Sequence record: MK509462
Reading direction: 5' to 3' (one strand)
From: Shigella phage MK-13
DNA: 64,000 nucleotides
Numbering within the stretch: position 1 is the first letter of the stretch; every line of letters starts with the position of its first letter. The notes beneath the pieces are model-generated. The model made no database searches. It was given only the letters and a program-made list of their open reading frames with translations, and was not told the DNA's origin. The position numbers and the translations under genes are program-made. This document shows, piece by piece, positions 1 to 64,000 of this stretch.

Positions 1-20
1 CAAGTCTAACTAATGAACAA

Positions 21-42
21 GCCCTCTTCGGAGGGCTTTTTA
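21..42 (+). terminator. GC-rich hairpin (gccctc-ttcg-gagggc) followed by TTTTTATTT; rho-independent terminator-like
   Basis: Perfect 6-bp stem, 4-nt loop, T-run on plus strand; seen directly in sequence. Confidence 0.5.
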
Positions 43-984
43 TTTGCCCATCACGTCTTGCAATATCCCCAACAGGTTTGTCTTCTCCGCCGCCGTCAGG
101 TTATCGTTGCCCATGATGTCACGAGAGATACCCACCGAGATGCGCTCGAAGTCCTGTAGGCTGATCCCAGCCAGGTTGTTTACAAGTTGGTCAAGCTGTT
201 TGTAAGCCAGGAGAGCCTCTCCTGTGAAGTTTCCTTCTTTGACTTTCCGATAAAGCTGTCCGGCTTTTGAGGCCGCAGTTTCCCAGTCACCACTGGTAAG
301 AGCGTCAGCAATACCGAGAGGAAGAAAATCGCTGGAAAGGCTGCGTGTTTCATATTCTGTCTCCGATAGCACTTTGTTGTAAGAGAAAGAGATGTTGTAT
401 TGGTTGAACTGATCTGTAGCACCTTTGTCCAACTCGATGGAACTGAAGTTGATCGGATGAGCCTCGACGATGTAGACGCGGTGGACCACCTGATCTTCAG
501 TATCAAGTTGCTCAATGCAGATGTCGGTGACGAAGTCTTCGTAATAGCCCATCTTGGTCGTGTATGGATCAAAGATCAGGCTCTTCCACTTGTCCATTAC
601 AGACTTCTCGTAATAGTCATTGGCCAACAGGAATGACAGGTCGAGGTCGACGTTGGACTTGTTGTTCGGCATCTTGATGTGGTTGCCGTTGTTCGTCATT
701 GGAGTGGTGTCGATACCAACCCCTGGCAATGAGGCAACCATACACATCATCTGAAGGGAACGGGAAGTCTGGTTTGTCCCTCCAAAGAAAGCGTTTACAA
801 TACGGGCTGACTGCTTAAACAAGTCACCGAAAGATGAATTGGTGCTGTACGCCTTTCCGTCATTAGCCAGAGTGGCATTGGAGTCAAAGATCCCTGGTGG
901 TAGAGGGATGGTCACTCTGAAGCGGTTCTTGCGTGACAAGCCCCGCTGTAACACCTGTGTGATAAAATTGCGATAGTCTTCCAC
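40..984 (-). CDS. Tail tube family protein (T4 gp19/gp48/gp54-like; size fits a gp54-type baseplate-tube initiator)
   Basis: 314 aa ORF; N-terminal 'KNRFRVTIPLPPG' resembles the tail-tube family N-terminal motif; apparent GTG start; TATAAATA late promoter about 35 nt upstream. Confidence 0.45.
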   Translation of the reverse strand: MEDYRNFITQVLQRGLSRKNRFRVTIPLPPGIFDSNATLANDGKAYSTNSSFGDLFKQSARIVNAFFGGTNQTSRSLQMMCMVASLPGVGIDTTPMTNNGNHIKMPNNKSNVDLDLSFLLANDYYEKSVMDKWKSLIFDPYTTKMGYYEDFVTDICIEQLDTEDQVVHRVYIVEAHPINFSSIELDKGATDQFNQYNISFSYNKVLSETEYETRSLSSDFLPLGIADALTSGDWETAASKAGQLYRKVKEGNFTGEALLAYKQLDQLVNNLAGISLQDFERISVGISRDIMGNDNLTAAEKTNLLGILQDVMGK

Positions 985-1018
985 GGTGAGGACTCCACTT
1001 AAATAAGATAACTGTTGT

Positions 1019-1026
1019 TATTTATA
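1019..1026 (-). promoter_or_regulatory. T4-type late promoter core TATAAATA (minus strand) upstream of the tail-tube family gene
   Basis: Plus-strand tatttata = TATAAATA on minus strand; GGAG Shine-Dalgarno about 12 nt before the start codon. Confidence 0.5.
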
Positions 1027-1037
1027 GGAGTTGACAA

Positions 1038-1742
1038 ATGGCAAAGAATGCAGCTGGCGAAGAAGATCCGTTGCTGTTTCCGGCCGAGATGGACGCCCCT
1101 GAACTCGTCAAGCGATACATCCGAAAGTACCGCCAACACTTCGGTCCAGAGGCGAAGCGCAACATCCGCCGTTCGCATGTGTGGTTCATGGAGCGTGTGT
1201 CTAAGGACGCCAACCTGACTCCCAACCATATGAAACAGGCGTTCGCTGATCACAAGCGCCCCGTACAGGGTGTGCGGTATATGGTCGGGCGCATGTTCTA
1301 TTTCAAATATGATGCTCTGACGAAGGATGAACTACCCTACTGGGATATGTACCCTCTGGTATTCTTCTTCAACTTTGCCAAGGGTGATGGTATCACCTTT
1401 GGAGAGAAGGGCGTGACATACCTCTGGGGACTGAACATGCATTACCTGCCACCGAAGCTCAGGCTGTTAGTGTTCGAAGATCTCATCAAGTTGCGCAACG
1501 AACGGGCGTACCGCTCAAAGACGCGACTGAAGCTCACTTGGGATGCTCTGAAGCGCTTCGCCAACCATCCCCTGTACAATCACTGTGTGAAATTGTACCG
1601 CGCCGACCGCTTCCGTACTCAGCTCTATGAGATCGAGCCACAGTACTGGGAGATCGTCCTCTTCATGCGCACCGCTCGCTTCCAGAAACAGAGTCAGATG
1701 TCTGTTTGGAAAGATGCGCGTCGGATGCATAAGAAGAAATAG
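1038..1742 (+). CDS. Hypothetical protein
   Basis: 234 aa ORF with AGGAG RBS 7-11 nt upstream of ATG; no recognisable motif. Confidence 0.5.
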   Translation: MAKNAAGEEDPLLFPAEMDAPELVKRYIRKYRQHFGPEAKRNIRRSHVWFMERVSKDANLTPNHMKQAFADHKRPVQGVRYMVGRMFYFKYDALTKDELPYWDMYPLVFFFNFAKGDGITFGEKGVTYLWGLNMHYLPPKLRLLVFEDLIKLRNERAYRSKTRLKLTWDALKRFANHPLYNHCVKLYRADRFRTQLYEIEPQYWEIVLFMRTARFQKQSQMSVWKDARRMHKKK

Positions 1743-1804
1743 TTCTATAACCCGTTCCGAGGGATAATTCGTGAACGGGTAATCCTAAACAATGAGGCTA
1801 TAAC

Positions 1805-2554
1805 ATGTCACAATTTTATCGTATGTTCGGGTTGGAGTTCACCCCAGCTCGCCTTGATATGAAACTCCCAAATTTTGAAAAGAGTGGATTTGAAGTCGGT
1901 TGTATTCTAGGCTTTGATCGCAAAGGCAGATCCGTCCGTGAACACAACATCTTTGACGTGCTGGGTTTGAAATCAGACAGCGAGGCGGCAATCCGCTTCG
2001 AAGAGGACATCCGTTTTGGTCATGCCGACCTGTACGATTATGTCCGTGATGTGATCGCTGGTTATGAACACGCTAAAGCACATATGAAGATGGCCACCGA
2101 TGCATGCCTGAAACTGGCGCATTGTCTGTACTTCTTTAGTCGCAAGCGTCAGAATCTCGATATGGTATTCCCATCGGAACTACTTGAACGCTTCTCTGAA
2201 ACCGAATTCCTGCTGAAGCAAGCCGACGGGGTTGCTGTCAAATCTGGTGAAGTATTCCAATACCCGATAAATCTGGTGTCTGGACATCTGCTGGTAGGGC
2301 GTGATCAGGTCGACCTGGCGATTCATCCAGATATGGAGTATGATCAGAACTCCTGTCGTGCCATCCACAACTACGTAGGTGTCATTCTAGACAACTTGTA
2401 CTCCGCCATGGAAGAAGTGATGGCGATAGAACAACAGGAAGACATAATTCGTCGGATCCGCGAAGATATCGAAGGGAAGGTGAAGCAGGATATTCTGGGG
2501 GAATGTCTACCAGAGCATTTCCCTGAAGTTCCAAACTTCTACCTGTCCAAATAA
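1805..2554 (+). CDS. Hypothetical protein
   Basis: 249 aa ORF, RBS-like GAGG upstream; no recognisable motif. Confidence 0.5.
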   Translation: MSQFYRMFGLEFTPARLDMKLPNFEKSGFEVGCILGFDRKGRSVREHNIFDVLGLKSDSEAAIRFEEDIRFGHADLYDYVRDVIAGYEHAKAHMKMATDACLKLAHCLYFFSRKRQNLDMVFPSELLERFSETEFLLKQADGVAVKSGEVFQYPINLVSGHLLVGRDQVDLAIHPDMEYDQNSCRAIHNYVGVILDNLYSAMEEVMAIEQQEDIIRRIREDIEGKVKQDILGECLPEHFPEVPNFYLSK

Positions 2555-2574
2555 CCCCACTGTGTGAGGTGTGT

Positions 2575-2862
2575 ATGAAACGTTATCTGAAGCTGACGAC
2601 TGTCCTTGAGTCGATCATAGAGTATTTCATCATGCAACACCTCCGCGCTGACAACATGCATTTAGACGGTTGCCTGACGTATGACCACAAGATCATTGTC
2701 CATTCTGTTGAAGTGCTGGATGATGATCTGATGGTCGCAAATGTAGAACACTGTCTGTTTGATGAGTCAGTTGATGCGTACTGCCAACCACGGTTCGCAA
2801 AAGTCGAGCTAACAACTTGTTGGCCACCGGAAATGGTTTTCAATATTGACGTTGAAAGTTAA
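2575..2862 (+). CDS. Hypothetical small protein
   Basis: ORF 2569..2862, start moved to the ATG preceded by GAGGTG. Confidence 0.35.
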   Translation: MKRYLKLTTVLESIIEYFIMQHLRADNMHLDGCLTYDHKIIVHSVEVLDDDLMVANVEHCLFDESVDAYCQPRFAKVELTTCWPPEMVFNIDVES

Positions 2863-2940
2863 TATTCACGCAAGTTCGCGCTCCGCTTGGCTGGGCGCGG
2901 TTTAACACTAAGGTGTAAACTTCTTTTCAATAAAAAGTGG

Positions 2941-2970
2941 TTTACATTTATGAAAAATGCAGTATATTAT
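2941..2970 (+). promoter_or_regulatory. Sigma70-like early promoter (-35 TTTACA, 16-17 nt spacer, -10 TATATT)
   Basis: ggTTTACAtttatgaaaaatgcagTATATTat in the 177-nt intergenic region upstream of the 3040 gene; approximate coordinates. Confidence 0.45.
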
Positions 2971-3039
2971 GTTCTCACTACACGGTCAGAACAGCAATAT
3001 GCCGCGAAGACGGTCTTAATAACGAAAGGGTTTTTATTA

Positions 3040-3905
3040 TGTCATATATTCTTCATGTAGATTCTGGAACCAAAATTGAAATTGAAGGCAAAGACGTTAC
3101 GGCTATCCAGGCTGAAATCAAAGAAGCAGGCCTGATGATCGGCAACGTTACCCTGCGCCGTATGGTGGAAGGCGTTCTTCAGTCTGCCAACGGCTTCGAA
3201 CTGATTGAAGGTCTGAGCGCTGAAGAGAAGGAAGAAACTCAGCAGGCTCTGGCGCAAGCCCAAGAGCAAGCCCACGCTGAAGTATCCCTGAAAGACGCTG
3301 AAACCGTTGATGCTGAAGCGCCGATCTCCGCCGACGCAACCGCTGGTGCTGGTAACGCCGACGCAGGTGAAGCCCCAGTGTCCGACGCCCCGGTAGACGC
3401 GGTTAAAGACGCAGTCAACGCAGCTCTGGAAGAAGGTAATCAGCCGTCCGACGCGAAAGTGGGTTCCCTGGCGTCTTCTATGCTGAAAGAAGCGGCGAAG
3501 GGTAAGACCCTGACCCCGCAGGCGGCGCTGGAAGAGCGTAAACGCCGCCATACCAAACGTGAAGAAATGGTTGACGCGGCTCGCGCTTCTAACCACGGTC
3601 CGGTCTTGGCTGCGATTGAAGCAGGAGTTGTCCCAGGTGTGTTCCTGAGCTACGTGAACCCAGACATGCGCTGGTTCCAGTTCCCGGTCACCGAACTGGC
3701 CAACCCTGAAAACCTGCATGCCCGCACCAACACATACGTTGACGTCGCGCCTATCGTTTCCGGTGGCTGGGGCTTCAGTCTGTACGTGAACGGCAAGTCC
3801 TTCACCAAACGCCAGAAGATCAAAGAGGCCGATGCCGAGTCTCTGGTCAAAGCAATCAACGCCTGGTTGCCTCAGGCGCTGGCCGAAGCGAAAGCTGCCG
3901 CGTAA
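3040..3905 (+). CDS. Hypothetical protein (Ala/Glu/Asp-rich central region)
   Basis: ORF 2937..3905, start placed at ATG 3040 after AAAGGG RBS; low-complexity acidic/Ala-rich middle. Confidence 0.5.
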
Positions 3906-3935
3906 TTTAAGTTCAGAAGCTGTTCAATAGATGAA

Positions 3936-3966
3936 GGGGCTGCTATAATAGCAGCTCCTTTTGTTT
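3936..3966 (+). terminator. Hairpin (ggggctgctat-a-atagcagctcc) followed by TTTTGTTTATT; terminator with a TATAAT hexamer in its loop
   Basis: About 11-bp stem and T-rich tail directly after the 3905 stop; loop sequence TATAAT. Confidence 0.5.
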
Positions 3967-3979
3967 ATTGGAGCAGTCT

Positions 3980-4642
3980 ATGTCCTACTCCCTCAAGGGG
4001 TTGCTCAAGCGCCCCGTCCACACATTCATTAAACCGCCTGTCGTAAAGGGGATCTACCCAGCACGAGGGCAACTCTATTACGTCAAAGGCTCCAATGGTA
4101 GCGGCAAATCCACCGTACCGTCTCAGCTGGCGGAGAGGGATCCTCAGGCGTATGTTGTGACACATGACGGCAAGATTATGTTGACGGTCTGCCCGTCATT
4201 CAACGTGGTGTGTATCGGCAAATATGACAAGTCAAAGTCCAAGGGGGTTGATTCCCTGAAGGATACTGAACAAATGCTCTTCGCCCTGAGCATCGCTGAT
4301 CTACCTGAATATCAGGTATACGATGTGATCTTCGAAGGCATTATCCCTTCAACTCTACTGAGTTCCTGGATCCCCCGCCTGACGCGCCCACCGCGCGAAC
4401 TGGTTGTTCTCTTCATGGACACCCCTCTTGAAACCTGCATCGCCCGTGTTAAATCACGTAACGGCGGTGCGGACTTCAATGAGAGCCTCGTGGTAGAGAA
4501 GTGGGAGCGTGTTCAAGACCATCGCCAGCGCCATAAAGGCTTGTTCCCTACGGTGGCCGCAGGTATGATGAAGTCTCACGGTCTAACAGTAGACCAGGCT
4601 GTAATGGCATTCCTCTGTCGTGATTTTGGGAGTATTGATTGA
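3980..4642 (+). CDS. P-loop kinase (Walker A GSNGSGKST); candidate nucleotide or DNA-base kinase
   Basis: ORF 3968..4642, ATG at 3980; Walker A motif near residue 40; stop overlaps the start of the ThyA-fold gene (TGATG). Confidence 0.55.
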   Translation: MSYSLKGLLKRPVHTFIKPPVVKGIYPARGQLYYVKGSNGSGKSTVPSQLAERDPQAYVVTHDGKIMLTVCPSFNVVCIGKYDKSKSKGVDSLKDTEQMLFALSIADLPEYQVYDVIFEGIIPSTLLSSWIPRLTRPPRELVVLFMDTPLETCIARVKSRNGGADFNESLVVEKWERVQDHRQRHKGLFPTVAAGMMKSHGLTVDQAVMAFLCRDFGSID

Positions 4643-5688
4643 TGGAAATCAAAGCAATTAACAACAATGACATGCTGAAGCAGGCTGTCTTGGCTATCCG
4701 CGAATACGGAATTGAATCTGATCCTGGTAATGCGGAGATCAACACCGACGGCACCCGATTCCTTGATGGTGTGACGATTACCGTGGATGATATCCGCAGC
4801 CGCTGGCTGTCTGTTGAAGGTCGTAACTCATCGGCTATCGCTGCCATCGGCGAGACCTTCTGGGTTCTGTCCGGGCGCGATGACGTTCGCTTCCTGTCCC
4901 GCGTGTTGCCCCGCGCCGCCAACTTTTCCGACAACGGCCACACATGGCGAGCCGCTTATGGTCCGCGTCTGTACGCCCATGGCCAGCTGGATAGCGTCAT
5001 CAACCGTCTGCGCAAGAACCCAAACACCCGTCAGGCGTACCTCACCATCTATGACCCGGCTCTGGATTCAGATGCTGGCCTGGCGAAGTTCAGCGAGAGC
5101 GGCGAAGCGAAGACTAAAGACATGGTGTGTAACCTGGCTCTGTTGTTCGCCATCGTTGAAGGTCGTCTGAACCTGACGGTCATCAACCGCTCACAGGATG
5201 TTCTGTGGGGTATGAGTTCAATCAACTTCATTGAGTTCTCTATTCTTCAGGAAGTGATTGCTCGGGTGCTGGGTGTTGATGTCGGCCAGTACAAGCTCTT
5301 CTCTAACAATCTTCATTACTACAACAATGAAGTCAGCCAGAAGCAGCTGGGCAAGATCACGAAGGACACCAAAGTAGAAGCTGGGTTCATCAACTCAATG
5401 ATTCACTTCAAGAACGTGACCAACCAGAACCATATCCGCAATCTGTTCACTGGTGTGCTTCATCACTGTGATATCGGTAGCCCGTGGGAAACTGTGGTCG
5501 CCCACCTGAAGGAATATGATGCTGATCGCGGCCTGATTGTACAGATGGCGTACTGCCTGTACTGCAAGCTGAACGACAAACTCATCAACATGAACCTGAT
5601 TCAGGATCATGGTTTGAACATTGCGCTCACCCATTCTCCAGTTGACCGCAAGATCGTTGATCCTAAGTTCCTGGAAGGTGTGGTATGA
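4642..5688 (+). CDS. Thymidylate synthase-fold enzyme, divergent; candidate pyrimidine (dUMP/dCMP) hydroxymethylase
   Basis: Divergent counterparts of ThyA motifs: RQAYLTIYDP (ThyA RRIIxSAWNP), Cys in DMVCNLALLF (catalytic-Cys region), NRSQDVLWGMSSINF (ThyA QRSxDxxLGxPFN); recognised from memory of family motifs. Confidence 0.6.
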   Translation: MEIKAINNNDMLKQAVLAIREYGIESDPGNAEINTDGTRFLDGVTITVDDIRSRWLSVEGRNSSAIAAIGETFWVLSGRDDVRFLSRVLPRAANFSDNGHTWRAAYGPRLYAHGQLDSVINRLRKNPNTRQAYLTIYDPALDSDAGLAKFSESGEAKTKDMVCNLALLFAIVEGRLNLTVINRSQDVLWGMSSINFIEFSILQEVIARVLGVDVGQYKLFSNNLHYYNNEVSQKQLGKITKDTKVEAGFINSMIHFKNVTNQNHIRNLFTGVLHHCDIGSPWETVVAHLKEYDADRGLIVQMAYCLYCKLNDKLINMNLIQDHGLNIALTHSPVDRKIVDPKFLEGVV

Positions 5689-6254
5689 TGTACCCGAACC
5701 TTGAATTCTTTACGGGGCGCAAGCGCTCCGGTAAGGACTTCTGTTTGGAGTCCCTCATCAGCTATCACCATCTACAGGGTGATATGGATATCCAGCGCCT
5801 TTCGTTCTCAGACGAACTGCGCCGGGTCGCCAACTACATTTACCCGTGGCTGCCAGCGGAGGTAGAGGATGCCGTGAAGGACGTTCCTTACGTCCACCCT
5901 GATAACCCCAAGGGCTTAACCCCACGGCAGATCTGGCTTCATCTCGGCAGCGATACGGGCTTGCGTTATGTACAGCCTGATCTGTTCCTGGCATTCTTTA
6001 AGCGCTTCCAGCTTCCTCTGGTGGAGCAGAACCCTCATGTACATTATATCGTGAGTGACCTGCGCACCCCTCAGGAATATGAATGGGCGCTGAGTACGAA
6101 ATGCCCTATCACCCGCATTTCAAAGGCCGACCGCGCTGGTATCATAGAGGACGATATAGAGGCTTTCATTGACAAGATGGAAGTGGACTACGAATTCCTC
6201 AATCCATTTGATGGTTGGGCACCGTTCGTTAAATTCTACGGAGAACGTAAATGA
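5685..6254 (+). CDS. Deoxynucleoside monophosphate kinase (T4 gene 1-like)
   Basis: N-terminus FFTGRKRSGKD matches T4 gp1 FLSGVKRSGKD; ATGA start/stop overlap with the upstream gene. Confidence 0.6.
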   Translation: MMYPNLEFFTGRKRSGKDFCLESLISYHHLQGDMDIQRLSFSDELRRVANYIYPWLPAEVEDAVKDVPYVHPDNPKGLTPRQIWLHLGSDTGLRYVQPDLFLAFFKRFQLPLVEQNPHVHYIVSDLRTPQEYEWALSTKCPITRISKADRAGIIEDDIEAFIDKMEVDYEFLNPFDGWAPFVKFYGERK

Positions 6255-6805
6255 TCACAGCAGGGCATATCAAAAGCCTGCTCGAACTCCAAAAGGCCAC
6301 CAACGTGGCCTACTTTGGGGAAGAGTGGAAGAATGTATGGAGTCAGAACGCAGTCATCAACTCCATCTATCGTGAATGGGCAGAGTTCCTTGACGAAACC
6401 AGCCGCGACTGGAAGGTCTATGGCAACGACGTCGGGTTTCACCATGCGAACGCAGTCTATGAACTGGTGGACGTGGTACACTTCATGCTGTGCTTCATCC
6501 TTATGGACCGCACCAAAGGCGAGATCGAAGAAGAATTCGAAATCCTCGGTGGCCGCGAATTCACCCCATCTGCTTTGGGTGCTGTTGGGCATCGCGGTGT
6601 GACGTATCGTCTTGGGCAGTTCATGAACGAACCTTGTGTCGAGACCCTCATGTTCTTCCTGTCGGCTGCGTGTTCTTACATGGAGATCGATATTGAGACC
6701 TACATGCTGGCGCACAAGCGCAAGAACGATCGCAATCGTCTGCGTGCTGCTGGCGGCGCGGATTACGACAAGTCCACAGAAACCCCTCTGACCCTGGAGT
6801 TCTAA
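6251..6805 (+). CDS. All-alpha NTP pyrophosphohydrolase-like protein (MazG/dimeric dUTPase-like); candidate dUTP/dTTP/dCTP pyrophosphatase
   Basis: Acidic motifs (REWAEFLDE, YELVDVVHF) typical of the MazG/HisE-like fold; ATGA overlap with the dNMP kinase gene. Confidence 0.4.
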   Translation: MITAGHIKSLLELQKATNVAYFGEEWKNVWSQNAVINSIYREWAEFLDETSRDWKVYGNDVGFHHANAVYELVDVVHFMLCFILMDRTKGEIEEEFEILGGREFTPSALGAVGHRGVTYRLGQFMNEPCVETLMFFLSAACSYMEIDIETYMLAHKRKNDRNRLRAAGGADYDKSTETPLTLEF

Positions 6806-7347
6806 TGTTTACAGTCGTCGTTTCATATCATGCAGACAACGCGGCGAACGCATCCGCTAATTTCGCCGAGCACATCATCGGCGGCGGTCATAATGTATTC
6901 ATCACTGAATACACCAGGCCTGTTAAACTGGGTGATGGTCTTTCGGCGACTGTCACGCATAAGATCGCCAGCGAGCAACCAGAGTCTCTGTTCAGGATGA
7001 TCGAAGAGTATGCCAGCGGTGGCGTCGAGATACCAGAGGAACTGGTGGACGTCTACTTCGAAGGTTCGATCTATTACATCCACGCCATGCCAAAGGATGT
7101 AACCATTGAACAGATGATGTATATCCTGAATATTGCGCTGAACGCTGCGTGCATCAACCGCACGAACTACAACAATCTGCGCAATATGTACCTAACCGAC
7201 CGACATAATGACGCACCGTCGCCTGTTGAGATGATGTCTCTGAAGAGCATCCAAGAGGCGATTAACATTTTGTCCCAGAAGGTTATGGGTGTAGAATTAT
7301 TAACGACGATCAACAATAAAGAGGAAGTGAAATGGCCAGTTCATTAA
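6805..7347 (+). CDS. Hypothetical protein
   Basis: 180 aa ORF; TAATG overlap with upstream gene. Confidence 0.45.
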   Translation: MFTVVVSYHADNAANASANFAEHIIGGGHNVFITEYTRPVKLGDGLSATVTHKIASEQPESLFRMIEEYASGGVEIPEELVDVYFEGSIYYIHAMPKDVTIEQMMYILNIALNAACINRTNYNNLRNMYLTDRHNDAPSPVEMMSLKSIQEAINILSQKVMGVELLTTINNKEEVKWPVH

Positions 7348-8417
7348 TGGACCGCATGCTGAAGGTTGCCAAGAAACATGACGACCAGGCTTCAGTGCTG
7401 TCCCAATCAGACGCTCTGGAACCGTCTATCATCTGTTCTACTGGTATTCCCCTGATCGACATCGCCTGGTCCGGGCGTATTGACGGCGGCCTGATCTCCG
7501 GTATCAAGATGATGGTGGGTGATTCCCGTACCTTCAAAACGATGTTCGGTCTGGTGGATGTCAAGGCGTACATGGACAAGTTCCCTGATGCTATTTGCGT
7601 CTTTGCGGACTCGGAAAAGGGTGCCAACGCCGACTACTGGACTTCCATGGGCATTGACATGGACCGCGTCCTGTACGTTCCGATTGACAACGTTGAGCAG
7701 ACCAAGATCCGCCTGCTGCAAATCCTTCAGGAAGTGAAGAAGGGTGACAAGGTCATCGTGTTTATCGACTCAATCAGCCAGTTGCCGTCTACCAAGGAAG
7801 TTGAAGATGCGATCAAAGGTAATGACACCCAAGACATGACTCGCGCCCGTGCCCTCAACAGCTTCTGGCGTGTCATCACCCCTGAAATCAACAGCAAAGA
7901 CCTCGTGTTGGTGTGGATCAACTCCTATTACGATGAGATCGGCAACCAGTATGCCGAGCCTAACATCAAAGGCGGCAAGCAGGGCTTCCTGTCGTCTAAC
8001 CTGATCTGGTTCATCACCCGTTCTCAGGTGAAGGAAGACAAAGATCTGTTGGGCTGGAACTTCAACATCGGCATCATGAAAGGCCGCCATGTCAAAGAGA
8101 AAGCCAAACTCCCTGTGACAGTGCTGTACGACGGCGGCATTGACCGTTGGAGCGGCCTGCTTGAGATCGCTCGTGCTCTGGGTTACGTTGATATGCCGTC
8201 TTCCGGCTGGTATGTGCGTACAGCCAAGGGCGGCTTCGATCCTGAGAAGGAAAAGAAATATCAGAAGCGTCAGATGGATGATGATTTCTGGTATCCGCTG
8301 CTGGAGAATGTCGACTTCGCCGATGACGTGAAGAAGATGTTCGGTGTTTCTAACGGTACTATTATGCCTGCGAACATGCTGGAGCAGATGGACCATGTTA
8401 TCAACACATCCGAGTGA
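7332..8417 (+). CDS. uvsX: UvsX RecA-like recombinase
   Basis: 361 aa; long collinear similarity to T4 UvsX (IPLIDIAWSGRIDGG..., VIVFIDSISQL..., DMTRARALNSFWRVITP..., YDGGIDRWSGLLEIARALGYV). Confidence 0.85.
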   Translation: MASSLMDRMLKVAKKHDDQASVLSQSDALEPSIICSTGIPLIDIAWSGRIDGGLISGIKMMVGDSRTFKTMFGLVDVKAYMDKFPDAICVFADSEKGANADYWTSMGIDMDRVLYVPIDNVEQTKIRLLQILQEVKKGDKVIVFIDSISQLPSTKEVEDAIKGNDTQDMTRARALNSFWRVITPEINSKDLVLVWINSYYDEIGNQYAEPNIKGGKQGFLSSNLIWFITRSQVKEDKDLLGWNFNIGIMKGRHVKEKAKLPVTVLYDGGIDRWSGLLEIARALGYVDMPSSGWYVRTAKGGFDPEKEKKYQKRQMDDDFWYPLLENVDFADDVKKMFGVSNGTIMPANMLEQMDHVINTSE

Positions 8418-8724
8418 CAACGGAGGGGGAGGCAACTCCCCCAATAACTACACAATCATCGACCCTGGTGCTGATCAGCTGGCGATCATCAAGATCACTT
8501 CTGGCAAATTCCGTGGCGTTCAATTCCGGTTCGGCAAGGTTGCCATCAACGAAGTGGACGGCGAACCCCGCCTGTCTTTCGTGACCGATATATTGAAGAA
8601 ACCATTACGTCTGATGTTTGTGAATTTGAAAGAAAATGACTTGTTCACTGAGGTGACAGGGGATATCCTTGTAACCCTCATGCAGCGTAATGCTCAGGAA
8701 TACAATAAATTTTTGGTGGGGTAG
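8395..8724 (+). CDS. Hypothetical protein (position equivalent to T4 gene 40 between uvsX and 41)
   Basis: ORF 8344..8724; start placed at ATG 8395 preceded by GGAG; overlaps the uvsX 3' end. Confidence 0.35.
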   Translation: MLSTHPSDNGGGGNSPNNYTIIDPGADQLAIIKITSGKFRGVQFRFGKVAINEVDGEPRLSFVTDILKKPLRLMFVNLKENDLFTEVTGDILVTLMQRNAQEYNKFLVG

Positions 8725-8730
8725 TTGCCA

Positions 8731-10158
8731 ATGTTACTCGAATCTGTCGTGCTTTCACAGTTGATTTACAATGAAGATTACCAAAGAAAGATCCTGCCGT
8801 ACCTGAAAGCCGATTATTTTGACAACGAAGGCGAAAAGGTCATCTTTGGCCTGATTGACAGTTATGCCTCAGAGTATAATGCCCGCCCGTCTATCGAAGC
8901 ACTGTCTATCATTCTTGAACGGACAAAGCTGAACGAATATGTGTTTGACCAGGCGGTATCTGCCCTGGAGAACATCAACGACAACACCTTCAATGAAGAG
9001 TGGCTGGCGAAGGAAACAGAGACCTGGGCGCGGCAAAAGGCTGTACATAACGCAATCAAGACCGCCGTCAACATCTATGGGGATGAGAAGCGCAAGGACG
9101 AGATGAACAACATCCCGACCCTGTTGCAGGAAGCCCTGGCGATCCGGTTTGATTCATACCTCGGCCACATCTATTGGGAGATGGCGGCAGAGCAGTATGA
9201 CCATATGAACTCCAACGAGGCCAAGATCCCGTTCGCGGTTGAGATCTTCAACAAGGCGACGCGCGGCGGCGTTGGTAAGAAGACACTGAACATCGTAACA
9301 GGCGCGATCAACGCAGGTAAGACCACAACGCTGATTGACCTGACCGCAGGGTACTCGGAGCAGGGGCTGAACGTCTTTGTATTCACCCTCGAAGTGGCCG
9401 AGAACGTCTGGCGACACCGTCTTGATGCCCGTATCATGCGTCGCGACTTTGAGTCTTTAGAGAAACTCACAAGGCACGAGTACATCGCCACGATAGAGAA
9501 GCTCCGCAGTCGCCAAGATGGTGCACCCAAGGGTGATATCGTCATCAAGGAATATCCGTCCGGCGCTGGGCACACAGGTTTATTCCGCCGCGACATCCTT
9601 GAGTATATCCAGGCGACAGGTCGCGCTCCTGATGTTATCGTTATTGACTATCTTGGTGAAGCTGCTTCCTCGCGCCTGCCTGCCCACCTGATGCAGAACA
9701 CGAACGTCTATTACACGTCTGTGGCTCGTGAGTTTCGTGCGCTGGGATTTGAGTTTGATGTTCCTGTTTGGACTGGTATGCAGTTCAACCGTGAGAATCA
9801 GAATAGCACGGATGGTGGAATCAGTGACCTGGCAGATGCTATCGGTATCCCGAAGGTGGCCGACTTCATCATGGCATTCTATGCTCCTGACGAACTGGCG
9901 GCGGTCAAGAAAGCCCGAGCCTCAATACTCAAGAACCGTTATGCCAACAAGCAAAAGCTGAAGTCATTCCTGTTTGGTATGGACCAAGACAAACAGATCC
10001 TGTTTGACCTGGACTGGAATGAAGTTAAGAAGGACCTGACTGAGGCTGAGGCCAAATATGTTGAGAATGTACACATCAAACATGACCTCAACAAGTCAGG
10101 TTCGGCGGCGAGCGATGAGCAGAAAGCCCAAACAGTCAATAATTGGAATTTCGGCTAA
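8731..10158 (+). CDS. Replicative DNA helicase (T4 gp41-like, DnaB family)
   Basis: Walker A GAINAGKTT; FDSYLGHIYWEMAAEQYDHMNSNEAKIPF closely parallels T4 gp41; ATG 8731 after a GG-rich RBS (track start 8725 is TTG). Confidence 0.85.
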   Translation: MLLESVVLSQLIYNEDYQRKILPYLKADYFDNEGEKVIFGLIDSYASEYNARPSIEALSIILERTKLNEYVFDQAVSALENINDNTFNEEWLAKETETWARQKAVHNAIKTAVNIYGDEKRKDEMNNIPTLLQEALAIRFDSYLGHIYWEMAAEQYDHMNSNEAKIPFAVEIFNKATRGGVGKKTLNIVTGAINAGKTTTLIDLTAGYSEQGLNVFVFTLEVAENVWRHRLDARIMRRDFESLEKLTRHEYIATIEKLRSRQDGAPKGDIVIKEYPSGAGHTGLFRRDILEYIQATGRAPDVIVIDYLGEAASSRLPAHLMQNTNVYYTSVAREFRALGFEFDVPVWTGMQFNRENQNSTDGGISDLADAIGIPKVADFIMAFYAPDELAAVKKARASILKNRYANKQKLKSFLFGMDQDKQILFDLDWNEVKKDLTEAEAKYVENVHIKHDLNKSGSAASDEQKAQTVNNWNFG

Positions 10159-10220
10159 ATTCAATATCGTGGGTCATAGGGTATAATTCTATGATCTGAA
10201 TGTTAAACCAGGAGCACATC

Positions 10221-10556
10221 ATGTTACACAATGATTTTATGGCTGGCCTGGTGCAGGCCACCAAACAGGTGTGCCACACCAAACAAGCGATTGAGCTGAG
10301 TCCGGAGCAGACTCTGGAGTTCTTTGACAATCGTAAAATCTGGGAGGAATATGGCATCGGCATGATCTGCCAAGAGGGTGAACTCGTACAGCTGGATCTG
10401 CCGTCATTCCCCCTTCCAGTGCGCACCAACACAGTGGAATGGTATACGACGGAAGACGGTGTAGAGATCATCCCGAAGTTCCAATATCACTCCATCGTAA
10501 ACTTCTTTTTACGCCGCCGTGGGGCTAATCTGATCCCACAAGGCATGAGATCTTAA
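10221..10556 (+). CDS. Hypothetical protein
   Basis: ORF 10200..10556, start at ATG 10221 after AGGAG. Confidence 0.4.
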   Translation: MLHNDFMAGLVQATKQVCHTKQAIELSPEQTLEFFDNRKIWEEYGIGMICQEGELVQLDLPSFPLPVRTNTVEWYTTEDGVEIIPKFQYHSIVNFFLRRRGANLIPQGMRS

Positions 10557-10571
10557 CAAGAGGAACAACAA

Positions 10572-10892
10572 ATGTCTGTAGAACAAATCGGCTTTTATGC
10601 ACTACCGTCCGATCCCGAGTCTCGCCGCAAGCTGATGGGCGCGATTGAAAACTGCCGCGCCGCCCAGGTACGCATCAAATCGGAACAGACTTTCATTACT
10701 GAGACTCTGGCCGAGCTGGCGAAAGACACGGGCATTAAGGCCAGCGACCTGCGTAAGGTTGTGTCTGACCGCGCGAACGGCACCTACCAGAAAACGATCG
10801 AAACGAGCGAGAAGTATCAGGATCTTTATGAATCCTTGTTCCCGAACGCCAAGCCGGATCGCGACCCAAACGTTGATTCTGCTGAAGAATAA
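10572..10892 (+). CDS. Hypothetical protein
   Basis: 106 aa ORF with RBS (AGAGGAA) upstream. Confidence 0.45.
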   Translation: MSVEQIGFYALPSDPESRRKLMGAIENCRAAQVRIKSEQTFITETLAELAKDTGIKASDLRKVVSDRANGTYQKTIETSEKYQDLYESLFPNAKPDRDPNVDSAEE

Positions 10893-10912
10893 ACGGACCG
10901 AACACCAAGAAG

Positions 10913-10940
10913 CCCAGTCAAGTACTGGGCTTTTTAATTT
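10913..10940 (+). terminator. Rho-independent terminator (gcccagt-caagt-actgggc + TTTTTAATTT)
   Basis: 7-bp GC stem followed by T-run, 20 nt after the 10892 stop. Confidence 0.55.
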
Positions 10941-10948
10941 CAATAACT

Positions 10949-10977
10949 TTACTTTCAAGAATAAAGCGCCTAATATT
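10949..10977 (+). promoter_or_regulatory. Sigma70-like early promoter (-35 TTTACT, 17-nt spacer, -10 TAATAT)
   Basis: aactTTTACTttcaagaataaagcgccTAATATtt about 30 nt upstream of ATG 11008; approximate coordinates. Confidence 0.4.
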
Positions 10978-11007
10978 TAATCTCTATTGAAGAGTTGTTA
11001 CTAAATC

Positions 11008-12213
11008 ATGAGGCTGGAAATGAACGCCAAAACATTCAACATTCCGATCGACAATGAAGAACTGGTCGTTGAGCGACTGAAGAAGCTCGAGCGCACTGCC
11101 GAAAGGCTGGGTGTCCCGTTCCCGACTGTGACTTATGGTGAACCCTTCAAGACCCACACCCGCGACATCACTGGTGAGATTCTCACTCACTGGTGGAAAC
11201 CCGTCGCCCTCGAAGGAGAAGGCATTGACCGCCCGGTTTCTTACGGCGGATGGAAGATTATCGGTCAGTTCAATCACGAATACCCAAAGGTCATCCTGAA
11301 CAAACTGTCTGACAACATCAATGCCGACTTCATCCGCCGCTTCGAGGGAGAGAACGTCTCTTGGTGCCAGCACTGCAATCTGCTCATCAATCGCAAGAAC
11401 ACATATGTGATTGAGAATGAGCAGACCCACACCCAGATGCTGATTGGTAGCACCTGCATGCATCACTACGTACCGCATCAGAAATCGCTTGATGCGATTA
11501 TGTCTTATTATCTGGGCATCACCGAATTCTTCATGCCGGATGAAGACGACCCAGAGGGGATCTATCGCGTCCGGAATGAACGCTTCGCGGACACCCACGG
11601 TTATTTGCGTGCATGCTTCCAGGTGCTGCTGGCTGGAGTGGACATCAAATCAGAACTGTTTGACCAGGTGCTGGGCTACCTGCGTGCTGGGCAGAAGCCA
11701 AAGGCGGGTTCTGATGCCGAGATGTTTCTGATTAAGGCTCGTGAATATCGCGAAGACGCCGAGTCAGAAATGTACCACATGAAGCTCTTCATCAGCGCGC
11801 TGTCTGAATCCAACGAATTCAATGTTCGCTTGAAACGCATGTGTGAACCTGGCTATCACCTCATCAAGGACAATAACACAGTCCGTTGGGGTGCCAAGAA
11901 GTATTACGATTACATCCATCGTCCTCGCACCGACCGCAAGACGGAGAACAAGTGGGTAGCAGAAGTCGGTGAAATGCTGGAAGTCCGCGTCACGTTTGAC
12001 AAGCGTACCTTCCTCTTCTCTAATGAATACGGCGACAGCTACCTGTTCACTTTCAAAACAGCAGAAGGTAATACAATTACCTGGAAGACCTCGTACATGG
12101 ATACCGAGTTCCTGCAGGGCGACATGATCATCCGTGGTCGTGTCAAAGAACTGACCGAGTATAATGGCGTTAAACAAACTCAGGTCACCAGAGCCAAATT
12201 GAGGAAGTTATGA
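11008..12213 (+). CDS. Hypothetical protein with a putative zinc-binding Cys/His cluster
   Basis: 401 aa; WCQHCN...STCMHH cluster; no Toprim or other recognisable catalytic motif, so not called primase. Confidence 0.5.
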   Translation: MRLEMNAKTFNIPIDNEELVVERLKKLERTAERLGVPFPTVTYGEPFKTHTRDITGEILTHWWKPVALEGEGIDRPVSYGGWKIIGQFNHEYPKVILNKLSDNINADFIRRFEGENVSWCQHCNLLINRKNTYVIENEQTHTQMLIGSTCMHHYVPHQKSLDAIMSYYLGITEFFMPDEDDPEGIYRVRNERFADTHGYLRACFQVLLAGVDIKSELFDQVLGYLRAGQKPKAGSDAEMFLIKAREYREDAESEMYHMKLFISALSESNEFNVRLKRMCEPGYHLIKDNNTVRWGAKKYYDYIHRPRTDRKTENKWVAEVGEMLEVRVTFDKRTFLFSNEYGDSYLFTFKTAEGNTITWKTSYMDTEFLQGDMIIRGRVKELTEYNGVKQTQVTRAKLRKL

Positions 12214-12326
12214 ATTTGATTGAGTTTGTTCTGAAGTCGTTCGCCTTTGGTCTGATAGCATGCGGGGTGATTACAGCTATGCTTGTCATCATAGCTCTGA
12301 TCATCCCCTTTAAGAGGAAACGTTGA
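12210..12326 (+). CDS. Small hydrophobic protein (about 38 aa, one predicted TM helix)
   Basis: ATGA overlap with the upstream stop; translation MNLIEFVLKSFAFGLIACGVITAMLVIIALIIPFKRKR; below the ORF-track size cutoff. Confidence 0.3.
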   Translation: MNLIEFVLKSFAFGLIACGVITAMLVIIALIIPFKRKR

Positions 12327-12538
12327 TGGAATGTTCATGCGGAGGGCAGGGTACAAGTGCTTACCTGCCATTCACCACCGTGAAGGAAGCCGAAGCCGCC
12401 GGATTTGCCGTGGACAAGGCTCCCTGTGTAATCGCCACGAAGGATTGCCCGTGCTGTAAGAGGCACTCTCAGGACGTCTTCTACGCCCCTGATGCGCGCC
12501 CGGCTACGGTCAACCTCCTTTCACTGATGAGGAAGTGA
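12323..12538 (+). CDS. Small Cys-rich protein
   Basis: 71 aa with CSCGG...CPCC cysteine pattern; TTG/ATG start. Confidence 0.35.
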   Translation: MMECSCGGQGTSAYLPFTTVKEAEAAGFAVDKAPCVIATKDCPCCKRHSQDVFYAPDARPATVNLLSLMRK

Positions 12539-12539
12539 C

Positions 12540-12890
12540 ATGATCAAGTTTATCAACTGGTTGTTCTGTATACCACCACTGAGCGCCGAAATCCGTTGTC
12601 TAATCGATGCCATTGACGCCGATGACGTTGAATGGAACGGAGAGCGACTGGTTGGGATCGATGCTGTGATCTATAACGGTGTCAAAGTGTATGCTTACAC
12701 GGTCAACAGCTGTTCAGGCTACACAGTCGATATTGGTTATCACACAGATTGCCTGCCTCACCATGAAGCCAAGGCTGTGTACAGAGCCCTCGTCCGACAT
12801 CATAAGCGCCGGATTGATCGCACAGAGGCTCAGAAAGAGCTGAAACACCGTGAAGAAGTCCGCAAGGCTCTGGGATTTCATAACAAATAA
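12540..12890 (+). CDS. Hypothetical protein
   Basis: 116 aa ORF immediately following the upstream stop. Confidence 0.45.
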   Translation: MIKFINWLFCIPPLSAEIRCLIDAIDADDVEWNGERLVGIDAVIYNGVKVYAYTVNSCSGYTVDIGYHTDCLPHHEAKAVYRALVRHHKRRIDRTEAQKELKHREEVRKALGFHNK

Positions 12891-12950
12891 TTCATTAAAC
12901 GATTCACCCCATATAATACATGGGAACTTACACAAACGAGGACCACACTA

Positions 12951-13559
12951 ATGTCACTGAAAAACTTTCTGAAACGCATCTTCACCACTGTTGAAGCCAA
13001 CGTCACCACGGGTCTGGATAAACTGACCGGCACCGAAAAGCGCCTGAACCTGGCCGCTCGCAAGCTGTCTGATGAAATCCGCCGCCTGGAAGAAGCCCGT
13101 GTCGCCAACGTTCGCAACGGCGTCAAGCTGAAGAAGACCGCAGAACAGAACCTGGGTGAAGCTGCCAAGCGCGAAGAAGTCCTGAAGGACGCCATCGCTC
13201 GCGGTGTCACGCCAACCCGCGCCGACGCCCTGATTGTCCTGCATCGCCGTCGTATTGGCGAAGCCCTGTTGGCTCAGGTGAAGGACATCGAAGCAAGCAG
13301 CGACAAACTGAACGGTGCGATCATTCAGCTGGGTGACAAACTGGACGAAGTGAAGTCCAACCTCGAGCTGGTTCGTGTTCAAAAAGAGACGAACGACCTG
13401 GGTCTGGTGCTCCCTGAAGATATCGATTATGCCGCTGGCATGACCACCATCGATATCGATGCCATCCTGCGCGAAACCGAAATCGCTGATTCGAGCTACT
13501 CAGCTAACAGCCCGTCGTCTATCGAAGCTGACAACTACCTCGCCAGCCTGAGCAAATAA
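12951..13559 (+). CDS. PspA/IM30-like coiled-coil protein (candidate membrane-stress or remodelling protein)
   Basis: N-terminal amphipathic FLKRIFTTVEANV resembles the PspA N-terminus (FSRFADIVNANI); rest is heptad-rich coiled coil; inference only. Confidence 0.4.
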   Translation: MSLKNFLKRIFTTVEANVTTGLDKLTGTEKRLNLAARKLSDEIRRLEEARVANVRNGVKLKKTAEQNLGEAAKREEVLKDAIARGVTPTRADALIVLHRRRIGEALLAQVKDIEASSDKLNGAIIQLGDKLDEVKSNLELVRVQKETNDLGLVLPEDIDYAAGMTTIDIDAILRETEIADSSYSANSPSSIEADNYLASLSK

Positions 13560-13601
13560 CATCGGAGGGGCTTATGCCCCTCTATCACTTCGGGGGATCT
13601 T

Positions 13602-14135
13602 ATGATCAATCTTGATTCTTTCGGCATACTCACTGGTGTTGCTGCTTTCGTTCTTTTGTGTATTGGCAGTGCCTGGCTGAGAGGTCGACTGGAGAAACGG
13701 GAAGTCTTGAAGCGAGATCGTGTTGACATCCACAAAATAATGCTGGATAGAACTTGCAAACATGGTCCCAGCGGTGACTTCCGTTTGTATTATTTGTCGG
13801 ATGAAGTCACCCCTTCGGAATTCTTCAATTATGCGATGACTGGGCTGCATTGGCCGGAGATAAATGGCGTTGTTCAGAAAAACGATTACGTGTGCGCGAA
13901 TATGTTCTATCTGAACAAGCATGGGGAACGTGACGATCTGCGGATGTGGTTCTTTGGAAGAGAGGAACAAAGAGGGTTCGTAAAAGAACTTGCTCTCTTG
14001 CTTAACACGTACGAAAAGGCTGGTTGCCCGCCACTAGAGGTGGAAGAATCAGTAGAATCCATCGTGGCTCGCGCCCGTGGTGAAACCGTGGATCTACTGA
14101 ACAAATACGGCTTTGTCTGGGCGGAGGGTTCGTGA
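13602..14135 (+). CDS. Membrane-anchored protein (N-terminal TM helix)
   Basis: 177 aa; hydrophobic N-terminus ILTGVAAFVLLCIGSAWL. Confidence 0.45.
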   Translation: MINLDSFGILTGVAAFVLLCIGSAWLRGRLEKREVLKRDRVDIHKIMLDRTCKHGPSGDFRLYYLSDEVTPSEFFNYAMTGLHWPEINGVVQKNDYVCANMFYLNKHGERDDLRMWFFGREEQRGFVKELALLLNTYEKAGCPPLEVEESVESIVARARGETVDLLNKYGFVWAEGS

Positions 14136-14326
14136 TGGATACAGAAACATTTGCGGTCATCATCAGCATAACAATCGCTCTGGCATCCATTGGTATGCTT
14201 GGGCATTTTGAATCCTTGGTAGGCGCGTTTAGGGAGTTCTTGCAAAAACGCAAGCGTGCTAGAGAATTGGACCGACTTCCACATACTGACCTCATCGTGC
14301 ATAATGCCAGGAGGAGGCGCAAATGA
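14132..14326 (+). CDS. Small membrane protein
   Basis: 64 aa, hydrophobic segment AVIISITIALASIGMLG; ATGA overlap. Confidence 0.35.
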   Translation: MMDTETFAVIISITIALASIGMLGHFESLVGAFREFLQKRKRARELDRLPHTDLIVHNARRRRK

Positions 14327-14514
14327 AGTTCATTGAGACGGTAATGTCGGTTGTTATGACAGTCGGGGCATTGTTTGGCATAGCGTTGCTGTTCTTATGG
14401 TTCTTCTACATCGGTGTACGGTACTTAGAACACAAGAAACGCCGTACTAAGAAAGGGCGTCCAAAGAACGTCGACATCATTATCAGCCAAGCAAGATCCC
14501 GCACCCGCCAATAA
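14323..14514 (+). CDS. Small membrane protein with basic C-terminus
   Basis: 63 aa; TM-like VMSVVMTVGALFGIALLFLWFFYIGV followed by a KR-rich tail; ATGA overlap. Confidence 0.4.
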   Translation: MKFIETVMSVVMTVGALFGIALLFLWFFYIGVRYLEHKKRRTKKGRPKNVDIIISQARSRTRQ

Positions 14515-14525
14515 TCTATTGAAGT

Positions 14526-14560
14526 CCCCAGGGTTATAATAGCAGCACATATAACCCTGG
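14526..14560 (+). other. Intergenic hairpin (cagggttata...tataaccctg) carrying TATAAT in its 5' arm, directly upstream of the ligase RBS
   Basis: 10-bp inverted repeat; shares the 12-mer tataatagcagc with the hairpin at 3941. Confidence 0.4.
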
Positions 14561-14569
14561 AGACACCAC

Positions 14570-15994
14570 ATGATCCCTATCCTCGAAACAGTTCACCGAC
14601 TTCGCGAGACCAAAGGTAGCAATGCGAAGAAAGCTGTACTGACCGAAGCATTCAAGAACAATCCTGACTTGGCAGACTTCCTGCAATATGTCTATGACCC
14701 AATGACGTCTTTCTATCGTACCGAGTTGAAGCTCAGCGCGTACCCTCGCATGCTCGTGCGTGAAAAGACTGACGACATCAGCGAAGTCTATGACGTCCTC
14801 GATCAGATGGCGCAGCGTCTTGTCGGCGGTCAAAAGGCTGATGCCCTGCTGGCCTCTGTTGCTCTGAAGATGGACCCACAGTACCACGAACTCATCCAGA
14901 TGATCCTGGACCGTGATATCAAGGCGGGTATCGCCGAGAAGGGTATTAACGCCGCATTCAACGCTGCTGGGGGTACAGGTCGCCTGATCAACATTCTTCC
15001 GTATCATCGTTATGACAACATGACGATTGACCTGCTGAAGAAGATGGACTTCAAGCGCGGTGTCTACAGCCAGCTGAAGTCAGACGGTATGTTCGCCAAC
15101 ATCATCTGTCGATACAATAAAGAGCCTGAGATTCGCTCGCGCTCCGGTTCCCTTATCGCAGGCGGTTCGGTCGACAATCTGTCGCTGGTATTCAAAGATC
15201 TGATCTACGATGCGGGGATTGGTGAGAGTGTGTTCCATGGTGAACTTCTCGTTGTTGACCTCAAGTCGAATGCTATCCTACCTCGTGCTGTCGGCAACGG
15301 CAAACTCAACAGTGTGATTCAGACGGGTGAACCTCTGGAAGATCGTTATCAGGTGATCTACCGGGTGTGGGACGTCGTTCCTTACGAACAATGGTTCAAT
15401 GCCGAGCGCGTGGGCACCCCGTATGAGCGCCGCTTCGATATCATCCAGCAGTTGTTTGACGAAGACGATGGTCTGGTGCAGGTGCAGGAAACTCGTGTTG
15501 TTCACTCATTTGCCGAAGCTGTCGACCACTTCAAAGACGCGCTGGCTCGTAAAGAAGAAGGCACGATCTGTAAGGCCGCCGACATGCCGTGGGAAGATGG
15601 GACTTCCTCTGAAGGTCTGAAGCTGAAAATGGAAGTGGAGTGTGACCTTGAAATTGTTGGTTTCAACGAAGCCGACAAGAAGGGCAAACACGCCAAGACC
15701 TTTGGCTCCCTGCTGTGTAAGACTTCCGATGGCTTGCTTGTTGTTGGCGTCTCAGGGATCTCGGATGAGCTGAGGCTCCGGATGTGGGAGAACCAGGGCG
15801 ACTACATTGGCAAGATTGCCGCAGTGCTCTCCAATGGCGTACAGGATAAGACAGATGATGCGCTGAAGTCATTGTTCCTGCCACGCCTTGCGGAAATCCG
15901 TATTGACAAGAAAGTGGCCAACACGCTGGATGAAGTCTATGCGATTCAAAAAGCGTACATCGAAAACATCGTGTTCCTGTTGGAGTCTGCATAA
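14570..15994 (+). CDS. ATP-dependent DNA ligase (T4 gp30-like)
   Basis: 474 aa; adenylation motif I SQLKSDGMFA (T4 AQLKADGARC) with collinear flanking similarity. Confidence 0.8.
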   Translation: MIPILETVHRLRETKGSNAKKAVLTEAFKNNPDLADFLQYVYDPMTSFYRTELKLSAYPRMLVREKTDDISEVYDVLDQMAQRLVGGQKADALLASVALKMDPQYHELIQMILDRDIKAGIAEKGINAAFNAAGGTGRLINILPYHRYDNMTIDLLKKMDFKRGVYSQLKSDGMFANIICRYNKEPEIRSRSGSLIAGGSVDNLSLVFKDLIYDAGIGESVFHGELLVVDLKSNAILPRAVGNGKLNSVIQTGEPLEDRYQVIYRVWDVVPYEQWFNAERVGTPYERRFDIIQQLFDEDDGLVQVQETRVVHSFAEAVDHFKDALARKEEGTICKAADMPWEDGTSSEGLKLKMEVECDLEIVGFNEADKKGKHAKTFGSLLCKTSDGLLVVGVSGISDELRLRMWENQGDYIGKIAAVLSNGVQDKTDDALKSLFLPRLAEIRIDKKVANTLDEVYAIQKAYIENIVFLLESA

Positions 15995-16209
15995 TGAAAG
16001 TGTATTTGCTGCAGTATCATGATGGGTGTGACGGTCTACAGGTTCAATCCGTGTCCGGGACGCCAGAGGACGCCCAAAACTCCTTTCTTGAGAAAGCAGA
16101 GGCCTGGGGATTTACCCCAAAAGTGGCGACCCAGCATTTCAGTATTGAGATCTGGGACACAGAGACGGGTTGTTATGTTGATGACCTGAAAATCGAACTG
16201 AAGGGGTGA
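15994..16209 (+). CDS. Hypothetical small protein
   Basis: 71 aa ORF, start overlaps the ligase stop. Confidence 0.35.
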   Translation: MKVYLLQYHDGCDGLQVQSVSGTPEDAQNSFLEKAEAWGFTPKVATQHFSIEIWDTETGCYVDDLKIELKG

Positions 16210-16213
16210 TCTG

Positions 16214-16471
16214 ATGGACGAGCTATTCGCATTGGTGTGTACATTAACGTTCTTGCTGTCCTTGGTTGTCAGCTCGCTTGTGATGGTGCTGGTGTGGATA
16301 GCTATTCCCGACATCAAGAATCACAGGGTTCTCATCGCCGTGATGATCCTCGGCCTGAGCGCTTCCCTTACTCTTCACTATTCCAAACAGGAGTATAATC
16401 CTGACAAACATTACAAGACATTAGCGGACAGATACCATGAGTTTAAGAATGAAAGAGCTTCCGGTAAATGA
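16214..16471 (+). CDS. Small membrane protein
   Basis: 85 aa with two hydrophobic helices. Confidence 0.35.
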   Translation: MDELFALVCTLTFLLSLVVSSLVMVLVWIAIPDIKNHRVLIAVMILGLSASLTLHYSKQEYNPDKHYKTLADRYHEFKNERASGK

Positions 16472-16691
16472 CAAGAAGTACATGTACAAGGTTCTGCTGA
16501 GCCTGGGTGTGTCACAATCTGGGCTGGCTCGTTTATTGGATTGTTCTAATGTTGTGAACCACTGGGCGAAGGGTTATCGTGTTGTCCCCCGCTCCTTCCG
16601 TCGCTTCATCCTGGTGTTACAGTTCATCAAGAAGAAAGGGCTGATGGAAGAGTTGTTGCAATTTGTCAAAGAAGAGGAACGCAAATGCTGA
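16437..16691 (+). CDS. Small protein with helix-turn-helix-like segment
   Basis: 84 aa; LSLGVSQSGLARLLDCSNVVNHWAKG resembles an XRE/Cro-type HTH. Confidence 0.35.
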   Translation: MSLRMKELPVNDKKYMYKVLLSLGVSQSGLARLLDCSNVVNHWAKGYRVVPRSFRRFILVLQFIKKKGLMEELLQFVKEEERKC

Positions 16692-17344
16692 CAGAGTGGC
16701 AGAAGATGGAATATGAACGGGCGTTCAACGTGTATTGTGTCTTCATGGCGATTAAGTTGCACTTCACCACCAAGGACTTCGACTACAGTTTGTATGGACC
16801 GATGAACTACAAGTTCGAAACCTTCTTGGCGAAGGAAGCCGTGTGCAAACAGTTTGCTCGTCTGGCTCGTCGGTTCGAAACATCCCAGGGTGAAGTGGTA
16901 GAGAACTACATCATCGCCAACTTCATCAAATCACCGAAGACCTGGGTGACAACATTGCTTACCCGCCAGGCGCAATCGAATTATGATGAATATCGCAAGC
17001 TGTACGACAACTTCACATACAACTTCCTTGAGGAGTTCGAGAGGGAGATGATCCCGGCCATCAAAGAGCGCAACCTGTCGTTCATTGATTATGTGAAGGG
17101 TACAGGCCAGGGGCACCCGGCGCTGCTGACAGACATCATCACCAAGCGGTTCCCGATGTGGTTCCTGGTTGGTCTGAACAAGATAGTGGGGTTCATCCAC
17201 CTGTATGACACCCAGCTGCGGGAGGACATCTACTGGAACTCTGAGGCTTTCCTGCTCAGGAAGACGAATGCTGTAGTTCCGGATGAGGATACAACGTACT
17301 CGAAAGTGAGACTCCGTGAGCTAATCCAAGCCCACGGAATCTGA
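16685..17344 (+). CDS. Hypothetical protein
   Basis: 219 aa ORF. Confidence 0.45.
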   Translation: MLTEWQKMEYERAFNVYCVFMAIKLHFTTKDFDYSLYGPMNYKFETFLAKEAVCKQFARLARRFETSQGEVVENYIIANFIKSPKTWVTTLLTRQAQSNYDEYRKLYDNFTYNFLEEFEREMIPAIKERNLSFIDYVKGTGQGHPALLTDIITKRFPMWFLVGLNKIVGFIHLYDTQLREDIYWNSEAFLLRKTNAVVPDEDTTYSKVRLRELIQAHGI

Positions 17345-19291
17345 TTACCATTCCCACAGGATGCGGGAATTATCTGTTTTGTTCTCAGGCTCAAGGGATG
17401 AGCTGTTGAAGTTATTGGTCGTGTTGATCTTCTTAGAAGCATCCACATTCTGCTGCACTGGCATTACGACGCTGGCTGGAGGCGGTGAATAGCCGCCTTG
17501 CACTTGTTCAATATTAGACAGCGCCCTCCCTTGTGATGGCATAGCCCCACCCAGAGTACCACCCCCAATAGAACCATACGCATCTTTCAGCTGAGAGGTG
17601 CGGTCATCAGTCACATTCTTGTAATCTGAAGACACACCAGAAGGTATCGGAGTCAGCGTTTGTGGATCAATGTTCGGTTGTGGTGGCATCTGTGGCTGCG
17701 AGGCCGCTGTCGTATTAGGAGACGGATTCTCATCAGTGCCAATCAGCATAGACTGGCGAGCCTCATCCATCTTCTGCTTCGCAGCCTGTCCACCCAGAGC
17801 GTCTGGGATGATACTGACGAATTTGTCAACGATATCGAACATCGCGTTGGTGATAGCGTTCAGCATGTTGAAGAAAGGCTTCTTCACGTTTTCAGCAAAT
17901 CCCTTCTTGATATCGTCAATGACCTTGTTGGCCACACCCATGCCCTCGTCGATCACACTACCGATACCCCCTGTGATCCAGTCGACCAGCTTCATCAATT
18001 CCGACTGAAGGTTGTCTGCCAGCTTGCCAGGGATATCCGTAAGAGACGTGCCTCTCCCGATCCCTGCAAACAAGTCGTTACTAATCCAGTCTACAATGCC
18101 ATTCAGCCAGCGAGCAGGAGCCTCAGTGAGCATGAGGGTATATTTGCGCAGGGTTTCTCCCGCCTCTGTATCGAAGCCAAAGATCTTGGACACCCAGTCA
18201 AATAGATCACCAAAGCCGCCGACCAACTCGGATATGCCCGCCCGTACTCGGTCAACTATCGTGACAGCACCTTTACCCAGGATCTCCTTCGCATCAATGA
18301 AGCCTTTACCGAAGTCCCAGATCATAGACAGAAGAGCCAGTGGACCGACTTTCAGGAACTTGAACACCTTCCCAAATGGACCCAGAAGTTTGGTGATACC
18401 TTCTCCCAGCTTGGAGAACATACCGAGGAAAGCCCCGACAACGCCACCGATGATCTTGAATGGCTTGAGCAGGAATCCCTTCAGTGCATTCAGGCCAAGC
18501 ATGGCCGCCACCGCCGCCCCGATACCGGAGGAATCGTCTTTCTGGTCATCGTCTTTGGGTATAACAGAACTCGCCTGAGGATGACCACCCGTCTCTTTGT
18601 CGGTTTCCCCACGGCGCATCTCTTCCTTCTCACGCCACTTCTGGTCTTCATCAAAGATGCGCGTCAACGCTCCAACGATATGACCACCCGTGCGCCCAAT
18701 CTTGTCTTCAATGCTAGACAAGCGAGTAAGGCTGTCATCGGAGTTCTTTTTCAGTTCAGCAACATCATCACGAACCTCGATCATCACTCCGTCGATCATG
18801 TTCAGGAATGATCCTACACGGACCAGAGACACACTCTGCTCGTCCATGCGCTTGAGGCTGTCATCATTGGCCGACTTCAACTGATCTGAGATCAGGTTCA
18901 GATACTCCAGGGACGTGTCATCTGTTGGCATGCGGGTGATCTCACCGAGGCGGTCAATTTTGCCTGCGATGTTCTCCAGTTCCCGATTGCCTTCGTTGCC
19001 CACATCGACAGTATCCTTCATCCATACGCCGAAGTCGCGGGTGAAGATCGGAGACATGCGAGCGAATCCCATGACGATCTCATTGACCGTCGGGATGCGG
19101 ATTTCAAATGGCTTGGGCTCGGCCTTGGTGTCCTGTTTAGCAGCAGATTCCAGCTTGGCCAGATTCTTGTTCATCCGGTCAAGCTGTTTGTTGGTTTCAT
19201 TCTGAGCGCGGAGTTGTTTGCGCTGCATCATCTCCGCCTTGATCTTGTCTAGAACTTTGACAACATCATTGTTCGTTGCTTCCTGTGCCAT
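17345..19291 (-). CDS. Tail tape-measure-like protein (T4 gp29-like architecture)
   Basis: 648 aa; N-terminal coiled coil, central Gly-rich hydrophobic segments, Pro/Gln-rich C-terminus; assigned by composition and position only. Confidence 0.4.
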   Translation of the reverse strand: MAQEATNNDVVKVLDKIKAEMMQRKQLRAQNETNKQLDRMNKNLAKLESAAKQDTKAEPKPFEIRIPTVNEIVMGFARMSPIFTRDFGVWMKDTVDVGNEGNRELENIAGKIDRLGEITRMPTDDTSLEYLNLISDQLKSANDDSLKRMDEQSVSLVRVGSFLNMIDGVMIEVRDDVAELKKNSDDSLTRLSSIEDKIGRTGGHIVGALTRIFDEDQKWREKEEMRRGETDKETGGHPQASSVIPKDDDQKDDSSGIGAAVAAMLGLNALKGFLLKPFKIIGGVVGAFLGMFSKLGEGITKLLGPFGKVFKFLKVGPLALLSMIWDFGKGFIDAKEILGKGAVTIVDRVRAGISELVGGFGDLFDWVSKIFGFDTEAGETLRKYTLMLTEAPARWLNGIVDWISNDLFAGIGRGTSLTDIPGKLADNLQSELMKLVDWITGGIGSVIDEGMGVANKVIDDIKKGFAENVKKPFFNMLNAITNAMFDIVDKFVSIIPDALGGQAAKQKMDEARQSMLIGTDENPSPNTTAASQPQMPPQPNIDPQTLTPIPSGVSSDYKNVTDDRTSQLKDAYGSIGGGTLGGAMPSQGRALSNIEQVQGGYSPPPASVVMPVQQNVDASKKINTTNNFNSSSLEPENKTDNSRILWEW

Positions 19292-19302
19292 GGGTCACCT
19301 CG

Positions 19303-20691
19303 TTAAACCTTCTGTGCTTGGCCTTTCTCAATCGCCTGAGGAGTAGTGGTGGAAGCAGTTGTCTGATTGGTCTGAGGTGGAAGCACCTGCTCCAGCAAAC
19401 TGTCCTTGGCAATCTCAGCGATGCACTGATAATCTTTGGTCAGGCGGGAAATCTTGTGACGTACTTTGGTCACGATATAGTGGCCTGTCGATAGCTTACT
19501 TAACTCTGCCAGGTTTTCGTTCTTCTTAGGACGGTTGGACTGGTCTTCGATGTAGAACACCTGGCCGACGTTCAGGCGGTTATCACCAACGAGCAACACG
19601 CGCATCACAGTACTGGCAAGACTGAAGTTGATAACACGACGAGCATAATCAATCTGCTCCGCTCCATCCGGTTGGGCTTCAATATAACGGACGTTCTGAC
19701 GATCGAATTCATCTGAGAACATCGGGAATGGGTCAAGGTGAGCCGTCTCTGCAAACCACTCAGTGTAGATGCGCTGTGTTGGGGTGACTGTCTTGGTCTC
19801 AAAGTCGTAGACACGCTCGTTCACCGCTAGGACATCACGGTAGTTTGCCATGAACTGGTCACGCGCCAGCTTCTTCTCTGCCTTAATGATAGTGCGCATG
19901 AAACGCTCAGAGTTGAAGTTGTTATCCTGCATGAGCGGCGCGTCCTGAGGATCACGGAATAACTTGTTCTGCTGAGCCAGTTCCTGCTTCTCTTCTGCCG
20001 TCAATGACTGGCTTCCCTGGTTGAACAACGTCGTCAGGCTCTTGAAGTGATAGCCATTGAAGTCTTCATAGAACACGAATGGCATGAACAATTCGTCATA
20101 AGAACGGCTCGCCATATAATCAATAGATCGCAGCACAGGCCAGAGAGGGGTGGCGAACCGCTCTTGAATACCATATGACGGGTCTATGTCTTCGAACTTG
20201 GTGCGCGACTCCAGCTGATTGAAGATTACCTTTGCCATGTCAGAGTACGAACCGTCAAGACCGAGGGAGCAGCGGATCATGCTGTCCTTGTAGGCATCGG
20301 TAGTCACCATGTGCAACCAGAATGCTTTCTTGGACGAGCTGTTGGACTCATCGGCCACGCGCCCTACCCGCGCCACGCGCAGAGAAAGGGTTGTGTAATC
20401 CGAGGCCGCCGGACTCTTGAATGACACCACAACTTCTTCACCACCCAAGATAGGCATTGTGTCCAGAATGTCCCACCCCTCTTTTATCAAGACATTGGCT
20501 GTGAGCGATGGAGATGACTTCCCTTCAAGACCCAGATCCTGGAAGACGTTGAACTCCTCAAACAACGCCGTCAGGTCATATGGCGTTGGTGTTCCGCCCT
20601 GGGGTGTATGAGGGAGGATCGCCATATACTTCAGGTCAAATGTTGTTGACGGTGTTACAATACCGTCTTGGGTTTCTCTGTTTTCGATCAT
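19303..20691 (-). CDS. Baseplate or tail structural protein (possibly hub-like)
   Basis: 462 aa ORF in an operon with tape-measure-like and tail-tube-like genes; no diagnostic motif. Confidence 0.35.
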   Translation of the reverse strand: MIENRETQDGIVTPSTTFDLKYMAILPHTPQGGTPTPYDLTALFEEFNVFQDLGLEGKSSPSLTANVLIKEGWDILDTMPILGGEEVVVSFKSPAASDYTTLSLRVARVGRVADESNSSSKKAFWLHMVTTDAYKDSMIRCSLGLDGSYSDMAKVIFNQLESRTKFEDIDPSYGIQERFATPLWPVLRSIDYMASRSYDELFMPFVFYEDFNGYHFKSLTTLFNQGSQSLTAEEKQELAQQNKLFRDPQDAPLMQDNNFNSERFMRTIIKAEKKLARDQFMANYRDVLAVNERVYDFETKTVTPTQRIYTEWFAETAHLDPFPMFSDEFDRQNVRYIEAQPDGAEQIDYARRVINFSLASTVMRVLLVGDNRLNVGQVFYIEDQSNRPKKNENLAELSKLSTGHYIVTKVRHKISRLTKDYQCIAEIAKDSLLEQVLPPQTNQTTASTTTPQAIEKGQAQKV

Positions 20692-21242
20692 TTCGCCAAC
20701 TCCTGCTCCAGCTGATTGACAAACGAAGACACATAATCTGGGTCGAGTACTTGGATGTTCCGTTTGGCTTCGTTCTTACTGATTGCGTCATCATGATATG
20801 AAACTGCCGTCAGGCCATAGTTAGCAATTATGGACGGCTCATCCAGGTCCAGGTTATATGCAAATTTGATAGCACGGGCGTCAGTCACATTGTTGAACTG
20901 GTCGACATAATAGGCTGTATCCCACATACCATCGATGCCATAGTCCGCAGTCAGTTCTTCAACAATACGACGTTCCGGTTTCGGCCAGTCCTTATTGATG
21001 TCCATGATGCCGTTTATCAGGCAAGGTATCCAAAACAACTCGAAGGATCCGTAAACGCGTTCTGCGAAAGACCTTGGGGTTTCCCCCTCTTGGATCGTAT
21101 ACGGCAGGAGAAGCCCTTCGATGTCCTTAATTTTCTGTAAGATCATTACCCGGCGCGTTAAGTTCTGTAACAGCACCTGATCATTCTCTTGGACATCTTG
21201 CAATTGATGCCAAACAAGGGGAAACTTCTCAAAATATTTCAT
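20688..21242 (-). CDS. Hypothetical structural-module protein
   Basis: 184 aa; ATGA-type coupling within the tail operon. Confidence 0.4.
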   Translation of the reverse strand: MKYFEKFPLVWHQLQDVQENDQVLLQNLTRRVMILQKIKDIEGLLLPYTIQEGETPRSFAERVYGSFELFWIPCLINGIMDINKDWPKPERRIVEELTADYGIDGMWDTAYYVDQFNNVTDARAIKFAYNLDLDEPSIIANYGLTAVSYHDDAISKNEAKRNIQVLDPDYVSSFVNQLEQELAK

Positions 21243-21253
21243 GGCATCCTCTC

Positions 21254-22222
21254 TTAGAAGCTATCGCCTTCGGTTTCAAAGCGCCCTTTATGCAGAGGCT
21301 CCAGTTCGATGAAGGTCATGTCAACCTGTGTAGACACGATCCCATCATCCTTGTGTACTGCATATGAACTGTCCGGCGTTTCGTTGACGAACATGTTGGA
21401 CAGCACGCAGGTGGAGATGCGGTGGAGCCATTGGTTACGCTCACCATTGACCATGAACGTGATATCAAAGGTCGATGGATGCAGATAGAAGGCACTAGAG
21501 TTCTTGTTGTACTTGTACTCAGGGTACATGTGCATCTTGAACAAACGGATGATCTCACGGACCATCTTGGCTTCCTTCTGAGATCGCGGCGTGAATTTGA
21601 ATGTAAATGGAATCTCACGGTTGCGGACGCCCTGGAAGATCATCTCCACATACGGGTTGGTCATGGTGCCTGTGAACAACTCAAGGGTGTCATGGGCGTT
21701 AATGGTCGGTAGGAATGGAATGGACTCCGACGCAGATTGGATGGCCTTGGTGGCAGCGAATCGCCCCATCTCCTTCCCGACGTTCAATGCATCACCCAGT
21801 TTAAACTGAGTCATGTCTTGGGCGGCGCGGGAAAGGAACTGTGCCCCCATTCCAGCCAGCCCCAGCTCACTGCCATTCCAGCCAACGCCATAGTTGGTTG
21901 TAATGGACTCTGGCATACACAGAACAATAGATTCGTTCGAGCGAACGTGGCGCGCCCATGCATATTTGGTGATGGAACCAGACTTGGACCCATAGACCAC
22001 AGGAGTATTCCCCAGAGGGTTCTGTATTGGGTTCTCGACAGTCTGGGTAGCCGTGTCACCGTAAGATGAACCGGAGATGCGGTTGATGTTGAATAGGACA
22101 TAGTGTCCCAGGGTCTTACCCCCAGTGACGTCCAGGGGATAGGTCAATTGCTTCTGAGCCTGGGACAATCCCTTCGTGTTCAGAACTTTGATCTTATCGA
22201 TTGTCTTTTTGAAGTCGGACAT
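21254..22222 (-). CDS. Tail-tube/baseplate family protein (gp48/gp54-like)
   Basis: 322 aa; divergent from gp4 as gene 53 is in T4; N-terminal HYVLFNINRI weakly resembles the tube family motif. Confidence 0.4.
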   Translation of the reverse strand: MSDFKKTIDKIKVLNTKGLSQAQKQLTYPLDVTGGKTLGHYVLFNINRISGSSYGDTATQTVENPIQNPLGNTPVVYGSKSGSITKYAWARHVRSNESIVLCMPESITTNYGVGWNGSELGLAGMGAQFLSRAAQDMTQFKLGDALNVGKEMGRFAATKAIQSASESIPFLPTINAHDTLELFTGTMTNPYVEMIFQGVRNREIPFTFKFTPRSQKEAKMVREIIRLFKMHMYPEYKYNKNSSAFYLHPSTFDITFMVNGERNQWLHRISTCVLSNMFVNETPDSSYAVHKDDGIVSTQVDMTFIELEPLHKGRFETEGDSF

Positions 22223-22272
22223 GGTCTCAGCCCTTAAATAGATAGAGTGTTATGGCTATTTAGGACTAAATT

Positions 22273-22887
22273 ATGAGCAACTATCTTCAGGGGAAGTATA
22301 CCCCGGTTAATCCCAAGAAGTATCAGGGGAATGTGAACAACATCATCTTCCGCTCTTCGCTGGAGTTGGTGGCTTTCAAGTTCTGTGATATGAACTCCGC
22401 GATAGTGAAGTGGTCGAGCGAGGAGACTGTAATCCCTTACATTTCCCCAGTCGACGGGCGCACCCATCGTTACTTCATGGACCTCAAGGTCTGGACGCGC
22501 CGTGAAGGGCAAGAGGAACTGCAGGTCACCCTCATTGAGATCAAGCCCAAAGACCAGATCAAGCAGCCGAAGAAGACTCCGAACATGAAGGAGTCGACAT
22601 TCAACAATGCGATGCGAACCTGGTTGGTCAACTCTGCCAAGTGGGAGGCTACCCGTGAACTGTGTGCTAAGAAGAACTGGAAGTTCATTATCTGGACTGA
22701 AGAACATCTTGTTCCAGGTGAAGATCCGGATGTCCGCAAACAGTTTGAGCTGAAGTCGAAGAAGAAACGGGATATGGAGATGCAAGATCGCCGACATGCC
22801 GAACGCGTCAGGGTGCTGAAGGAACAGATGCGGAAGGAGATTAAACCCGCCCCAACGGAGCGGGATGATGGACTTCTATTACCTTAA
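22273..22887 (+). CDS. Head completion protein (T4 gp4-like)
   Basis: N-terminus YLQGKYTPVNPKKYQGNVNNIIFRSSLEL...IPYISPVDGRTHRYF parallels T4 gp4 (LYKGKFRPKNPEKYEGDINNIIYRSSWEL...IPYRSPIDNRYHRYF). Confidence 0.75.
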   Translation: MSNYLQGKYTPVNPKKYQGNVNNIIFRSSLELVAFKFCDMNSAIVKWSSEETVIPYISPVDGRTHRYFMDLKVWTRREGQEELQVTLIEIKPKDQIKQPKKTPNMKESTFNNAMRTWLVNSAKWEATRELCAKKNWKFIIWTEEHLVPGEDPDVRKQFELKSKKKRDMEMQDRRHAERVRVLKEQMRKEIKPAPTERDDGLLLP

Positions 22888-23153
22888 CTTCTTTTGTGGC
22901 CAGGGGCGTAGCAGGTATATCTGTCACGCCCGATTTGCCAGCCGTCTGCTCGCGCCTGTTTGACACACTCACCCCAAGTCTCACCAGAGTACTGCTTGAA
23001 CCCGCATTTGGGGTGGTGTTCTTCCCAAGCCCAACTACATGATTTGCAGTCGGAGCATTCACAATACAGGTCGATGGTGTAGCCTGAAGTGATCACAATC
23101 AATCGTCCAGCTGGTCGTAGATCTTCTGGCGGAACGCATTGCCGCCAGCACAA
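22884..23153 (-). CDS. Small Cys-rich (zinc-ribbon-like) protein
   Basis: 89 aa with CxC...CxxC...C pattern. Confidence 0.35.
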   Translation of the reverse strand: MCWRQCVPPEDLRPAGRLIVITSGYTIDLYCECSDCKSCSWAWEEHHPKCGFKQYSGETWGECVKQARADGWQIGRDRYTCYAPGHKRS

Positions 23154-23506
23154 CCCGTGGCCAGCAGGCGAGTGCCGCCCGTACCGATGACACTGATGGT
23201 AGAGAAGCCCAGGATGCGACCTGTGATGGACTGGTCGACCTTCACTGTTTCCACCTTGCCGATGCGCAACTCATCAGCATCACGACGGATGAAACCACGT
23301 TTGACGATGACACGCTTGTTGGTCACAGCGAATTCAGTGGTCAGGACGTTCAGTACAGTCGGGATCAGGAACAACAGACTGATGCCGAAGGTTGGCACAA
23401 ACAGCAGCACAACCAACACATACATCCAGAAGCCGCTCCACCAAGTCGGGCGGGTGAAGGCAATAACGTGCTCGTCTTTGCCGAGCATACGATCTACATA
23501 ACGCAT
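23099..23506 (-). CDS. Membrane protein with bacterial PH-like (bPH_2/YdbS-like) domain
   Basis: Two TM helices followed by TEFAVTNKRVIVKRGFIRRDADELRIGKVETV, typical of bPH_2 domains. Confidence 0.45.
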   Translation of the reverse strand: MRYVDRMLGKDEHVIAFTRPTWWSGFWMYVLVVLLFVPTFGISLLFLIPTVLNVLTTEFAVTNKRVIVKRGFIRRDADELRIGKVETVKVDQSITGRILGFSTISVIGTGGTRLLATGCAGGNAFRQKIYDQLDD

Positions 23507-23516
23507 GATAAATTCC

Positions 23517-24026
23517 TTACTTGTCAGGGTTCACTAAAACAGGGGTGGATACCAGTTCGCCGTTCTTCACAGAATGCTGGACTACAGCACACTGATCGAC
23601 CATGCGATATACTTCAATTCCAGCAGCCAGCATTTCAATAATGCCGTCTGTGATTCGGTACGGTATATTGTAGATGACCTTCTTGATAGCGCAGCTTTTG
23701 ATTATCAGCTGAGTACAAACAGGGCATGGGCTGTGTGAGACGAACATCGTCAGATCAACGCGGTTGTCCAATGCTTCAGGGATGCGCATCAAAGCGTTCT
23801 CTTCTGCGTGGACAACCCCGACTGATACCAACTCACCGTCTACTTCCTGCTCACAGACATTAGGAGCGCCAGGAGCAGTCCCGTTCCAACCGATGGCAAC
23901 AGGTTGGTCGGTCTGTTCATCAACGATAACACAGCCGACCTTCAGGCGCCGAGCATAGCTGGACAGTGCATATGCATGAGCCGAGCGCATGTGCGCAAAC
24001 ATCATACGGGGCTTGATAGTCATCAC
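23517..24026 (-). CDS. dCMP deaminase (T4 cd-like)
   Basis: Zinc-binding cytidine/deoxycytidylate deaminase motifs HAEENA and SPCPVC. Confidence 0.75.
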   Translation of the reverse strand: MMTIKPRMMFAHMRSAHAYALSSYARRLKVGCVIVDEQTDQPVAIGWNGTAPGAPNVCEQEVDGELVSVGVVHAEENALMRIPEALDNRVDLTMFVSHSPCPVCTQLIIKSCAIKKVIYNIPYRITDGIIEMLAAGIEVYRMVDQCAVVQHSVKNGELVSTPVLVNPDK

Positions 24027-24424
24027 TCACCTCTCAGAAGACGGGCGAAACGTTCAACAATCCGGTTGCGCGGTTTCACAGGGACGACTTCATTAATTGT
24101 GATCGCCATCCTGTAATTGGTGGAAAAGTCACAATCCGATTCGAAGGTGTAAACCTTCTCACCAGAGTACCCACTTTTGTAGTAATCCTCACAGAGTTGT
24201 GAAGACTCTACGATGGAATTTGCCACCCTCCAGTGCCCTAAAAGATATTGCCCCTGCACATCATCTTTGATGACATCCAAAACTGCTTCGAATTCACCTG
24301 ACATGACGGTCCTGAACGCCACGTTCGCTTCGTCGCCCTCTGGAAGGTATGCGTGGGTTCTGGACCAAATTTCTACGCCATCATCAACTCGGACTAGGGA
24401 GAACCCCAGCAAATATCTTTTCAT
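24023..24424 (-). CDS. Hypothetical protein
   Basis: 133 aa; ATGA coupling. Confidence 0.4.
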   Translation of the reverse strand: MKRYLLGFSLVRVDDGVEIWSRTHAYLPEGDEANVAFRTVMSGEFEAVLDVIKDDVQGQYLLGHWRVANSIVESSQLCEDYYKSGYSGEKVYTFESDCDFSTNYRMAITINEVVPVKPRNRIVERFARLLRGE

Positions 24425-24735
24425 GACACCAACGCCTTTTCCAGGAAGAAGATCATATCGTCCTGGTCTGCACGACCGAAGATCTGACCCATGGCGACCA
24501 TCTGGTGAACTTCCCTGGCAATGATTTCTTTACCAGGAGTAACTTCATCCAGGTCCATGATAGTGCTGACGCGGTCTACCATGCGCGGCGGGTGATTGAT
24601 GTAGCGCTGCAGGTACTTCTCGCGAGTGGCGATCAGGTTGTTCAGCTCGGCGATTTCAGACTCATCTTCTGAGAAGCGCTTTTCCTTCGCCTGCAGTTCA
24701 GCCAGGCGCTCATACATTTCTTTTAATGGGGTCAT
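24421..24735 (-). CDS. Hypothetical protein
   Basis: 104 aa, coiled-coil-like. Confidence 0.4.
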   Translation of the reverse strand: MTPLKEMYERLAELQAKEKRFSEDESEIAELNNLIATREKYLQRYINHPPRMVDRVSTIMDLDEVTPGKEIIAREVHQMVAMGQIFGRADQDDMIFFLEKALVS

Positions 24736-24744
24736 TTCCGGTTC

Positions 24745-24779
24745 CTCTTAATAAACTAAGGGGAAGTATATACTCCCCC
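24745..24779 (-). terminator. Hairpin (ggggaag-tatata-cttcccc type) with T-rich tail on the minus strand
   Basis: GC stem with TATATAC loop between minus-strand genes; approximate coordinates. Confidence 0.4.
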
Positions 24780-24805
24780 TTCTTCAATAACCGCTGAATC
24801 TTTAT

Positions 24806-25144
24806 TCAGAGATAAGACTTACCGAGTTCAGTCAGGCGGTAGAACGTCACCTCAGTGTTCGGCCAGTTCACGTACGAGCCGTCATGAACCATTGAGCCAG
24901 CTGGTTCAATCAGCCCTTTGGCCAACAGGGAAGCCCCAGTGCGGGTATCCCACGGATCACCTTTGACGGAGGTGAAACCACCAGCGTTCGGGCATACCTG
25001 GAACGTCCAGACGGTGTTGCCCTTGTCATTGGCCCAGGATTTGGGATGCAAGTACCGTTCACCATAACGGCGATGACCTTTCTCAAAGTTCTCTATTCCG
25101 TAGAGAACCAAGAGTTGGTGCCCTGTAATACGCGGCTTTTTCAT
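24806..25144 (-). CDS. Hypothetical protein
   Basis: ORF 24806..25237; start moved to the internal ATG that forms an ATGA overlap with the upstream gene. Confidence 0.35.
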   Translation of the reverse strand: MKKPRITGHQLLVLYGIENFEKGHRRYGERYLHPKSWANDKGNTVWTFQVCPNAGGFTSVKGDPWDTRTGASLLAKGLIEPAGSMVHDGSYVNWPNTEVTFYRLTELGKSYL

Positions 25145-25458
25145 AACAATACCCCTTTCAGAGCCAAAACAGAAAGCACACCGATAATCAACCATGTCGG
25201 GATAATCGGCTTGCAATTCATGTGGGTTATCCCACATGTAATCTCTGGGCTGCCTTGTATAGAAACATGGTCGGCGGTTGCTCTTAATGTCATCACACTA
25301 CCCATCAATACGATAGGTCTGACGTAATAGCCCGTTTCTGTTCTTTTCACGATACAAGGAGAGGAGAAACGCAAGTTGGGATCTCCTCCCCGATAACCCG
25401 TGAACTCCACCTTCTCCACTTCAGAAGGCACTTTCTGACCAGGAAAATAAATTTTCAT
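25141..25458 (-). CDS. Small protein with C-terminal TM helix
   Basis: 105 aa; C-terminal [19 protein letters not shown]. Confidence 0.35.
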
Positions 25459-26033
25459 ATTTCAATCCCCAGATTGGTATAGAGCAGCTCGGCCAATGTC
25501 ACAGGGCGCTTGAATTGTTCCCAGCTGCAGTTCAGGTATTCGCGTTCTTCACGCATTTCGCCGTGAAGATGACCATGGATATTATACGCCCAGCGGTCTA
25601 ATTGATAAGGAACGTGAGTGGTCAGCACACGACCAACCGGAGTGTCACGCTCATACATGGCACCGAAGGAGCTAATCCATCCCTCTTGATACAGCTGCAT
25701 CAACATCTTGAAGCTGTCATGGTTGCCTTGCGCCACCCTGATGATAAAGTTCGGACGCCAGTCATCGGGAACTGGGCGGCGCTTGAACTCATCAATGTTC
25801 CGCTTGGCACCCTCGCGCATCAGGCGAATGAACCCCTCAGCCCCGATGAAGCAGATGTCGCCTGCAAGTTCAAGGACGTCTCGGGACTTCAGTCCCTGAT
25901 AGATACTGTCAATGACCGCAGCGTCGTGGGCTTCCTGTGTGTCGAACCCACGGGGCTTGAAGATCTTCTTGTGTCCAAGGTGGGTGTCGCCCAGATACTT
26001 TACAATTCCTGCCATTATGGTCTCCTCAACCAT
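25455..26033 (-). CDS. Calcineurin-like metallophosphoesterase
   Basis: GDTHLG, GDICF, GNHD and HGHLHG motifs in canonical order. Confidence 0.65.
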
Positions 26034-26341
26034 TCTAAAATCGGTACGTTCACAAATCCTTTATGCCAGCGATGTGGTTTGTGACCTCTGTTGTGTTCGA
26101 GCAAACACGTGTCCGGTGGGACACTGAAGTGGATGCCGTCGATGTCGTAATAATTCCCATCAATCAGAGTGTACACGTGGCCTTCAATCTGACTGTAATG
26201 GATCTCTGCTTGAGGGTACACGTGCTTCAACAACAGAGCAACCTGATAGCACTTCCCGTTCTTTCCAACATATTCGACATCCACCTGTTGTGGAAACACA
26301 TCCTTGACGAGGTTTATCAACATAGTGATGTCGTTCACCAC
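26015..26341 (-). CDS. Hypothetical protein
   Basis: 108 aa ORF. Confidence 0.4.
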
Positions 26342-26421
26342 AACAGACGGTTTTCATATCGCCTCTCCCGAGGATTCATTGGTGAAACAATGATACTCTA
26401 TCCTGGATATAGAAAAGCCCC

Positions 26422-26781
26422 TCACGGGGCTTCATCTTCTTCAGATTTGAATACTTGCCATCGGCCTATTCCACACCATTCTCCGGTGTTGTTAGAGTAG
26501 CGGGTTGTTCTGGGTCCACCGATTTCATATCCCCATTTGAAGAAACTCCATCTCTCTTTCAGGGTCGGCGGCTTGTTACCCACCGACAAGGAGCAAGCGG
26601 TGATCCAGCGCATGATACTGATGGCCTGGAACGCTGGATGAACAAACAGAGAGTACAGAACTCCCAACGTCACCACGAGGAATACTGTCACTGTTATGAC
26701 GCCGACGAATTCGAAGAATGCGCTCATCCTACCACCTCCAGACCCATCAAGTCTTCCATAGTCTTTTGAATGCGCAGCCAA
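26422..26781 (-). CDS. Membrane protein
   Basis: 119 aa with hydrophobic helix VGVITVTVFLVVTLGVLYSLFV; true start may be the internal Met. Confidence 0.35.
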   Translation of the reverse strand: MAAHSKDYGRLDGSGGGRMSAFFEFVGVITVTVFLVVTLGVLYSLFVHPAFQAISIMRWITACSLSVGNKPPTLKERWSFFKWGYEIGGPRTTRYSNNTGEWCGIGRWQVFKSEEDEAP

Positions 26782-27356
26782 TCAAGCGCGGCGTCATAAC
26801 GAGGATCATGATAGACCATGCCTTCCAGTTCCCACGCCTTGATGCCAGCGTAGCGATCCTGTTGCCCGACACCCTTCACCCAGCTCACGATGTCGAAGGT
26901 GTGGTGGTAATCCCATGGCTCGTTGGAGTCCTGCTTGCACGTCACCTCAATGATGTGCTGAGCCTTGCGCAGATCGAACAAGTTACGGTCACACCAGTCA
27001 ACCGAGCGCGGGTCTACCCCAAGACGATGGCATCCCTTGCGGATTTCATCGGCCAGCTGGAAGATAGAGATGTCCTGCTCAGTCGGGTATAGACTGACGG
27101 CGCGAGCCGCATCACACGGGTTGCGTTTACCCGTCCCCAACCACCATTCTACCGTCCCCTGGTCCTTCACGCGACCGAGTTCGATCTGCTCTTTGACATT
27201 CAGCTTGATGAACGTCGTGCGCTCCTCAACCAGTTGCTGAAGAGTATAACGCTTGGTCAGGTCGGCGATGGTATGTGCCCAGGACAACACGACTGCATCA
27301 TCCCAGCGACCCAGAGTCTCGCTGTCGGCCACTGCCAAGAAGTTAGACTTGTACAT
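26724..27356 (-). CDS. Hypothetical protein (possible DEDD-type 3'-5' exonuclease)
   Basis: 210 aa; weak DxE (ADSET), H..FD and Y...D spacing reminiscent of DnaQ-like exonucleases; low confidence. Confidence 0.3.
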   Translation of the reverse strand: MYKSNFLAVADSETLGRWDDAVVLSWAHTIADLTKRYTLQQLVEERTTFIKLNVKEQIELGRVKDQGTVEWWLGTGKRNPCDAARAVSLYPTEQDISIFQLADEIRKGCHRLGVDPRSVDWCDRNLFDLRKAQHIIEVTCKQDSNEPWDYHHTFDIVSWVKGVGQQDRYAGIKAWELEGMVYHDPRYDAALDWLRIQKTMEDLMGLEVVG

Positions 27357-27971
27357 TTACGCCTCCTCGTCGATGATTTCTTGTTCATCTTCGACAATCA
27401 TGATACCATCTTCAATCAGATCCGACAGATCCATCAGATCATCATCGAACCCGTCTCCTTCCCTGATATAGAAGACTGGGACGACACGACGGCGGGTCTC
27501 TTCATACACGCTTTCAGCGATCCGGTTAATATGGCGCACTACGCTGTAGAGGTTCAGACCACCGATGCCACAGCCGATAGCAGGCAGGCCGACATAGACG
27601 GTTTCGTCTTTAGTTGCTTCCACAATTTCGTGAACCTGCTCAAACAGGGTCTGAACAGAACTGATGACAGACGGCATGCGGGCATTCGGACCTGGATAGA
27701 ACTGAGTGTAGAGGTTCGCGCCCCAAACGCCCTTGCTGTGGTCGAATGCATAGGACATGCCACCCAGGCGTTGCTCTGGACCACGAGGGTCGTTCGCATC
27801 GGCTTCACGCAGGGCGGGGAAGTTGTTGCCGATATGCAGAGCAATACCCGCGCCCATGGTAGACCAGCAGTTGGCACCATGGGCAAAGATGTTGATCAGA
27901 TTAAAGCTGCAGGCGGCTTTCAGTAAATCACCACCGTTGATTACATATGTGGTCATGCGTACTGTCTCCAT
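27357..27971 (-). CDS. Macro domain protein (ADP-ribose binding/processing)
   Basis: HGANCWSTMGAGIALHI matches the macro N-x(4)-GGG-VxxAI region and VGLPAIGCGIGGLN matches the PAISTG-VYGYP region. Confidence 0.5.
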   Translation of the reverse strand: METVRMTTYVINGGDLLKAACSFNLINIFAHGANCWSTMGAGIALHIGNNFPALREADANDPRGPEQRLGGMSYAFDHSKGVWGANLYTQFYPGPNARMPSVISSVQTLFEQVHEIVEATKDETVYVGLPAIGCGIGGLNLYSVVRHINRIAESVYEETRRRVVPVFYIREGDGFDDDLMDLSDLIEDGIMIVEDEQEIIDEEA

Positions 27972-28195
27972 TCAATAATGCTGTTGTCAATGCATTTAAC
28001 GTAGAAGATGCCAGAACGATGACGACAGTCGGACATCTGTATGATGAAGTTGTCACCGTTGCGCACAAGCGTACCAACATGGATACCCCGCGCTGCCAAA
28101 CGAGAGATGATCTCTTTGCTCAGTCTGTCCATGTAACCCGCAACAGACGCAGGCTCAAAACAACGCTCAAACAGGTTTTCAAATTCTGGGTTCAT
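27953..28195 (-). CDS. Hypothetical small protein
   Basis: 80 aa ORF. Confidence 0.4.
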   Translation of the reverse strand: MNPEFENLFERCFEPASVAGYMDRLSKEIISRLAARGIHVGTLVRNGDNFIIQMSDCRHRSGIFYVKCIDNSIIEWRQYA

Positions 28196-28220
28196 TTTGT
28201 CTTACCAAACAAGGGGTCAA

Positions 28221-28238
28221 GGCGGTAATGATACCGCC
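28221..28238 (-). other. Intergenic hairpin ggcggtaatgataccgcc flanked by T-runs
   Basis: 6-bp GC stem; TTTTTCTTC on plus strand; TATTGAAGAA motif adjacent on the minus strand. Confidence 0.4.
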
Positions 28239-28245
28239 TTTTTCT

Positions 28246-28656
28246 TCAATAGAGGTCTTCGGAAAAGAGTTCACGGAATGGGGTTGTCTTCAGGCGCACC
28301 TGATTGATTTGTCCGGCTTCACGGGCTACGACGCAAGCCTCTTCACGAGTGAGGAAGTTGCCCTGATTGTCGATAAAGCCCTGTTCACGGGTATGGGTGG
28401 ATTTAATCACACCAGCCTCTTTCAGGATCTTGAGCTGGCTGTTCATGAATTTGCTGTGGTGACGGTCGGCAACGACGATCACGTCACCATATTTGTTGGC
28501 GGCAGCGACCACACGGCGCTCCCAGGCACCTTCGGCAGGAAGGTCACGGGTGTACAATGGAACCATCGTATCACCGATGTCATTCCCCTTCACCTGTGAG
28601 AACAACTTGCCTTCAGTGCCCGTTGGGAGTTCGCGAAAATAACCTAGTAATTTCAT
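28246..28656 (-). CDS. Hypothetical protein
   Basis: 136 aa ORF. Confidence 0.45.
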   Translation of the reverse strand: MKLLGYFRELPTGTEGKLFSQVKGNDIGDTMVPLYTRDLPAEGAWERRVVAAANKYGDVIVVADRHHSKFMNSQLKILKEAGVIKSTHTREQGFIDNQGNFLTREEACVVAREAGQINQVRLKTTPFRELFSEDLY

Positions 28657-28659
28657 AAT

Positions 28660-28977
28660 CTATTCAATCCAAATTTCAGGTTCAGGGATGTCGACCATAT
28701 CCACTGTCTGGTTCTTCAGATCATGGAAACAGTCGCCGAGGAATTGTATTTTGCCGTCGGTCAGGAACAGATGGCAACGTGATGCTGGATCAGATGCATC
28801 CACCAGCAGGCTCGGCGTGAACGTAGGAGCAACGACATTGTTGTTCCACGACCACATCGGACCTTGGGCATCACCCTTCACGCGATATGGGTGAAGCATA
28901 TCACATCCAGGGCAGTGAAAATACAGGGAATCACCCATAGACAGAAGTTTAGGACTCAGAAGCTGTGACATGGTCAA
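28660..28977 (-). CDS. Hypothetical protein with Cys/His cluster
   Basis: 105 aa; HCPGCD...H...CH pattern. Confidence 0.4.
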   Translation of the reverse strand: MTMSQLLSPKLLSMGDSLYFHCPGCDMLHPYRVKGDAQGPMWSWNNNVVAPTFTPSLLVDASDPASRCHLFLTDGKIQFLGDCFHDLKNQTVDMVDIPEPEIWIE

Positions 28978-29261
28978 CCCTCTACAGTAGCATCAGGATC
29001 GTATGGGCGCAATTCACCAACCAGCTTCGGAAAGAGTGCAAGCCCAAACAGGTTGAAAGAACGCATGGTGCCGACCATTGCAACATCTTCTCCTTCCTCG
29101 ATATCTTTCAGGGCGCACATTGGGTAATATTCATCGACCTCTGGGTCTTCCGTCTCACCATAGAGACCAAACGCCACCTCTTCTTTGATAAAGCGAGGAA
29201 CCAGGAAATCAAATAGGAAAATGATGAATACCACAGGTGCCGCAGAACGGAGATAGAACAT
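28974..29261 (-). CDS. Hypothetical protein
   Basis: 95 aa ORF; ATGA coupling. Confidence 0.4.
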   Translation of the reverse strand: MFYLRSAAPVVFIIFLFDFLVPRFIKEEVAFGLYGETEDPEVDEYYPMCALKDIEEGEDVAMVGTMRSFNLFGLALFPKLVGELRPYDPDATVEG

Positions 29262-29303
29262 AGCACAACCCTCGCAGGTGAGGAGGGGCGAACCCCTCCT
29301 ATG

Positions 29304-30635
29304 TTATAGGCCAAGAGCCTTTTCAAGGTCATCAAGGTCTTCAGTGTAAAGATCGATGTCCTCTTTCTTACTTAATTCCTTGTGCTGTGCTTCAAGGTTC
29401 TCAATCTGCTTGAGTAGGCGCTCACGGGCGTCCAGGGTGATGGATGACAGCGGCATCTTGAACAACTCGTCAAGATCACCGCCAAAGTCCGGGTAGTCCT
29501 GCATGAACAGAGACTTCAGCACGTCAATCTTTTGGCGGAGATCAACACGCGTCGCCCATTCAATGAACACCGCCCGGTCACCCAGCTTGCGGATCCTGTC
29601 TGCCATGTCCTTCAACAGATACTGGCGACGATCTTCATACCGCGACAGGCGATAATTGAAGAACGGCAGCAACATATCCTGCCAACCCGCATAACGATGG
29701 ATTACCCCGTCTTCATCCCATGCTGTCCAAACAGGCTTGTTAGCAGAGTACAACTTGAACATCTGCTCAACCTGTTCATCACTCAGCTTAGAGAGTTCAC
29801 CCCGCTTGAATACAACCGTGATATCCCAGCCGTCTTCGGTCGTGTCGTTGGCGTACTCGGTCAGGATACCAGCCTTGTACAGAGGCAGCAACACCTTGGT
29901 CTCATAGGTCTTGGCGAACCAACCCACTGGGACTTCGGTGATATGCAGGGTGGTGGCATTGACGCGACGGAAGATGCCGCGACTGTATGCTCTTCCTTCC
30001 TCAGTATAGCCTGTCTCCCCTTTGTAGCCGTTCCAGTACGGTTTTAAGTCTTTCGGGTCTTCGCCACGGAGAAGCGCTCTCAGGGCACTGAGCACGGACT
30101 TAACGCAATGACACGGGGTGTCGGTGGAATATCCGGTGCCGATACCATTGATCCCATTCACCAGGAACATAGGGAGGATAGGCAGGAAGAACTTCGGTTC
30201 CAGTCTTTCTTCACCAAGGTAATTGTATTCTAAAATACCCTCATCCTCCTTGCGGAAGATCTTGCGGATAACATCAGATATAGCCACCGAAATGTATCGG
30301 GCAGATGAAGCATCACGCCCCATGATAGAACCAAACTGGCCGTCGCGGTCAAAGTACGGGATGTTGTTCGTACCTGGGAACCCCTGAGCCATGTTCACGA
30401 TAGTGCCGCTCATGTTCTCACCACCAGACTTGTAGTTGGTCCGGGCGGCGGCGAACATACCAAGGCGGTCAACGATCTCCTCCTTGTTGTACTCAAGAGC
30501 AGCGAAAAGGATCTTGCGCTGGCTCGGCTTGAGGCTGTCAATCAGCTGAGGAATTTGACGGATGCTGTTGACCACAGAAAACTGCTTATGGTCAGTGTTG
30601 ACAAAGTCCGTTACAGTAATGCTCTTGGCAACCAT
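29304..30635 (-). CDS. DNA topoisomerase II medium subunit (T4 gp52-like, GyrA-like)
   Basis: Lies immediately downstream of the GyrB-like large subunit gene; start moved to the internal ATG preceded by AGGA just after the upstream stop. Confidence 0.6.
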   Translation of the reverse strand: MVAKSITVTDFVNTDHKQFSVVNSIRQIPQLIDSLKPSQRKILFAALEYNKEEIVDRLGMFAAARTNYKSGGENMSGTIVNMAQGFPGTNNIPYFDRDGQFGSIMGRDASSARYISVAISDVIRKIFRKEDEGILEYNYLGEERLEPKFFLPILPMFLVNGINGIGTGYSTDTPCHCVKSVLSALRALLRGEDPKDLKPYWNGYKGETGYTEEGRAYSRGIFRRVNATTLHITEVPVGWFAKTYETKVLLPLYKAGILTEYANDTTEDGWDITVVFKRGELSKLSDEQVEQMFKLYSANKPVWTAWDEDGVIHRYAGWQDMLLPFFNYRLSRYEDRRQYLLKDMADRIRKLGDRAVFIEWATRVDLRQKIDVLKSLFMQDYPDFGGDLDELFKMPLSSITLDARERLLKQIENLEAQHKELSKKEDIDLYTEDLDDLEKALGL

Positions 30636-30636
30636 C

Positions 30637-32550
30637 TTATTCATCCTCAGTTTCAAACAGGCAAACATCGCTAAACCAGGTTTTGCGGTAATCGGCGGCC
30701 TCATCACCGAAGCCATTCTTCAGTGACTGTTGATAGCCATCGTCCAGCGTGACCGTCGTAGTATACGCATCCAGGTTGTTTAGAATACGTTTGAAGTCTT
30801 CAGTGCTGTTACCGCCAAGACCTTTCAGATATTTCTTCTTCGTGATCTTCTTGGCATCAGGCGTCTTCAGGAACTCCTCATACTCGGCGTTGTTCATGAA
30901 CTCATGCATCACCTTACCACACCATACACGCATGTAAGGGGTGCGCAGGAGCTTCAGCCTGCCCTGACGGACGTACTCCGGCCAGTAGGTGCAATACAGG
31001 GTGATCAACAACCCACGGATGTGAATACCGTCATCGTCCGCATCGGTAGCCACAACAGTCTGTGGGTAGCGGCTGATGTCAAGTGGCTGACCGGGCACTG
31101 CGCCGCCGTGAATCGTACACAGGTTCTTGAACTCTTCATTGTTCATCACCTTTGTGCGCGGGGCGTTCAGGCAGTTGATGAACTTACCACGAAGCGGGAA
31201 CAATCCGATCTTTTTGGTGTCACGGGCGTTCAGGATAGGATTGGAGGCGCTATCACCCTCGGTCAGTAGCAGGGAGCATCCGCTGCGGTCACCACGGGCG
31301 GTCGCCGGGTAATACTTCTCAATCTCACGATAATCCCGCTTGCTGATATCCTTCTTGGCCTTTTCAAACTCAGCATCATCCTGCTCATTGCGCAGGGAAG
31401 CCAGTTCTTTGCTCAGACCAGCCATAACGAACTCAAGCGCCTTGCGGATGAGTTTGTCACTCGGTTTGTACGACGTACCGAACTGGCTTACAGGAGTGGT
31501 CATGCGCTCCTTGGTCTGGCTGTCAAAGCGCGGGTTGTTGATGTCGACGGCAATGAACAAGGACATGTGGTTCTTGATCATGGCAGGTTTCAGCTCGGTC
31601 TTGAACTTCTTCACCAGCTGAGGACGAATCGCAGCCACGATCTGGTCGGCGACATAATCAACGTGAGGACCACCGATGTGGGTGGCAATAGAGTTCACGT
31701 ATGATGCGTGCATGAACGTACCGGATGAAGGGGCTACAGCAACCGACCATTCACCAGATTCATCAACAGCGGAACCAGCATGGAAGTAATCAACGAAGTG
31801 ACCAAAGCGGTCAATCCGGATTTGCTTCCCGTTCAGCACAACCTTCAGGCGCGGGTTACACGCAGCCACTTCAAACGCGCGGCGATAGATCATCAGCAGG
31901 TTGTTCTGGTCAAGCCCTTTGACGCCCAGGCGAGCATAGTCAGGAATCCAGGCGATGGTGGTGCCGAACTCTTTCGGTGTATTGCTGATGACCGGATTAG
32001 ACTTCTTGCTCATGTTGTCTTCAAACAGCTGGGCATAAGACTTCTTGCCGTCGCTGGTAGCAACACGGAACCACTTTGAGAACACGTTGACGAGCGAAGC
32101 CCCTTCACCGTTCTGGCCACCAGACTTCTGGTTGTTGTACTCTTCGTCTTCGTCGTTGAAGTTGCTGCCTGCATACAGGGAGCCGAAGAGCATCTCAGGC
32201 AACCACTCGTTGGTAACACCGTGCTTCACAACAGGGATGCCCCCGTTATCGGCCACGATGATTTGACCGTTCATCGGGGAAACCGTGACAGTGATTTCCG
32301 TCAGGGATTTACCCTCAGGCGTCTTGCTGTGGTCAACACAGTTGGTGATGATTTCATCAAACTGTTTGATCAGGGCGGGGGAGTACTCAAAGTTGTCACG
32401 GAAAATGACTTGGTCTTTGGTTGGGTCGTACACCCACACCGTACCAACAGACGAACGGATGCTGCCCAGATGACGCTCTGGGCGAAGGAGGATATGCTCG
32501 ACGTGAGTGAGCTTCTTGTACTTGCGTTCAATATCAATTTTATCAGACAT
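30637..32550 (-). CDS. DNA topoisomerase II large subunit (T4 gp39-like, GyrB-like ATPase + Toprim), single unsplit ORF
   Basis: 637 aa; N-terminal GHKL region (HILLRPERHLGS, FDEIITNCVDH, VADNGGIPV) as in T4 gp39; continuous reading frame. Confidence 0.75.
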   Translation of the reverse strand: MSDKIDIERKYKKLTHVEHILLRPERHLGSIRSSVGTVWVYDPTKDQVIFRDNFEYSPALIKQFDEIITNCVDHSKTPEGKSLTEITVTVSPMNGQIIVADNGGIPVVKHGVTNEWLPEMLFGSLYAGSNFNDEDEEYNNQKSGGQNGEGASLVNVFSKWFRVATSDGKKSYAQLFEDNMSKKSNPVISNTPKEFGTTIAWIPDYARLGVKGLDQNNLLMIYRRAFEVAACNPRLKVVLNGKQIRIDRFGHFVDYFHAGSAVDESGEWSVAVAPSSGTFMHASYVNSIATHIGGPHVDYVADQIVAAIRPQLVKKFKTELKPAMIKNHMSLFIAVDINNPRFDSQTKERMTTPVSQFGTSYKPSDKLIRKALEFVMAGLSKELASLRNEQDDAEFEKAKKDISKRDYREIEKYYPATARGDRSGCSLLLTEGDSASNPILNARDTKKIGLFPLRGKFINCLNAPRTKVMNNEEFKNLCTIHGGAVPGQPLDISRYPQTVVATDADDDGIHIRGLLITLYCTYWPEYVRQGRLKLLRTPYMRVWCGKVMHEFMNNAEYEEFLKTPDAKKITKKKYLKGLGGNSTEDFKRILNNLDAYTTTVTLDDGYQQSLKNGFGDEAADYRKTWFSDVCLFETEDE

Positions 32551-32599
32551 CGGTCTATCCCGTCAATGGTAAACACACAAGATTATGTATGGGCTTGGG

Positions 32600-33184
32600 T
32601 TATAGACCAAATTTAGTACGCCACTTTTCAACTTTGTGTTCAATAGCGTGCTCTACCTTAACAATAGTGCTTTTGAGATTATTGTTATGGTCGCAAGCCA
32701 ATTTGGCTGTGTGTTTGATGACACCGTTCACCAACTCGACCAGATTATCATCTGTTCTTTGTGGTTGATTGAGCAACCTGGTAATGCGACCTTTGTAGTG
32801 GTTGATCATCGCCATTTGCTTGTCGAGACTATCAACCCCACCACAGAACCAGTAATCTTCCAGGGTGTGTTGTGTAAGATCACTTGTTCGGTTAGCCTGT
32901 GACAGAGAGAATATCAATGAATCGAATATCTCGTCTTTGGTCATAGAACCGTGTTGTTGAGTATGCTGGTAGTCGCAAACATACAGCAAGTCCAGAGCAG
33001 AGATAATAACGTCAGCCACTTCACCGTTTAAAGGTTCTGACCCAGCGATACCATACAACACATCAGACAGTTCGCAAGTTTCTTCAACGAGTTTGCAATA
33101 CACAAAAAAGGATGGTCGATTTGGCGTAATCTGGCTCAGTTCGTATGATGTTTCTAACACACGACGAATAAAATTCATTTTCAT
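32600..33184 (-). CDS. MazG-like nucleotide pyrophosphohydrolase domain protein
   Basis: KLVEETCELSDV ... GEVADVIISALDLLYV resembles the MazG EExxEL / DxxxxL signature. Confidence 0.4.
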   Translation of the reverse strand: MKMNFIRRVLETSYELSQITPNRPSFFVYCKLVEETCELSDVLYGIAGSEPLNGEVADVIISALDLLYVCDYQHTQQHGSMTKDEIFDSLIFSLSQANRTSDLTQHTLEDYWFCGGVDSLDKQMAMINHYKGRITRLLNQPQRTDDNLVELVNGVIKHTAKLACDHNNNLKSTIVKVEHAIEHKVEKWRTKFGL

Positions 33185-33684
33185 TTCAGAGTTCCTTGTA
33201 TACGGATACGATTAATGTGTGCAATGATATAGTCCATAGAGGTTTGAAAACTATATTTCCCGTTCCGAACGTATGCATGGATCAGAGGGAGTCGACTGTA
33301 CGCCAATCTGATCTTCAGCAGGTCGGGCATTGTCTGGAGTTTCATGCTGGTGGCAAACAGAATGTCCCGCTTGAATTCTTCGGATGATGGATCAAGGACA
33401 GCGATGCGAGTGGCCGCCAACCCCTGCCCATATTGCTTGGCTTCGTAGCCGTCGAGCAAGCGCAGGTTGTCATCCCTGTACTTTAGCCAATACCAGTAGC
33501 CTTCCATGGAGTTGAACACGCCGTGCTCATAGGTAGTCACTGGATGATGGGCAAAATGCGAGAGGAAGCGCCCGAGTTCCGTTTGGCTCTGGCTGTAGAT
33601 GTTGAAGTGATTCTTACCCTCTGTTTCAGGGGTCATCTTGTTCTGTGGAACGCTCATTAACAGCATCATGATGTAGTTTCTCAA
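33181..33684 (-). CDS. NADAR-like (YbiA-like) domain protein
   Basis: FNIYSQSQTELGRFLSHFAHHPV...G.FNSMEGYW parallels YbiA INFYSTSDDYGDFSNFAAWPI...SEHYF; C-terminal part diverges. Confidence 0.4.
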   Translation of the reverse strand: MRNYIMMLLMSVPQNKMTPETEGKNHFNIYSQSQTELGRFLSHFAHHPVTTYEHGVFNSMEGYWYWLKYRDDNLRLLDGYEAKQYGQGLAATRIAVLDPSSEEFKRDILFATSMKLQTMPDLLKIRLAYSRLPLIHAYVRNGKYSFQTSMDYIIAHINRIRIQGTLK

Positions 33685-33711
33685 ATCAAAGTATTGCTGT
33701 GTGCAGCCAGT

Positions 33712-33909
33712 TTATTTCTTCACACACCCCAAATAGGAGCAGAGTAAACCGACAGCAGAAAATATAATGGCAAGTAGGTAACGAGTCACCTGCATTTGTG
33801 ATGTTGTAAGCAGGCTGACAACGCTTTCGAGCGCCAGGAACAAACAAACTCCAGCGACTACACCGAACTTGAACGAATTACGTTCTCTGTTAATTCTGAA
33901 CTTGTACAT
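33712..33909 (-). CDS. Small membrane protein
   Basis: 65 aa with two hydrophobic helices. Confidence 0.35.
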   Translation of the reverse strand: MYKFRINRERNSFKFGVVAGVCLFLALESVVSLLTTSQMQVTRYLLAIIFSAVGLLCSYLGCVKK

Positions 33910-33958
33910 TGTGCGCCTCCTGTTAGGGAAATAGGGGAGTTTCCTCCCCTGTAACTAT

Positions 33959-34459
33959 CTAGCCCAGAAACACTACTAAAGTCAAATTTGTGAAAGCACT
34001 GCGGCTATTGCGCAACATTTCATGGGCGGCAGCCAAGCGTTTCGGATCATGAAGTGTATCAGAGAACACGATGATGTTTGCTTTATCGATACCCGTGCCC
34101 ATGTAATGGGAGATGGTTGTCGTGTGCTGTTTCTTGTCTACATCGGGTGGCGGTACATCCGCGCCTGCTCGGGAGTGGAAGAAATAATCGCGTTCACGAA
34201 CGCTATGGAAGACGCCCATGATGTTGAGGTTGTTCTCTGTCTGGAAATCATAGGACAGAATCTTCTTCAGCGCGGCGGTATGCCCAGTCTGGCGCAGCAT
34301 GCGATAGTACAGTATGTTTCCAGGACAGGTGGGGTCCGTCACGCCTCCCCTCGATTGGCGATCTTTCTGGATTTCATACGCATCCAGGATAAGTTGTTGG
34401 ACCATTCCAATATGGGCAGTCAGGGAGATTTCTACTTTACGCTTGATCATGGATTTCAT
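33959..34459 (-). CDS. Hypothetical protein
   Basis: 166 aa ORF. Confidence 0.45.
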   Translation of the reverse strand: MKSMIKRKVEISLTAHIGMVQQLILDAYEIQKDRQSRGGVTDPTCPGNILYYRMLRQTGHTAALKKILSYDFQTENNLNIMGVFHSVRERDYFFHSRAGADVPPPDVDKKQHTTTISHYMGTGIDKANIIVFSDTLHDPKRLAAAHEMLRNSRSAFTNLTLVVFLG

Positions 34460-34530
34460 TTGGTGTATCCTCAGTTAGGTTCCGCTCATGGGGAACGGGT
34501 CCATTATACACCGAATACTGGAAATGAAAA

Positions 34531-34546
34531 AGAGGCCGGAGCCTCT
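34531..34546 (-). terminator. Hairpin agaggc-cgga-gcctct with T-runs on both sides
   Basis: 6-bp stem; TTTGTT on plus, TTTTTC on minus; downstream of minus gene 34578..34811. Confidence 0.45.
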
Positions 34547-34577
34547 TTTGTTAACCCATGATGATCGCGTTCATGAC

Positions 34578-34811
34578 TTATTCCTCTTCATATTTGCCTG
34601 TCCTGAAGTTCCACCTTCGTGCATTCTTCAGGTCGAGGTCTTTGAAGATATTCCCAAAGATCTTTTGGAAGTCGGTCTGCTCTTGTTCTTCCTCAAGATC
34701 CTTGGGTTTCTTGACAGGCTCTTTCACCATACCACCTTCGGGTTTCCCCACATCGGTGGTAGTGGTGCCAGGGGCTGCCGAGTCTTCAAGAAAGTCCTGG
34801 AAGCCCTTCAT
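34578..34811 (-). CDS. Hypothetical small protein
   Basis: 77 aa ORF. Confidence 0.35.
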   Translation of the reverse strand: MKGFQDFLEDSAAPGTTTTDVGKPEGGMVKEPVKKPKDLEEEQEQTDFQKIFGNIFKDLDLKNARRWNFRTGKYEEE

Positions 34812-34813
34812 GA

Positions 34814-35635
34814 TTAGACCACAGCCATTTCACAACGGGTGGAGGCCACAGAGTGGCCGTCGGCGTCTTCAACAACACACCAGTACTCACCCTCGTCTGC
34901 GGCATCAACTGCAGTGATAACCAGGCTCGCAGTTGCAGCAGTGGCGTTGGCGCCAGCATCGATCACCACACCTTCACCGCCAGGGACATCAGAGAAGTAC
35001 CAAGCATATGTGTATGGGGTAGTGCCGCCTGTAGCAGCGATGGTGAAGGTTGCGTCTTCACCTGCTGTTACATCCTGAGAAGCAGCCAGATCAGTAGACA
35101 GAGCCAGCGCACCCGCCACTGTGATGACGGTAGAGTCAGTGTGACCACCTTCGATGGTAACACCGTACACAGTCACAGAACCAGGAGCCAGCAGCTTGAA
35201 TTTACCACCGCCGATGTGTACAGCTTTGGTGATGTCACCAGAGTACCAGTTGACACCCTGGTAGGTCGCGTTCGCCGGAGCGACGGTCGCCAGCAGTTCA
35301 ACAACCTGACCGACTTCACCACCAGCAGTCGCAGGGGTGATGGTCAGGCCAGTGGTCAGCACGGCGCTTGGGTCGTGGATTTCGTAAGAGATCTCGAAGC
35401 CGATAGGCTTGGTTGGATCAACTTTGGTCACGCCATCAGCCTGAAGATTGCTCTTGGTCAGAAGTGCATCCAGGCCTTTACACTCGGTCAGGATCTCGTC
35501 AGGGTCTTGGTTAAGACTGGTCTTTTCCCAACCCTTGGCAGTGCCTGTCACGGTGTGCAGACGCTCGGTTTCCGGTTTGTTGCGAACAACTTCCGGTGCT
35601 ACTAATACAGTGATTGTTGGCATGGTTTCCTCCAC
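34814..35635 (-). CDS. Ig-like domain protein (Big_2 plus I-set-like domains; Hoc-like surface decoration candidate)
   Basis: 273 aa; Big_2-like APANATYQGVNWYSGDITKAVHIGGGKFKLLAPGSVTVYGV and Ig-like ...ASLVITAVDAADEGEYWCVVEDADGH... Confidence 0.55.
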   Translation of the reverse strand: MEETMPTITVLVAPEVVRNKPETERLHTVTGTAKGWEKTSLNQDPDEILTECKGLDALLTKSNLQADGVTKVDPTKPIGFEISYEIHDPSAVLTTGLTITPATAGGEVGQVVELLATVAPANATYQGVNWYSGDITKAVHIGGGKFKLLAPGSVTVYGVTIEGGHTDSTVITVAGALALSTDLAASQDVTAGEDATFTIAATGGTTPYTYAWYFSDVPGGEGVVIDAGANATAATASLVITAVDAADEGEYWCVVEDADGHSVASTRCEMAVV

Positions 35636-35994
35636 TCGCCCAAATCGTTGTTCAGAGCCATTAATAGCTCGTTATCTGGTTCGTATGAACCGGAACATAA
35701 ATCATCACGCCATACGCCTAACGTCAACAAAGCAGCCTTGAGGCGCGGAAGCTGAGACTTATCCGTTTTCAACACAAGCATACGACAGACTGCTTCTGCT
35801 TCGAACGTATTGAAGAGAGTGATCAGCTGATTCAATATGAGCCTTGGACTCTTGCCAGGCACAAATCTCTTCAATGATTGGTTAATTAGCGAAATTCGCT
35901 GTATGTCTGTCAGCAACTCATCCCGTGAGATAGAATCAACAATGTAATGCCTCAAGGCATACTCTATCAGATTGCTTTCGTCAACGATAACCAT
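35602..35994 (-). CDS. Hypothetical protein
   Basis: 130 aa ORF. Confidence 0.4.
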   Translation of the reverse strand: MVIVDESNLIEYALRHYIVDSISRDELLTDIQRISLINQSLKRFVPGKSPRLILNQLITLFNTFEAEAVCRMLVLKTDKSQLPRLKAALLTLGVWRDDLCSGSYEPDNELLMALNNDLGEWRKPCQQSLY

Positions 35995-36023
35995 ATAGAT
36001 TAATTCAGCTGTTGTACACTGCT

Positions 36024-36449
36024 TTATTTAATCTGCAATTTTTCGATCAGTTGAGCAATCAACGTAATGCGATCTTCTACTGTGATACCCAAAGGTTCAG
36101 CCAGCAGCTTCAGGTCGTCCATACCCAGAAGGTTCAGAGTATCTGCTGTAATGTTGGTGGAGATGACAGCGCCCTTCTCAAACGGCTTGCCATACTTGTC
36201 GCGACCATAACGCTTCAGCGTGGACGCCAACCCTGGAAGCTCCTGGAGGAGTTCTTTGGTGCCGTCTTGGTATTCGCACACCCAACCGTACCCGCCAGCG
36301 TAGACGACGCCTCCATCCCCGCCTGTAGGCATGTTGTCTACAGCGCGTTGCAGGTAGGTAGGTAACACACCTTCCTCCTTCGCCTGGATGTCATCAACGG
36401 GGGCTGCAGTTGCGGTTTCAACTTTCTTGGTTTCGGGTTTCTTCGCCAT
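36024..36449 (-). CDS. Hypothetical protein
   Basis: 141 aa ORF with basic N-terminus. Confidence 0.4.
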   Translation of the reverse strand: MAKKPETKKVETATAAPVDDIQAKEEGVLPTYLQRAVDNMPTGGDGGVVYAGGYGWVCEYQDGTKELLQELPGLASTLKRYGRDKYGKPFEKGAVISTNITADTLNLLGMDDLKLLAEPLGITVEDRITLIAQLIEKLQIK

Positions 36450-36723
36450 GATTGGTTCTCCTATAGACTGTTATGTATTTACCACAGCAATTGCAGCAGT
36501 ATACGTGCATTGCATACCCATCATCTGTGAAGTCACAACCACCACAGCGACAGAACAACTTCACGAACTGGTCGCCATGCACTTCACGGGGAGGGAATTG
36601 TTTGTGGGAGTATTCCCTGGTCTCTCCTTCGAATTGGAAAGAGTCAATCAGGAACTTCGTTATCCGGCGGTGTGGTCCATATGCTTGCTGGGCATATTTG
36701 AAGTAGACATCAGTGGTTAACAT
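36418..36723 (-). CDS. Cys-rich small protein
   Basis: 101 aa; CRCGGCD...CCNCCGK pattern. Confidence 0.35.
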   Translation of the reverse strand: MLTTDVYFKYAQQAYGPHRRITKFLIDSFQFEGETREYSHKQFPPREVHGDQFVKLFCRCGGCDFTDDGYAMHVYCCNCCGKYITVYRRTNHGEETRNQES

Positions 36724-36740
36724 ATCGACCTCAAAGAAAA

Positions 36741-36756
36741 GGAGGCCGAAGCCCCC
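36741..36756 (-). terminator. Hairpin (ggaggc-cgaa-gccccc) with minus-strand T-run
   Basis: GC stem between minus genes; TTTTCTTTG follows on the minus strand. Confidence 0.4.
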
Positions 36757-36774
36757 TTGCAGGTTTACTGAAGA

Positions 36775-38337
36775 TTACTTGTACAGGCCAGTGACGTCAA
36801 TAGACTTGTGCTGGCGGTTGTACTCAGCAGTGTAGTCATCCAACACCAGGTATTCGCAGCAGCGGATTTTACTGGAGCCATAATCGTTGGTGATAGACAC
36901 GATATCTTTCGGGTTCAGCTTACAGCGAACAACGCGCTGGCCAACAGAACCGAAACACTGTTTCAGGTAGGCCAGGGAGCACACATGCAGACCGTATGAA
37001 CACAGGTCGGAGTTGTTGTCGTTCACGAATGAGCGAGCCATGCGCACGATAGTGCCTGGTGCGTTGCTGATCGTGTTGCTGTGTTTGTCCATGTAGTTGC
37101 CGCGCACCGATTTGTAGAGGATGATGTCACCATCGTCGTCAATTTCGATGTCGGAGTACGCCATGAACTCATAGATGCGCCCAGACTGAACCAGAGCAGC
37201 CGACGGGTTCTGGAACATTTTGTCCATAAACTTCGCCATGCGGTCCAGGTTGTGGAAGTCACCCTTCAGCATCAGCGCCAGTACACGCTTGGCGATGGAT
37301 GTGCCTGTGATGTCATGGCCAGACCAGCGGACACGGTTGTCAGACACGTCTACCAGACCTTCAGCGTACTTCGCGATGGCATCACGAGGGCGCATCAGCG
37401 AGTATGCCAGCTTCACGTCTTTGTCTTTGATCGCCTGTACGATGCGGTCATATGCTGGATGTGAAGTGGTGATCGTTTCCGGCTTGCCGTCAATTGCGAT
37501 AACAACGCTGTCAGGCAGAATCAGGATCTGGTGTTCGTTCAGGAACACGTCCAGGTCTTTCGCGCCGAAGTCCTGCTTGGTCTTCTTGTCATCAGCCACT
37601 TCTTCAACTTCTTTGATAGCGACAGCGAATTCCACAGAAGACAGAGCCAGGCGCAGGGTGCGGCCGAGGATGGCATCGAAGTAACCAACACGACGACGGG
37701 CATCCAAGGATCCACGAATAGGATAGGTTTCCCCGTCAACCACAACGCTGATTTCAACGTTGCTCGGAACTTTATCCGCACCTTCTGACAGCGCCACAGA
37801 AATTTCTGCCATCTTACCGATAGCTTCAACGCCGAAAGCGCGGCTGTTTCCTTCAACAGGAGTCAGTTCGGATTTTTCAAAGAAAGCCCCTTTGAAATTG
37901 CCGTCGTTAGTGAGACACAGATACTTGTTGTGGTTCGGTAGATATGCCCCAACATACCATTCTGAGTCATCTTTGTCTTTGGCCGTGCCGCCCGGTTGCA
38001 CCTCGAACACTTCCTGCTCTTCCTGCTTGATAGGAGAGATCACAGTTACCTTGTTTTCCTCCTCAGTAATCCGGACCAGCAGAGCGCGAGCAATGGTCTT
38101 GGCGCTTACAGCAAAGAACTCAGCCAGGGCGCGGTTGCTTTCGCCAGCCTTGCTCTTCACCTGAATCTGCTGAATCTCTTCAGTGGTCAGAGATTTCAGC
38201 GATAACGGGTTAACACCGAGTTCCGTGTCTGCAACACGTTGTACAGTCGAGCGGGGTATGCCCAACAGAGTGGCAATTGCGCTCTGGCTCATGCCTGCCT
38301 TCAAATGCTTGAGGATCTTTTCGTCAATCTTGTTCAT
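36775..38337 (-). CDS. Protein with tandem N-terminal helix-turn-helix motifs, in the rIIB position downstream of rIIA
   Basis: ORF 36775..38424; start moved to the internal Met to avoid overlap with rIIA; two HTH-like segments (MSQSAIATLLGIPRSTVQRV; SNRALAEFFAVSAKTIARAL); rIIB identity not established. Confidence 0.4.
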   Translation of the reverse strand: MNKIDEKILKHLKAGMSQSAIATLLGIPRSTVQRVADTELGVNPLSLKSLTTEEIQQIQVKSKAGESNRALAEFFAVSAKTIARALLVRITEEENKVTVISPIKQEEQEVFEVQPGGTAKDKDDSEWYVGAYLPNHNKYLCLTNDGNFKGAFFEKSELTPVEGNSRAFGVEAIGKMAEISVALSEGADKVPSNVEISVVVDGETYPIRGSLDARRRVGYFDAILGRTLRLALSSVEFAVAIKEVEEVADDKKTKQDFGAKDLDVFLNEHQILILPDSVVIAIDGKPETITTSHPAYDRIVQAIKDKDVKLAYSLMRPRDAIAKYAEGLVDVSDNRVRWSGHDITGTSIAKRVLALMLKGDFHNLDRMAKFMDKMFQNPSAALVQSGRIYEFMAYSDIEIDDDGDIILYKSVRGNYMDKHSNTISNAPGTIVRMARSFVNDNNSDLCSYGLHVCSLAYLKQCFGSVGQRVVRCKLNPKDIVSITNDYGSSKIRCCEYLVLDDYTAEYNRQHKSIDVTGLYK

Positions 38338-38368
38338 CTTGTAGTTCCCACGTTGGTTAACAGGACTA

Positions 38369-41125
38369 TTATGCCCTGATGATGGAATTTGAAATAACGT
38401 CCAAGTAATCCGAAGAATTTTCAATCGGGTTCAGAGCGCTTGGTTTGTAGTTCTCTTTCAAGAACCGGATAACACGGTGGCGCTCGATGGTCAATCGGTT
38501 TTCCCGCCTTGCTTTCAATGACGGAGTCCTCGATATATCAAACGGCGTAAATCCATGAGACCGCAACACATCCGAAGCGTAGCCAAAGATCTGTAGCATC
38601 TGATGTTCTGAACGGAAGATCTTTTCGTCACGCTCGTTGGCGTACAAATTCACGTTAAGAGAATGTATTGTGTCCTGGAAATGGCTAAAGCGGCGCTTGT
38701 CATTGATTGAAACCGGGGCTTTCGCCAGGCTTTGGTAATGACGTACAGTCTGCTCATCCAAGATATCGTCCACGACTTTCATTAACTTGTTGTAACGGCT
38801 GACCAATTTGCCATAACGATCGTCTTCAACATCACCAAACGCCTGGTGAACCAGACGGCTCCCGTATTTTAAACGATCCGCCCCAAGGCGCATGCGGCGG
38901 TATGATTCCAGTATGCGCCTGGCGCTATCGCGCTCCAACATAGGCTTCACGTTTTCCAACATGATCTTCAGGATTTCATCGATCGGGATGAAGACTTCTG
39001 GGAACTTCTTCATCATTGGCACGGATTTACGGCGAGCCAGGAAGATCCTTCTGTGAACGTTCAGTATGTCGCTGATATACACTGGCTTGCCTTCATCGTC
39101 AACACTGACTGCGTGCTCGTACAGAGATTTACGAATACCCCGAGCCGCCGCCGTCGTCAACGTTCTGTCCATCACCTGATGGATACACTCATGGCCGGAC
39201 ACCTCAATGTAGACGATGCGCTCGCCCTTGTTGATAATATCTGAGATCTGGTCGCCCGTCAGTTCTTCTTGCAGGCAGATATCGAAGTTGCTGGATGTGA
39301 ACGGAAACAGGCCAGGGTCTTTGGTGACCGGAGGCGTGACATACGTCAGTTCGTTCATGAACTTGACTTCAGCAGGCTCCAGCACCGCACTCAGCCAATC
39401 GACGAACTTGTCAGCGAAGCACAGATAATCAACCGTCGTTTCTTCTTTACCAATCCAAGTTTCAAAGAAATCATAGAGAGCCTGAGAATTATTGAACGCA
39501 GGGTTGTCCTTAGATTGGTTGCGCTTGGTGACATAGGATGTGTTCGGCTTGGCCACGATGACCATCGTTCCTGTATCTTTCAGCTGCTTGATCTTCAGAT
39601 TACGTGCACGAACACTATCTTCGATCACCACAGTAACGTGCTGTCCACGATCAATCCACTTCTGGATTTCTGAAATGGTCAGGGTACTGGACTCACCCCA
39701 GTCATAGAAGATCTCCATAGAGAACGGCGATGACAGCTCATTGAACGGCGCGGTATGGCCATAATCGCGATCAATCTCAACAGGCAGCGGGTAACGGTAA
39801 TATGAATCATGGAAGCGCTTGTCCGCCGGGTATTCCTTTTCAACCATCTTACGGAACCCGCTACCGAACATTTCGCTCAGTCTTGCCTTCTCCATATACA
39901 GGGCAAGAGGACCACGCTTACACGCCAACTCCAGGTCGCGCATCTTTTCTGCCAAGATTGCATTGGCGGTGCCCTTAAACTCCTCAGAGAGCGTCTCACG
40001 CGTGAATTCGTCATACGACAGGTCTTCACGCGACGGCGGTACGTTCAGGGAACCGAGTTCGAAGAACGTATAGGACGACGGGAACTTGCTCATGATGGAA
40101 GCAGTGTCCGGGTCCAGCTGGTCCAGGTCAATCGGGTACGACACACCACCCATCACAGCATAATGGGTGTTCCCCTGGCCTTTCGGCTGGATGTACGTAT
40201 TGTTGACCTTGAAATCATAACTGATATCTTCCCAGCTGAAGCGGTATGAAGCGTTCTCAACAATTGGGCGTTGTTCAGGGCGCATAACACGACCAAGACG
40301 GACCAGTTCATCGGAGAATGCAGAGAAACGAGCGTTCTTCACCGGGATCTTCACCGTCATACCGTTGAACTCATCAGTGTCTTCCGGCTTTGGATCACGG
40401 GTTTCAAGATCTTTGGTGATCAGATCAACAGTCGGGATGCGCTTGGCGTTCAGGTACATCAGGAAGCGATGGAGTTTACCGTTCATGCGGCTTTCCACAG
40501 TGAACGAATCCGATACCGCAAATGGTGATTTGGAGCCAAGACCGAATGCCCCAATCTGATCATCATCTTCTTCCTTCGTACTGTGGAAGAGGGTGGTGTA
40601 CAATCCAGGCGTACGAATGATCTCGCCGTCTTCACGACGGAACACCAAAGACCCATTGTAGAACCCTGGAATACCGATGACTTCGGCCGAATCGGGGATC
40701 TCGTCTTCCTTCACGACCATGTTGCCTTCCAGCAGCACCTCATCTTCCTGCGCTGGGATGGCTTCACCGATGATCTTCTCAAGCGGCAGACCGATACCGT
40801 AATCACGGATTTCCAGCCATGGCTCAAAGTCATCAGGCAAATGCACAACAACTCGTGTGCCCTTCGGTGCCAGGTATTTGCTGTGGCGGGCAGGAGGGGG
40901 AGTGAGAGGCGCGTAGTGGGATGCTACCATGCGGTGCATACGATCACGCATGCCATGGGAGTCGATGGCGTTACAGGTGGTTTCACGCAGGGCTGCAGCC
41001 TCTTTGTAACGATACAATGATGAGAACAGAGTCTCAAACATCTTGTCGTTCATTTTGACGTTAAACGCCTGCCCCTGAATGGAAGACGACGAGCGGATGA
41101 AGTGCTCGGACTTGCGCATTTTCAT
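38369..41125 (-). CDS. rIIA: rIIA-like protein with N-terminal GHKL (HATPase_c) ATPase domain
   Basis: 918 aa; N-box ETTCNAIDS, G1 box DYGIGLP, G2 box GAFGLGSKS; within 6 kb of the topoisomerase genes, as in the T4 rII-60-39 region. Confidence 0.55.
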   Translation of the reverse strand: MKMRKSEHFIRSSSSIQGQAFNVKMNDKMFETLFSSLYRYKEAAALRETTCNAIDSHGMRDRMHRMVASHYAPLTPPPARHSKYLAPKGTRVVVHLPDDFEPWLEIRDYGIGLPLEKIIGEAIPAQEDEVLLEGNMVVKEDEIPDSAEVIGIPGFYNGSLVFRREDGEIIRTPGLYTTLFHSTKEEDDDQIGAFGLGSKSPFAVSDSFTVESRMNGKLHRFLMYLNAKRIPTVDLITKDLETRDPKPEDTDEFNGMTVKIPVKNARFSAFSDELVRLGRVMRPEQRPIVENASYRFSWEDISYDFKVNNTYIQPKGQGNTHYAVMGGVSYPIDLDQLDPDTASIMSKFPSSYTFFELGSLNVPPSREDLSYDEFTRETLSEEFKGTANAILAEKMRDLELACKRGPLALYMEKARLSEMFGSGFRKMVEKEYPADKRFHDSYYRYPLPVEIDRDYGHTAPFNELSSPFSMEIFYDWGESSTLTISEIQKWIDRGQHVTVVIEDSVRARNLKIKQLKDTGTMVIVAKPNTSYVTKRNQSKDNPAFNNSQALYDFFETWIGKEETTVDYLCFADKFVDWLSAVLEPAEVKFMNELTYVTPPVTKDPGLFPFTSSNFDICLQEELTGDQISDIINKGERIVYIEVSGHECIHQVMDRTLTTAAARGIRKSLYEHAVSVDDEGKPVYISDILNVHRRIFLARRKSVPMMKKFPEVFIPIDEILKIMLENVKPMLERDSARRILESYRRMRLGADRLKYGSRLVHQAFGDVEDDRYGKLVSRYNKLMKVVDDILDEQTVRHYQSLAKAPVSINDKRRFSHFQDTIHSLNVNLYANERDEKIFRSEHQMLQIFGYASDVLRSHGFTPFDISRTPSLKARRENRLTIERHRVIRFLKENYKPSALNPIENSSDYLDVISNSIIRA

Positions 41126-41204
41126 AGTATAGAAATCCTATCAATGTCAAAGGGAAACATATTGATTGAGTGGGTATGATACTGTGGTGGGCTTCAATTG
41201 AAAA

Positions 41205-41222
41205 AGCCCTCGGCTGAGGGCT
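41205..41222 (-). terminator. Hairpin gccctc-ggct-gagggc with flanking T/A runs
   Basis: 6-bp GC stem; TTTTTC on the minus strand downstream of gene 41232..41579. Confidence 0.45.
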
Positions 41223-41231
41223 TTGTTCAGA

Positions 41232-41579
41232 TCAATCTTCGGTGGCAAATCGTGCCTGGAAGTTGAATGTCGGTCGGGTTGCCCCAGGCTCAAGGGTTTC
41301 CTCAAGATAGCCCACGACGGTGCGGGTGACTGACACAGGCTCTTTGCGAGGGTTGACCGGAGTGGCCAGTGCGATGATAGAGGACTGCTGCTCTTCTACA
41401 CGCGTGTAGTCCACATTGAAGTGATAACGGCTACCGAACGCGGCCACTTCAACTTCAGTGATCTGTAGATCTTTCAGGTCAGTGCTGCTCAGGGTTCCCA
41501 CGTTCAACTGTGAGCGCAGATGCTCAACAATGTTGGAGTACACATACTGTGGGGTGATCAGCTGTTCAATAGAACTCAT
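41232..41579 (-). CDS. Hypothetical protein
   Basis: 115 aa ORF. Confidence 0.4.
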   Translation of the reverse strand: MSSIEQLITPQYVYSNIVEHLRSQLNVGTLSSTDLKDLQITEVEVAAFGSRYHFNVDYTRVEEQQSSIIALATPVNPRKEPVSVTRTVVGYLEETLEPGATRPTFNFQARFATED

Positions 41580-41931
41580 AACATATCCTCTACTTTTTGG
41601 GTTCGGTTTTACTTAATCGAGCGACCTCTGCTCGAAGGAAGATGATCTCGTCGGCCATCATCTTACCTTCTTCAAACATCACCCATGATCTGGCTAACTT
41701 GGGATTGCCAACGGACAAATCCTTCAGGCGCTCCTCACTTACGTTTGCGCTTGTTCTTTCCATTGGTCTTCGCCTTCTTCTTGCGGGTTACAGATGGACG
41801 GCCATGTCCCGGTTCGCCGGGTGTGCCACCCTGAGTGTAACGACGCCCCCACATGTCATCACCACGATGCGCGGCGACGATTTCCATTTCTGACAGCGCT
41901 AGCATAGCAGCAACAGCCGCAGATGATTTCT

Positions 41932-42384
41932 TCATTTCGTTTCCCCCTTGGCAGCATAGGACAGCGCCTGAACAATCATCACAGCCAGGCCAATAGAAGC
42001 CTCCAGCCCTTCGCGAACGCTCTGCTCGATTTCATAATCAGACTGAACTTCAGGGCAGTTCTTTTCCTGGCGTCGGCGTTCTGCGTTGATCATATCACGC
42101 AGGAGCAGGTCGGTGAAGGAGTACTCATCAAAGTTCTCCAGATAATTCTGAATCCCCGTGGATACAGGGGCTGGCTCCGGCTCCGGTTCCTGTACCCCAG
42201 GATCTTTCAGGGCAGCAACAGTGGCATCAATATCCCACAGAGGGTTCAGCAGTAACAGAAGATTGACTGTGTTGCCTGACTCCGAAGTCGGGTTATTCCC
42301 CAGCACCTTGTACAGATTCTTCAGCGTCTTGTCAAAGGTCAGAACCACCTGAACGAGTTCTTCATAAGTTGGTTTGGTAGTCAT
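41932..42384 (-). CDS. Hypothetical protein
   Basis: 150 aa ORF. Confidence 0.4.
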   Translation of the reverse strand: MTTKPTYEELVQVVLTFDKTLKNLYKVLGNNPTSESGNTVNLLLLLNPLWDIDATVAALKDPGVQEPEPEPAPVSTGIQNYLENFDEYSFTDLLLRDMINAERRRQEKNCPEVQSDYEIEQSVREGLEASIGLAVMIVQALSYAAKGETK

Positions 42385-42761
42385 TTGCGTTTGCTCCGGC
42401 GTTTATTCTTCATTTTAGCGGCCTGACGTTTGTGAGCAGCGGCTCCACGCAGGCGTGTGGGTTCTTGATAGCGGCGGTCGGCGTAAAATTCACGCATGCT
42501 GGCCTCGGCTGGTAATTCTCTTTCATCCAGTCGTTTCAGCTTGGCGATCAATTCCTTGGTGTCTGGCATCTGTTGTAGCTCGTCACAGATGATCATACGC
42601 TCACCAGGCTCACTCCGACGCTTCGGAATATCGTCGGGAGTGATGTGTACAACCTCAACTCCTGGTAGCTTCTCTTCCAGTAGAACTTTGATCAACCGAG
42701 AGCCCAGTCCGGCTCCAATAATCGCAATCTTTCTTGGCTTGTCTGTCATGTTCCTGTCCAC
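42381..42761 (-). CDS. Hypothetical protein with Gly-rich dinucleotide-binding-like N-terminus and basic C-terminus
   Basis: KIAIIGAGLGSRL (GxGxxG-like) and a lysine/arginine-rich tail. Confidence 0.4.
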   Translation of the reverse strand: MDRNMTDKPRKIAIIGAGLGSRLIKVLLEEKLPGVEVVHITPDDIPKRRSEPGERMIICDELQQMPDTKELIAKLKRLDERELPAEASMREFYADRRYQEPTRLRGAAAHKRQAAKMKNKRRSKRK

Positions 42762-42762
42762 G

Positions 42763-42800
42763 AAAAAGGGGATAGAGCAATAATACCCTATCCCCTTTTA
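42763..42800 (-). terminator. Bidirectional terminator-like hairpin (ggggatag...ctatcccc) flanked by A-run and T-run
   Basis: 8-bp stem; AAAAA upstream and TTTTATTGAAGAA downstream on the plus strand. Confidence 0.5.
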
Positions 42801-42811
42801 TTGAAGAACGA

Positions 42812-43243
42812 TTAGTCTTCAGATTCTACAACCCCACCGCGCAAATCCTGAACAGGCTTTCCGTCAGGTGCCATAATATAGATGGTGTTGATAGTCTCAA
42901 ACCAAGACAGCTGGTCGATCCCTTCAGTATACGGCGTTACTGGAACAGAAGTCTTGACCTCTTTGCCTTTCGTGTTCGGATGTTCAACCACATCCAAGAA
43001 CGCACAGTTCCCGCTCGGGTGGATCACACCATCAGTAAACAGCACGATCTTCTTGCGAGGGTTGCTGGCCTCACCCAGGCACACCACCAGATGATGAATC
43101 ATCTCGGGGCGGGTAATCAACGTGTCGTCACGGATGATACCTTGCTTGATAGCAGAGATCACCACTTCGTCTAACAGCGCCTGCTGCTGGTCCAGCGTCA
43201 GTGATTCAGTAAGTTTCAGAGCCATTATTCGTACCCCAAACAT
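42812..43243 (-). CDS. Hypothetical protein
   Basis: 143 aa ORF. Confidence 0.4.
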   Translation of the reverse strand: MFGVRIMALKLTESLTLDQQQALLDEVVISAIKQGIIRDDTLITRPEMIHHLVVCLGEASNPRKKIVLFTDGVIHPSGNCAFLDVVEHPNTKGKEVKTSVPVTPYTEGIDQLSWFETINTIYIMAPDGKPVQDLRGGVVESED

Positions 43244-43357
43244 TTGTTTAAGAAAGTCAGAACGTCATCCATGTTCTTGACTTCAATTTCAATGCCAAGC
43301 TCCTTTGCCAGCGTGTTGGCGTGCTTGACGATTTCTTTATCACGTTCTGACATGATA

Positions 43358-43933
43358 TCAGCCTTTGAAGTTGATCGGTTTCTGAACCCCAGCGTCGAAC
43401 GCGGCCTGGGTACGGGTATCGCTCACCACCTGACAGGTCTTGTCAAGATCGATGCGCGGGTAGCCAAACATGCCAGCGATCAACGAACCAGGGAACTGAG
43501 CCAGCTTGGTTTCGTACATTGCGCAGATATCCAGCTTCTTGGTCTGACTGATGCGGAATTCATCACGCCCAGAACTGATCACCACCTGGATCTCTTTGTA
43601 CAGGCTGGAATCGAACTGAATGTTCTGCTCCTGGATCCACTGCATAACAGCCTTGGAACCATCAGCGCCATAACGCCCTTCGAACGTGCCTTTGATCACT
43701 TCCTTCAGGCCGTCTTTGTACATGTCAGGAATCTGCGCCGTCTCCTGAACTTTGAGCGTGTAGTTGCTCAGGTAGTTCTCTGAGTCTTTGTTGAACTTCT
43801 TGACCTGTTGCTCAGTGCGGTTGAAGTCGTTGAAGTAGCTGATGACTGTGCCGATGCCGACAATCACCATGCCCAGCAAAGCCAAACCAACGATCCAACC
43901 TGTTGCAATACCCTTAGATTGAGACATTCTCAC
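43358..43933 (-). CDS. LemA-like membrane protein
   Basis: N-terminal TM helix then YFNDFNRTEQQVKKFNKDSENYLSNY...; overall resemblance to the LemA family; inference. Confidence 0.35.
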   Translation of the reverse strand: MRMSQSKGIATGWIVGLALLGMVIVGIGTVISYFNDFNRTEQQVKKFNKDSENYLSNYTLKVQETAQIPDMYKDGLKEVIKGTFEGRYGADGSKAVMQWIQEQNIQFDSSLYKEIQVVISSGRDEFRISQTKKLDICAMYETKLAQFPGSLIAGMFGYPRIDLDKTCQVVSDTRTQAAFDAGVQKPINFKG

Positions 43934-43945
43934 TTCCTCTTTTGA

Positions 43946-45061
43946 TTAAAAATTAAACGGATAACGACGACGGCCACCATTGTACTCCATTCGCTGCAAT
44001 ATGAAAATTGCGGTGAACGGCAAGCAGCCCAGCAGAACAACAACCACAACTTCCCAGGTCTTGAGTTCCCGCCACTTCAGGTACTCCATTTCCTTCATCT
44101 CAACGCGGTTGTAGCCTTTGGTGATGTTGGCGACAACGTCTGTCATGACGCCGATACCCATATCATGTCCAATCAGGTCCATACCGTTGCGGGAGTGAAG
44201 TTCACGGTTGTGCATACCATCAGCGAACGAAGTGCTCTTACCCCAATTGATCTTCAGGTCTTTGCTGATGTCGGTGACGACAATGACGTCGTTCTTTTTA
44301 CCGCCATCCCATGCATAGACCAAGCCCTGGAAATATTCAACTGGCTGACCGGATGTCACAACCCAGACGATGTTCACCTGCTTGGCCGCGCCCAGCTTCT
44401 TCAGAACATCATTCAGATAGTCGTTCCAGTATGTGGTTGGCAAAGCCAGGCCGGACACGTTCAGGACACGAGTGACACGATAGTAGTCATAGACCTCAGG
44501 GTACTTGGGAATCTTGTCTTTGAAGCGCTCAGCAAACTGCTGGTCTGAGCGGGAGAACAGAGAGTCCTTGTTGCCCAGCACATAGTTCATGTAGGAGTGC
44601 TCACGGGCGGCTGGCTCACCAATCTGAACCTGCGCCCAGCGCGGCGGCTGGCCAAGACCACGGCGATCAATGCGGTCAATCGTCAGATTACCAACAGTCG
44701 TCAGCACATCCCAGTCCACGTCATACGAATGCTCATAGCAGGTGCTGCAATGGCGAGTACGGGTACAGGACTTGCTGCTACCGGAACCGGAGCATGATGT
44801 GGTGTAGTAGCAGTTGCACTGATACGAGTGCTCGCAGCTCACCTTATTGCGCTCCTTGCCAGTGACGTATCCGTTCAGGATCTCAACGTCCCCTGAACTG
44901 CCGAGGGAGAACGCAGCATAAGCCCCGACCTGAATCAGACAGGACAGCACCACCACAATCGCCGTCGCAATCAGAGTCTCTTTCGGCTCATGGGTCTTGC
45001 GGTGGTAGACCACAAACAGGATGGCCAGTATCAATGGCACACCAAACAGGAGATAGATCAT
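43946..45061 (-). CDS. Cys-rich membrane protein (TM helices at both ends)
   Basis: 371 aa; N-terminal TM segments, Cys-rich block SCEHSYQCNCYYTTSCSGSGSSKSCTRTRHCSTCYEH, C-terminal TM helix. Confidence 0.45.
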   Translation of the reverse strand: MIYLLFGVPLILAILFVVYHRKTHEPKETLIATAIVVVLSCLIQVGAYAAFSLGSSGDVEILNGYVTGKERNKVSCEHSYQCNCYYTTSCSGSGSSKSCTRTRHCSTCYEHSYDVDWDVLTTVGNLTIDRIDRRGLGQPPRWAQVQIGEPAAREHSYMNYVLGNKDSLFSRSDQQFAERFKDKIPKYPEVYDYYRVTRVLNVSGLALPTTYWNDYLNDVLKKLGAAKQVNIVWVVTSGQPVEYFQGLVYAWDGGKKNDVIVVTDISKDLKINWGKSTSFADGMHNRELHSRNGMDLIGHDMGIGVMTDVVANITKGYNRVEMKEMEYLKWRELKTWEVVVVVLLGCLPFTAIFILQRMEYNGGRRRYPFNF

Positions 45062-45444
45062 AACTCACCATCCACGAGTTGTGCCTTGGTCATCCCAAGG
45101 AGTTGATCTTTGTACTCAGGCTTGGCACCGTTCTTTAACAACAGATCCCAACGCTCTTCATGGTACTGTGGGTCCAGCGCTTCATCAAATGTGATGTGAT
45201 GGCGGAACATAACAGTTGCCACTGAATGGACGCAGTGAGCGATTGCGCGCTTCAGAGTGCGTTCTGGCGTAATGTGCTTTTTATATTCAATGCCCATCAG
45301 ATCCAATTCTTTGAAAAGATAGGAGAATGACAGGGCGCCTTGTGAATGCAGCACGACGATAGTGGCTTTCTTAGGGTGGAGTGTACCATCCGTTTCTTTC
45401 ATGAACAGATCGTACAGGTACTGTTTGTATTCGGACTGTGTCAT
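45058..45444 (-). CDS. Hypothetical protein
   Basis: 128 aa; ATGA coupling with the upstream gene. Confidence 0.4.
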   Translation of the reverse strand: MTQSEYKQYLYDLFMKETDGTLHPKKATIVVLHSQGALSFSYLFKELDLMGIEYKKHITPERTLKRAIAHCVHSVATVMFRHHITFDEALDPQYHEERWDLLLKNGAKPEYKDQLLGMTKAQLVDGEL

Positions 45445-45653
45445 TTAGATTCACCCATGACGATAACGGAAGCGCCATTACGGAAGCGCCCATATTCAGG
45501 CGGAAGACCTTCGCGAACTTTCTGTGCGAACGCTTCAGAAACCACCAGACGGCCAACCAGAGGGTCTTTTTGTTTCGGAGTGGACTCAAAGTAATCACCA
45601 AAAGTCGCTTCCATATCCAGTAGGGACATATCTTCAATTCGTTTCATTGCCAT
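45441..45653 (-). CDS. Hypothetical small protein
   Basis: 70 aa ORF. Confidence 0.35.
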   Translation of the reverse strand: MAMKRIEDMSLLDMEATFGDYFESTPKQKDPLVGRLVVSEAFAQKVREGLPPEYGRFRNGASVIVMGESK

Positions 45654-45677
45654 GATGTATTTCCTTGCAAAAAGAAA

Positions 45678-45712
45678 GGGGAACGGGCTAATATTAACCC
45701 ATTCCCCTTTAT
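45678..45712 (-). terminator. Hairpin (ggggaacggg...cccattcccc) with T-runs
   Basis: Long GC-rich stem; TTTCTTTTT follows on the minus strand. Confidence 0.45.
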
Positions 45713-45736
45713 TGAAGAACGCAATCGCAATCAGAT

Positions 45737-45903
45737 TACTTTTTCTTCAGCTCGTCCAGTTTGGCTTCGATTTGTTCCAGGATGTCTTTACCCTTCTGAA
45801 CAATCACTTCACCGTCTTGCGCGTGTTTGCGGAATACCAGAGCGCCAGCTACGAAGCCGACAACCACACCAGGAAGCGCATAAACCAGCAGATCTTGTAA
45901 CAT
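45737..45903 (-). CDS. Small membrane protein (about 55 aa)
   Basis: Hand translation MLQDLLVYALPGVVVGFVAGALVFRKHAQDGEVIVQKGKDILEQIEAKLDELKKK; below the track size cutoff. Confidence 0.3.
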
Positions 45904-45939
45904 GATAATATCCTCACTTTATAGGTGAGGATATTTATA

Positions 45940-47172
45940 TCAGCGTTTCAAGAGTGCCATGAGGTTGACGCTGCTGGGCTTCGACTTGTCTTCAGGCTTG
46001 ACAGCTGTCTTCGGGCGTTCACACACCTCAGATGGTTCCCAGCGCGTACCCTTTTGCAGGTGCCAAATGTGCAGAGGGATGCCAGTATCAAAGAACACAG
46101 GCATCTTCCACTTCTGGACGCCTGGAACGTGCCCTGCAGGAGCCTTTTCGCATAACAGGGTATCTGGTAACCAGAGTGAACGGGCTTCCCAGAGCGCTGC
46201 ACAGGAGTACTCCGGCCAGATGCGTTCCATGTAGTCGATCTCATCCCAGGTACGCTCGGCATCCCACCCAATGTAACGGGTATTCTTCTCACGGAAGAAC
46301 TTCTTCAGCCAGCATGCACCGGAGGTTTCAAAGTTCAGGCGATTGATGAACGTCAGATGCCCGAACTCAGCCACGCATTCCTTGAACGCCTGTTCAAGGT
46401 CGGCCTCAAGGATGTCACACTCTTCATCAGTGATAGGACAACCATTGATCTTTTTCTTCCCATGCTTGGTCACCCAATCATCACGGTTGGACAAGAACGC
46501 CGCGCCGTTGCGGTTGGACTCGCTGCCATCACGATCACGCAGCATGAAGCCAGGGACGTCGATATCCCACATATTGCCAAACACCATGTTCAGAGCTTCC
46601 AGGAAGTTCCAGGCGCTCAGGCGGCCGAAGTATTTCCAGGACATCGCCGTTTCCCACAACTTAGTGAACTGGTCGCCCTGGGGCTTGGTCTCCAACATCG
46701 GTCGGAATGCTTCCATCTGGGAGCGCCCTGCCAGCCAGTCAATGTAGGACTGAACACATGGGATCATCTTCGACTTGCGATAGCGGCAGTCGGTATCGAA
46801 GCGCATGCGCTCAAAGTTCAGGTTGTACCAATCAGAGAAGCGCTGCATCTCTTCTTTGGACTGAGGGGGTACAGGGAACTCACTGTAGATTGTCCATGGA
46901 CCGATGGCGTTGTAACAGCAGCCCCAAAGGAATGCCATCCAGATTTTGCGCTCGATCTTCTCAAGCTGCGTGATGCCTTCTGTGACTTCGATCGCATAAT
47001 CCATCAGACGCATCTGCTGGTTGTGCTCTTCGGTGTAGGACAGCGCCTCCACCCAAGCCTTGAGCAGGTACATGCGATTCTCAGGCTTGCGATAATCAAC
47101 AGCCAGGTCAATCGGGTACTTCCATTCAGCCGGGGGTGTATAGCCCGTCGGCATTTTAGATAGATGCGTCAT
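45940..47172 (-). CDS. Large conserved-looking hypothetical protein (Trp/Cys-rich); candidate enzyme of the nucleotide/DNA-modification module
   Basis: 410 aa with no recognisable motif; sits between the kinase/HAD genes and the small-protein cluster. Confidence 0.45.
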   Translation of the reverse strand: MTHLSKMPTGYTPPAEWKYPIDLAVDYRKPENRMYLLKAWVEALSYTEEHNQQMRLMDYAIEVTEGITQLEKIERKIWMAFLWGCCYNAIGPWTIYSEFPVPPQSKEEMQRFSDWYNLNFERMRFDTDCRYRKSKMIPCVQSYIDWLAGRSQMEAFRPMLETKPQGDQFTKLWETAMSWKYFGRLSAWNFLEALNMVFGNMWDIDVPGFMLRDRDGSESNRNGAAFLSNRDDWVTKHGKKKINGCPITDEECDILEADLEQAFKECVAEFGHLTFINRLNFETSGACWLKKFFREKNTRYIGWDAERTWDEIDYMERIWPEYSCAALWEARSLWLPDTLLCEKAPAGHVPGVQKWKMPVFFDTGIPLHIWHLQKGTRWEPSEVCERPKTAVKPEDKSKPSSVNLMALLKR

Positions 47173-47647
47173 CTTTCGCTTCCTCTTCAGGAGCCAGCTG
47201 AATATCTTCCGGTTTCACGAACCCCATCGGGCGTTCCCACATATCGATAAAGCGACGGTCAGCGGTCACGAACCACAGACGGGCTGCAGTGTGGGTCTTA
47301 CCCGAGATGAACATCTGGGCATTCGTCTGGGTGCGGAACGGAGCCGCTTGCAGCCACTGACCGAAGTCTTTGGACGACGGGTTGGCGTTCAGCTGGAACT
47401 GAGGGATGACACAGTTCTTTTCAGGGATCAGGCGCACAGCCGTAATGTGCTGGGCGTTTCCGGTGTAGTCAATTGCAACGGCCACAGCATTGCGAGGGAT
47501 TTCGATTTTCATTTTGGTTCCTTGAATATTTTGTAACCAGCAGCGCCGATAGACATCACCGCGCCAATACAGTACATCACAGTCACGTTCAACTTCTCTG
47601 AGGTTGTTAAGTCCAGAGGGGTGAAATGATAGGCCAGGGCAGCGCAC
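47156..47647 (-). CDS. Hypothetical protein
   Basis: 163 aa ORF; true start may be the internal MKIEIP. Confidence 0.35.
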   Translation of the reverse strand: MRCPGLSFHPSGLNNLREVERDCDVLYWRGDVYRRCWLQNIQGTKMKIEIPRNAVAVAIDYTGNAQHITAVRLIPEKNCVIPQFQLNANPSSKDFGQWLQAAPFRTQTNAQMFISGKTHTAARLWFVTADRRFIDMWERPMGFVKPEDIQLAPEEEAKDDASI

Positions 47648-47708
47648 ATTGAAACGGCTGCCATAACCAGACCGACGAATAACAGATAATTAGACAACCG
47701 TTTCATGA

Positions 47709-48626
47709 TCACCCCTTCTTCATCAGGTCAAGGAGAGAGCGCGACGCTGCCTTCGGTGCTTCCGGCTGGGCACTCGCCTTGGTTTTAGTTTTAGATGCCT
47801 TCTGCGGCTTCTCAGGCACTCTGTGCGCCAAAGGATCATTACCGCCGACCTCACGGGTCATCGGATTGGTTTCGCAGTAGGCGTAGAAGTCTTTGGTGTG
47901 CATGTCAACATCGCGCAGTTCAGAGCGTGTCTGATGACAAATCGCATTACCCACAACCCACAGCGGGGCGTCGTATGGGAGCACCGCCAACTCGGACTGC
48001 TGTTTGGTCGTGAACTCCTGGGTGTTGGCCTCTGGTGCTTTATACAGGATATCCTGTCCGCTGTAATCATCAACAGCCACAGTGAAGCCCAGCGTCAACA
48101 TTTCGGTCTTCGATTTCTCAAACTCCTTGGAGTAAGATTCGTTGCGCGACCAGCCGGAGTCCCCTGCTTCTTTACCAGAGCGACCACGGATGCGGGCATC
48201 GTACTGATAGCGGTCGGGGTACGCAAAGTACAGCAGCGCCAATGATTCAATCGGATAATTCTTGAACATCCACTCAGGACGCCATTTGTCCGACAGCATG
48301 AGGGGTTCGCCCTCGCACACCAGAGTGTAACCCTGCGCCAGCCAGCCCTTGACCAGATCACGGGCGATATCACCCGAGCCTGTGGCAGCATGAATGGCGT
48401 CCATGGAAGTCCAGGAAGCCAGGCCGGATTTGTTGGACACAGTGTACTGGCCGACGAAGATCAACTTCAGCTCTTCGAATTTCAGGCCAAACGGGCGCGT
48501 CTTATCACCAATGGTGTAGGTGAGTTCGGTAGGCTCCAGCTTCGTACGGAGCCATTCGATGAACTGTACAACACGAGTACCCTTACCCGTGCCGCTGGTT
48601 CCTTTGATTACGATGATCTTTGCCAT
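47709..48626 (-). CDS. P-loop kinase with adenylate/NMP-kinase-type Walker A (GTSGTGKGT)
   Basis: N-terminal KIIVIKGTSGTGKGTRV resembles the GxPGxGKGT P-loop of NMP kinases; 305 aa. Confidence 0.45.
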   Translation of the reverse strand: MAKIIVIKGTSGTGKGTRVVQFIEWLRTKLEPTELTYTIGDKTRPFGLKFEELKLIFVGQYTVSNKSGLASWTSMDAIHAATGSGDIARDLVKGWLAQGYTLVCEGEPLMLSDKWRPEWMFKNYPIESLALLYFAYPDRYQYDARIRGRSGKEAGDSGWSRNESYSKEFEKSKTEMLTLGFTVAVDDYSGQDILYKAPEANTQEFTTKQQSELAVLPYDAPLWVVGNAICHQTRSELRDVDMHTKDFYAYCETNPMTREVGGNDPLAHRVPEKPQKASKTKTKASAQPEAPKAASRSLLDLMKKG

Positions 48627-48931
48627 TATACAGCATCCTCAATACGCCAGCTCACGCCGCCCATCCATGGTGCCCAGAATACAGCAACCTGTGGGCGGCC
48701 ATTCTCTTCAAACTTCACTTTATACTGGTCGTCGAAGTTATAGAAGATTTCATCCGCTTCAGAGCGCTGACCGATCTCCACCAGTACGTCATGAAGAGCC
48801 TTGGCTGCGCCGATAGGAGTCGGAGTCTCCTGCTGGCGAATGAAGTTGTTGACATGGATAATCACGCCATCCATATCGCTATCACCGGAACGCTTGTCTG
48901 GGGTTTCCCCAAACTTGGATTGTTCTTGCAC
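48626..48931 (-). CDS. Hypothetical protein
   Basis: 101 aa ORF. Confidence 0.35.
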   Translation of the reverse strand: MQEQSKFGETPDKRSGDSDMDGVIIHVNNFIRQQETPTPIGAAKALHDVLVEIGQRSEADEIFYNFDDQYKVKFEENGRPQVAVFWAPWMGGVSWRIEDAV

Positions 48932-48940
48932 GATGTCCTC

Positions 48941-49720
48941 CTATCGGACGTATTGATAATGACCAATCAAGCGGTTCACCACTTCAACAATATTGTGATT
49001 CAGGAAGTCGAAGTGGTTCTGGCCTTCTACTGGTTTAATATAAAGCATATCTTCCGAGTTCGAAAGATCCAGTTTTTCATAATTGCCCTGAGGAACAAAG
49101 ATGACGAAGATATTGTTCAGGCCGCACGGCTCAACATACTTCGGATTGTCATCAATCAAGACATCGCCTGCCAGCAGATGCTTTTCGTCAGTACTGACAA
49201 ATCCGTTGAAGATACCAGGGAACTTGTCGTAGACAAACTGGCGCTTGCTGCGCTCGTGTTCCGGCTCACACTTGGACACTGCGATGAATTCAACATTGTC
49301 AAAGTCTTCGAGCAGAATCTTCTTCAGATTCACCAGGAACTCGTAAGCACCAGGAAGCGGGTTCATCTTGGCGTACAGGTCAGGGCGACGCCACCAGTCC
49401 ATAGGATCACGCCCTGTAGGAGCATACATCCATTGCCCAGCGAGGTACACGCGGCGTATCAACCACGCCGGATGTGCACGTTCTCGCATCAGAATAGCCA
49501 GGTCGCCAGCATGAGCCATATAGCACTCTTTGGTGATCGGCTGGAACTGATATGACTTATGTTCCCCCGTAGCAATAGCAGCGGCAGCGATGTTCTCTTC
49601 GTTGAACCACTGCACCCAAGGGGAGAGGCTGTCGACCAGCGTCAGGTCAACATCCACGAGGACGCGATACAGACCACCGACCTTTGATTTCATATCATAG
49701 AGACAGACCAGGTTGTTCAT
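48941..49720 (-). CDS. HAD-superfamily phosphatase-like protein (possible 5'(3')-deoxyribonucleotidase or polynucleotide phosphatase)
   Basis: HAD motif I-like VLVDVDLTLVDS near the N-terminus. Confidence 0.4.
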   Translation of the reverse strand: MNNLVCLYDMKSKVGGLYRVLVDVDLTLVDSLSPWVQWFNEENIAAAAIATGEHKSYQFQPITKECYMAHAGDLAILMRERAHPAWLIRRVYLAGQWMYAPTGRDPMDWWRRPDLYAKMNPLPGAYEFLVNLKKILLEDFDNVEFIAVSKCEPEHERSKRQFVYDKFPGIFNGFVSTDEKHLLAGDVLIDDNPKYVEPCGLNNIFVIFVPQGNYEKLDLSNSEDMLYIKPVEGQNHFDFLNHNIVEVVNRLIGHYQYVR

Positions 49721-50067
49721 TTGTCTTCCTCAACTTTGTCGTAGCCCGTAGCAACGCACTGTTCTTCGGTACAATCCGCATACAGAACAACAGACGCCTG
49801 CTTCACGTAGGTGGTGCAGTGGTAGGTTTCGTCTTCCTGGATGGAATCGTCATAGTTGCAGACAGTTTGGAGCGGACCTGGGGTGGTGTTATCCAGCGCT
49901 GCATGTGCCTTGATGGTGTCTTCCATCTTGGCCACGGCTTGTTCGTTGGTGAACGTCGGCGCGTCGAGGTCAGGGGTTGACACGACGTCCGCCAGGGTAG
50001 AGCATGCGGTGGTAGAGAAAGCCAGAGCGCACACCAGAAGAATCTTATTGAGTTTCATTTCAATCAC
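49717..50067 (-). CDS. Putative lipoprotein
   Basis: Signal peptide with lipobox-like LAFSTTAC; 116 aa. Confidence 0.45.
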   Translation of the reverse strand: MIEMKLNKILLVCALAFSTTACSTLADVVSTPDLDAPTFTNEQAVAKMEDTIKAHAALDNTTPGPLQTVCNYDDSIQEDETYHCTTYVKQASVVLYADCTEEQCVATGYDKVEEDK

Positions 50068-50094
50068 CTGTTTGTCAAAGGGTTAACAGGGGGA

Positions 50095-50124
50095 ATTATA
50101 TCCCCCTTTGGTTTATTGAATCAA
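50095..50124 (-). promoter_or_regulatory. Sigma70-like promoter (-35 TTGATT, 18-nt spacer, -10 TATAAT inside a GGGGG/CCCCC hairpin) upstream of the lipoprotein gene
   Basis: Minus strand aaggTTGATTcaataaaccaaagggggaTATAATtccccc; overlaps the polymerase stop; approximate coordinates. Confidence 0.45.
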
Positions 50125-53120
50125 CCTTTCTTCTTTTGCATCATGGCAAGAAGGTTCACACGACGCTTGTGTGACCAGCCGACCACGTCAAGGATGGACT
50201 GAATCGGGTCGATGAAGGACTTCTCAAAGGCTGTGTGGTAATCCACCCATTTACCCATACCCAGTTCCTCGGGGAAGAACTCAGGATATGCGAAGTAATT
50301 CTGGCCAAACGGGTTGCCATTCTTCAGCAGTACCATGTTGACCTTATCACCCGACTCAATCATTGGCAGGCCGAGGTCTTCGTTCTTCTCAACCAGACGG
50401 TTGTAACCCACACAAGCCTTGGCAGCGTAGTGAGCACCAGAGATGAACGAGCCGTCGGCGGCCACACACTTCTCTATGTCGGACACACCGGATGCCTTGG
50501 CGATATCGTCTACAGAGAGCTTCATGTACTCCTCTTTGTACTGGGAGATGAGCGTCTGTACTTCCTCTTCTGTGCCGAGCAGGATCTTCTCATAGCACTT
50601 GACAAGGCGCTCACGACACCATTCCGGCGTGGTGGACTTACGGGCTTCCAGACCTTTGAACTTGATCTTCGGCTTCTCGTACTTGATACCCTCACTGTCG
50701 TACACGGCCATGGCATACATCTTCTTGGCTCGCCAGACGGCAGCTGATGCAATTACTTCACGCTCCCACACCATGCGCTGTTCAAATCCGTTCATGGTGT
50801 TACACAGAAGCTGTGCCCACTCATTGGTCTTCGGCTGGTAGTTGTCTTTGATCCATTGGTCGATATTATCAACCATAGCATGATGGTCAGTAACATCAGG
50901 CCACAACTGCTTGACAAGACGCTCAATGCAGATGTAGTTGGAGTCGGTATCACCCGCGATGACGAAGTCCTGGCCTGTCGTGCCGCACAGCTTGTTCAGA
51001 TAGTCATCGGTGTAGCGCTTGTTCCACTTGTTGATCAGCTGACCGGACGTTGTGATGGCTTCGGCGATGTTGAGGTTGAAGTACTCTTTGAACCAGACGT
51101 TTGAGATCGCGCCATAGCCCGCGTTCATCAAGATCTTCAGACCTTGCTGTAGGGTCTCTTGAGCAACGCCCAGATCTTCCCACTTCTTCATCACTTCGGT
51201 CAGTGCATCAAGATCGATGTTCTTGTGCTCTTCATACCACTCTGGATCGTAGTAGCGGGACTTCATCGCAGACTCAAGATGGAAGTCACCCTTCGACATC
51301 TCTTTACACCATCCAGCCCACTGCTCGTACTTCAGCCCCTTGGCTTTCTCTACTTTACGGTCGCTGTAGATGCCGCGCATGATTTCAGACAGGAACGACA
51401 TCTTCTCGTTGCTGAAGAACTGAACGTTCGGCGTGAAGGACACGTTGTAGCGGCGCAGGGTTTCAAAGTGGAACTCACCCAGGGCAACCAGTTCATCAAC
51501 AACCTGCAGGCGTTCGTCAATCGCACGCAACAGCTTATCGTGAAGGGCTTTCATCAACCGACGTTTGTGCATCGGTGTTGCCATGTTATTCATCTGAGCA
51601 GCCAGCTCTTCACACATAGCCTCAATGATCTCACGGCGCTGGTGTTTGTCGCCAACGATAGTCTCAGGACCGAGGTTGTATTGCTGGATGATGTGAGGGT
51701 AGAGGGAGTTCAAGTCCTCAGAGAAGACCCAGAAGTAGATTCCTGGTGTCACCTCCATGACGTATGCGCCCTCAAAATCGGTCGGACCATCGTATACACG
51801 CTGGATCTTAGGCACTATCCCCTTCTCATACAGACGATAGTAGCACATGGCCAGCCACGGAGCCACAGTTCCCAGGCCGTCTTCATAGTTGGACTTGGTG
51901 CGGTACGCAAGGACGAACATCAGCTGAAGCAAACGCAGCTTCTGTTCTAGACGCCACACCAGCTTGACGTCCTTGATACCATATCGGGTGTGTTTGGCAT
52001 AGTCGTTGAAGTACAGGTCAAAGAGCGACTTGCTCTCACTGTAGTCCATCTTCTTCTCACCCAGCTCACAGTAAGCAATCCAGTCAAGAGAGTAGCGCTC
52101 ACGGGTGGTGTACGTGTGCTTCTTGTAGATCTGCATATAATCGAGCATAGGACAGCCCACGAACTGATACGTCGTGATATCGCCCTTCTTATCGCGAATG
52201 ATACGCTTCTTGATGACACCCCATGGGCTGAGGCGGTTGGTTTCGGCTTCGCCCAGTACCTGGTTCATGCGCTCAACAAGATACGGGCTATCGAACGTTT
52301 CAATGTTCCAGCCTGTCCAGCCGTCGAACTGACGCTGTGACCAGAAGTCAAGGAAAGATCGCAGCAGATCCTGCTCGGTGACAAACTCCTTGTACTCCAC
52401 CTCAAGTCCACCGATCTCCGCGTCTTCTGGATCGTATCTGAACTTCGCACGATCCTTCGCGCACGGCATACCCCACACCATGAACTTATTGGTCGCCATG
52501 TCCTGAAGCTGGATAAGCGTGATAGGGAACGCCGCATTCATGTCCTGGGTGATCTTGCCATTGCTATCAATGATAGGGAACTGGTCGGTCACGTTGTTGC
52601 TGATAAAGGAACTGGGGAAGTGCTCACGGATGAAGTCATGGTTGGCCAGTACCTGCTGATGGAAGCGGCGGATGCGTGCCTCGCTACCTTTGAACGTCTG
52701 CTGCTCAATAGTCGGATGAGGGAATGGACCCTTGGTCATCTCCCCATCTTTCCACCCGGCGGTGAACACTTCGATATCGAGGTTGGCGATATGGATATTG
52801 GAGTAATCCGGCTCGATCTTCCCAGGAAAGCTGTGGGCGATGAACTGGTATGCATAATCGGTCTGCCCGTAAATGGCTGCACCCTGGACTTCCTTATACT
52901 CCTCAAGGTAGTTGTCGGCAGTGCGCATGTCAGGGAACTTCTTAGAGACCAGGGGTTCGTTGAGCAAGCCGACCTTTTCAACATTTGAATAATCAGCCGT
53001 GGGTAAATAGAGAGTGGGTTCGAATTTCTTTTTCAACAGACGGCGATTACCCATGTCATCTGCGATTCGAATCAACAGGTCATTGCCCCGGCGGGCAACG
53101 TTCGTATAGAAAACGGTCAT
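50121..53120 (-). CDS. DNA polymerase, family B (T4 gp43-like)
   Basis: 999 aa; motif C IAGDTDSNYI, exonuclease and polymerase regions collinear with T4 gp43. Confidence 0.9.
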   Translation of the reverse strand: MTVFYTNVARRGNDLLIRIADDMGNRRLLKKKFEPTLYLPTADYSNVEKVGLLNEPLVSKKFPDMRTADNYLEEYKEVQGAAIYGQTDYAYQFIAHSFPGKIEPDYSNIHIANLDIEVFTAGWKDGEMTKGPFPHPTIEQQTFKGSEARIRRFHQQVLANHDFIREHFPSSFISNNVTDQFPIIDSNGKITQDMNAAFPITLIQLQDMATNKFMVWGMPCAKDRAKFRYDPEDAEIGGLEVEYKEFVTEQDLLRSFLDFWSQRQFDGWTGWNIETFDSPYLVERMNQVLGEAETNRLSPWGVIKKRIIRDKKGDITTYQFVGCPMLDYMQIYKKHTYTTRERYSLDWIAYCELGEKKMDYSESKSLFDLYFNDYAKHTRYGIKDVKLVWRLEQKLRLLQLMFVLAYRTKSNYEDGLGTVAPWLAMCYYRLYEKGIVPKIQRVYDGPTDFEGAYVMEVTPGIYFWVFSEDLNSLYPHIIQQYNLGPETIVGDKHQRREIIEAMCEELAAQMNNMATPMHKRRLMKALHDKLLRAIDERLQVVDELVALGEFHFETLRRYNVSFTPNVQFFSNEKMSFLSEIMRGIYSDRKVEKAKGLKYEQWAGWCKEMSKGDFHLESAMKSRYYDPEWYEEHKNIDLDALTEVMKKWEDLGVAQETLQQGLKILMNAGYGAISNVWFKEYFNLNIAEAITTSGQLINKWNKRYTDDYLNKLCGTTGQDFVIAGDTDSNYICIERLVKQLWPDVTDHHAMVDNIDQWIKDNYQPKTNEWAQLLCNTMNGFEQRMVWEREVIASAAVWRAKKMYAMAVYDSEGIKYEKPKIKFKGLEARKSTTPEWCRERLVKCYEKILLGTEEEVQTLISQYKEEYMKLSVDDIAKASGVSDIEKCVAADGSFISGAHYAAKACVGYNRLVEKNEDLGLPMIESGDKVNMVLLKNGNPFGQNYFAYPEFFPEELGMGKWVDYHTAFEKSFIDPIQSILDVVGWSHKRRVNLLAMMQKKKG

Positions 53121-53181
53121 GTAATTCTCCAGGTTATCCGTGCCGTTAGCACGTGAGCATATTTAACCATAGAGCCATTCA

Positions 53182-53772
53182 TTGACCAAGGAGTTTATTA
53201 TGGCAATCCCCCTCGTTGGTATGATCCCAGGGGCGCTCAAGCAACTCTGGAACCTCGGGACTGATTTGATCCAATATAAGCGGGAAGTTGTTCAAGCCAA
53301 ACACGACGTCAAGCTGGAGGCCATCAAGTCCTCCTCAGATTGGGAGCTGTCTAAGATCACCGAAGTCGGCGGATCTTGGAAAGACGAATTCTGGACTATC
53401 GTGTTAGCCGTACCCGCTATCCTCGTCATGACTGCTCCGGTTGTGGAACTGATTTTGTTCCCTGGTGAGTATCATAAAGGGGATTTCATCAAAGCAGTAA
53501 TCGGTGGCCTCCAGGCGCTCGATACCGCACCTGAATGGTATACCTATTCATTATTGACAGCAATTAGTGCATCATTCGGTATCAAAGGCTACAACCACTA
53601 CAAAAGCAACGGGCGAAAAGCCCAGGCTGTGGATGCTCTCAAGCAGTTTGGGGTCAGGGTCGTACAAAAAGATCCCACTGTTGTTACTCAGTCGGGTGCT
53701 CCCGATCTTGAGTCTGCTCCCCCAGCTGGGTCTACTGCGACCTCTGGTGCGTGGCCTAATCTGAAGAAATAA
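53182..53772 (+). CDS. Membrane protein
   Basis: 196 aa with hydrophobic helices; start may be the second Met. Confidence 0.4.
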   Translation: MTKEFIMAIPLVGMIPGALKQLWNLGTDLIQYKREVVQAKHDVKLEAIKSSSDWELSKITEVGGSWKDEFWTIVLAVPAILVMTAPVVELILFPGEYHKGDFIKAVIGGLQALDTAPEWYTYSLLTAISASFGIKGYNHYKSNGRKAQAVDALKQFGVRVVQKDPTVVTQSGAPDLESAPPAGSTATSGAWPNLKK

Positions 53773-53777
53773 GTTCA

Positions 53778-53805
53778 AGGGGAGGAAACTCCCCTTTCTT
53801 TTGGT
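53778..53805 (+). terminator. Rho-independent terminator (aggggag-gaaa-ctcccct + TTCTTTTGGTGTTT)
   Basis: 7-bp stem with T-rich tail directly after the 53772 stop. Confidence 0.55.
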
Positions 53806-53814
53806 GTTTAGGGA

Positions 53815-54027
53815 ATGAAAGTGGTAAACAAGAGATTGCTCGTCACCCAAGGCGGGGCGACGATAGTGCGCGGAAGGATCTATGAACAGACACAGCTGGG
53901 TGATCACAAGACACGCCTGACTGTTAAGGCTCCCGATGGTGGTTGGCCGACAAAGGTGATTGTCCCAGACGGTCTCATAGAACGAGGGTCGGCAACGTAC
54001 AAGGGAGCAGAGTTCAAAATTTATTAA
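53815..54027 (+). CDS. Hypothetical small protein
   Basis: 70 aa ORF. Confidence 0.3.
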   Translation: MKVVNKRLLVTQGGATIVRGRIYEQTQLGDHKTRLTVKAPDGGWPTKVIVPDGLIERGSATYKGAEFKIY

Positions 54028-54044
54028 AATATTTATTGAATAAA

Positions 54045-54073
54045 GTTTACTTCTTCAATAACTGGCGTATACT
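54045..54073 (+). promoter_or_regulatory. Sigma70-like early promoter (-35 GTTTAC, 17-nt spacer TTCTTCAATAACTGGCG, -10 TATACT)
   Basis: Intergenic 54028..54119 upstream of ATG 54120; approximate coordinates. Confidence 0.45.
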
Positions 54074-54119
54074 TCTAATTGTAGTACGAGCAAACAACAA
54101 TCTGAAGAGAAGGAAATAC

Positions 54120-54680
54120 ATCATGGCAATCGAAATTATCGCTCAATCCAAATCAGGCAAGACTGTAATGTACGGTACTGAAGAAGGCCGCTGCATCATC
54201 AACTACGGCACCATCACTGGCGAGTCTCCAGAGAAAGGCGGTCGCTACCTGGTTGAGTACGGTTCACGCCTGCTGATGGTAAGCAAAGTCGATGGCCGTG
54301 AAATCATGATCCCTCGTAAAGAATACTTTGATTCACGCATTGAAGCCATGCAGTTCTTTTTCTTCCAGAAACGTCACGAACTCTTCGTTGAAGCGAAAGA
54401 CGCAGGTCTGGACGATGCCACTGCCGAACTGATTGCCGAAGGTAAAATGACTCTTGAGGCTGCTCTGGGTGACATGGATTGCGAAGCCGAAGCCCATTAT
54501 ATCGAATATTCCGCTTACCAGAATGAATGTGAAGACGATCCTGAAGACGACGGCTTCGACCCTGACCTTCACGGCGGCGAGGACGACAATACTCCTTCCC
54601 TGGAAGTGATCATGGCAGGCGGTCAGGCCGCTTGGGAGTGGCAGAACGAAAAGAACGCCTGGCTGGATTCCCGTCTTTAA
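54120..54680 (+). CDS. Hypothetical protein with strongly acidic C-terminal half
   Basis: ORF 53943..54680, start placed at ATG 54120 after AGAAGGAAA; C-terminus rich in D/E (EDDPEDDGFDPDLHGGEDD). Confidence 0.45.
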   Translation: MMAIEIIAQSKSGKTVMYGTEEGRCIINYGTITGESPEKGGRYLVEYGSRLLMVSKVDGREIMIPRKEYFDSRIEAMQFFFFQKRHELFVEAKDAGLDDATAELIAEGKMTLEAALGDMDCEAEAHYIEYSAYQNECEDDPEDDGFDPDLHGGEDDNTPSLEVIMAGGQAAWEWQNEKNAWLDSRL

Positions 54681-54727
54681 TATGATGAAGCCCCTGTGGG
54701 GGCTTACTTTGAACTGAAGGACTATAT

Positions 54728-54893
54728 CATGGCAATCGAATATACCGAATCAGAGCACCGGAAGGTGGGCGCGAAATTGGAAGAATTGGCCAAACTCCTC
54801 CGCGAGTACCCATTCTCCGCTGATGTCAAAGAAGAACTCACTCGTGCCATGATGTCTATGGTGACCCTGTTGGCATTTGAAGTATCTGAATGA
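54728..54893 (+). CDS. Hypothetical small protein
   Basis: Start placed at the ATG following the repeated AAGGACTATATC context. Confidence 0.35.
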
Positions 54894-54904
54894 AGGACTA
54901 TATC

Positions 54905-55456
54905 ATGAGCATTCCAAAAACTCCTGTCCGTATCGCTGTTGAGCCTCTGTTGTCGCAGGCCGAAGAAGCTGCCGAGCAGTACGCGAACAAAATCATCAAG
55001 AACGTGATGGACGACCTGGCCGCCAACGGCTGGGATCTTCAGAAGTGCGCTCCTTGGCCATCAACTGTCGGCATCCGAATGGGGCATCACGATTACCATC
55101 GCATGAAGGCAAAGCAGTCTTTGTATATGAGCCTGACTGCCGACAATAACCCACCAACCCGCTCTTATCGACCAGGTGCACCGAACATCGTCAAGGCCGA
55201 TCCAGAGCGCCAACGTCTGTTCATCAAGGAAGCCCGTCGCAACGCTGCACATCAGTATGAGTCTTTCATCTGCAAACTGGAAGACAAGATTGGCGGTCAC
55301 AGCGCGGCTGTGCTGGACGGTTCCCATATTTGGGGGCATTCAATTCTGACCGTGACTACTCCGGAAGGGATCCAGCGCTGGAAGACCCAGACTATCATCA
55401 ACGTGTCGAAGCTGGGTAAACTCTTTAACCAATATCCAACTCGGAAGGTGAAATGA
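54905..55456 (+). CDS. Hypothetical protein
   Basis: Start placed at the ATG following the second AAGGACTATATC context. Confidence 0.45.
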   Translation: MSIPKTPVRIAVEPLLSQAEEAAEQYANKIIKNVMDDLAANGWDLQKCAPWPSTVGIRMGHHDYHRMKAKQSLYMSLTADNNPPTRSYRPGAPNIVKADPERQRLFIKEARRNAAHQYESFICKLEDKIGGHSAAVLDGSHIWGHSILTVTTPEGIQRWKTQTIINVSKLGKLFNQYPTRKVK

Positions 55457-55827
55457 TGAACAACTTCGCACAGGAACTACAAGCAACCATAACCCAGGCT
55501 CAGGCCTGGAATGCTATGAGCAAAGTTGAAAAAGCCGTCGACATCTTTGTCAAGGAAGTGAAGAAAAACCTTATGCTCGAGGCGTCACGAGGCGTTGAAA
55601 TTGACGATATGGCATACGTCGTTTGTGGGCATACCTTTGACAATATGTTCACGGCATTCCACCAGGCTTACAGATGTTCACACTATCCGTCAGAGCACGA
55701 AATGAAAAAGTTCAAGAAGTTGCTGGGAGAAAGGATGCTCCAGGAAGGTCTGAAATTCGAATTCCGAAAGAATGAGCGAACCGAAATCGTTACCATGAGA
55801 TTCACAGCCCACACGGGCGAGATTTAA
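55453..55827 (+). CDS. Hypothetical protein
   Basis: 124 aa; ATGA coupling. Confidence 0.45.
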   Translation: MMNNFAQELQATITQAQAWNAMSKVEKAVDIFVKEVKKNLMLEASRGVEIDDMAYVVCGHTFDNMFTAFHQAYRCSHYPSEHEMKKFKKLLGERMLQEGLKFEFRKNERTEIVTMRFTAHTGEI

Positions 55828-55832
55828 AAGAA

Positions 55833-55853
55833 AGGGGCTTAATGCCCCTTTTG
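55833..55853. terminator. Bidirectional terminator (aggggc-ttaat-gcccct) between convergent genes
   Basis: 6-bp GC stem flanked by A-run and T-run, between the + gene ending 55827 and the - gene ending 55854. Confidence 0.55.
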
Positions 55854-56312
55854 TTATTCTTCCCAGAAGTCGTCATCGTCCCCGACGGCGGCCAGTTCCG
55901 TGTCCAGGTCTTCATCAGTGAACGGCGGTAGTACCCCATTCTGAATCAGATAATCCATTTCATCGTCTTCCAGCTGCAGGTCAGTGGCAATATACAGCGC
56001 TCCGCTGCCCTCTTCGTCCGTCTCGATACTGTACGAAGTGTATGGCACCCCATTCACTGTAATGATGATAGACGTTGGATCCTCGGGATCTACGTGCGCC
56101 TCGAACGGCACACCATCAATCGGCGCATCTTCCAGGAAGGTGGCAAGGGCTACAGCGGCGCGAACAACATCAGTGCCTTCAACGCCTGCATAGATCTCTT
56201 CCGCGCCCGTCTCTTCACGATCAAACAGCTCAATCGTGATACCGTCTTGAACACCAGTCCATACGGGGATGTCATTGGTGTATTCTGATTCAAACAATTT
56301 GGAGGTTGGCAT
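55854..56312 (-). CDS. Highly acidic protein (candidate DNA-mimic-type anti-restriction protein)
   Basis: 152 aa with very high Asp/Glu content throughout; function inferred only from composition. Confidence 0.4.
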   Translation of the reverse strand: MPTSKLFESEYTNDIPVWTGVQDGITIELFDREETGAEEIYAGVEGTDVVRAAVALATFLEDAPIDGVPFEAHVDPEDPTSIIITVNGVPYTSYSIETDEEGSGALYIATDLQLEDDEMDYLIQNGVLPPFTDEDLDTELAAVGDDDDFWEE

Positions 56313-56457
56313 GTTGGGTTCCTCAGTGGGTTAGCCATATGGGGTATTTAGGCTTCCCGCACCGCCAGGCCTGGTTTGTACAGGACGATCTCACGGAAAT
56401 ATTCAAGAAAGGTTTCATAGATACCCCACACGGGTTGTATGGGGTATTTAGAAGGGA

Positions 56458-57756
56458 TCAGGAAGGGGTGAAGCCGTTTACGGGTACTGTTTCAGGGATA
56501 GCCAGCTCAGGGCATGCAGCCTTCATTGGCTCGATGTACGGCTTGCTACCCACAATCCAGAACAGAGTGTTCTCATTGAGCAACTCGGGCTTGTTCTGCT
56601 GGATCCAGGTCATGACCTTGCCTTCATAGCGAGGGTGCAACTCAATATCACCCCACTGATAATCCATCAGGTCATTGTAACGAACCCAGTTGGTGGTGTG
56701 AAGATCCCAATGGTGTACCTCAAAACGAGGAAGCGTTATCTCTGGCTCGTCCTTCTGCCTGATACCACTTAGGAGGCCAGCCAGCGAAACGCTCTTAGAG
56801 GCATGCTGAAGCTCCTTCTTGCCGTGGACATAGTCTGGGTTGTCGTGATAACGGCGGGTGAAGTCGACAATGTGAGGCAGATTGGCTTGCTTACCAATGA
56901 TACGCAGGCGGCTCTCAATGAAGTCCAGGCGGTTTGGTCCAATCCCAATCAGATAAACACGCTTCAGATTAGGCTTAGGATGCATCGCCAGCCCGGTCAG
57001 GATGCTTGTGCATGAGTTGCATGATCCAGCAGGGATGATCAGATCGGTGATGTGGTCTGGGATGTTAGCAACCTGCTCGCCACCCAGCATATGGAAGCCA
57101 GCGATGCGCTCTGGGGAGTGAGCCGTGTGGTCCAGGGTGATACCATATTCCAGGTAGTACGCCTTTGGATTCACCTGCTCAATGAGTTTCTTACAGCGCG
57201 GCTGGATCGTGCTGTTGTAACCCGAGCCGACGAAGTTGAACTCACTGCCGAACCAGGCGCTCATCTCAACCATCCCATGGTTCATGCAAGTGGTTGGTTT
57301 GGTCGCGCCGAGTACAGTGGTTGTCTTTCCGCCGAAGTGCCGAGAGACTGCCGTCGCCATAGGGGATTGCGGACTACCAACGACAGTACCGTGGATGATG
57401 TCAGGGGAACCTCCGGCCTTCAGGTGCTCAACCATCAGCCAGATGGCCTGGCGCAACTTACTGCCATTGATGCCCTGCTGACCATTTGCGTAATTGGACA
57501 GCGGTGCAAAGTAATCTTCACGCTTGAACCAGACCTGCTGATTGGTTTCGGGGTTGGCAACGAGTTCGCACGGGGTGTGCTTGTAGAGATAGTCTTCCCA
57601 GTGGATGACATTGCGGTCAAGCGAGAGAGCATTGAAGATAGTTTTGCGGTCGCCCATAAGGGCATCCGGGGTATATGGAGCAAAGATAAAAGGGCTGGCG
57701 TTTTCTTCTATCGCCTGTTTGGTGATATCTATAAGTTTCTGAGTTTTGTCGTTCAT
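56458..57756 (-). CDS. PLP-dependent enzyme, fold type II (tryptophan synthase beta / ACC deaminase-like superfamily)
   Basis: WFKREDYFAPLSNYANGQQGINGSKLRQAI parallels the KRDDL...GGNKxRKLE lysine motif region of ACC/D-cysteine desulfhydrase-type enzymes; 432 aa. Confidence 0.5.
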   Translation of the reverse strand: MNDKTQKLIDITKQAIEENASPFIFAPYTPDALMGDRKTIFNALSLDRNVIHWEDYLYKHTPCELVANPETNQQVWFKREDYFAPLSNYANGQQGINGSKLRQAIWLMVEHLKAGGSPDIIHGTVVGSPQSPMATAVSRHFGGKTTTVLGATKPTTCMNHGMVEMSAWFGSEFNFVGSGYNSTIQPRCKKLIEQVNPKAYYLEYGITLDHTAHSPERIAGFHMLGGEQVANIPDHITDLIIPAGSCNSCTSILTGLAMHPKPNLKRVYLIGIGPNRLDFIESRLRIIGKQANLPHIVDFTRRYHDNPDYVHGKKELQHASKSVSLAGLLSGIRQKDEPEITLPRFEVHHWDLHTTNWVRYNDLMDYQWGDIELHPRYEGKVMTWIQQNKPELLNENTLFWIVGSKPYIEPMKAACPELAIPETVPVNGFTPS

Positions 57757-57825
57757 TCTATTTCTCCTGTAGACATTGGCTTATCATAGCGTATCTACAG
57801 GAGTATAGAAAAGGAGAATCTCGGC

Positions 57826-58524
57826 TTACTTCTTGAACAGACGAAGGAACTTCATCATGTTTTCCATGAAAGTCGGCTTCTTGACCTTTTGTTTTACCGG
57901 AGCACCCTGATCATTCAGAACACGACTGGCCGGAGGGGTAGGAGCCACAGGTGGCTCTACATATTTTCGATTCAGGCTTTCTTCAATCTCGCCCAATGAG
58001 GCGTCCTTCGTAGCCGGAACGATATTCACTGTATGACGCGGGGATTCAGCGACGTATTTGTTGTCAACCACAGTGACAGGCTTGACGAGATTCTTTTCGT
58101 ACTCGCGAGCCATGGCCTGGTACTTCCGATTCTCTGCGTCGAAGTCCATAGAAACGGCTTTACGACAACGGCGGGTTGCGCTTTCATCACCATAGAAATA
58201 GAAGAAGTTTTTGACCAGCCAATGGATTGCCTGTTCACGCGTATAGAATACTTTGAACGGCTGACCGTCGCCCTCTTCGGCGGCGGTAATACTAGAGTAA
58301 CCCATAAGGACAACCTGCCCCTTCACGCCGAGATCAAAGGGTGTGCATTCGCCAGGCTGGTTGAGATCACGCGGAGCGAGCTGGGAGCCGCGATGGATAT
58401 AATTCGGCGACAAGAACTCGTTCAGAGTACGCTTGTTGCCTTTGTATTGGAACATACGGATTATAGTTGGGGTGGACTGCAATTCCCATTCTTCAGTATT
58501 TTCCCAGATAGAAACATTACGCAT
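57826..58524 (-). CDS. Hypothetical protein
   Basis: 232 aa ORF. Confidence 0.45.
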   Translation of the reverse strand: MRNVSIWENTEEWELQSTPTIIRMFQYKGNKRTLNEFLSPNYIHRGSQLAPRDLNQPGECTPFDLGVKGQVVLMGYSSITAAEEGDGQPFKVFYTREQAIHWLVKNFFYFYGDESATRRCRKAVSMDFDAENRKYQAMAREYEKNLVKPVTVVDNKYVAESPRHTVNIVPATKDASLGEIEESLNRKYVEPPVAPTPPASRVLNDQGAPVKQKVKKPTFMENMMKFLRLFKK

Positions 58525-58546
58525 TGGTGTATCCTCAAATCAATGA

Positions 58547-58579
58547 TAGGGGTTTAACGGTTAAATTTTAAACCCCTAT
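58547..58579 (-). other. Intergenic AT-rich hairpin (taggggttt...aaacccctat)
   Basis: About 10-bp inverted repeat between minus-strand genes. Confidence 0.35.
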
Positions 58580-58594
58580 TGGTTGTTGAACAAA

Positions 58595-59113
58595 TTAGAT
58601 GGTGCTCATGTAGAGAGGAACCACCTGCTCTGCGATCAGAACGATCTCATTAATGGTGAAGTCGCCACCATAAGAATACAGCTTCATCTGCGCCCCGTTG
58701 GTTGCGAGGTTCCCTGCCTTGTCAACACTGAAGAACGTGATAAAGGAGAGAACGTCTGGGGGCGGTACGCTGGAATCTCGACTCTTAGACAATTGGTTGC
58801 CTGTAGAGCCAACAAAGTCCAGCAACATCGTCCTGTTGGATGTCGAACCAGACCATGTTCCGATGATGTTCACCTTGACAGGCAAGATAGAATCGACCGG
58901 AAATGCATGGAACTTATGGTCGGACAATTTGAAGAAAGGGGCTAACCCAGTCACAGACGAAGGATGCGGTGTTTTACCGTCCAACAACGTTAAGAGATCA
59001 ACACCAGTCGCTCCAGCAGGCAAAGCCGCTGTGAGGCCAGAGAACCTCACTTCAACTTTGATGCGGTGCGTCTGGAGCATATTGCCCAGGTAAGGAGAAG
59101 GTAGAATGGCCAT
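58595..59113 (-). CDS. Hypothetical protein (late-transcribed, possibly virion-associated)
   Basis: 172 aa; immediately downstream of a gene with a TATAAATA late promoter. Confidence 0.4.
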   Translation of the reverse strand: MAILPSPYLGNMLQTHRIKVEVRFSGLTAALPAGATGVDLLTLLDGKTPHPSSVTGLAPFFKLSDHKFHAFPVDSILPVKVNIIGTWSGSTSNRTMLLDFVGSTGNQLSKSRDSSVPPPDVLSFITFFSVDKAGNLATNGAQMKLYSYGGDFTINEIVLIAEQVVPLYMSTI

Positions 59114-59121
59114 GGCTCCTC

Positions 59122-59357
59122 CTAGGAAACGATAACAGAGGAAGCAGAAGACGCGCTCTTAACCCACCCAACAGTCGGCGGGGTGAGCACAACGATATTA
59201 CCTTGATAGAGAGTATGAGCCGGAGAGGAAGCACTCGGCGTGGTTGGACTATCACACAAATACACAGAACCTTGAGTCACTTGTATTGTTTTCAATGATG
59301 TGCCATCTGAGACTTGCGTCCATGTACTTGCATCCAGAGTAAACTTGGCTGTTGCCA
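59122..59357 (-). CDS. Hypothetical small protein (late gene)
   Basis: ORF 59122..59376; start placed at the ATG preceded by AGGAGG; TATAAATA about 30 nt upstream. Confidence 0.4.
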
Positions 59358-59386
59358 TGATACACCTCCTGTACAAGTTCAGATCT

Positions 59387-59394
59387 ATTTATAC
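59387..59394 (-). promoter_or_regulatory. T4-type late promoter core TATAAATA (minus strand)
   Basis: Plus-strand tatttata = TATAAATA on minus, followed by an AGGAGG RBS and ATG. Confidence 0.5.
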
Positions 59395-59786
59395 CGGACA
59401 AAAGAAAGCCGGATATCCTTATCCGGCTATACCACATCGATGGGATGGGTGGAAAGACTACACACTTTGCACTGGTACTGCCCTATGGGAGAGCGCGTCA
59501 GGAGTCGAACCTGAAGTCGTCGGCGTAGAGAAAGCTATTTGCATTTCACTATCCTCGCCGCGATTTTCTTAACTTCCTAAACACCCGATTACGAGAGAGT
59601 CGGCATGCACACCTTCTAACTCTTCAGGAAGTCACGCCCACAATTTGGTGCCCGTTAGAGGGGTTGAACCTCAGCACTCTGGTGATCAACCCAGAGAGTC
59701 GCGCCTCATCCGTTTGTTAGTCAGATTTGGGTCTTGCAAAACCTTAACCGACCGTCTACAAACAGACTGCTTGACCGAGCGTAATT

Positions 59787-59870
59787 TGGAGCGGGAGAGC
59801 AGGATTCGAACCTGTCCAGTGATCGTCGCCGATGATCAGTCGGCTACTGTCCAACCCCTATGGCTCCCGC
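59787..59870 (-). tRNA. tRNA-like gene, atypical (anticodon unresolved; GAT if the central hairpin is the anticodon arm)
   Basis: Hand-folded: 7-bp acceptor gcgggag/ctcccgc, T-loop TTCGAAT, encoded CCA, 5-bp hairpin gccga-ctGATca-tcggc; one extra nucleotide between T-stem and acceptor and a long variable region. Confidence 0.35.
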
Positions 59871-60093
59871 GAAATAAGGACGGGCTTCACACCCGATTGA
59901 GCATTTGATCTGCCGTAGCCCAACTCCCCGCGCTTCTCAGCGCCGATTGGTTAACTGGCGACCAGTGCCTTCTGGTTCGATCTCCTGGAACTTTACAGGC
60001 TTTGCGCCCGACCATTTCTGGAAGTTGGGGCATCGTTTCCGATGTGGAGTCACCCCATTTTATACACAGCGTGGCTGCAACGCTTACTGTGTT

Positions 60094-60177
60094 TGGTGTG
60101 AGTGGATGGATTCGAACCACCGCGCTGTTACGGGGAGATTTACAGTCTCCTGCATTCGACCGCTCTGCCACACTCAC
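60094..60177 (-). tRNA. tRNA-Tyr (anticodon GTA), class II with long variable arm
   Basis: Hand-folded: acceptor gtgagtg/cactcac, anticodon arm ggaga-ctGTAaa-tctcc, T-arm ggtgg-TTCGAAT-ccatc, encoded CCA; anticodon loop matches E. coli tRNA-Tyr from memory. Confidence 0.7.
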
Positions 60178-60187
60178 ATTTGGTCTA

Positions 60188-60251
60188 CCGCTGCGTGCTG
60201 GGCCACGCTCGAGGACATCGGCCATCCTTCCTCAGCTAATCCACGCAGCGG
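60188..60251 (-). other. Long hairpin (10-bp inverted repeat ccgctgcgtg / cacgcagcgg, about 44-nt loop) adjacent to tRNA-Tyr
   Basis: Inverted repeat seen directly; possible processing signal or small RNA. Confidence 0.35.
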
Positions 60252-60434
60252 CAGATTTGTTTCAGAGTGTCCGGTGTAGCAACCCGTGAGGTGCGCACTA
60301 CTGTAGCCTCTACACTCTGAATTTGGTGGGCGTTACTATCGTCGTCTTCGGATTCCGTTCGGCTATTGGACAGAGGCTTGGAGCTTGTCGGTCGCGTACT
60401 TCGTGCCTATTCACTTTCGTTCACACCCATTGTC

Positions 60435-60510
60435 TGGCGACGATGACAGGACTTGAACCTGTGACATATGGATTAACAGTCCACCGTTCTACCGACTGAA
60501 CTACATCGTC
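60435..60510 (-). tRNA. tRNA-Asn (anticodon GTT)
   Basis: Hand-folded canonical cloverleaf: acceptor gacgatg/catcgtc, D-arm gttc/gaac, anticodon loop ctGTTaa, T-arm acagg-TTCAAGT-cctgt, encoded CCA; near-identical core to E. coli tRNA-Asn from memory. Confidence 0.75.
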
Positions 60511-60939
60511 TTTATCCGTGCTTGTTCGCTTCAATCGCCCTTAATTGGGCATCAGCGTCAGCTTTGGTGTCATGTGTACCAAGAACCTTCGTCTTGGTGT
60601 GGTCAAGGACAACCCACTTGTCACCTCGCTTTTCAACAAACTCGACAATCTCTTTGTTGTCGGTAGCGAGGCCATCCCACTCAGCAATAAAATCACCGAA
60701 CGTTTTCATCATACTCACCAATTGTTTATTGAACAACTGGTTTATTTAGGTGCTCCCAAGGCGGTATTTGAATCCCGCGATCCCATCACACCTGCCGTAG
60801 ACCGGAGCTTGCTGGCAGTCCAACAATGTTTGGCGGGGTTTGAGGATTTTCACCTCACCTGCTGGGTTTGGCCGCCCAGCCGTTCTCTATGAGGATTCGC
60901 TGTCCGGACAACTATCCCTTAAACTATCGCCCCTCAATT

Positions 60940-61019
60940 TGGTTGGAGGAGAAGGATTCGAACCTTCAACGGCTGCCGCCATCCCCTCAGGGAATGTCTA
61001 CCCCTTCCATCATCCTCCA
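60940..61019 (-). tRNA. tRNA, isotype uncertain (possible anticodon TGA)
   Basis: Perfect 7-bp acceptor tggagga/tcctcca, perfect T-arm gaagg-TTCGAAT-ccttc, encoded CCA; D and anticodon arms fold ambiguously by hand. Confidence 0.45.
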
Positions 61020-62540
61020 AATTATTGTGTGACCAACCAAGGACTGTCAACCCTTTATCCCGTTTGTGCATGATCAGTTCATGCAGGCCTGTTTGTGCGC
61101 CTCACAGCATGCGCTTCTGTTGGTCATTGGCTTGCACCGTAGCCTCGCAACAGGCGTTTATTTTTCCAGGGCTTTCCACTTGCAAGTCTTAACCATACAG
61201 GGATACGGGCTTGCAAGATCGGGTTGGTCACAACTCTGATGGCTCTCGCCTTTCCGCTCATTTACCTGTCATCCACAACCGATATACATTATGGAATCTT
61301 GAGAGCCATCAGAGTTGCAGCCATGCTACAACCCGCACCTGGGAGAGGACAAGGTGATCGACCCCAGATACTTGCCTGCTTTCGCCAGGCCAAACGGTTT
61401 AGCGTCGGGTGCCTCCCGATGCCATTATCATGGCGAATAATGGCGTTGACTTATCCTCAGGTGGTTCTTGCCACTCAACCCTTGCGCTTAGCAGGATTCA
61501 CTAAACAACCCGCACTTCAGTGTCTTCGTCACACTTCAGCACTTGTCCTCTAACGTTCAGACCAAACGAGGCTGGCCGATAGCAAACTTGTTCTCTGGTA
61601 TTTTGTGACCCGCCAGAACGGTATGGGTTGATAGCCCGAACTCAGTTTGTATCGTAGAGTGATCACACTTGTCAGGATGATCACTATTTTGCGAACTCGA
61701 GAATACTGCACCTGTCTCGGGTTTCCCCTTAGTACGGTCACTCATTGTTCGAAGCAGTCAGGGAGCTACCCTTGATGACCGCGCTTATCTTGAGCTGTTC
61801 CTGGTGCCCACCAGTGTCCGGAATGTATAGGCATCGCAGCTTTACAAGGCAATGGTCTATTTCACCCATCGCTCTCCCAAGTTCGCAAAGTAGAGTTCTC
61901 TGAACTTCAATGACCCCTCATCTTGTACTATCGCCGCCGGGAACGTTCACCATGTGAATCAACCCTTGGGTTAAGTTCAACGTCCAGAGGACTCTACTTT
62001 GCGTTGTGGGGGCTGACCCCCACACGGCTACTTCTTTAACAGGGATTGCCAGCCCTGGGGATTCCACTGTTTAAGGCTTCATCCCATAACGCCTTAGGCG
62101 TGTTCTCAAATTATTGAGCTTGCTTAACTGCAAACTGATGCGCTGTGAGACACATCTTTGAGGGCACTCAGTGTGCAACAGGCTCCGATATTTCATAGGG
62201 CATTACTGCCTCGGATTTGAGTTGCCTTTCTCCTGAAACTCCATGCAGTCTCGCGTCTGACGCGGAATGCCCTCAAAGATGTGGAGCCGCTTTAGGGAGT
62301 CGAACCCAAGTGATTGGCCAGCGCTGACCTCACACCCCACCTGATATGTTCACCGGAACTTGCCTACTCAGGAGCTTATCCCCTTTTGACAATCAGGTAT
62401 AGCGGCATTGTAAATCTGTTTGGGCGGAGGCCTGTAACCAGCAGGCATCTCCTAGCGAACTTCTGAACACCAGGCTCGGGTGCGCCTGTCGCTGTGGTGA
62501 GTTCGACTTAACTCCTGAGCGGTTATTCCCAGTCGTCGAC

Positions 62541-62624
62541 ACCCCCCAAACAGATTTTAGTCGGCGGGAGCTTATTAATCACACCCCCCAAACAGATTTT
62601 AGTCGGCGGGAGCTTATTAATCAC
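62541..62624. repeat. Perfect tandem duplication of a 42-bp unit (accccccaaacagattttagtcggcgggagcttattaatcac x2)
   Basis: Two identical adjacent copies; a partial inverted copy (aaatctgtttggg) lies about 120 nt upstream. Confidence 0.7.
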
Positions 62625-63357
62625 ACCCTCCCGCCTATTGTAGTGCGCCGAATTTTGTTATGAGGAGTCGGAAGACCTCACTGACTTATAGGCTATTACG
62701 CCGCCATCAGAACTACATCATCGTTTGCATTTATTTTTGTGGTCTGTTTCTTAAAACCCGCAAAGTCACGCACAACGAAAACGAAAACCTGTTTGAGCAC
62801 AAGACGCCATGTCCTGGGTTCACATCGAAGTGTTTGTCTAATGCCCAAACAGCTTTTCGTTCAATGGGTTAACTATACTCTGCAACCCGTTATTGACAAA
62901 ACTTTAAATCTGCCGGAACTTACGCATCCGGCCTCGCCTGTTGGTGCTCCTTCGAATCCGGGAAGATCAGCAGGAACTATGAATCAAGTTAATTCAACCA
63001 ACAGGAACCTTTGTGTTGCCCTTTGACGCAACATTATGAACCCTCTGTGAAGATCCATAATGTTGTCGGCGTGATGGAACCTGGCAGATCCGTCCTCCCC
63101 TATATGTTGGTGTCGACTTGCCAACGGGGTGCTCTCAAGCATCTGAGCTAATCACGCTACAACAGGGAGTTTCGTTCTCCGACGGTCAGTGCGTCCACTA
63201 ACACCATGCAAGGTGGATGTCACGCCTCTATTCACGCATGCCCCTGAGACTGGGATTAGTGAGGTCGGCTTTAGATGCCTAACTCAATGCGCTGTTCGCC
63301 TCACGTTTAATACTTTACCACAGCCCAGCTAATTTGAAAAGTCCTCTCCTCTTTGAG

Positions 63358-63504
63358 TTACACTGCCCACAGCAGTGCGGACGAACCTTCACTCAAAACC
63401 GGATGCACCGAAGTGGGCGACTGTTTACCGGACTGATCGGGTAGACCCAGGAGAGTAAAGGTAATCCCGATCAGGAGGATGAGGAGTAACATCATGTAAA
63501 ACAT
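63358..63504 (-). CDS. Small hydrophobic protein (about 48 aa)
   Basis: Hand translation MFYMMLLLILLIGITFTLLGLPDQSGKQ... preceded by a strong GGAGGG RBS; approximate coordinates. Confidence 0.3.
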   Translation of the reverse strand: MFYMMLLLILLIGITFTLLGLPDQSGKQSPTSVHPVLSEGSSALLWAV

Positions 63505-63561
63505 AGTGTTCCCTCCCTTCCATGCAACTAACTTTACTGCAATTCTTTATTGAATAAAGCG

Positions 63562-64000
63562 TTATTTTACCACTTTTAACTTCACATCACGCTCGAGCAG
63601 ATACACATATTCACGGGCGGCTGCGAGCGACATATAATGGGTGGATGGGGTGCTGTGTTTGTTCAGCGTCTCTTTTAATTCAACTCGCTCAGCCCACCCA
63701 TTGATGGAGGTGCCGTAGAAGCCGATGATAGCAGCGAAATAAATGCGTTGAGTTTCCGGCTCCAGGATGTAGTTCACGGTGAAGCAAACTTCAGAGCGAA
63801 TGCCAGAAGGTTTGATACCAATACGAAAATATGGCATCTCATTGCTAACACACAAATGGCGAAAACGATCACGACGGGCTTGTGTTGACTCCGTAAGTTC
63901 TTTACGCAGATGTATATCGTCGATGTTAAAAGAGAATGTGTTGTTGCTCTTTAGATCTGATTTAGCCAGGTCGATAGCAGAAGGAAGGACACGGCGGAAA
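63562..64000 (-). CDS. Hypothetical protein, partial (5' end beyond the window)
   Basis: Track ORF 63562..63855 starts at TTG, but the frame stays open upstream to position 64000 with no stop. Confidence 0.4.
   Translation of the reverse strand, partial: FRRVLPSAIDLAKSDLKSNNTFSFNIDDIHLRKELTESTQARRDRFRHLCVSNEMPYFRIGIKPSGIRSEVCFTVNYILEPETQRIYFAAIIGFYGTSINGWAERVELKETLNKHSTPSTHYMSLAAAREYVYLLERDVKLKVVK

What the first reader, a model, noticed from the sequence alone, without database searches (positions are those of the whole stretch)
56458..57756. Stand-alone PLP-dependent fold-type-II enzyme in a phage replication region
A 432-aa protein with the lysine-motif region of the ACC deaminase/tryptophan synthase beta superfamily has no amino-acid biosynthesis neighbours. 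In phages with amino-acid-derived thymidine decorations, PLP enzymes finish the side chain (for example by decarboxylation). Together with the ThyA-fold/kinase operon this points to a multi-step DNA hypermodification.
Basis: inference. Interest (0 to 1): 0.7.

Follow-up and report, generated by a model that had tools for sequence, protein, structure and literature searches.

The report
Known phage DNA-serine decarboxylase (gp226 ortholog)

Summary
The 432-aa ORF at 56458-57756 (-) is real, with a good ribosome-binding site. It is 91% identical to Salmonella phage ViI gp226. That enzyme was purified and shown to be a PLP-dependent decarboxylase converting O-serinyl-thymidine in DNA to 5-(2-aminoethoxy)methyl-dU (5-NeOmdU) (Lee et al. 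2018, 2021).

The window comes from an Ackermannviridae (Agtrevirus-like) phage. It also carries orthologs of the rest of the ViI pathway:
- ThyA-like dUMP hydroxymethylase and 5-hmdU DNA kinase 1 (3980-5658)
- 5-hmdU DNA kinase 2 (47709-48626)
- serine:DNA transferase (45940-47172)

Evidence for the fold and active site:
- Profile search, an AlphaFold model (pLDDT 90) and Foldseek all place the protein in fold type II, nearest ACC deaminase/D-cysteine desulfhydrase.
- The PLP lysine is K100. It equals ViI K92, M6 gp52 K36 and ACCD/DcyD K51, and is invariant in 52 homologs.

A minor extra is that the family keeps the ACC-deaminase-type Tyr-Glu signature (Y377-E378). This may explain how a fold-type-II scaffold performs decarboxylation, and no structure is solved. 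Interest is low.

The parts
56458..57756 (-). PLP-dependent O-serinyl-thymidine (DNA) decarboxylase, ortholog of ViI gp226 (432 aa)
   Evidence: ORF. 91% identity over 409 aa to ViI gp226 YP_004327553. 97.5% to Gloob gp181. PHROG 3650. AF2 model pLDDT 90.1. Fold type II by Foldseek.
57763..57768 (-). Shine-Dalgarno AGGAGA, 6 nt before the ATG
   Evidence: Read directly from the sequence.
57457..57459 (-). Codon of K100, the predicted Schiff-base (internal aldimine) lysine
   Evidence: Aligns with ViI K92 (K92 named in PMC8989533), M6 gp52 K36, ACCD K51 and E. coli DcyD K51. Invariant in 52 homologs.
57367..57375 (-). Codons of S128-P129-Q130, an invariant loop aligned to the S78-N-Q/H loop of ACCD/DcyD (substrate-side loop)
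   Evidence: Invariant columns. Alignments.
57013..57027 (-). Codons of G244-S-C-N-S248, the predicted PLP-phosphate-binding loop
   Evidence: G244 and N247 are invariant; S245 and S248 are at least 90% conserved. Aligned to the T-G-S-T-T / S-G-S-A-G-T loop of ACCD/DcyD.
56623..56628 (-). Codons of Y377-E378 in the invariant HPxYEGK motif, aligned to ACCD Y294-E295 / DcyD Y287-T288
   Evidence: Invariant columns H374, P375, Y377, E378, K380. Alignments.
45940..47172 (-). Amino acid:DNA transferase (clade-2 aGPT-Pplase), ortholog of ViI gp247 serine:DNA transferase; makes the decarboxylase's substrate
   Evidence: 90% identity to gp247. Pfam PF18724 ADDT E=2e-61.
47709..48626 (-). 5-hmdU DNA kinase 2, ortholog of ViI gp243
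   Evidence: 86% identity. Pfam PF18747 HMUD2 E=7e-161.
3980..4639 (+). 5-hmdU DNA kinase 1, ortholog of ViI gp67
   Evidence: tblastn 88% identity. Pfam PF18748 HMUDK_HMUD1 E=3e-107.
4642..5658 (+). ThyA-fold enzyme, ortholog of ViI orf66 (dUMP hydroxymethylase supplying 5-hmdU)
   Evidence: tblastn 76% identity. Pfam Thymidylat_synt E=8.5e-16. Role taken from PMC5889632 and PMC8989533.
55830..55852 (.). Bidirectional terminator-like hairpin closing the minus-strand gene run that contains the PLP gene

Best explanation
The gene encodes the Ackermannviridae O-serinyl-thymidine decarboxylase, the last enzyme of the 5-NeOmdU thymidine hypermodification pathway.

Pathway, as established for ViI and inferred here by orthology:
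1. A ThyA-like enzyme makes 5-hm-dUMP, which is incorporated into DNA in place of dT.
2. After replication, 5-hmdU DNA kinases phosphorylate the hydroxymethyl group of a subset of these bases.
3. The clade-2 aGPT-Pplase (serine:DNA transferase) displaces the phosphate with the side-chain oxygen of free serine. This gives O-serinyl-T, whose alpha-amine stays free.
4. The fold-type-II PLP enzyme exchanges its K100 internal aldimine for an external aldimine with that alpha-amine and removes CO2. This leaves 5-(2-aminoethoxy)methyl-dU in the DNA polymer.

The modification makes the DNA resistant to many restriction endonucleases.

Shown here: orthology, fold, conserved active-site residues, and presence of the partner genes. 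Shown elsewhere for the ViI ortholog: PLP binding and decarboxylation on DNA. Inferred: that this phage's enzyme does the same, and that E378 (at the position of ACC deaminase E295) interacts with the pyridine nitrogen to provide the electron sink for decarboxylation.
For: - 91% identity over 409 aa to ViI gp226.
- ViI gp226 was purified, was yellow with 410-425 nm absorbance, and converted O-SerT DNA to the 301-u nucleoside with loss of one labelled carbon. Leaving it out of lysate mixes gave a +44 u product (PMC8989533; PMC5889632).
- The ViI gene order is kept: needle knob, gp224, PLP gene, gp227, then the DNA polymerase, gp243 and gp247, apart from the deleted ART-like gene.
- Partner genes are present: gp243 86%, gp247 90%, gp67 88%, ThyA-like 76%, with specific Pfam families HMUD2, ADDT and HMUDK_HMUD1.
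- K100 is invariant and aligned to every named PLP lysine.
- AF2 model has pLDDT 90.1 and pTM 0.87. All top-50 Foldseek PDB hits are fold-type-II PLP enzymes, best D-cysteine desulfhydrase at E=1e-11 with target TM 0.67-0.70.
- A 44%-identical metagenomic homolog sits directly beside an ADDT gene, with Tet/JBP and radical-SAM genes nearby.
- 5-NeOmdU was confirmed chemically in other Ackermannviridae: CBA120 (PMC8989533) and phiHS2 (bioRxiv 10.64898/2026.05.19.726188).
Against: - There are no chemical data for this particular phage or for any Agtrevirus-type phage in what I read. The function is transferred by orthology.
- Pfam PALP scores just under its gathering threshold (31.3 vs 35 bits).
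- NCBIfam has no model for the protein.
- gp160 (aGPT-Pplase1) was not found in the 64-kb window. It is probably elsewhere in the genome, and I did not establish from the ViI papers whether it is needed.
- The E378 role rests on sequence alignment only.
Confidence: 0.93

Rival explanations
1. It is a free-amino-acid enzyme of the kind database labels suggest (threonine ammonia-lyase/dehydratase, ACC deaminase or D-cysteine desulfhydrase), acting on host metabolites rather than on DNA.
For: Several phage records and UniRef names call the orthologs 'threonine ammonia lyase/dehydratase' or 'ACC deaminase-like'. The nearest solved structures are ACCD/DcyD, and the ACCD-type K/S/Y-E residues are conserved.
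Against: The 91%-identical ViI protein decarboxylates DNA-linked serine in vitro (PMC8989533). No NCBIfam equivalog for ACCD, DcyD or IlvA/TdcB matches. Identity to those enzymes is only about 15%. The family is linked to DNA-modification genes in both near and distant relatives.
Confidence: 0.03
2. It has the same enzyme chemistry, but this phage lineage makes a different final base. For example, the transferase could install another amino acid, or a further tailoring step could exist.
For: Thymidine hypermodification pathways are combinatorial (PMC8989533). The flanking genes differ from ViI: the gp224-like ORF is only 41% identical, and the ART-like gene is deleted here. No chemistry was found for Agtrevirus.
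Against: The transferase is 90% and the decarboxylase 91% identical to the ViI enzymes. No additional tailoring enzyme (rSAM, FAD, acetyltransferase) was seen next to any pathway gene. Reviews state the pathway genes are conserved family-wide (PMC11721090).
Confidence: 0.04

Closest known systems
Salmonella phage ViI gp226 (YP_004327553), PLP-dependent O-SerT DNA decarboxylase
   Same: 91% identity over 409 aa. Same lysine (K92 = K100). Same genomic position and same partner genes.
   Different: The first ~25 residues are unrelated or extended: 432 aa here against 424 aa in ViI. An N-terminal helix at residues 3-19 is predicted with only moderate confidence. The adjacent ART-PolyVal-like gene of ViI is deleted here.
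Pseudomonas phage M6 gp52, PLP-dependent C-alpha-glycinyl-T DNA decarboxylase
   Same: Same superfamily and same lysine position (K36 = K100). Same type of reaction on a DNA-tethered amino acid (PMC8989533).
   Different: The relationship is only distant: hhalign probability 58%, E=1e-4, N-terminal 180 residues only. gp52 is 278 aa. It acts after a radical-SAM isomerase and yields 5-NedU, not 5-NeOmdU.
ACC deaminase / D-cysteine desulfhydrase (PDB 1rqx, 1f2d, 4d8t, 1j0a)
   Same: Fold type II. Closest solved structures. Active-site positions K51, S78, the phosphate loop, Y294-E295 and the hydrophobic 322-position all have counterparts (K100, S128, G244-S248, Y377-E378, V402).
   Different: About 15% identity. 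There are about 100 extra residues: an N-terminal extension and a poorly predicted 305-345 insertion. The ortholog's substrate is DNA-linked serine and its reaction is alpha-decarboxylation, not ring opening or beta-elimination. There is no NCBIfam match.

Membership tests
ViI gp226-type O-serinyl-thymidine DNA decarboxylase (Ackermannviridae 5-NeOmdU pathway) | Full-length sequence orthology to the characterised enzyme | tested here: met
   91% identity over 409 aa, E=0. PHROG 3650 E=3.8e-239.
ViI gp226-type O-serinyl-thymidine DNA decarboxylase (Ackermannviridae 5-NeOmdU pathway) | Conserved genomic position | tested here: met
   Same order as ViI and Gloob: needle knob, gp224, PLP gene, gp227, small ORFs, DNA polymerase, kinase 2, transferase. 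The one difference is the ART-like gene between the PLP gene and gp227, which is reduced to a remnant here.
ViI gp226-type O-serinyl-thymidine DNA decarboxylase (Ackermannviridae 5-NeOmdU pathway) | Co-occurrence with 5-hmdU DNA kinase(s), clade-2 aGPT-Pplase (serine:DNA transferase) and dUMP hydroxymethylase | tested here: met
   HMUD2 at 47709-48626, ADDT at 45940-47172, HMUDK1 at 3980-4639, ThyA-like at 4642-5658.
ViI gp226-type O-serinyl-thymidine DNA decarboxylase (Ackermannviridae 5-NeOmdU pathway) | Decarboxylation of O-SerT in DNA; 5-NeOmdU in virion DNA | not testable with these tools
   Shown only for ViI gp226, CBA120 and phiHS2 in the literature.
Fold-type-II (tryptophan synthase beta-like) PLP-dependent enzymes | Two-domain alpha/beta fold of the TrpB/OASS/ACCD type | tested here: met
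   AF2 model pLDDT 90.1. 329 PDB matches at E<=1e-3, and the top 50 are all fold-type-II enzymes.
Fold-type-II (tryptophan synthase beta-like) PLP-dependent enzymes | Schiff-base lysine in the N-terminal part, aligned with the family's catalytic lysine | tested here: met
   K100 aligns with ACCD K51 and DcyD K51 and is invariant.
Fold-type-II (tryptophan synthase beta-like) PLP-dependent enzymes | Phosphate-binding loop C-terminal to the lysine | tested here: met
   P-A-G244-S-C-N-S248 aligns to the ACCD/DcyD loop and is conserved.
Fold-type-II (tryptophan synthase beta-like) PLP-dependent enzymes | Pfam PALP (PF00291) above the gathering score | tested here: not met
   31.3 bits against a cutoff of 35, E=1.7e-7. 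This is a divergent member. Precomputed PF00291 hits exist for some homologs.
ACC deaminase / D-cysteine desulfhydrase proper | Match to curated equivalog models or high similarity to the characterised enzymes | tested here: not met
   No NCBIfam family at E<=1. phmmer against PDB finds nothing. About 15% identity in structural alignments.
ACC deaminase / D-cysteine desulfhydrase proper | Diagnostic residues K51, S78, Y294, E295, L322 (ACCD numbering; this list is from my own knowledge of the ACCD literature) | tested here: met
   K100, S128, Y377, E378 and V402 occupy the aligned positions. This is a resemblance of the active site, not evidence of ACC deaminase activity.

The most novel reading that the evidence does not exclude
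The gp226 family is an ACC-deaminase-like fold-type-II scaffold that has been turned into an alpha-decarboxylase working on a DNA polymer. Fold-type-II enzymes normally place a Ser at the PLP pyridine nitrogen and are not listed among decarboxylases. Decarboxylases of other folds use Asp or Glu at that position (PMC6411801). The invariant Y377-E378 and hydrophobic 402 position, which are ACCD-type rather than DcyD-type, would give the protonated-pyridine electron sink that makes decarboxylation possible. The lineage-specific N-terminal extension and the 305-345 insertion would be the DNA-docking elements. No structure of any family member is in the PDB, so this remains an open and directly testable mechanistic point.
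Probability: 0.45. Interest if true: 0.4.

Novelty: already known. Interest (0 to 1): 0.12.

Why it matters
5-NeOmdU protects Ackermannviridae genomes from many restriction enzymes, and gp226-type enzymes are among the few PLP enzymes known to act on a nucleobase within polymeric DNA. For this window the result mainly corrects annotation. Orthologs are still labelled 'hypothetical', 'threonine ammonia lyase' or 'threonine dehydratase' in most records. It also confirms that an Agtrevirus-like phage carries the ViI pathway genes checked; gp160 was not found in this window. It opens no new biological question beyond the unsolved structural basis of decarboxylation in this fold.

Tried and rejected
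- Single-sequence phmmer against PDB found nothing, and NCBIfam found nothing. A family profile was needed to reach ACCD/DcyD.
It was rebuilt without that row.
- Model coordinates are not exposed. I could not measure whether K100, S128, the 244-248 loop and E378 cluster around one pocket, so the residue roles rest on alignments.
- I considered the repeated TAAATACCCC motif flanking the gene as a possible phage promoter. It occurs only 3 times in the window against 1.6 expected, and 26 of 100 shuffles did as well. It is simply the conserved gene-junction sequence on both sides of the deleted ART-like gene.
- The sigma-70 promoter scan was uninformative: 3 found against 4.0 expected.
- I considered the Gloob annotation 'N-acetyltransferase' for the downstream neighbour as a possible extra tailoring step, like PaMx11 gp48. 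I rejected this because Pfam gives ART-PolyVal/DUF3990, not GNAT, and the gene is absent here.

Full report
**Observation.** A 432-aa ORF occupies 56458..57756 on the minus strand, exactly as reported. AGGAGA lies 6 nt upstream of its ATG. It is clearly a real gene:
- It matches PHROG 3650 (function unknown) at E=3.8e-239.
- Its DNA has close matches in 256 phage records, best Shigella phage Gloob at 94.5%.
- Pfam PALP (PLP-dependent enzyme, fold type II) matches residues 59-284 at E=1.7e-7, slightly below the gathering score.

**Source genome.** The matching records are Ackermannviridae: Agtrevirus Gloob/Ag3/SKML-39, Kuttervirus, Limestonevirus and Taipeivirus. This family is known for replacing part of its thymidine with 5-(2-aminoethoxy)methyl-dU, or 5-NeOmdU (PMC5889632; PMC11721090).

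**Identity of the gene.** In the ViI reference genome, gp226 is YP_004327553 (Vi01_182/orf00226) (accession from Table 1 of PMC8989533). The window protein is 91% identical to it over 409 aa. It is 97.5% identical to Gloob gp181.

Lee et al. showed the following for ViI gp226:
- The purified protein is yellow, with 410-425 nm absorbance.
- It converts O-serinyl-thymidine in DNA to the 301-u nucleoside 5-NeOmdU.
- It removes exactly one carbon from isotopically labelled serine.
- Omitting it from lysate mixtures gives a product 44 u heavier.

**Rest of the pathway.** The window also holds orthologs of:
- gp243, 5-hmdU DNA kinase 2 (47709-48626; 86% identity; Pfam HMUD2 E=7e-161)
- gp247, serine:DNA transferase (45940-47172; 90%; Pfam ADDT E=2e-61)
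- gp67, 5-hmdU DNA kinase 1 (3980-4639; 88%; Pfam HMUDK_HMUD1)
- the ThyA-fold dUMP hydroxymethylase (4642-5658; 76%)
- the dnk-like gene and the dUTPase next to it

Only gp160 (aGPT-Pplase1) was not found, presumably because it lies outside these 64 kb. The gene order around the PLP gene otherwise matches ViI and Gloob; the ART-like gene described under 'Neighbourhood' is the one difference.

**Fold and active site.** I aligned 52 homologs down to 41% identity. The invariant residues include K100, S128-P129-Q130, G244 and N247 (within P-A-G-S-C-N-S), and H374-P375-x-Y377-E378-G-K380.
- A profile of this alignment finds ACC deaminase and D-cysteine desulfhydrase chains in the PDB, best 1rqx at E=7e-6. 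K100 falls on ACCD K51.
- hhalign against E. coli DcyD aligns 280 columns (probability 88%, E=3e-6). It maps K100 to K51, S128 to the S78 position, the 244-248 loop to the phosphate loop, Y377-E378 to Y287-T288, and V402 to T315.
- K100 also equals the published candidate lysines ViI K92 and M6 gp52 K36.
- An AlphaFold2 model from the alignment is confident, with mean pLDDT 90.1 and pTM 0.87. The weak regions are residues 20-30 and 305-345.
- Foldseek against the PDB returns only fold-type-II PLP enzymes in the top 50. These are led by Salmonella D-cysteine desulfhydrase (E=1e-11, target TM 0.67-0.70, about 15% identity) and ACC deaminase.

**Mechanism.** The most likely mechanism is the published one. 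The free alpha-amine of the DNA-tethered serine forms an external aldimine with PLP by displacing K100. CO2 is then lost and the product amine is released.

One detail I did not find in the papers I read. The family carries the ACC-deaminase-type Tyr-Glu pair plus a hydrophobic residue at the 322-equivalent position, rather than the DcyD Tyr-Thr/Thr combination. The diagnostic residue list is from my own knowledge of the ACCD literature. Fold-type-II enzymes usually have Ser at the pyridine nitrogen, while decarboxylases of other folds use Asp or Glu (PMC6411801). E378 is therefore a plausible explanation for decarboxylase chemistry in this scaffold. This is inference, and no family member has a solved structure.

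**Wider family.** tblastn finds the gene in 346 phage records. Nearly all are Ackermannviridae-type genomes of about 155-160 kb, including 61 Vibrio phages at about 52% identity. A metagenomic homolog at 44% identity sits in a Tet/JBP - PLP - ADDT - ... - radical-SAM cluster. This agrees with the combinatorial clusters described by Lee et al..

**Neighbourhood.** The minus-strand run is bounded by terminator-like hairpins at 59428-59407 and 55851-55831. It contains a small ORF, the tail needle knob (Pfam Phage_tail_NK), a gp224-like ORF, the PLP gene and an acidic 152-aa ORF.

In ViI and Gloob an extra 150-aa gene follows the PLP gene. Gloob labels it 'N-acetyltransferase', but Pfam assigns it to ART-PolyVal/DUF3990. 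In this window about 388 bp of it are deleted, leaving a 71-nt remnant. That gene is therefore not an obligatory partner of the decarboxylase.

**Verdict.** The system is already known and biochemically reconstituted. Novelty is 'already known' and interest is low.

Noticed in passing
window 56348-56418 (-), compared with L001:11503-11961 (Gloob gp182) and L002:33853-34302 (Vi01_183): The gene directly downstream of the PLP gene in ViI and Gloob is reduced here to a 71-nt remnant. The start codon and the last ~45 nt are kept, and about 388 bp are deleted. Gloob annotates the intact gene as 'putative N-acetyltransferase', but Pfam gives ART-PolyVal (ADP-ribosyltransferase of polyvalent proteins, E=8e-12) and DUF3990. 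The label looks wrong, and the gene is dispensable in this lineage.
   Followed up: partly
window 56421-56447 (-): A hairpin, ATACCCCA...TGGGGTAT, lies just after the PLP stop codon and before the remnant's ATG. In window, Gloob and ViI the stem is invariant while the loop varies (ACAACCCGT / ACAATCCGT / ACAGCAAGT). This suggests a conserved RNA or DNA structural element between the two genes.
   Followed up: no
window 55854-56312 (-): A 152-aa protein visibly rich in Asp/Glu, ending ...DDDDFWEE, is 100% identical to Gloob gp183 and 64% to ViI gp227. It belongs to PHROG 3852 (unknown function) and has no Pfam hit. Its composition is reminiscent of DNA-mimic or anti-restriction proteins, but nothing was tested.
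   Followed up: no
window 57826-58524 (-): The ORF immediately upstream of the PLP gene (gp224-like, PHROG 4050, unknown function) is only 41% identical to its ViI counterpart, while the flanking pathway genes are about 90% identical. It is a locally fast-evolving or exchanged gene.
   Followed up: no
window 59787-61019 (-): ARAGORN calls a tRNA cluster of Ile(gat) 84 nt, Tyr(gta), Asn(gtt) and Ser(tga). Only Tyr and Asn reach the Rfam tRNA gathering score. Gloob annotates Ser(gct), Tyr, Asn and Met at the equivalent place. The two unconfirmed calls may be degenerate or mis-typed tRNAs.
   Followed up: partly
window ~61750-63560: This stretch has few ORFs of 60 aa or more. The equivalent stretches in Gloob (about 2.3 kb between tRNA-Met and gp172) and ViI (about 4 kb between Vi01_178 and Vi01_179) also carry no annotated CDS. 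No Rfam family matched at gathering score.
   Followed up: no
L006:9175-13946 (JGI metagenome contig Ga0485187_0000298): A distant homolog of the PLP enzyme (P0090, 44% identity) lies in a cluster of Tet/JBP dioxygenase - PLP - ADDT transferase - 184-aa ORF - radical SAM (opposite strand). No ThyA-like gene was seen within 10 kb. This suggests a route that makes 5-hmU on DNA by oxidation and yields a different final hypermodification.
   Followed up: no
window 57646-57756 (-), residues 1-37 of the PLP protein: The N-terminal ~37 residues (predicted helix 3-19, moderate confidence) are lineage-specific. They are shared with Gloob, PhaxI and some Klebsiella/Serratia phages. They are unrelated in ViI and absent from the tblastn alignments to the CBA120 and Det7 records, which begin at residue 38. 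Most distant homologs lack them.
   Followed up: partly

Follow-up and report, generated by a model that had tools for sequence, protein, structure and literature searches.

A tRNA operon of Shigella phage MK-13 with an array of tRNA-like structured RNAs

What lies between the tRNA genes in the tRNA cluster of Shigella phage MK-13? The window analysed here is a stretch of 64,000 nucleotides (64 kb) from this phage (MK509462), an Agtrevirus (Ackermannviridae) with approximately 97% identity to Shigella phage Ag3. A sequence-only reading had described a minus-strand tRNA cluster at 59440-61020, with two canonical and two atypical tRNAs, two T-arm-like hairpins without acceptor strands, and structured spacers, and had guessed that degenerate tRNAs or small RNAs might be present. 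The guess was borne out by the conserved structured elements described below. The region is the distal two-thirds of the Agtrevirus tRNA operon, on the minus strand. We consider it reasonably probable (about 0.65) that the operon encodes tRNA-Tyr(GUA) and tRNA-Asn(GUU), one small protein and, arranged head to tail, at least six structured RNAs without a decoding role, one of which, TLE-B, would be the counterpart of T4 species 1 RNA (rnaC), and that the two atypical elements, odd1 and odd2, are non-decoding cassettes. The structures, their conservation and covariation, the strand and the cassette-like spread among relatives were established directly; expression, processing and function we infer.

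The tRNA genes and the limits of the operon

tRNA genes were searched with ARAGORN and with the Rfam covariance model RF00005 (gathering score 29 bits). ARAGORN called exactly four genes, all on the minus strand and at coordinates identical to those proposed earlier, which confirmed the minus-strand cluster. Only two of them passed the Rfam tRNA model. These were tRNA-Tyr(GUA) (60094..60177, minus strand), a canonical type II tRNA scoring 57.3 bits, and the canonical tRNA-Asn(GUU) (60435..60510, minus strand), scoring 76.6 bits. Both carry an encoded CCA and can be regarded as genuine. The other two calls, odd1 and odd2, were not reported by RF00005; among the models of the clan, their best match was tRNA-Sec, with 24.5 and 20.9 bits, respectively, against a gathering score of 47. 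The division into two canonical and two atypical genes was thus correct. ARAGORN called no tmRNA, and no Rfam match to tmRNA, YrlA, GOLLD or ROOL, structured RNAs that frequently accompany phage tRNAs, was found across 58800-62200 at E values up to 10.

The decoding tRNAs account for only 2 of the approximately 10 RNA elements in the array. Most of the 1.6 kb consists of expanded tRNA-like RNAs that are annotated in no record. The spacers had been suspected to be structured, and they do contain conserved structured modules and not filler. The description of tRNAs standing 250-400 nt apart holds with respect to structure but not as plain spacing, as the gaps are packed with discrete conserved elements that abut the tRNAs. 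Four of the RNAs (TLE-A, TLE-B, TLE-C and TLE-D) have an acceptor-like closing stem. A minihelix or hairpin forms the 3' end of S-RNA and modE, and modD consists of a plain hairpin. With the exception of modD, all RNAs of the array have NCCA or a near variant at the 3' end, and after most elements comes a short linker rich in A and U, usually 6 nt long. The 64-kb window has six copies of CCAAATT on its minus strand, four of them at predicted 3' ends of elements.

Concerning transcription, a predicted sigma-70-like promoter (TTGACA-18-AATAAT; 61021..61050, minus strand) abuts a hypervariable cassette slot that is occupied by odd1 in the window. It agrees with the consensus at 11 of 12 positions, and all relatives have retained it. 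The end of the -10 hexamer is 2 nt ahead of odd1, the first element. Since a start approximately 7 nt downstream of the -10 hexamer would truncate odd1, transcription from further upstream would also be needed. At the other end, a predicted intrinsic terminator (59407..59428, minus strand), consisting of a 9-bp stem followed by UUUCUUUUGU, closes the RNA operon and is kept in relatives with compensatory changes. Within the array, a small ORF (60515..60709, minus strand) encodes 65 aa, or 74 aa from a TTG start at 60736. The product matches phrog_3684 (E 1.8e-25), with a match to DUF2188 that is only sub-threshold, and its relatives are found in the tRNA clusters of other phages.

Upstream of the cluster, outside 59440-61020, we found a divergent STnc100-like RNA (61397..61506, minus strand). 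It matched positions 30-148 of model RF02076 with 33.4 bits (E 1e-5), below the gathering score of 47. In Taipeivirus, the match at the homologous position (loci L004 and L005) extends over the full model length with 48.7 bits and passes the gathering score. A compensatory change distinguishes the two closing helices, UUUAGUG/CGCUAAA (window) and UUUGGUG/CACCAAA (relative). In common with the prophage sRNAs STnc100/PasD (RF02076), the element has this closing helix as well as the motifs GUGAAUCC and CGGGAGGCACCCG. STnc100 is also phage-borne in E. coli and Salmonella, but there in a lambdoid prophage setting, whereas the element described here is found in a virulent myovirus.

tRNA-like structured RNAs of the array

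The two T-arm-like hairpins had been considered orphans, with no acceptor strand to pair with. This proved to be wrong, as the 5' strands are found 125-145 nt upstream and close two large RNAs, the 154-nt TLE-B and the 135-nt TLE-A. In TLE-B (59486..59639, minus strand), the strand CGCGCUC (59491-59497) directly follows the T-arm (59498-59514) and pairs with GGGCGUG at 59633-59639, and the resulting 7-bp acceptor stem covaries. The first hairpin (about 59486-59514) is real, being conserved across genera with compensatory changes in the T stem, but it does have an acceptor. Together with the T-arm UCAGG-UUCGACU-CCUGA, the tail UCCCA and two long arms where the D and anticodon arms would be, the stem makes up a tRNA-like four-way junction. 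In the TLE-B alignment (A1), 96.5% of the cells at 43 pairs were paired, compared with 43-45% when slid. Thirteen pairs had changed on both sides, compared with 0-3 when slid. The acceptor, each of the long arms and the T stem are all represented among the thirteen. G-U pairs that are valid only on the minus strand identify this as the strand of the RNA. A TLE-B covariance model gave 162-193 bits in other genera.

In architecture and operon position, TLE-B is the same as T4 rnaC, a small stable RNA encoded in the tRNA gene cluster of T4. No further element separates TLE-B from the terminator, and TLE-B lies 6 nt past TLE-A, with the linker AAUUGU; in T4, rnaD and rnaC close the tRNA cluster on its 3' side, with a 6-nt AAAUUA linker between them. 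TLE-B and rnaC alike come last in a phage tRNA operon and are preceded by a 6-nt linker of the AAUUAU type. The consensus of the rnaC family (T4, EcS1 and UFV01) displays the same four-way topology as TLE-B, with 11 compensatory pairs. In both, a 7-bp acceptor-like stem closes the junction and is followed, with 0 nt in between, by a first arm that is long (60-70 nt). Next come 8-9 nt of A-rich junction, a second hairpin arm and a 5-bp T-arm with the loop UUCGAAU or UUCGAYU, which directly abuts the 3' strand of the acceptor. Neither RNA has an anticodon loop, and both are better conserved than neighbouring genes. They differ in size (154 nt for TLE-B, 139 nt for rnaC), in the acceptor stem (two G-U pairs in TLE-B, two conserved U-U mismatches in rnaC), in arm 2, which is about twice as long in TLE-B, in the tail (UCCCA against UACAA in T4 rnaC) and in virus family (Ackermannviridae against Straboviridae). 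In terms of sequence, nhmmer matched the T-arm alone (E 0.057). The TLE-B covariance model aligned end to end with rnaC, but its score on rnaC, 22.5 bits, was no better than those on ordinary tRNAs (21-26 bits). As no sequence or profile homology was detectable, we have classified TLE-B as an RNA that works like and looks like rnaC and not as a proven member of that family. Judged from the modelled folds, TLE-B is the Ackermannviridae counterpart of T4 species 1 RNA in architecture and position.

TLE-A (59646..59780, minus strand) contains the second T-arm (59658-59672; GAGG-UUCAACC-CCUC). This hairpin (about 59646-59672) is also real, and conserved across genera with a single A-U to G-U change, but its description as lacking an acceptor was mistaken. 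The sequence CGGGC-A-CCA follows the T-arm and pairs with GCUCG at 59776-59780, and the resulting closing stem is accompanied by a long arm and a hairpin, CUCUGG-GUUGAUCA-CCAGAG. TLE-A occurs in Kuttervirus, Taipeivirus and Limestonevirus; Ag3 lacks it and has tRNA-Ser(GCU) at the same site. T4 species 2 RNA (rnaD) lies directly upstream of rnaC, as TLE-A does of TLE-B. The 3' end of rnaD (AACGGCGCACCAAAUUA) closely resembles those of TLE-A (AACGGGCACCAAAUUG) and TLE-C (AACGCCCACCAAAUUC). The remainder of rnaD does not align with TLE-A, and the T-arm of TLE-A has no counterpart in rnaD.

Two further modules fold with comparable consistency. TLE-D (60831..60933, minus strand) is a cloverleaf-like RNA of 103 nt with three arms, a GCCA end and a closing stem of GGGG/CCCC or GGCG/CGCC. 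It is 90-94% identical to its copies in Kuttervirus and Taipeivirus, and in isolation its minimum free energy structure is the cloverleaf. S-RNA (59876..60093, minus strand) is a highly conserved structured module of 218 nt with the minihelix CGGGU-loop-GCCCG at its 3' end. After the minihelix, most relatives have UCCA, and the window has UCCU. One hairpin loop of S-RNA alternates between UGAGAA and the UNCG tetraloops UACG, UGCG and UUCG. In a bacterial genome collection the S-RNA motif was absent except for one contig of 607 nt; as this contig also bears TLE-B, it probably represents phage DNA within the assembly. With the predicted folds, 95.8% (TLE-A, 41 pairs), 97.7% (TLE-D) and 99% (S-RNA) of cells were paired, that is 96-99% in all three, compared with 37-51%, 31-50% and 29-36%, respectively, when slid (29-51% overall), with three compensatory pairs each; these RNAs are mostly invariant, and the pairs were counted on the same alignments that yielded the structures. 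The covariation support is modest for TLE-A and strong for TLE-B only.

The remaining elements are less tRNA-like or less regular. The 105-nt TLE-C (60324..60428, minus strand) has a closing stem, GGGUGU(G)/(A)ACGCCC, followed by A and CCA, in which every substitution keeps the pairing (e.g. U-G to U-A and U-A to U-G). Its interior is highly conserved in sequence but weak in structure; one internal hairpin covaries, the fold z-score is +0.6 and the interior structure is not convincing. One-nucleotide indels within the conserved blocks rule out that TLE-C is coding. modD (60261-60321) and modE (60181-60255), both on the minus strand, are long conserved hairpins, the latter with an ACCA end 3 nt ahead of tRNA-Tyr. 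They are 93-95% identical across genera, are placed separately as modules in Taipeivirus and gave a fold z-score of -2.7 (60181..60321). Fold z-scores were weak for every element, including the real tRNAs.

Across the array, several modules are 87-97% identical to those of Kuttervirus and Taipeivirus, with 91-97% for S-RNA, while the flanking genes are 68-83% identical. Indels of 1 and 2 nt within the conserved blocks exclude coding. The conservation of the modules could partly stem from recent horizontal exchange instead of selection.

Atypical elements and rival explanations

odd1 (60940..61019, minus strand, 80 nt) and odd2 (59787..59870, minus strand, 84 nt) were called by ARAGORN as Ser-UGA and Ile-GAU, respectively. 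They had been described as having perfect acceptor and T-arms and irregular D and anticodon regions; this was upheld except for the T-arm of odd2, whose first pair is mismatched. Both have a 7-bp acceptor stem, a 5-bp T stem with a loop of the UUCRANY type and a 3' NCCA. The respective sequences are UGGAGGA/UCCUCCA, GAAGG-UUCGAAU-CCUUC and ACCA in odd1, and GCGGGAG/CUCCCGC, (A)CAGG-UUCGAAU-CCUG(C) and UCCA in odd2. These perfect acceptor stems, the canonical T-loops (GGUUCGAAUCC) and the encoded CCA would be expected if the two were working decoders with unusual cloverleaves, a tRNA-Ser(UGA) and a tRNA-Ile(GAU). In odd2, there is also a stem of 5 bp whose 7-nt loop includes U33. They are labelled accordingly in GenBank records (odd1 as tRNA-Ser in Ag3, odd2 as tRNA-Ile in CBA120 and several others) and were counted among the tRNAs in the EspM4VN paper (PMC7283392). 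Irregular yet functional tRNAs are known among the allo-tRNAs (PMC5389517). Nevertheless, both elements score below the Rfam gathering thresholds, and a D stem of 3-4 bp in register is absent from both. In odd1, which tRNAscan-SE labelled 'Undet', the ARAGORN register gives the loop CCUGAGG and thus C instead of U at position 33, before the supposed anticodon, and an alternative fold lacks the anticodon loop altogether. SerRS requires a long variable arm and prefers G73; odd1 has a variable arm of only 3 bp and A73. E. coli IleRS depends on t6A37 and A73, whereas odd2, with the hairpin loop CUGAUCA, has C37, where a canonical tRNA carries a purine, and U73. Moreover, the first T-stem pair of odd2 is freely variable, its partner at position 72 being C, U or A. 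Taking these features together, we regard a decoding role as quite unlikely.

The distribution of the two elements bears both on this question and on a broader one, whether the atypical elements, T-arms and spacers could be tRNA pseudogenes in decay, together with scars left by recombination, that lack a function of their own. Among database phages, odd1 was found only in Ag3 and EspM4VN, a very narrow lineage, with 100% identity, so that its fold is a prediction from a single sequence. Full-length copies of odd2 occur in 45 phage records; a comparison of eight loci showed variation at three positions, and SeF6a differs at a fourth. In 27 other records the match is limited to positions 1-37; in Det7, the one of these that was read, an internal deletion has taken out the T-arm. 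This deletion and the 26 other partial matches fit dispensability or decay. The authors of the Det7 genome label one neighbour a 'pseudo tRNA', the tRNA complement is strongly mosaic among relatives, and homing endonuclease genes are found within the cluster in some of them. For odd1 and odd2 alone, the pseudogene or scar explanation is plausible. Extended to the whole array it appears unlikely: pseudogenes would not be expected to have 96-99% of their predicted pairs maintained by compensatory changes in three genera, nor to exceed neighbouring protein genes in conservation, and TLE-B has its 13 covarying pairs. It could also be argued that the conserved modules work as DNA, as recombination or homing sites for cassette exchange, as promoters or as a replication-related region. 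Cassette replacement points do fall on module boundaries, a consensus sigma-70-like promoter lies within the array, S-RNA holds the late-promoter-like motif TATAAAAT, and genes for HNH or other homing endonucleases are located close by in relatives. However, the G-U pairs and one-sided changes from G-U to A-U or G-C fit only an RNA of the minus strand, the swaps among UNCG tetraloops are a signature of RNA, and the elements end in NCCA and adjoin one another like genes in tRNA precursors. We thus find a DNA-level role very improbable. As to odd1 and odd2, found in few lineages, they are probably non-decoding.

Related systems and a possible processing route

Exchange of cassettes is evident at several sites. 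In relatives, the slot of odd1 is empty or contains tRNA-Met or any one of three further structured elements, and P46FS4, pSal-SNUABM-02, Det7 and SeF6a carry a tRNA-Ile gene whose anticodon arm is replaced by a 30-nt hairpin. As in ordinary phage tRNA clusters (T4, T5 and other Ackermannviridae), the genes in the window are closely packed on one strand, isoacceptors differ among relatives, and small ORFs and homing endonucleases are interspersed. Unlike in those clusters, expanded tRNA-like RNAs take up most of the sequence. In YrlA, the RNA ends make the stem bound by Ro and enclose the tRNA-like part, whereas the ends of the TLEs form the acceptor stem. YrlA, a bacterial Y RNA-like, tRNA-mimicking RNA (PMC4201824), is nevertheless also a non-coding RNA with a tRNA-like module of acceptor and T-arm. 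Allo-tRNAs have non-canonical cloverleaves and occur in polycistrons and phages, and some of them probably play no part in translation (Mukai et al. 2017, PMC5389517). Like them, odd1 and odd2 surface as sub-threshold matches to the tRNA-Sec model. The hallmarks of allo-tRNAs (8/4 or 9/3 acceptor/T, a long D stem with tetraloop, a long variable arm) are however missing from both, as is the 8/5 acceptor/T arrangement; the eighth acceptor pair would be U-C in odd1 and C-U in odd2, there is no long D stem, and both scores lie below 47. The TLEs, on the other hand, are much larger than any allo-tRNA.

We propose that the array would be transcribed along with the tRNAs, and that the tRNA-like ends of its elements would draw the host machinery for tRNA maturation. 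RNase P would cut at the 5' end of each acceptor stem and RNase E in the A/U-rich linkers. With 3' trimming and CCA repair following, each element could be freed as a stable small RNA, and the non-tRNA bodies of these RNAs may serve as protein-binding or decoy RNAs in infection.

Limits and composition of the RNA operon

Across 59300-62500, the window shares 97% identity with the Shigella phages Ag3 and Gloob (Agtrevirus, Ackermannviridae). About 300 records of the family, assigned to Kuttervirus, Taipeivirus, Limestonevirus and further genera, contain recognisable relatives of this region. Our locus comparisons drew on ~25 loci out of the ~250-300 records. When the 64-kb window was examined with ARAGORN, exactly four genes were called, each on the minus strand, with coordinates identical to those of a sequence-only reading that had described two canonical and two atypical tRNAs. 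The Rfam tRNA model supported only the predicted canonical pair, tRNA-Tyr(GUA) (60094-60177, 57.3 bits) and tRNA-Asn(GUU) (60435-60510, 76.6 bits). The other two, ‘Ser-UGA’ (60940-61019; designated odd1) and ‘Ile-GAU’ (59787-59870; odd2), gave matches of 24.5 and 20.9 bits to the tRNA-Sec model, below its gathering score of 47 bits. No tmRNA, YrlA, GOLLD or ROOL match was found with Rfam in 58800-62200 at E values up to 10; apart from the tRNAs, the matches were sub-threshold tRNA-Sec, STnc100 and chance miRNA matches on long hairpins.

A strong intrinsic terminator (59407-59428, minus strand) marks one limit of the unit, and a consensus sigma-70-like promoter (61021-61050, minus strand; TTGACA-18-AATAAT) adjoins the first element, odd1. 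In 5' to 3' order on the minus strand, odd1 is followed by an AAUUGA linker, the predicted large tRNA-like RNA TLE-D (60831-60933, 3' end GCCA), a conserved stretch (60737-60830), a small open reading frame (phrog_3684), tRNA-Asn, a GACAAU linker and a second such RNA, TLE-C (60324-60428, 3' end ACCA). Then come two long hairpins (60261-60321 and 60181-60255), the second with an ACCA end 3 nt before tRNA-Tyr, tRNA-Tyr itself, the structured module S-RNA (59876-60093), odd2, an AAUUAC linker, TLE-A (59646-59780), an AAUUGU linker, TLE-B (59486-59639) and the terminator. Four of the six copies of CCAAATT on the minus strand of the whole window lie at predicted element 3' ends. The region is an operon of RNA genes: two tRNAs together with a series of conserved, predicted tRNA-like non-coding RNAs. 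It is a variant of a kind already known from T4. What the sequence-only reading had observed was largely right, and its interpretation is here revised to this arrangement.

Several further features were noted in and around the operon. The open reading frame encodes 65 residues (60515-60709, minus strand) and has relatives within tRNA clusters of unrelated phages; one of them (L019) lies on a 350-kb contig with 19 ARAGORN tRNA genes within the 7.9 kb examined. Just downstream of the terminator, the T4 late-promoter consensus TATAAATA (59386-59393, minus strand) sits upstream of an open reading frame starting at 59376, and corresponds to the annotated ‘putative late promoter’ of LIMEstone1. The approximately 1.85 kb upstream of the array (61020-62870) contain no annotated gene in Ag3, and parts are conserved across genera. 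Long inverted repeats occupy 61231-61317, 61884-62003 and 62151-62283, and ACACCCCCCAAACAGATTTT is directly repeated, with copies at 62539 and 62581. Another tRNA-like 3' end may lie near 62423, where GCCUG-CUGGUUA-CAGGC precedes CUCCGCCCAAAC. At 61397-61506 on the minus strand, outside the tRNA array, we found a divergent STnc100-like RNA (RF02076; 33.4 bits, below the gathering score of 47), which probably extends to about 61320-61546. Its homologous position in Taipeivirus (L004 4925-5138, L005 4240-4453) clears that score along the entire model, and the closing helices of the window and L005 differ by a compensatory change. STnc100 itself is an sRNA carried by prophages and related to PasD.

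Structured elements between the tRNAs

Two T-arm-like hairpins (59486-59514 and 59646-59672) had been regarded as orphans without a matching acceptor strand. This does not hold, as CGCGCUC after the first pairs with GGGCGUG and CGGGC after the second pairs with GCUCG. In TLE-B, the T-arm UCAGG-UUCGACU-CCUGA (59498-59514) leads directly into CGCGCUC, whose partner lies at 59633-59639. The predicted fold is a 154-nt four-way junction with two long arms instead of D and anticodon arms, read from the minus strand because of its conserved G-U pairs. In an alignment of 12 distinct sequences from three genera, 96.5% of the cells of its 43 pairs were paired, versus 43-45% in controls with pairing partners shifted. 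Both-sided changes occurred in 13 pairs (0-3 in the controls), including pairs of the T stem, of the two long arms and of the acceptor, where C-G becomes U-A. The covariance model derived from these aligned sequences reached 162-193 bits for Kuttervirus and Taipeivirus, compared with only 10-27 bits for ordinary tRNAs. A metagenome scan with the TLE-B pattern returned one Agtrevirus contig and two more contigs that did not match the model. In the case of TLE-A, the T-like arm GAGG-UUCAACC-CCUC (59658-59672) is followed by UAA-CGGGC-A-CCA, and the partner GCUCG is found at 59776-59780. This 135-nt element has 41 predicted pairs (95.8% of cells paired versus 37-51% with shifted partners), three compensatory pairs, and 87-89% identity to Kuttervirus and Taipeivirus.

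The proposal that the spacers are structured was borne out, in that they hold discrete conserved elements with retained pairing, compensatory changes and high identity. TLE-D and S-RNA keep 98-99% of their predicted pairs, with three compensatory pairs in each, one hairpin loop of S-RNA alternates between UGAGAA and UNCG tetraloops, and every change in the TLE-C closing stem preserves pairing. Identities to Kuttervirus and Taipeivirus are 91-97% for S-RNA, 93-95% for the hairpins and 90-94% for TLE-D, against 68-83% for the flanking coding sequences. Coding potential was ruled out for the spacer elements, since indels of 1-2 nt interrupt the conserved blocks. Fold z-scores were uninformative, with values of -0.9 to -2.7, a range that also holds the real tRNAs; TLE-C gave +0.6. 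None of the records inspected carries an RNA annotation for the TLE, S-RNA or hairpin elements. When a genome collection was scanned with the S-RNA motif, the sole match was a 607-nt sequence (NZ_JAALLN010000140.1) in a Flavobacterium poyangense assembly, which also matches the TLE-B model with 171 bits. Taking into account the co-occurrence of the two elements, this is probably Agtrevirus phage DNA contaminating a bacterial assembly.

The T4 tRNA cluster carries rnaD (species 2 RNA) and rnaC (species 1 RNA) at its 3' end, 6 nt apart. With the TLE-B covariance model, rnaC was the best match in the 5-kb T4 locus and aligned end to end, through linker, acceptor, arm 1, A-rich junction, arm 2 and T-arm. 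The consensus fold of rnaC from T4, EcS1 and UFV01 likewise has a four-way topology, with 11 compensatory pairs. Sequence homology was not supported; nhmmer matched the T-arm only, and ordinary tRNAs scored as high as rnaC with the model. TLE-B therefore resembles rnaC in architecture and operon position and is a candidate, not an established, member of its class. TLE-A and TLE-C have 3' ends similar to that of rnaD (AACGGCGCACCAAAUU). TLE-A was rejected as an rnaD homologue, as MAFFT aligned the 3' end only and the remainder of rnaD did not align.

Atypical elements and cassette exchange

Both odd1 and odd2 possess a flawless 7-bp acceptor stem, a canonical T-loop and an encoded CCA, and neither predicted fold contains a D stem. 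In odd1, C replaces U33, and an alternative predicted fold lacks any anticodon loop. In odd2, the loop is CUGAUCA (C37) and the discriminator is U73. An allo-tRNA structure (8/4 or 9/3) was rejected for both, as the eighth acceptor pair is unformed and the long D stem is absent. Copies of odd1 are confined to Ag3 and EspM4VN with 100% identity; an 18-mer search of IMG/VR for variants gave a single chance match (L032). Full-length odd2 is present in 45 records, several of which label it tRNA-Ile, and only four positions vary; at one of them, a partner in the first T-stem pair, C, U and A are freely interchanged. A 15-mer of odd2 gave 81 matches in IMG/VR, and we considered only the three on Ackermannviridae-sized contigs (L072, L097, L101). 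The UGAUCA loop common to odd2 and TLE-A was dismissed as a kissing-loop signal, with 38 copies of TGATCA per 64 kb and no significant regional enrichment.

These elements may be products of decay. Positions 1-37 of odd2 alone are matched in a further 27 records, and in Det7, the one we read, odd2 is a 47-nt remnant (L133 501-547) in which a deletion between two CTG repeats removed the hairpin and T-arm; the 26 other records, all Kuttervirus, probably share this deletion. We regard odd1 and odd2 as most probably non-decoding tRNA-like cassettes. The site between the conserved promoter-like sequence and TLE-D (61020-61050, 60934-61019), which holds odd1 in the window, is a hypervariable cassette slot, as compared in loci L002, L003, L006, L008, L009, L010 and L016. 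P46FS4 and LIMEstone1 have nothing there, Kuttervirus has a canonical tRNA-Met, and other relatives have one of three different structured elements or an open reading frame plus tRNA-Met. One of the three, in pSal-SNUABM-02, is a 73-nt tRNA-like RNA missed by ARAGORN, with a mere 3-nt loop in place of the anticodon loop. A module swap is also seen against the closest relative when 59646-59786 is compared with L001 (Ag3) 2751-3031: Ag3 carries a canonical tRNA-Ser(GCU) right after odd2, and the window carries TLE-A, otherwise known from Kuttervirus, Taipeivirus and Limestonevirus.

In several relatives (L010 4856-4944, L008 2912-3000, L133 643-731 and L132 580-668, compared with L002 2705-2780), the 17-nt anticodon arm of a tRNA-Ile(GAU) has been exchanged for a 30-nt hairpin, and the acceptor, D and T arms have been kept. 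It is labelled ‘tRNA-OTHER / pseudo tRNA with possible 15 bp intron’ or tRNA-Pro in the records, and ‘tRNA-???’ by ARAGORN. It provides a direct instance of conversion from a tRNA to a non-decoding tRNA-like RNA.

Maturation and implications

RNase P requires an acceptor/T-arm minihelix with NCCA and nothing more, and RNase E cleaves E. coli tRNA precursors in the A/U-rich linkers that follow CCA. Based on these requirements, we infer that the array would be matured as a polycistronic tRNA precursor, with every element freed as a stable RNA. A broader reading, which we consider rather unlikely, is that the region is a modular cassette array of at least eight tRNA-mimicking ncRNAs, in the same class as T4 species 1 RNA, that mature via hijacked host tRNA-processing enzymes and thereafter serve as decoys or sponges, their targets being host factors with affinity for the acceptor/T-arm/CCA end of a tRNA. 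These would include defence toxins acting on tRNA 3' ends by modification or cleavage, and also EF-Tu, RNase P and the CCA-adding enzyme. Should this be right, a phage RNA class that has been without a function since the 1970s would gain a testable one. Our literature search on Ackermannviridae transcriptomics or ncRNAs found nothing relevant.

Phage genome records present the region as a few tRNAs and empty intergenic DNA, and about 250 Ackermannviridae records contain the elements described here without RNA annotation. Both defective elements have been counted as tRNAs in discussions of codon supply, among others in the EspM4VN paper (PMC7283392). Calls made by ARAGORN alone should stay out of tRNA counts for therapeutic and biocontrol phages (CBA120, Det7, LIMEstone and Ag3 relatives). 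One RNA with T4 species 1 architecture and several with similar tRNA-like ends offer a comparative handle on an old problem, and the elements together form a data set on this phage RNA class that spans several genera and is rich in covariation. Our results point to tRNA-like ends as a general means by which phages may obtain stable small RNAs via the host tRNA-maturation machinery.

Follow-up and report, generated by a model that had tools for sequence, protein, structure and literature searches.

An ORF-free zone beside the tRNA genes

The window, i.e. the whole 64,000-nucleotide stretch of Shigella phage MK-13 analyzed here (record MK509462), belongs to an Ag3-like phage of the Ackermannviridae. 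It is approximately 96% identical at the DNA level, over the aligned region, to Shigella phage Ag3, the closest among the matches listed. An earlier note had drawn attention to an ORF-poor gap of about 1.5 kb at 61040-62540. The gap is real but its size was understated, as the ORF-free zone spans approximately 59400-63350. All RNA-like features of this zone lie on the minus strand, and four tRNA genes detected by ARAGORN are found directly downstream on the same strand, contiguous with the array. The interval is probably the central part of a minus-strand array of non-coding RNA genes that extends from about 63157 to 59407 and runs into the tRNA cluster, a block of approximately 3.8 kb adjoining the phage tRNA genes. 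The array is modular, composed of seven long hairpin cassettes with stems of 12-25 bp (22-25 bp in five of them) and inserts of 30-180 nt, two tRNA-like cloverleaf RNAs, a probable homologue of the prophage sRNA STnc100/PasD and a tmRNA-like tag module (Table 1).

Table 1. Modules and signals of the array, in the order of the minus strand (positions in the window)
Feature	Position	Strand	Basis or description
tRNA-like cloverleaf, first array module	63068..63157	-	RNAalifold on 9 distinct homologues
16-bp hairpin	63065-63029	-	directly after the 63157-63068 RNA
Sigma-70-like promoter TTGTCA-16-TATAGT	62872..62899	-	promoter scan; in front of tag module
Hairpin cassette 1	62779..62862	-	25-bp stem, 30-nt insert
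tmRNA-like tag module	62601..62799	-	weak Rfam tmRNA_permuted/alpha_tmRNA matches on tag; alignment with HK620, wV8, C1
42-nt perfect tandem duplication	62539..62622	-	end of tag module and next stem arm
Hairpin cassette 2 (module C)	62412..62599	-	16-bp stem AAAUCUGUUUGGG.../...CCCAAACAGAUUU, 110-152 nt insert
tRNA-like RNA D	62282..62406	-	125 nt; RNAalifold on 7 distinct sequences
Hairpin cassette 3 (inverted repeat of the earlier note)	62151..62283	-	22-bp stem, 85-nt insert
Linker with short conserved hairpins	62004..62150	-	read from sequences; conserved in Ag3, Cba120
Hairpin cassette 4	61884..62003	-	25-bp stem, 66-nt insert
Hairpin cassette 5	61682..61895	-	22-bp stem, 164-nt insert
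STnc100/PasD-like sRNA module	61344..61551	-	closed by AGAGGACAAG/CUUGUCCUCU; Rfam RF02076
Hairpin cassette 6	61225..61323	-	22-bp stem, 53-nt insert
Hairpin cassette 7	61028..61232	-	12-bp stem, 179-nt insert
Promoter-like TTGACA-18-AATAAT	61050-61021	-	scan; inside cassette 7, just upstream of tRNA-Ser
tRNA-Ser(UGA)	60940..61019	-	ARAGORN; first canonical tRNA 3' of array, then Asn, Tyr, Ile on the same strand
Intrinsic-terminator-like hairpin and U-run	59407..59428	-	scan; downstream end of tRNA/ncRNA block

Modules are gained, lost and swapped among related phages. For example, 62601-62174 and 61883-61693 are missing from Ag3, and close relatives (Ag3, Limestonevirus) can do without some of the modules. 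DNA identity of the array region is 81-90% in Kuttervirus and about 75-85% in Taipeivirus. A search of the phage database returned no match outside Ackermannviridae except for the tag module and one 44-nt block. The same hairpin-cassette architecture is present in the late leader of HK620, in the tRNA array of Felixounavirus and in SSU5-like phage-plasmids. Most modules match no described family, and their functions are therefore guesses.

The gap could in principle encode several small proteins, as annotated in some GenBank records. Mechanical ORFs of 40-109 aa do occur on both strands, and hypothetical proteins are annotated here in several deposited genomes, with up to 21 of them in phage GEC_vB_N6 over the wider 59300-63600 query. 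We consider this reading extremely improbable. When all 19 ORFs that reach 40 aa were compared with 9 relatives by tblastn, no ORF of this size in 61020-62560 (0 of 19) was intact across genera, and the protein-coding alternative was rejected. The earlier note had seen no convincing ORF spanning this stretch. The one ORF it had named, 61224..61553, exists (109 aa) but is not conserved and is interrupted by 2 stops already in Ag3. The best-kept ORF (61550-61741, minus strand) retains 57-58% protein identity where the DNA is approximately 81% identical. Intact protein-coding genes in related genomes, which would have spoken against a non-coding interval, did not come up across genera.

Paired stems and tRNA-like folds

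The long-range inverted repeat described in the earlier note was found exactly as placed, with 13-nt arms catctttgagggc (62154-62166) and gccctcaaagatg (62269-62281). These arms extend to 24 nt (62151-62174 and 62260-62283) with 88% complementarity, or 22 pairs with G.U allowed. Exact inverted repeats (10 nt or longer, within 260 nt) number 9 between 61020 and 63350, against a mean of 0.63 (maximum 3) in same-size windows elsewhere in the 64-kb window and 0.35 (maximum 2) in shuffles, an enrichment of approximately 14-fold. The minus strand of 62415-62140 (276 nt) has a predicted fold of -104.7 kcal/mol (z = -4.1), and 0 of 200 shuffles were as good. Compensatory changes were detected in the stem of the repeat and its paralogue, in a neighboring stem, in the tRNA-like RNAs and in the tag module. 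For cassettes 3/6 and 4 the arms had been selected for being inverted repeats and were linked through artificial GAAA loops, so that the percentage of paired cells is inflated (97.2% for stems 3 and 6 counted together, 98.8% for cassette 4 in 4 sequences). Double changes were found in 7 of 15 pairs of stems 3 and 6 and compensatory changes in 9 of 21 pairs of cassette 4 in the 4 sequences, and 0 of 500 shuffles reached the result in either case.

Cassette 3 begins within the CCA of RNA D; its stem is kept while the insert varies between relatives, with at least 4 insert types. The stem of cassette 6 is a paralogue of it (CAACUNUGAKG.../...CMUCANAGUUG), has an inverted repeat of 17 nt at 100% and is kept, with compensatory changes, from Dickeya phage XF4 to Erwinia phage phiEa2809. 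The upper stem of cassette 1 reads GGGCA/UGCUC in the window, GAGUCC/GGACUC in Cba120 and GAGCA/UGCUC in lambdoid phages, where the flanks are different. Cassette 2 is absent from Ag3 and Cba120 and present in May and L135, with GGGAGGGG/CUCCGCCC versus GGGAGGAGA/UCUCCACCC; its insert includes a 25-nt segment complementary to two parts of RNA D. Because the 5' arm of cassette 5 overlaps the 3' arm of cassette 4, these two pairings are mutually exclusive. A stem homologous to that of cassette 5 (GCACUUCGAUUUGUGAACUUGAGAGAGC/...) is found in UPM2146 and L135, and the cassette interior is missing from Ag3. Cassette 7 is approximately 90% identical in Cba120, May and XF4, and the linker hairpin CAGGG-CUGGCAAU-CCCUG becomes CAGAG-CUUGGCAA-CUCUG in phiEa2809. 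The ends of the cassette stems often read CACAAC...GUUGUG. Two candidates were discarded: identification of the lambdoid cassettes as AgvB, AsxR or Pas, for which there were no Rfam matches, and a 'GGAGCUG' after the TLD-like 3' end in L038, which is simply the top of the next cassette stem.

The two cloverleaf RNAs are tRNA-like but are not tRNAs, and neither was called as a tRNA by ARAGORN or by Rfam RF00005 at E<=10. In the RNA at 63157-63068, the acceptor is 7 bp long (GCGUGAU/AUCACGC, with C-G replaced by U-A in UPM2146) and is accompanied by a D arm (GCUC/GAGC); the 'anticodon' arm is extended and ends in a loop of 10 nt (CAAGUCGACA), and the hairpin at the T position lacks a T-Psi-C loop. 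RNA D has a 6-bp acceptor (GCCGCU/AGCGGC) followed by an encoded U and CCA, and the T loop UUCGACU on only 3 bp (GGG-UUCGACU-CCC). Two long arms replace its D and anticodon arms, the one at the anticodon position being capped by a GCGC tetraloop and not by a 7-nt loop. RNAalifold on 7 sequences gave 38 pairs, 5 of them with compensatory changes, including C-G to U-A in the acceptor. A permuted reading of D, in which GGCUCC pairs with GGAGCC of the next hairpin, was dropped: the pair is invariant and is missing from relatives with a swapped insert. The base of the next hairpin overlaps with the CCA of D and, in Kuttervirus, the start of D lies 2 nt beyond a CCA-like end that belongs to another tRNA-like element, a tight packing that is consistent with processing. 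Further downstream, near 59669 and 59510, we observed remnants comprising a T arm and ACCA/CCCA.

Read on the minus strand, the stems contain 21 G.U versus 4 A.C mismatches, which argues that the structure resides in RNA on the tRNA strand and not at the DNA level, contrary to the replication or packaging cis-element suggested in the earlier note. DNA cruciforms would show no such asymmetry, and here it is confined to the minus strand. We regard as quite improbable the broader possibility of DNA-level elements, whether recombination or cassette-exchange sites (integron-attC-like, homing) or replication or packaging signals. The precise exchange of inserts inside conserved stems between close relatives, the occurrence of the same insert in stems that differ in sequence from one phage family to another and the recurrent stem ends would suit exchange sites of this kind. 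On the other hand, every module is oriented as the tRNAs, the tRNA-like folds with CCA and the match to an sRNA family are RNA features, and no integrase or recombinase is annotated beside the arrays inspected.

The Rfam comparison proposed in the earlier note yielded tRNAs, an STnc100 match below threshold, tmRNA fragments confined to the tag and clearly random matches to miRNA and snoRNA families, and nothing else. It recovered no complete tmRNA, no Y RNA, GOLLD or ROOL at gathering and permissive thresholds, and no group I or group II intron or RNase P, either in the whole window at the gathering threshold or in 59000-64000 at E<=10. The suggestion of an intron was thus not borne out, no Rfam intron model having matched. 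The main reading of the note, structured non-coding RNAs, is supported by the lack of a conserved ORF, the compensatory changes, the co-orientation with tRNAs and one STnc100-like module.

The tmRNA-like tag and STnc100-like modules

The tag module lies just upstream of 61040-62540, behind a conserved promoter-like site. Its frame runs from the resume codon GCA (62728-62726) through the tag ANDDVVLMAA (62728-62699) to the stops TAA (62698-62696) and TAG (62695-62693), with the codons GCA AAC GAU GAU GUA GUU CUG AUG GCG GCG UAA UAG (62728-62693). The stop codons sit within a CUGA/UCAG hairpin, followed by a hairpin UGAGG/CCUCA and by another with GGUGUGAUUAAUAA in its loop; by RNAalifold, 11 of 20 pairs of the module show compensatory changes. 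The duplicated 42-nt segment at its end is single-copy in Klebsiella phage May. The module resembles the enterobacterial tmRNA tag ANDENYALAA in its 10-codon frame AN[DE]xxxL[AM][AV]A, and tmRNA in general in having 1-2 stops set in a hairpin and an A-rich AUAAAU before the tag. It also resembles the tags of permuted tmRNAs on phage contigs (ANDERFLMAA, ANDNAFLMAA). As expected of a tmRNA, the tag frame has no start codon, an Ala resume codon, a hydrophobic Ala-rich end with one or more stops, and signs of selection at the peptide level. In most lambdoid copies, read by eye, an in-frame UAG is found 8 codons upstream, followed by no AUG, GUG or UUG and only by CUG. Among 19 distinct 10-codon tags, third-position entropy is 10.1 bits versus 5.7 and 4.3 for the other two positions, and Cba120 and UPM2146 encode an identical tag peptide with three synonymous differences. 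This codon-level conservation points to translation of the tag. The module is common to at least 4 unrelated groups, namely Ackermannviridae, Felixounavirus, P22-like/lambdoid phages (HK620) and SSU5-like phage-plasmids, as well as many prophages. It is always unannotated, including in the 350 of 5426 complete E. coli genomes that carry it.

No recognizable tRNA-like half accompanies the tag. An acceptor stem with G3.U70, a T arm and a CCA are all missing from the module, and RNA D carries C3-G70 instead of G3.U70 in its acceptor. ARAGORN called no tmRNA in the window or at any enteric tag-module locus, whereas many non-enteric viral contigs that share the 14-mer did give permuted tmRNAs. Rfam tmRNA models matched only the tag or a bare T loop, and ARAGORN and Rfam detected neither a tRNA-like element nor a tmRNA in the whole HK620 genome. 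A one-piece tmRNA with its 5' end at 'CUGCUGAUCUUCCCGGAUUCGAAGG' (approximately 62970) and its 3' end in D was rejected: the two strands that would form its acceptor do not complement each other, Cba120 does not conserve the GGAUUCGAAGG motif, and covariation supports pairing of D with its own 5' strand. Pairing of the module with E. coli tmRNA in a global RNA-RNA duplex was no better than for shuffles, only short complementary k-mers being shared. The invariant GUUUUCGU block of the module shows complementarity to host tag codons 3-6. In lambdoid copies a hairpin loop (GGUGUG...) can pair with a downstream CACAC, a candidate for the pseudoknots that surround the coding region in tmRNA; this pairing is not visible in the window copy. 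Phages can carry half a tmRNA, as mycobacteriophage DS6A encodes a tmRNA reduced to the TLD (PMC4131195, PMC11915505). Unlike DS6A, which has the tRNA-like part only, the enteric module is its mirror image, a coding part without the tRNA-like part. Our literature search on phage tmRNA-like and tag elements (Ackermannviridae, Felixounavirus, prophages) returned only ARAGORN citations, the tmRNAs of mycobacteriophages and Bacillus phage G, DS6A and a marine methylophage. As far as we could find, a coding piece of tmRNA without the tRNA-like part has not been described.

Tentatively, the module may be a promoter-driven tmRNA coding piece without a tRNA-like domain of its own, embedded in exchangeable arrays of cassettes and tRNA-like RNAs. 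If the tag is translated, the phage would reprogram or hijack host trans-translation, via a split arrangement or another mechanism; the GUUUUCGU block would then be one candidate contact with host tag codons 3-6, and the cassette array a mobile toolkit of phage RNAs directed at host translation and RNA machinery.

The coding-type substitution pattern and synonymous changes of the tag, like the stems kept paired by compensatory substitutions, are difficult to reconcile with a graveyard of decaying tRNA and tmRNA genes, i.e. non-functional remnants of tRNA gain and loss and of homing-endonuclease activity. Decay would agree with the failure of tRNA detection on the tRNA-like elements (D, 63157-63068 and the two downstream remnants), the tag module without a tRNA-like domain, the presence or absence of modules among close relatives, and the HNH endonuclease genes that occur in the region in some relatives. 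Yet DNA identity to other genera is only somewhat lower in the array (81-90%) than in the flanking genes (89-93%), 2.5 kb of junk is rarely kept by phages, and unrelated phage families, as well as 350 E. coli genomes, retain these modules together with promoters of their own. We consider decay unlikely and retain the array of RNA genes as the preferred reading.

The second recognizable module matches RF02076 at 61506-61397 with 33.4 bits (E = 1.3e-4, model positions 30-148), below the gathering score of 47. Klebsiella phage UPM2146 gave a full-length match of 47.0 bits, equal to the gathering score, within a stretch that aligns with 61576-61028 of the window at 69% identity. Together, these matches support assigning the module to, or close to, the STnc100 sRNA family. 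The STnc100/PasD sRNAs are encoded by prophages, in the interval between Q and the lysis genes (bioRxiv 10.64898/2026.05.13.724894). Like those of lambdoid (Stx-type) prophages, the window module is multi-hairpin, closed by a terminal stem and located in a phage non-coding array beside tRNAs and other sRNAs. Unlike them, it resides in a virulent myovirus and not in a temperate lambdoid phage, covers only model positions 30-148 (33 bits versus 47), and no U-tailed terminator of the Pas sRNA kind was predicted at its 3' end. The module would act as a base-pairing sRNA.

Proposed expression and comparison with known systems

Upstream of the tag module, the -10 element TATAGT shows no variation among Ag3, UPM2146, May, phiEa2809 and Cba120, and the tag modules of Felixounavirus, C1 and SSU5-like elements have their own TTGACA/-10 pair at the same distance. 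Overall, the promoter and terminator scans were at chance level (4 promoter-like sites versus 4.0 expected), and a literature search retrieved no report of expression or processing for the array region. The array most likely represents polycistronic precursors that would be cut into small stable RNAs. Transcription would start from the two sigma-70-like sites (Table 1) and read through to the terminator-like hairpin. Among host RNases, RNase P and 3' trimming may act at the tRNA-like elements as punctuation, a role suggested by their tRNA-likeness, and RNase III may cut at the stems of roughly two turns, as their length would allow; five predicted stems of 22-25 bp and the RNA-strand asymmetry fit such cleavage. 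The products of these cuts would be a set of small stable RNAs, and the payloads would probably act on host translation or RNA metabolism, the tag module acting in or on trans-translation.

Phage annotation treats this interval as empty or as a string of hypothetical proteins; here it emerges as a conserved modular RNA locus, parts of which move between virulent and temperate enterobacterial phages. The array links STnc100/PasD of pathogenic E. coli to virulent Ackermannviridae used in biocontrol, which suggests a common phage 'RNA island' next to tRNA genes. Its long hairpin cassettes and tRNA-like RNAs form a defined family that can be directly tested for processing and function. The presence of a tag gene without the tRNA half, in HK620 and E. 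coli genomes, raises the question of how phages interact with ribosome rescue. An old observation is that lambda-P22 hybrid phages need tmRNA for growth, and a tmRNA-like tag gene in enteric phages fits this requirement.

Several known systems share parts of this organization. In bacterial Y RNAs (YrlA), a tRNA-like domain with a T arm caps a long closing stem. A comparable layout, compared by description and not by sequence, is found in the Kuttervirus and lambdoid versions of the cassettes, whereas the inserts of the window's own cassettes have no T arms. No match to Rfam Y-RNA/YrlA models was found in the window (E<=10) or in the scanned lambdoid loci (E<=0.05), and rsr (Ro) and rtcB genes were not seen among the annotated neighbors. 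RNase III processing stems flank rRNAs and the transcripts of T7 and lambda, and tRNAs punctuate polycistronic RNAs in mitochondria and in MALAT1 (mascRNA). Similarly, predicted duplexes of 22-25 bp enclose or separate RNAs in the array and tRNA-like folds abut their neighbors without spacers; unlike classical processing stems, the stems here are a paralogous family with swapped inserts. Finally, T4 encodes the 'species 1' and 'species 2' RNAs (rnaD and rnaC), small, stable, non-tRNA products of its tRNA gene cluster that are co-transcribed and processed with tRNAs, have tRNA-like ends and lack an assigned function. The earlier note had pointed to this likeness and the comparison holds, structured non-coding RNAs being found among phage tRNA genes here too. 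In contrast to the T4 RNAs, the array exceeds 2 kb, is dominated by cassettes of 22-25 bp and includes tmRNA-like tag and STnc100-like modules.

Extent and coding capacity of the locus

MK-13 belongs to the Ackermannviridae, and the closest of its listed relatives is Shigella phage Ag3, with about 96% identity across 59300-63600; the region is conserved as well in Kuttervirus (about 84%) and Klebsiella Taipeivirus (about 76%). Large ORFs end at about 59376 and restart at about 63358, and ARAGORN placed four minus-strand tRNA genes at 59787-61019. The ORF-poor gap of an earlier note (61040-62540) is real but was understated in size: it covers just a portion of a larger non-coding zone, about 4 kb long. 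Plus-strand GC skew is negative over about 60400-63600, which makes the minus strand the RNA-like one. The lack of a convincing ORF was upheld: of the 19 ORFs in 61020-62560 that reach 40 aa, none was intact across genera, and the 109-aa ORF named in the note as compositionally odd has two stops already in Ag3. The best-kept frame showed 57-58% protein identity versus about 81% at the DNA level, and a reading in which the interval encodes small proteins is left without any conserved frame.

A 74-aa ORF stands alone between tRNA-Ser and tRNA-Asn (60512-60736, minus strand); its Ag3 annotation calls it conserved, with similarity to p176 of Aeromonas phage Aeh1, and its DNA identity in Cba120 is 92.6%. 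Two of the ARAGORN calls, tRNA-Ile (59787-59870, 84 nt) and tRNA-Ser(UGA) (60940-61019, 80 nt, anticodon position 31), fall under the Rfam tRNA gathering score with weak tRNA-Sec-type matches (20.9 and 24.5 bits respectively) and may be atypical. Farther downstream, where the cluster ends, two elements with a T arm and ACCA/CCCA (GAGGUUCAACCCCUCUAACGGGCACCA and UCAGGUUCGACUCCUGACGCGCUCUCCCA; about 59700-59640 and 59560-59480, minus strand; no ARAGORN call) may represent more tRNA-like RNAs or tRNA remnants.

Covarying stems and exchangeable modules

The 13-nt complementary arms reported earlier were positioned exactly and grow to 24-nt arms with 88% complementarity, forming a stem of 22 pairs with G.U counted. 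They form one of many such repeats, and searching the minus strand for stems provided the stem map.

Features of the RNA array and the tag module in window numbering, with tag-module positions in comparison loci (L-numbers)
Feature	Coordinates	Strand	Basis or remark
Promoter-like TTGTCA-16-TATAGT	62899-62872	(-)	-10 invariant in relatives read
Long stem, 25 bp	62862-62836 / 62805-62779	(-)	stem search
Tag module, own promoter-like site, without tRNA-like domain	62799-62601; L002 1480-1660; L003 (phage wV8) 1450-1640; L004 1490-1680; L145 1460-1650	(-) in window	
Long stem, 16 bp	62599-62582 / 62429-62412	(-)	stem search
tRNA-like RNA D, 125 nt	62406-62282	(-)	covariation, 7 distinct sequences
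Long stem, 22 bp, of the earlier note	62283-62260 / 62174-62151	(-)	stem search
Two long hairpins, overlapping	62003-61682	(-)	stem search
Long stem, 25 bp	62003-61977 / 61910-61884	(-)	stem search
Long stem, 22 bp	61895-61871 / 61706-61682	(-)	stem search
STnc100-like module, multi-hairpin, 10-bp closing stem	61551-61344	(-)	Rfam match
Two further hairpins	61323-61028	(-)	stem search
Long stem, 22 bp	61323-61301 / 61247-61225	(-)	stem search
Long stem, 12 bp	61232-61220 / 61040-61028	(-)	stem search

Exact inverted repeats (10 nt or longer, within 260 nt) occur 9 times in 61020-63350, versus a mean of 0.63 (maximum 3) in same-size windows elsewhere in the phage and of 0.35 in shuffles. The 276 nt spanning D and the hairpin of the earlier note fold with z = -4.1. 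Covariation was scored on 15 inner pairs of this hairpin's stem and its paralogue (61323-61225) in 12 phage copies, joined through artificial loops. Of all cells 97.2% were paired, a percentage inflated because the arms were selected as inverted repeats; a register-slid control gave at most 49%. Double substitutions at homologous positions are unaffected by the choice of arms: both sides had changed in 7/15 pairs, no shuffle reached the score of the alignment, and compensatory changes occurred in 9/21 pairs of the stem 62003-61884 among only four sequences. In minus-strand reading, the stems of the window hold 21 G.U versus 4 A.C mismatches; RNA of the tRNA strand should show this asymmetry, DNA cruciforms should not. 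Judged from these sequence comparisons, the stems are under selection, at the RNA level. Cassette swapping hints that the inverted repeats might instead be DNA-level recombination or packaging sites, yet the excess of G.U over A.C and the RNA-type folds contradict this, and with it the packaging cis-element suggested earlier. Structured non-coding RNAs, the main interpretation of the earlier note, are supported by the covariation, the asymmetry and the absence of conserved frames.

D has a 6-bp acceptor (GCCGCU/AGCGGC) followed by U73 and an encoded CCA, a UUCGACU T loop, and two long arms replacing the D and anticodon arms; compensatory changes were seen in 5 pairs. tRNA finders run on the window did not call it, and the tRNA-like RNAs of the array failed the tRNA tests on the anticodon loop and on detection by tRNA models. 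The base of the next hairpin overlaps the CCA of D in the window, and in Kuttervirus D begins 2 nt past another tRNA-like element, whose end is CCA-like. Close relatives keep the stem of the hairpin at 62283-62151 around at least four unrelated inserts, some with a T arm. The multi-hairpin module matches Rfam STnc100 (33.4 bits, E = 1.3e-4), and Klebsiella phage UPM2146 has a full-length match at gathering score (47.0 bits) in the stretch aligning with it; the module probably belongs to the STnc100 family. Lambdoid prophages encode STnc100 and its relative PasD as sRNAs in the interval from the Q antiterminator to the lysis genes (bioRxiv 10.64898/2026.05.13.724894). The second of the two hairpins at 61323-61028 encloses TTGACA-18-AATAAT, immediately upstream of tRNA-Ser.

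A 25-nt segment (CCGCUCAGGAGUUAAGUCGAACUCA, 62522-62498, minus strand) of module C, a hairpin cassette, is complementary to an internal loop and the T loop of D (62381-62364 and 62308-62298), which may reflect long-range or intermolecular pairing; Cba120 has a different upstream module, also with UCAGGAGC. In a conserved 90-nt tRNA-like cloverleaf (63157-63068, minus strand), the T loop is non-canonical and the "anticodon" loop is 10 nt long (CAAGUCGACA); a 16-bp hairpin (63065-63029, minus strand) comes directly after it. The UPM2146 copy of the cloverleaf carries a compensatory acceptor change and a 17-nt D-loop insertion.

Ag3 lacks window 62601-62174 and 61883-61693, the subsets of modules kept differ among Cba120, UPM2146, May, XF4 and phiEa2809, and UPM2146 has lambdoid-type modules at the place of module C. 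Since module subsets vary between relatives, the array acts as exchangeable cassettes. A 42-nt perfect tandem duplication (62539-62622) covers the tag-module end and the adjoining stem arm, with one copy in Klebsiella phage May. The hairpin insert CCCUUAUGGGGCUUGGCUUAAAUGCA is common to unrelated phage families, occurring in a Felixounavirus locus (L095) and two lambdoid loci (L026, L028) within covarying stems of different sequence, and looks like a conserved payload in an exchangeable frame. HNH homing-endonuclease genes lie in or beside the array in some relatives, for example Cba120 orf221 (L005 3574-3987), which fits a hotspot of insertion and module exchange.

A tmRNA-like tag module without a tRNA-like domain

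The upstream promoter-like site is followed by a hairpin and then by the tag module, which reads AAAAAUAAAU GCA AAC GAU GAU GUA GUU CUG AUG GCG GCG UAA UAG on the minus strand (ANDDVVLMAA and two stops) and weakly matches the Rfam permuted and alpha tmRNA models. All 19 distinct tags have 10 codons and the pattern AN[DE]xxxL[AM][AV]A; the tag of the enterobacterial hosts is ANDENYALAA. Variation is highest at third codon positions (10.1 bits versus 5.7 and 4.3), and ANDNTFLAVA is encoded differently in Cba120 (GCU AAU GAU AAC...) and UPM2146 (GCA AAC GAU AAU...), evidence at the sequence level for peptide-level selection on the frame. The stops sit in a covarying hairpin with two more covarying hairpins downstream, resembling the mRNA-like domain and helix 5 of tmRNA. 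That the array modules are decaying tRNA or tmRNA remnants is contradicted by covariation, conservation across families and the codon pattern of the tag.

No tRNA-like domain was found in any enteric tag module, and the whole HK620 genome yielded zero tRNA-like elements. Many non-enteric viral contigs with the 14-mer ATAAAUGCAAACGA encode complete permuted tmRNAs with similar tags (ANDERFLMAA, ANDNAFLMAA). Because it has the coding frame and lacks the tRNA-like domain, we do not file the module as a tmRNA. In the literature found, phage tmRNAs are confined to mycobacteriophages, Bacillus phage G, a marine methylophage and, as a form with only the tRNA-like domain, DS6A; the search found no description of a coding-part-only form.

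By BLAST, the module (about 150 nt) is found in unrelated phages with almost nothing else of the region. It lies between pR'/qut and tQ in HK620 (P22-like) and within the tRNA array in Felixounavirus, and is present in Deseoctovirus C1, Sashavirus and further phages that we take to be N4-like. It also occurs on plasmids of about 110 kb, presumably SSU5-like phage-plasmids, beside tRNAs and hairpin cassettes of the same kind, and in 350 of 5426 complete E. coli genomes; just two of the 25 records listed annotate it.

An invariant block, (UA)GUUUUCGU, lies on the 5' side of every tag module (in the window GGUUUUCGUUUUCGUU, about 62793-62781) and shows complementarity to nucleotides 97-106 of E. 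coli tmRNA, which hold codons 3-6 of the host tag (ACGAAAACUA). The target ACGAAAAC is present in 81 of 117 sampled species, mostly Enterobacterales. By itself, an 8-mer match would arise by chance, and global duplex energies between module and tmRNA were not better than shuffles; the block may serve as an anti-tag contact or descend from the tmRNA D-loop analogue GGUUUCGAC, or the match may be fortuitous.

Phage wV8 has, right behind its tag module, an unannotated tRNA-like gene (L003 1665-1743, Rfam tRNA 31.7 bits) with an aberrant D region and a UCU anticodon-like loop. Its acceptor, CGGGGCG/CGCCUCG-ACCA, provides a G3.U70 pair and A73, the alanine identity set of tRNA-Ala and tmRNA. In two lambdoid IMG/VR contigs (L028, L038), a cassette downstream of the module, with a 5-bp closing stem (GUGGG/CUCCAC), ends in a T-arm-like hairpin and GUCAGCUCCAC or GUUAGCUCCAC, resembling the E. 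coli tmRNA 3' end (CCAGCUCCACCA); D has a similar end (GCGGCUCCAC).

Possible function and known counterparts

In the array, covarying RNA structures are tightly packed in one orientation along with sRNA-like modules and tRNA-like elements; promoter-like sites flank it, and a terminator-like hairpin (59428-59407) marks its end. Array and tRNAs would be transcribed together as polycistronic precursors, cut at the tRNA-like elements by tRNA-processing enzymes, and RNase III may cleave the stems of about two turns to free small stable RNAs. The payloads probably target translation and RNA metabolism of the host; the STnc100-like RNA would do so through base pairing and the tag RNA in or on trans-translation.

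Overall, the feature is real and of a kind already known, the phage tRNA-associated small-RNA arrays. We know of no earlier description of the hairpin-cassette family or of a tag module lacking the tRNA-like domain, and the neighboring tag element could be far more novel than the array. We liken the region to the stable RNAs of the T4 tRNA cluster and to the sRNA-rich late-leader regions of lambdoid prophages.
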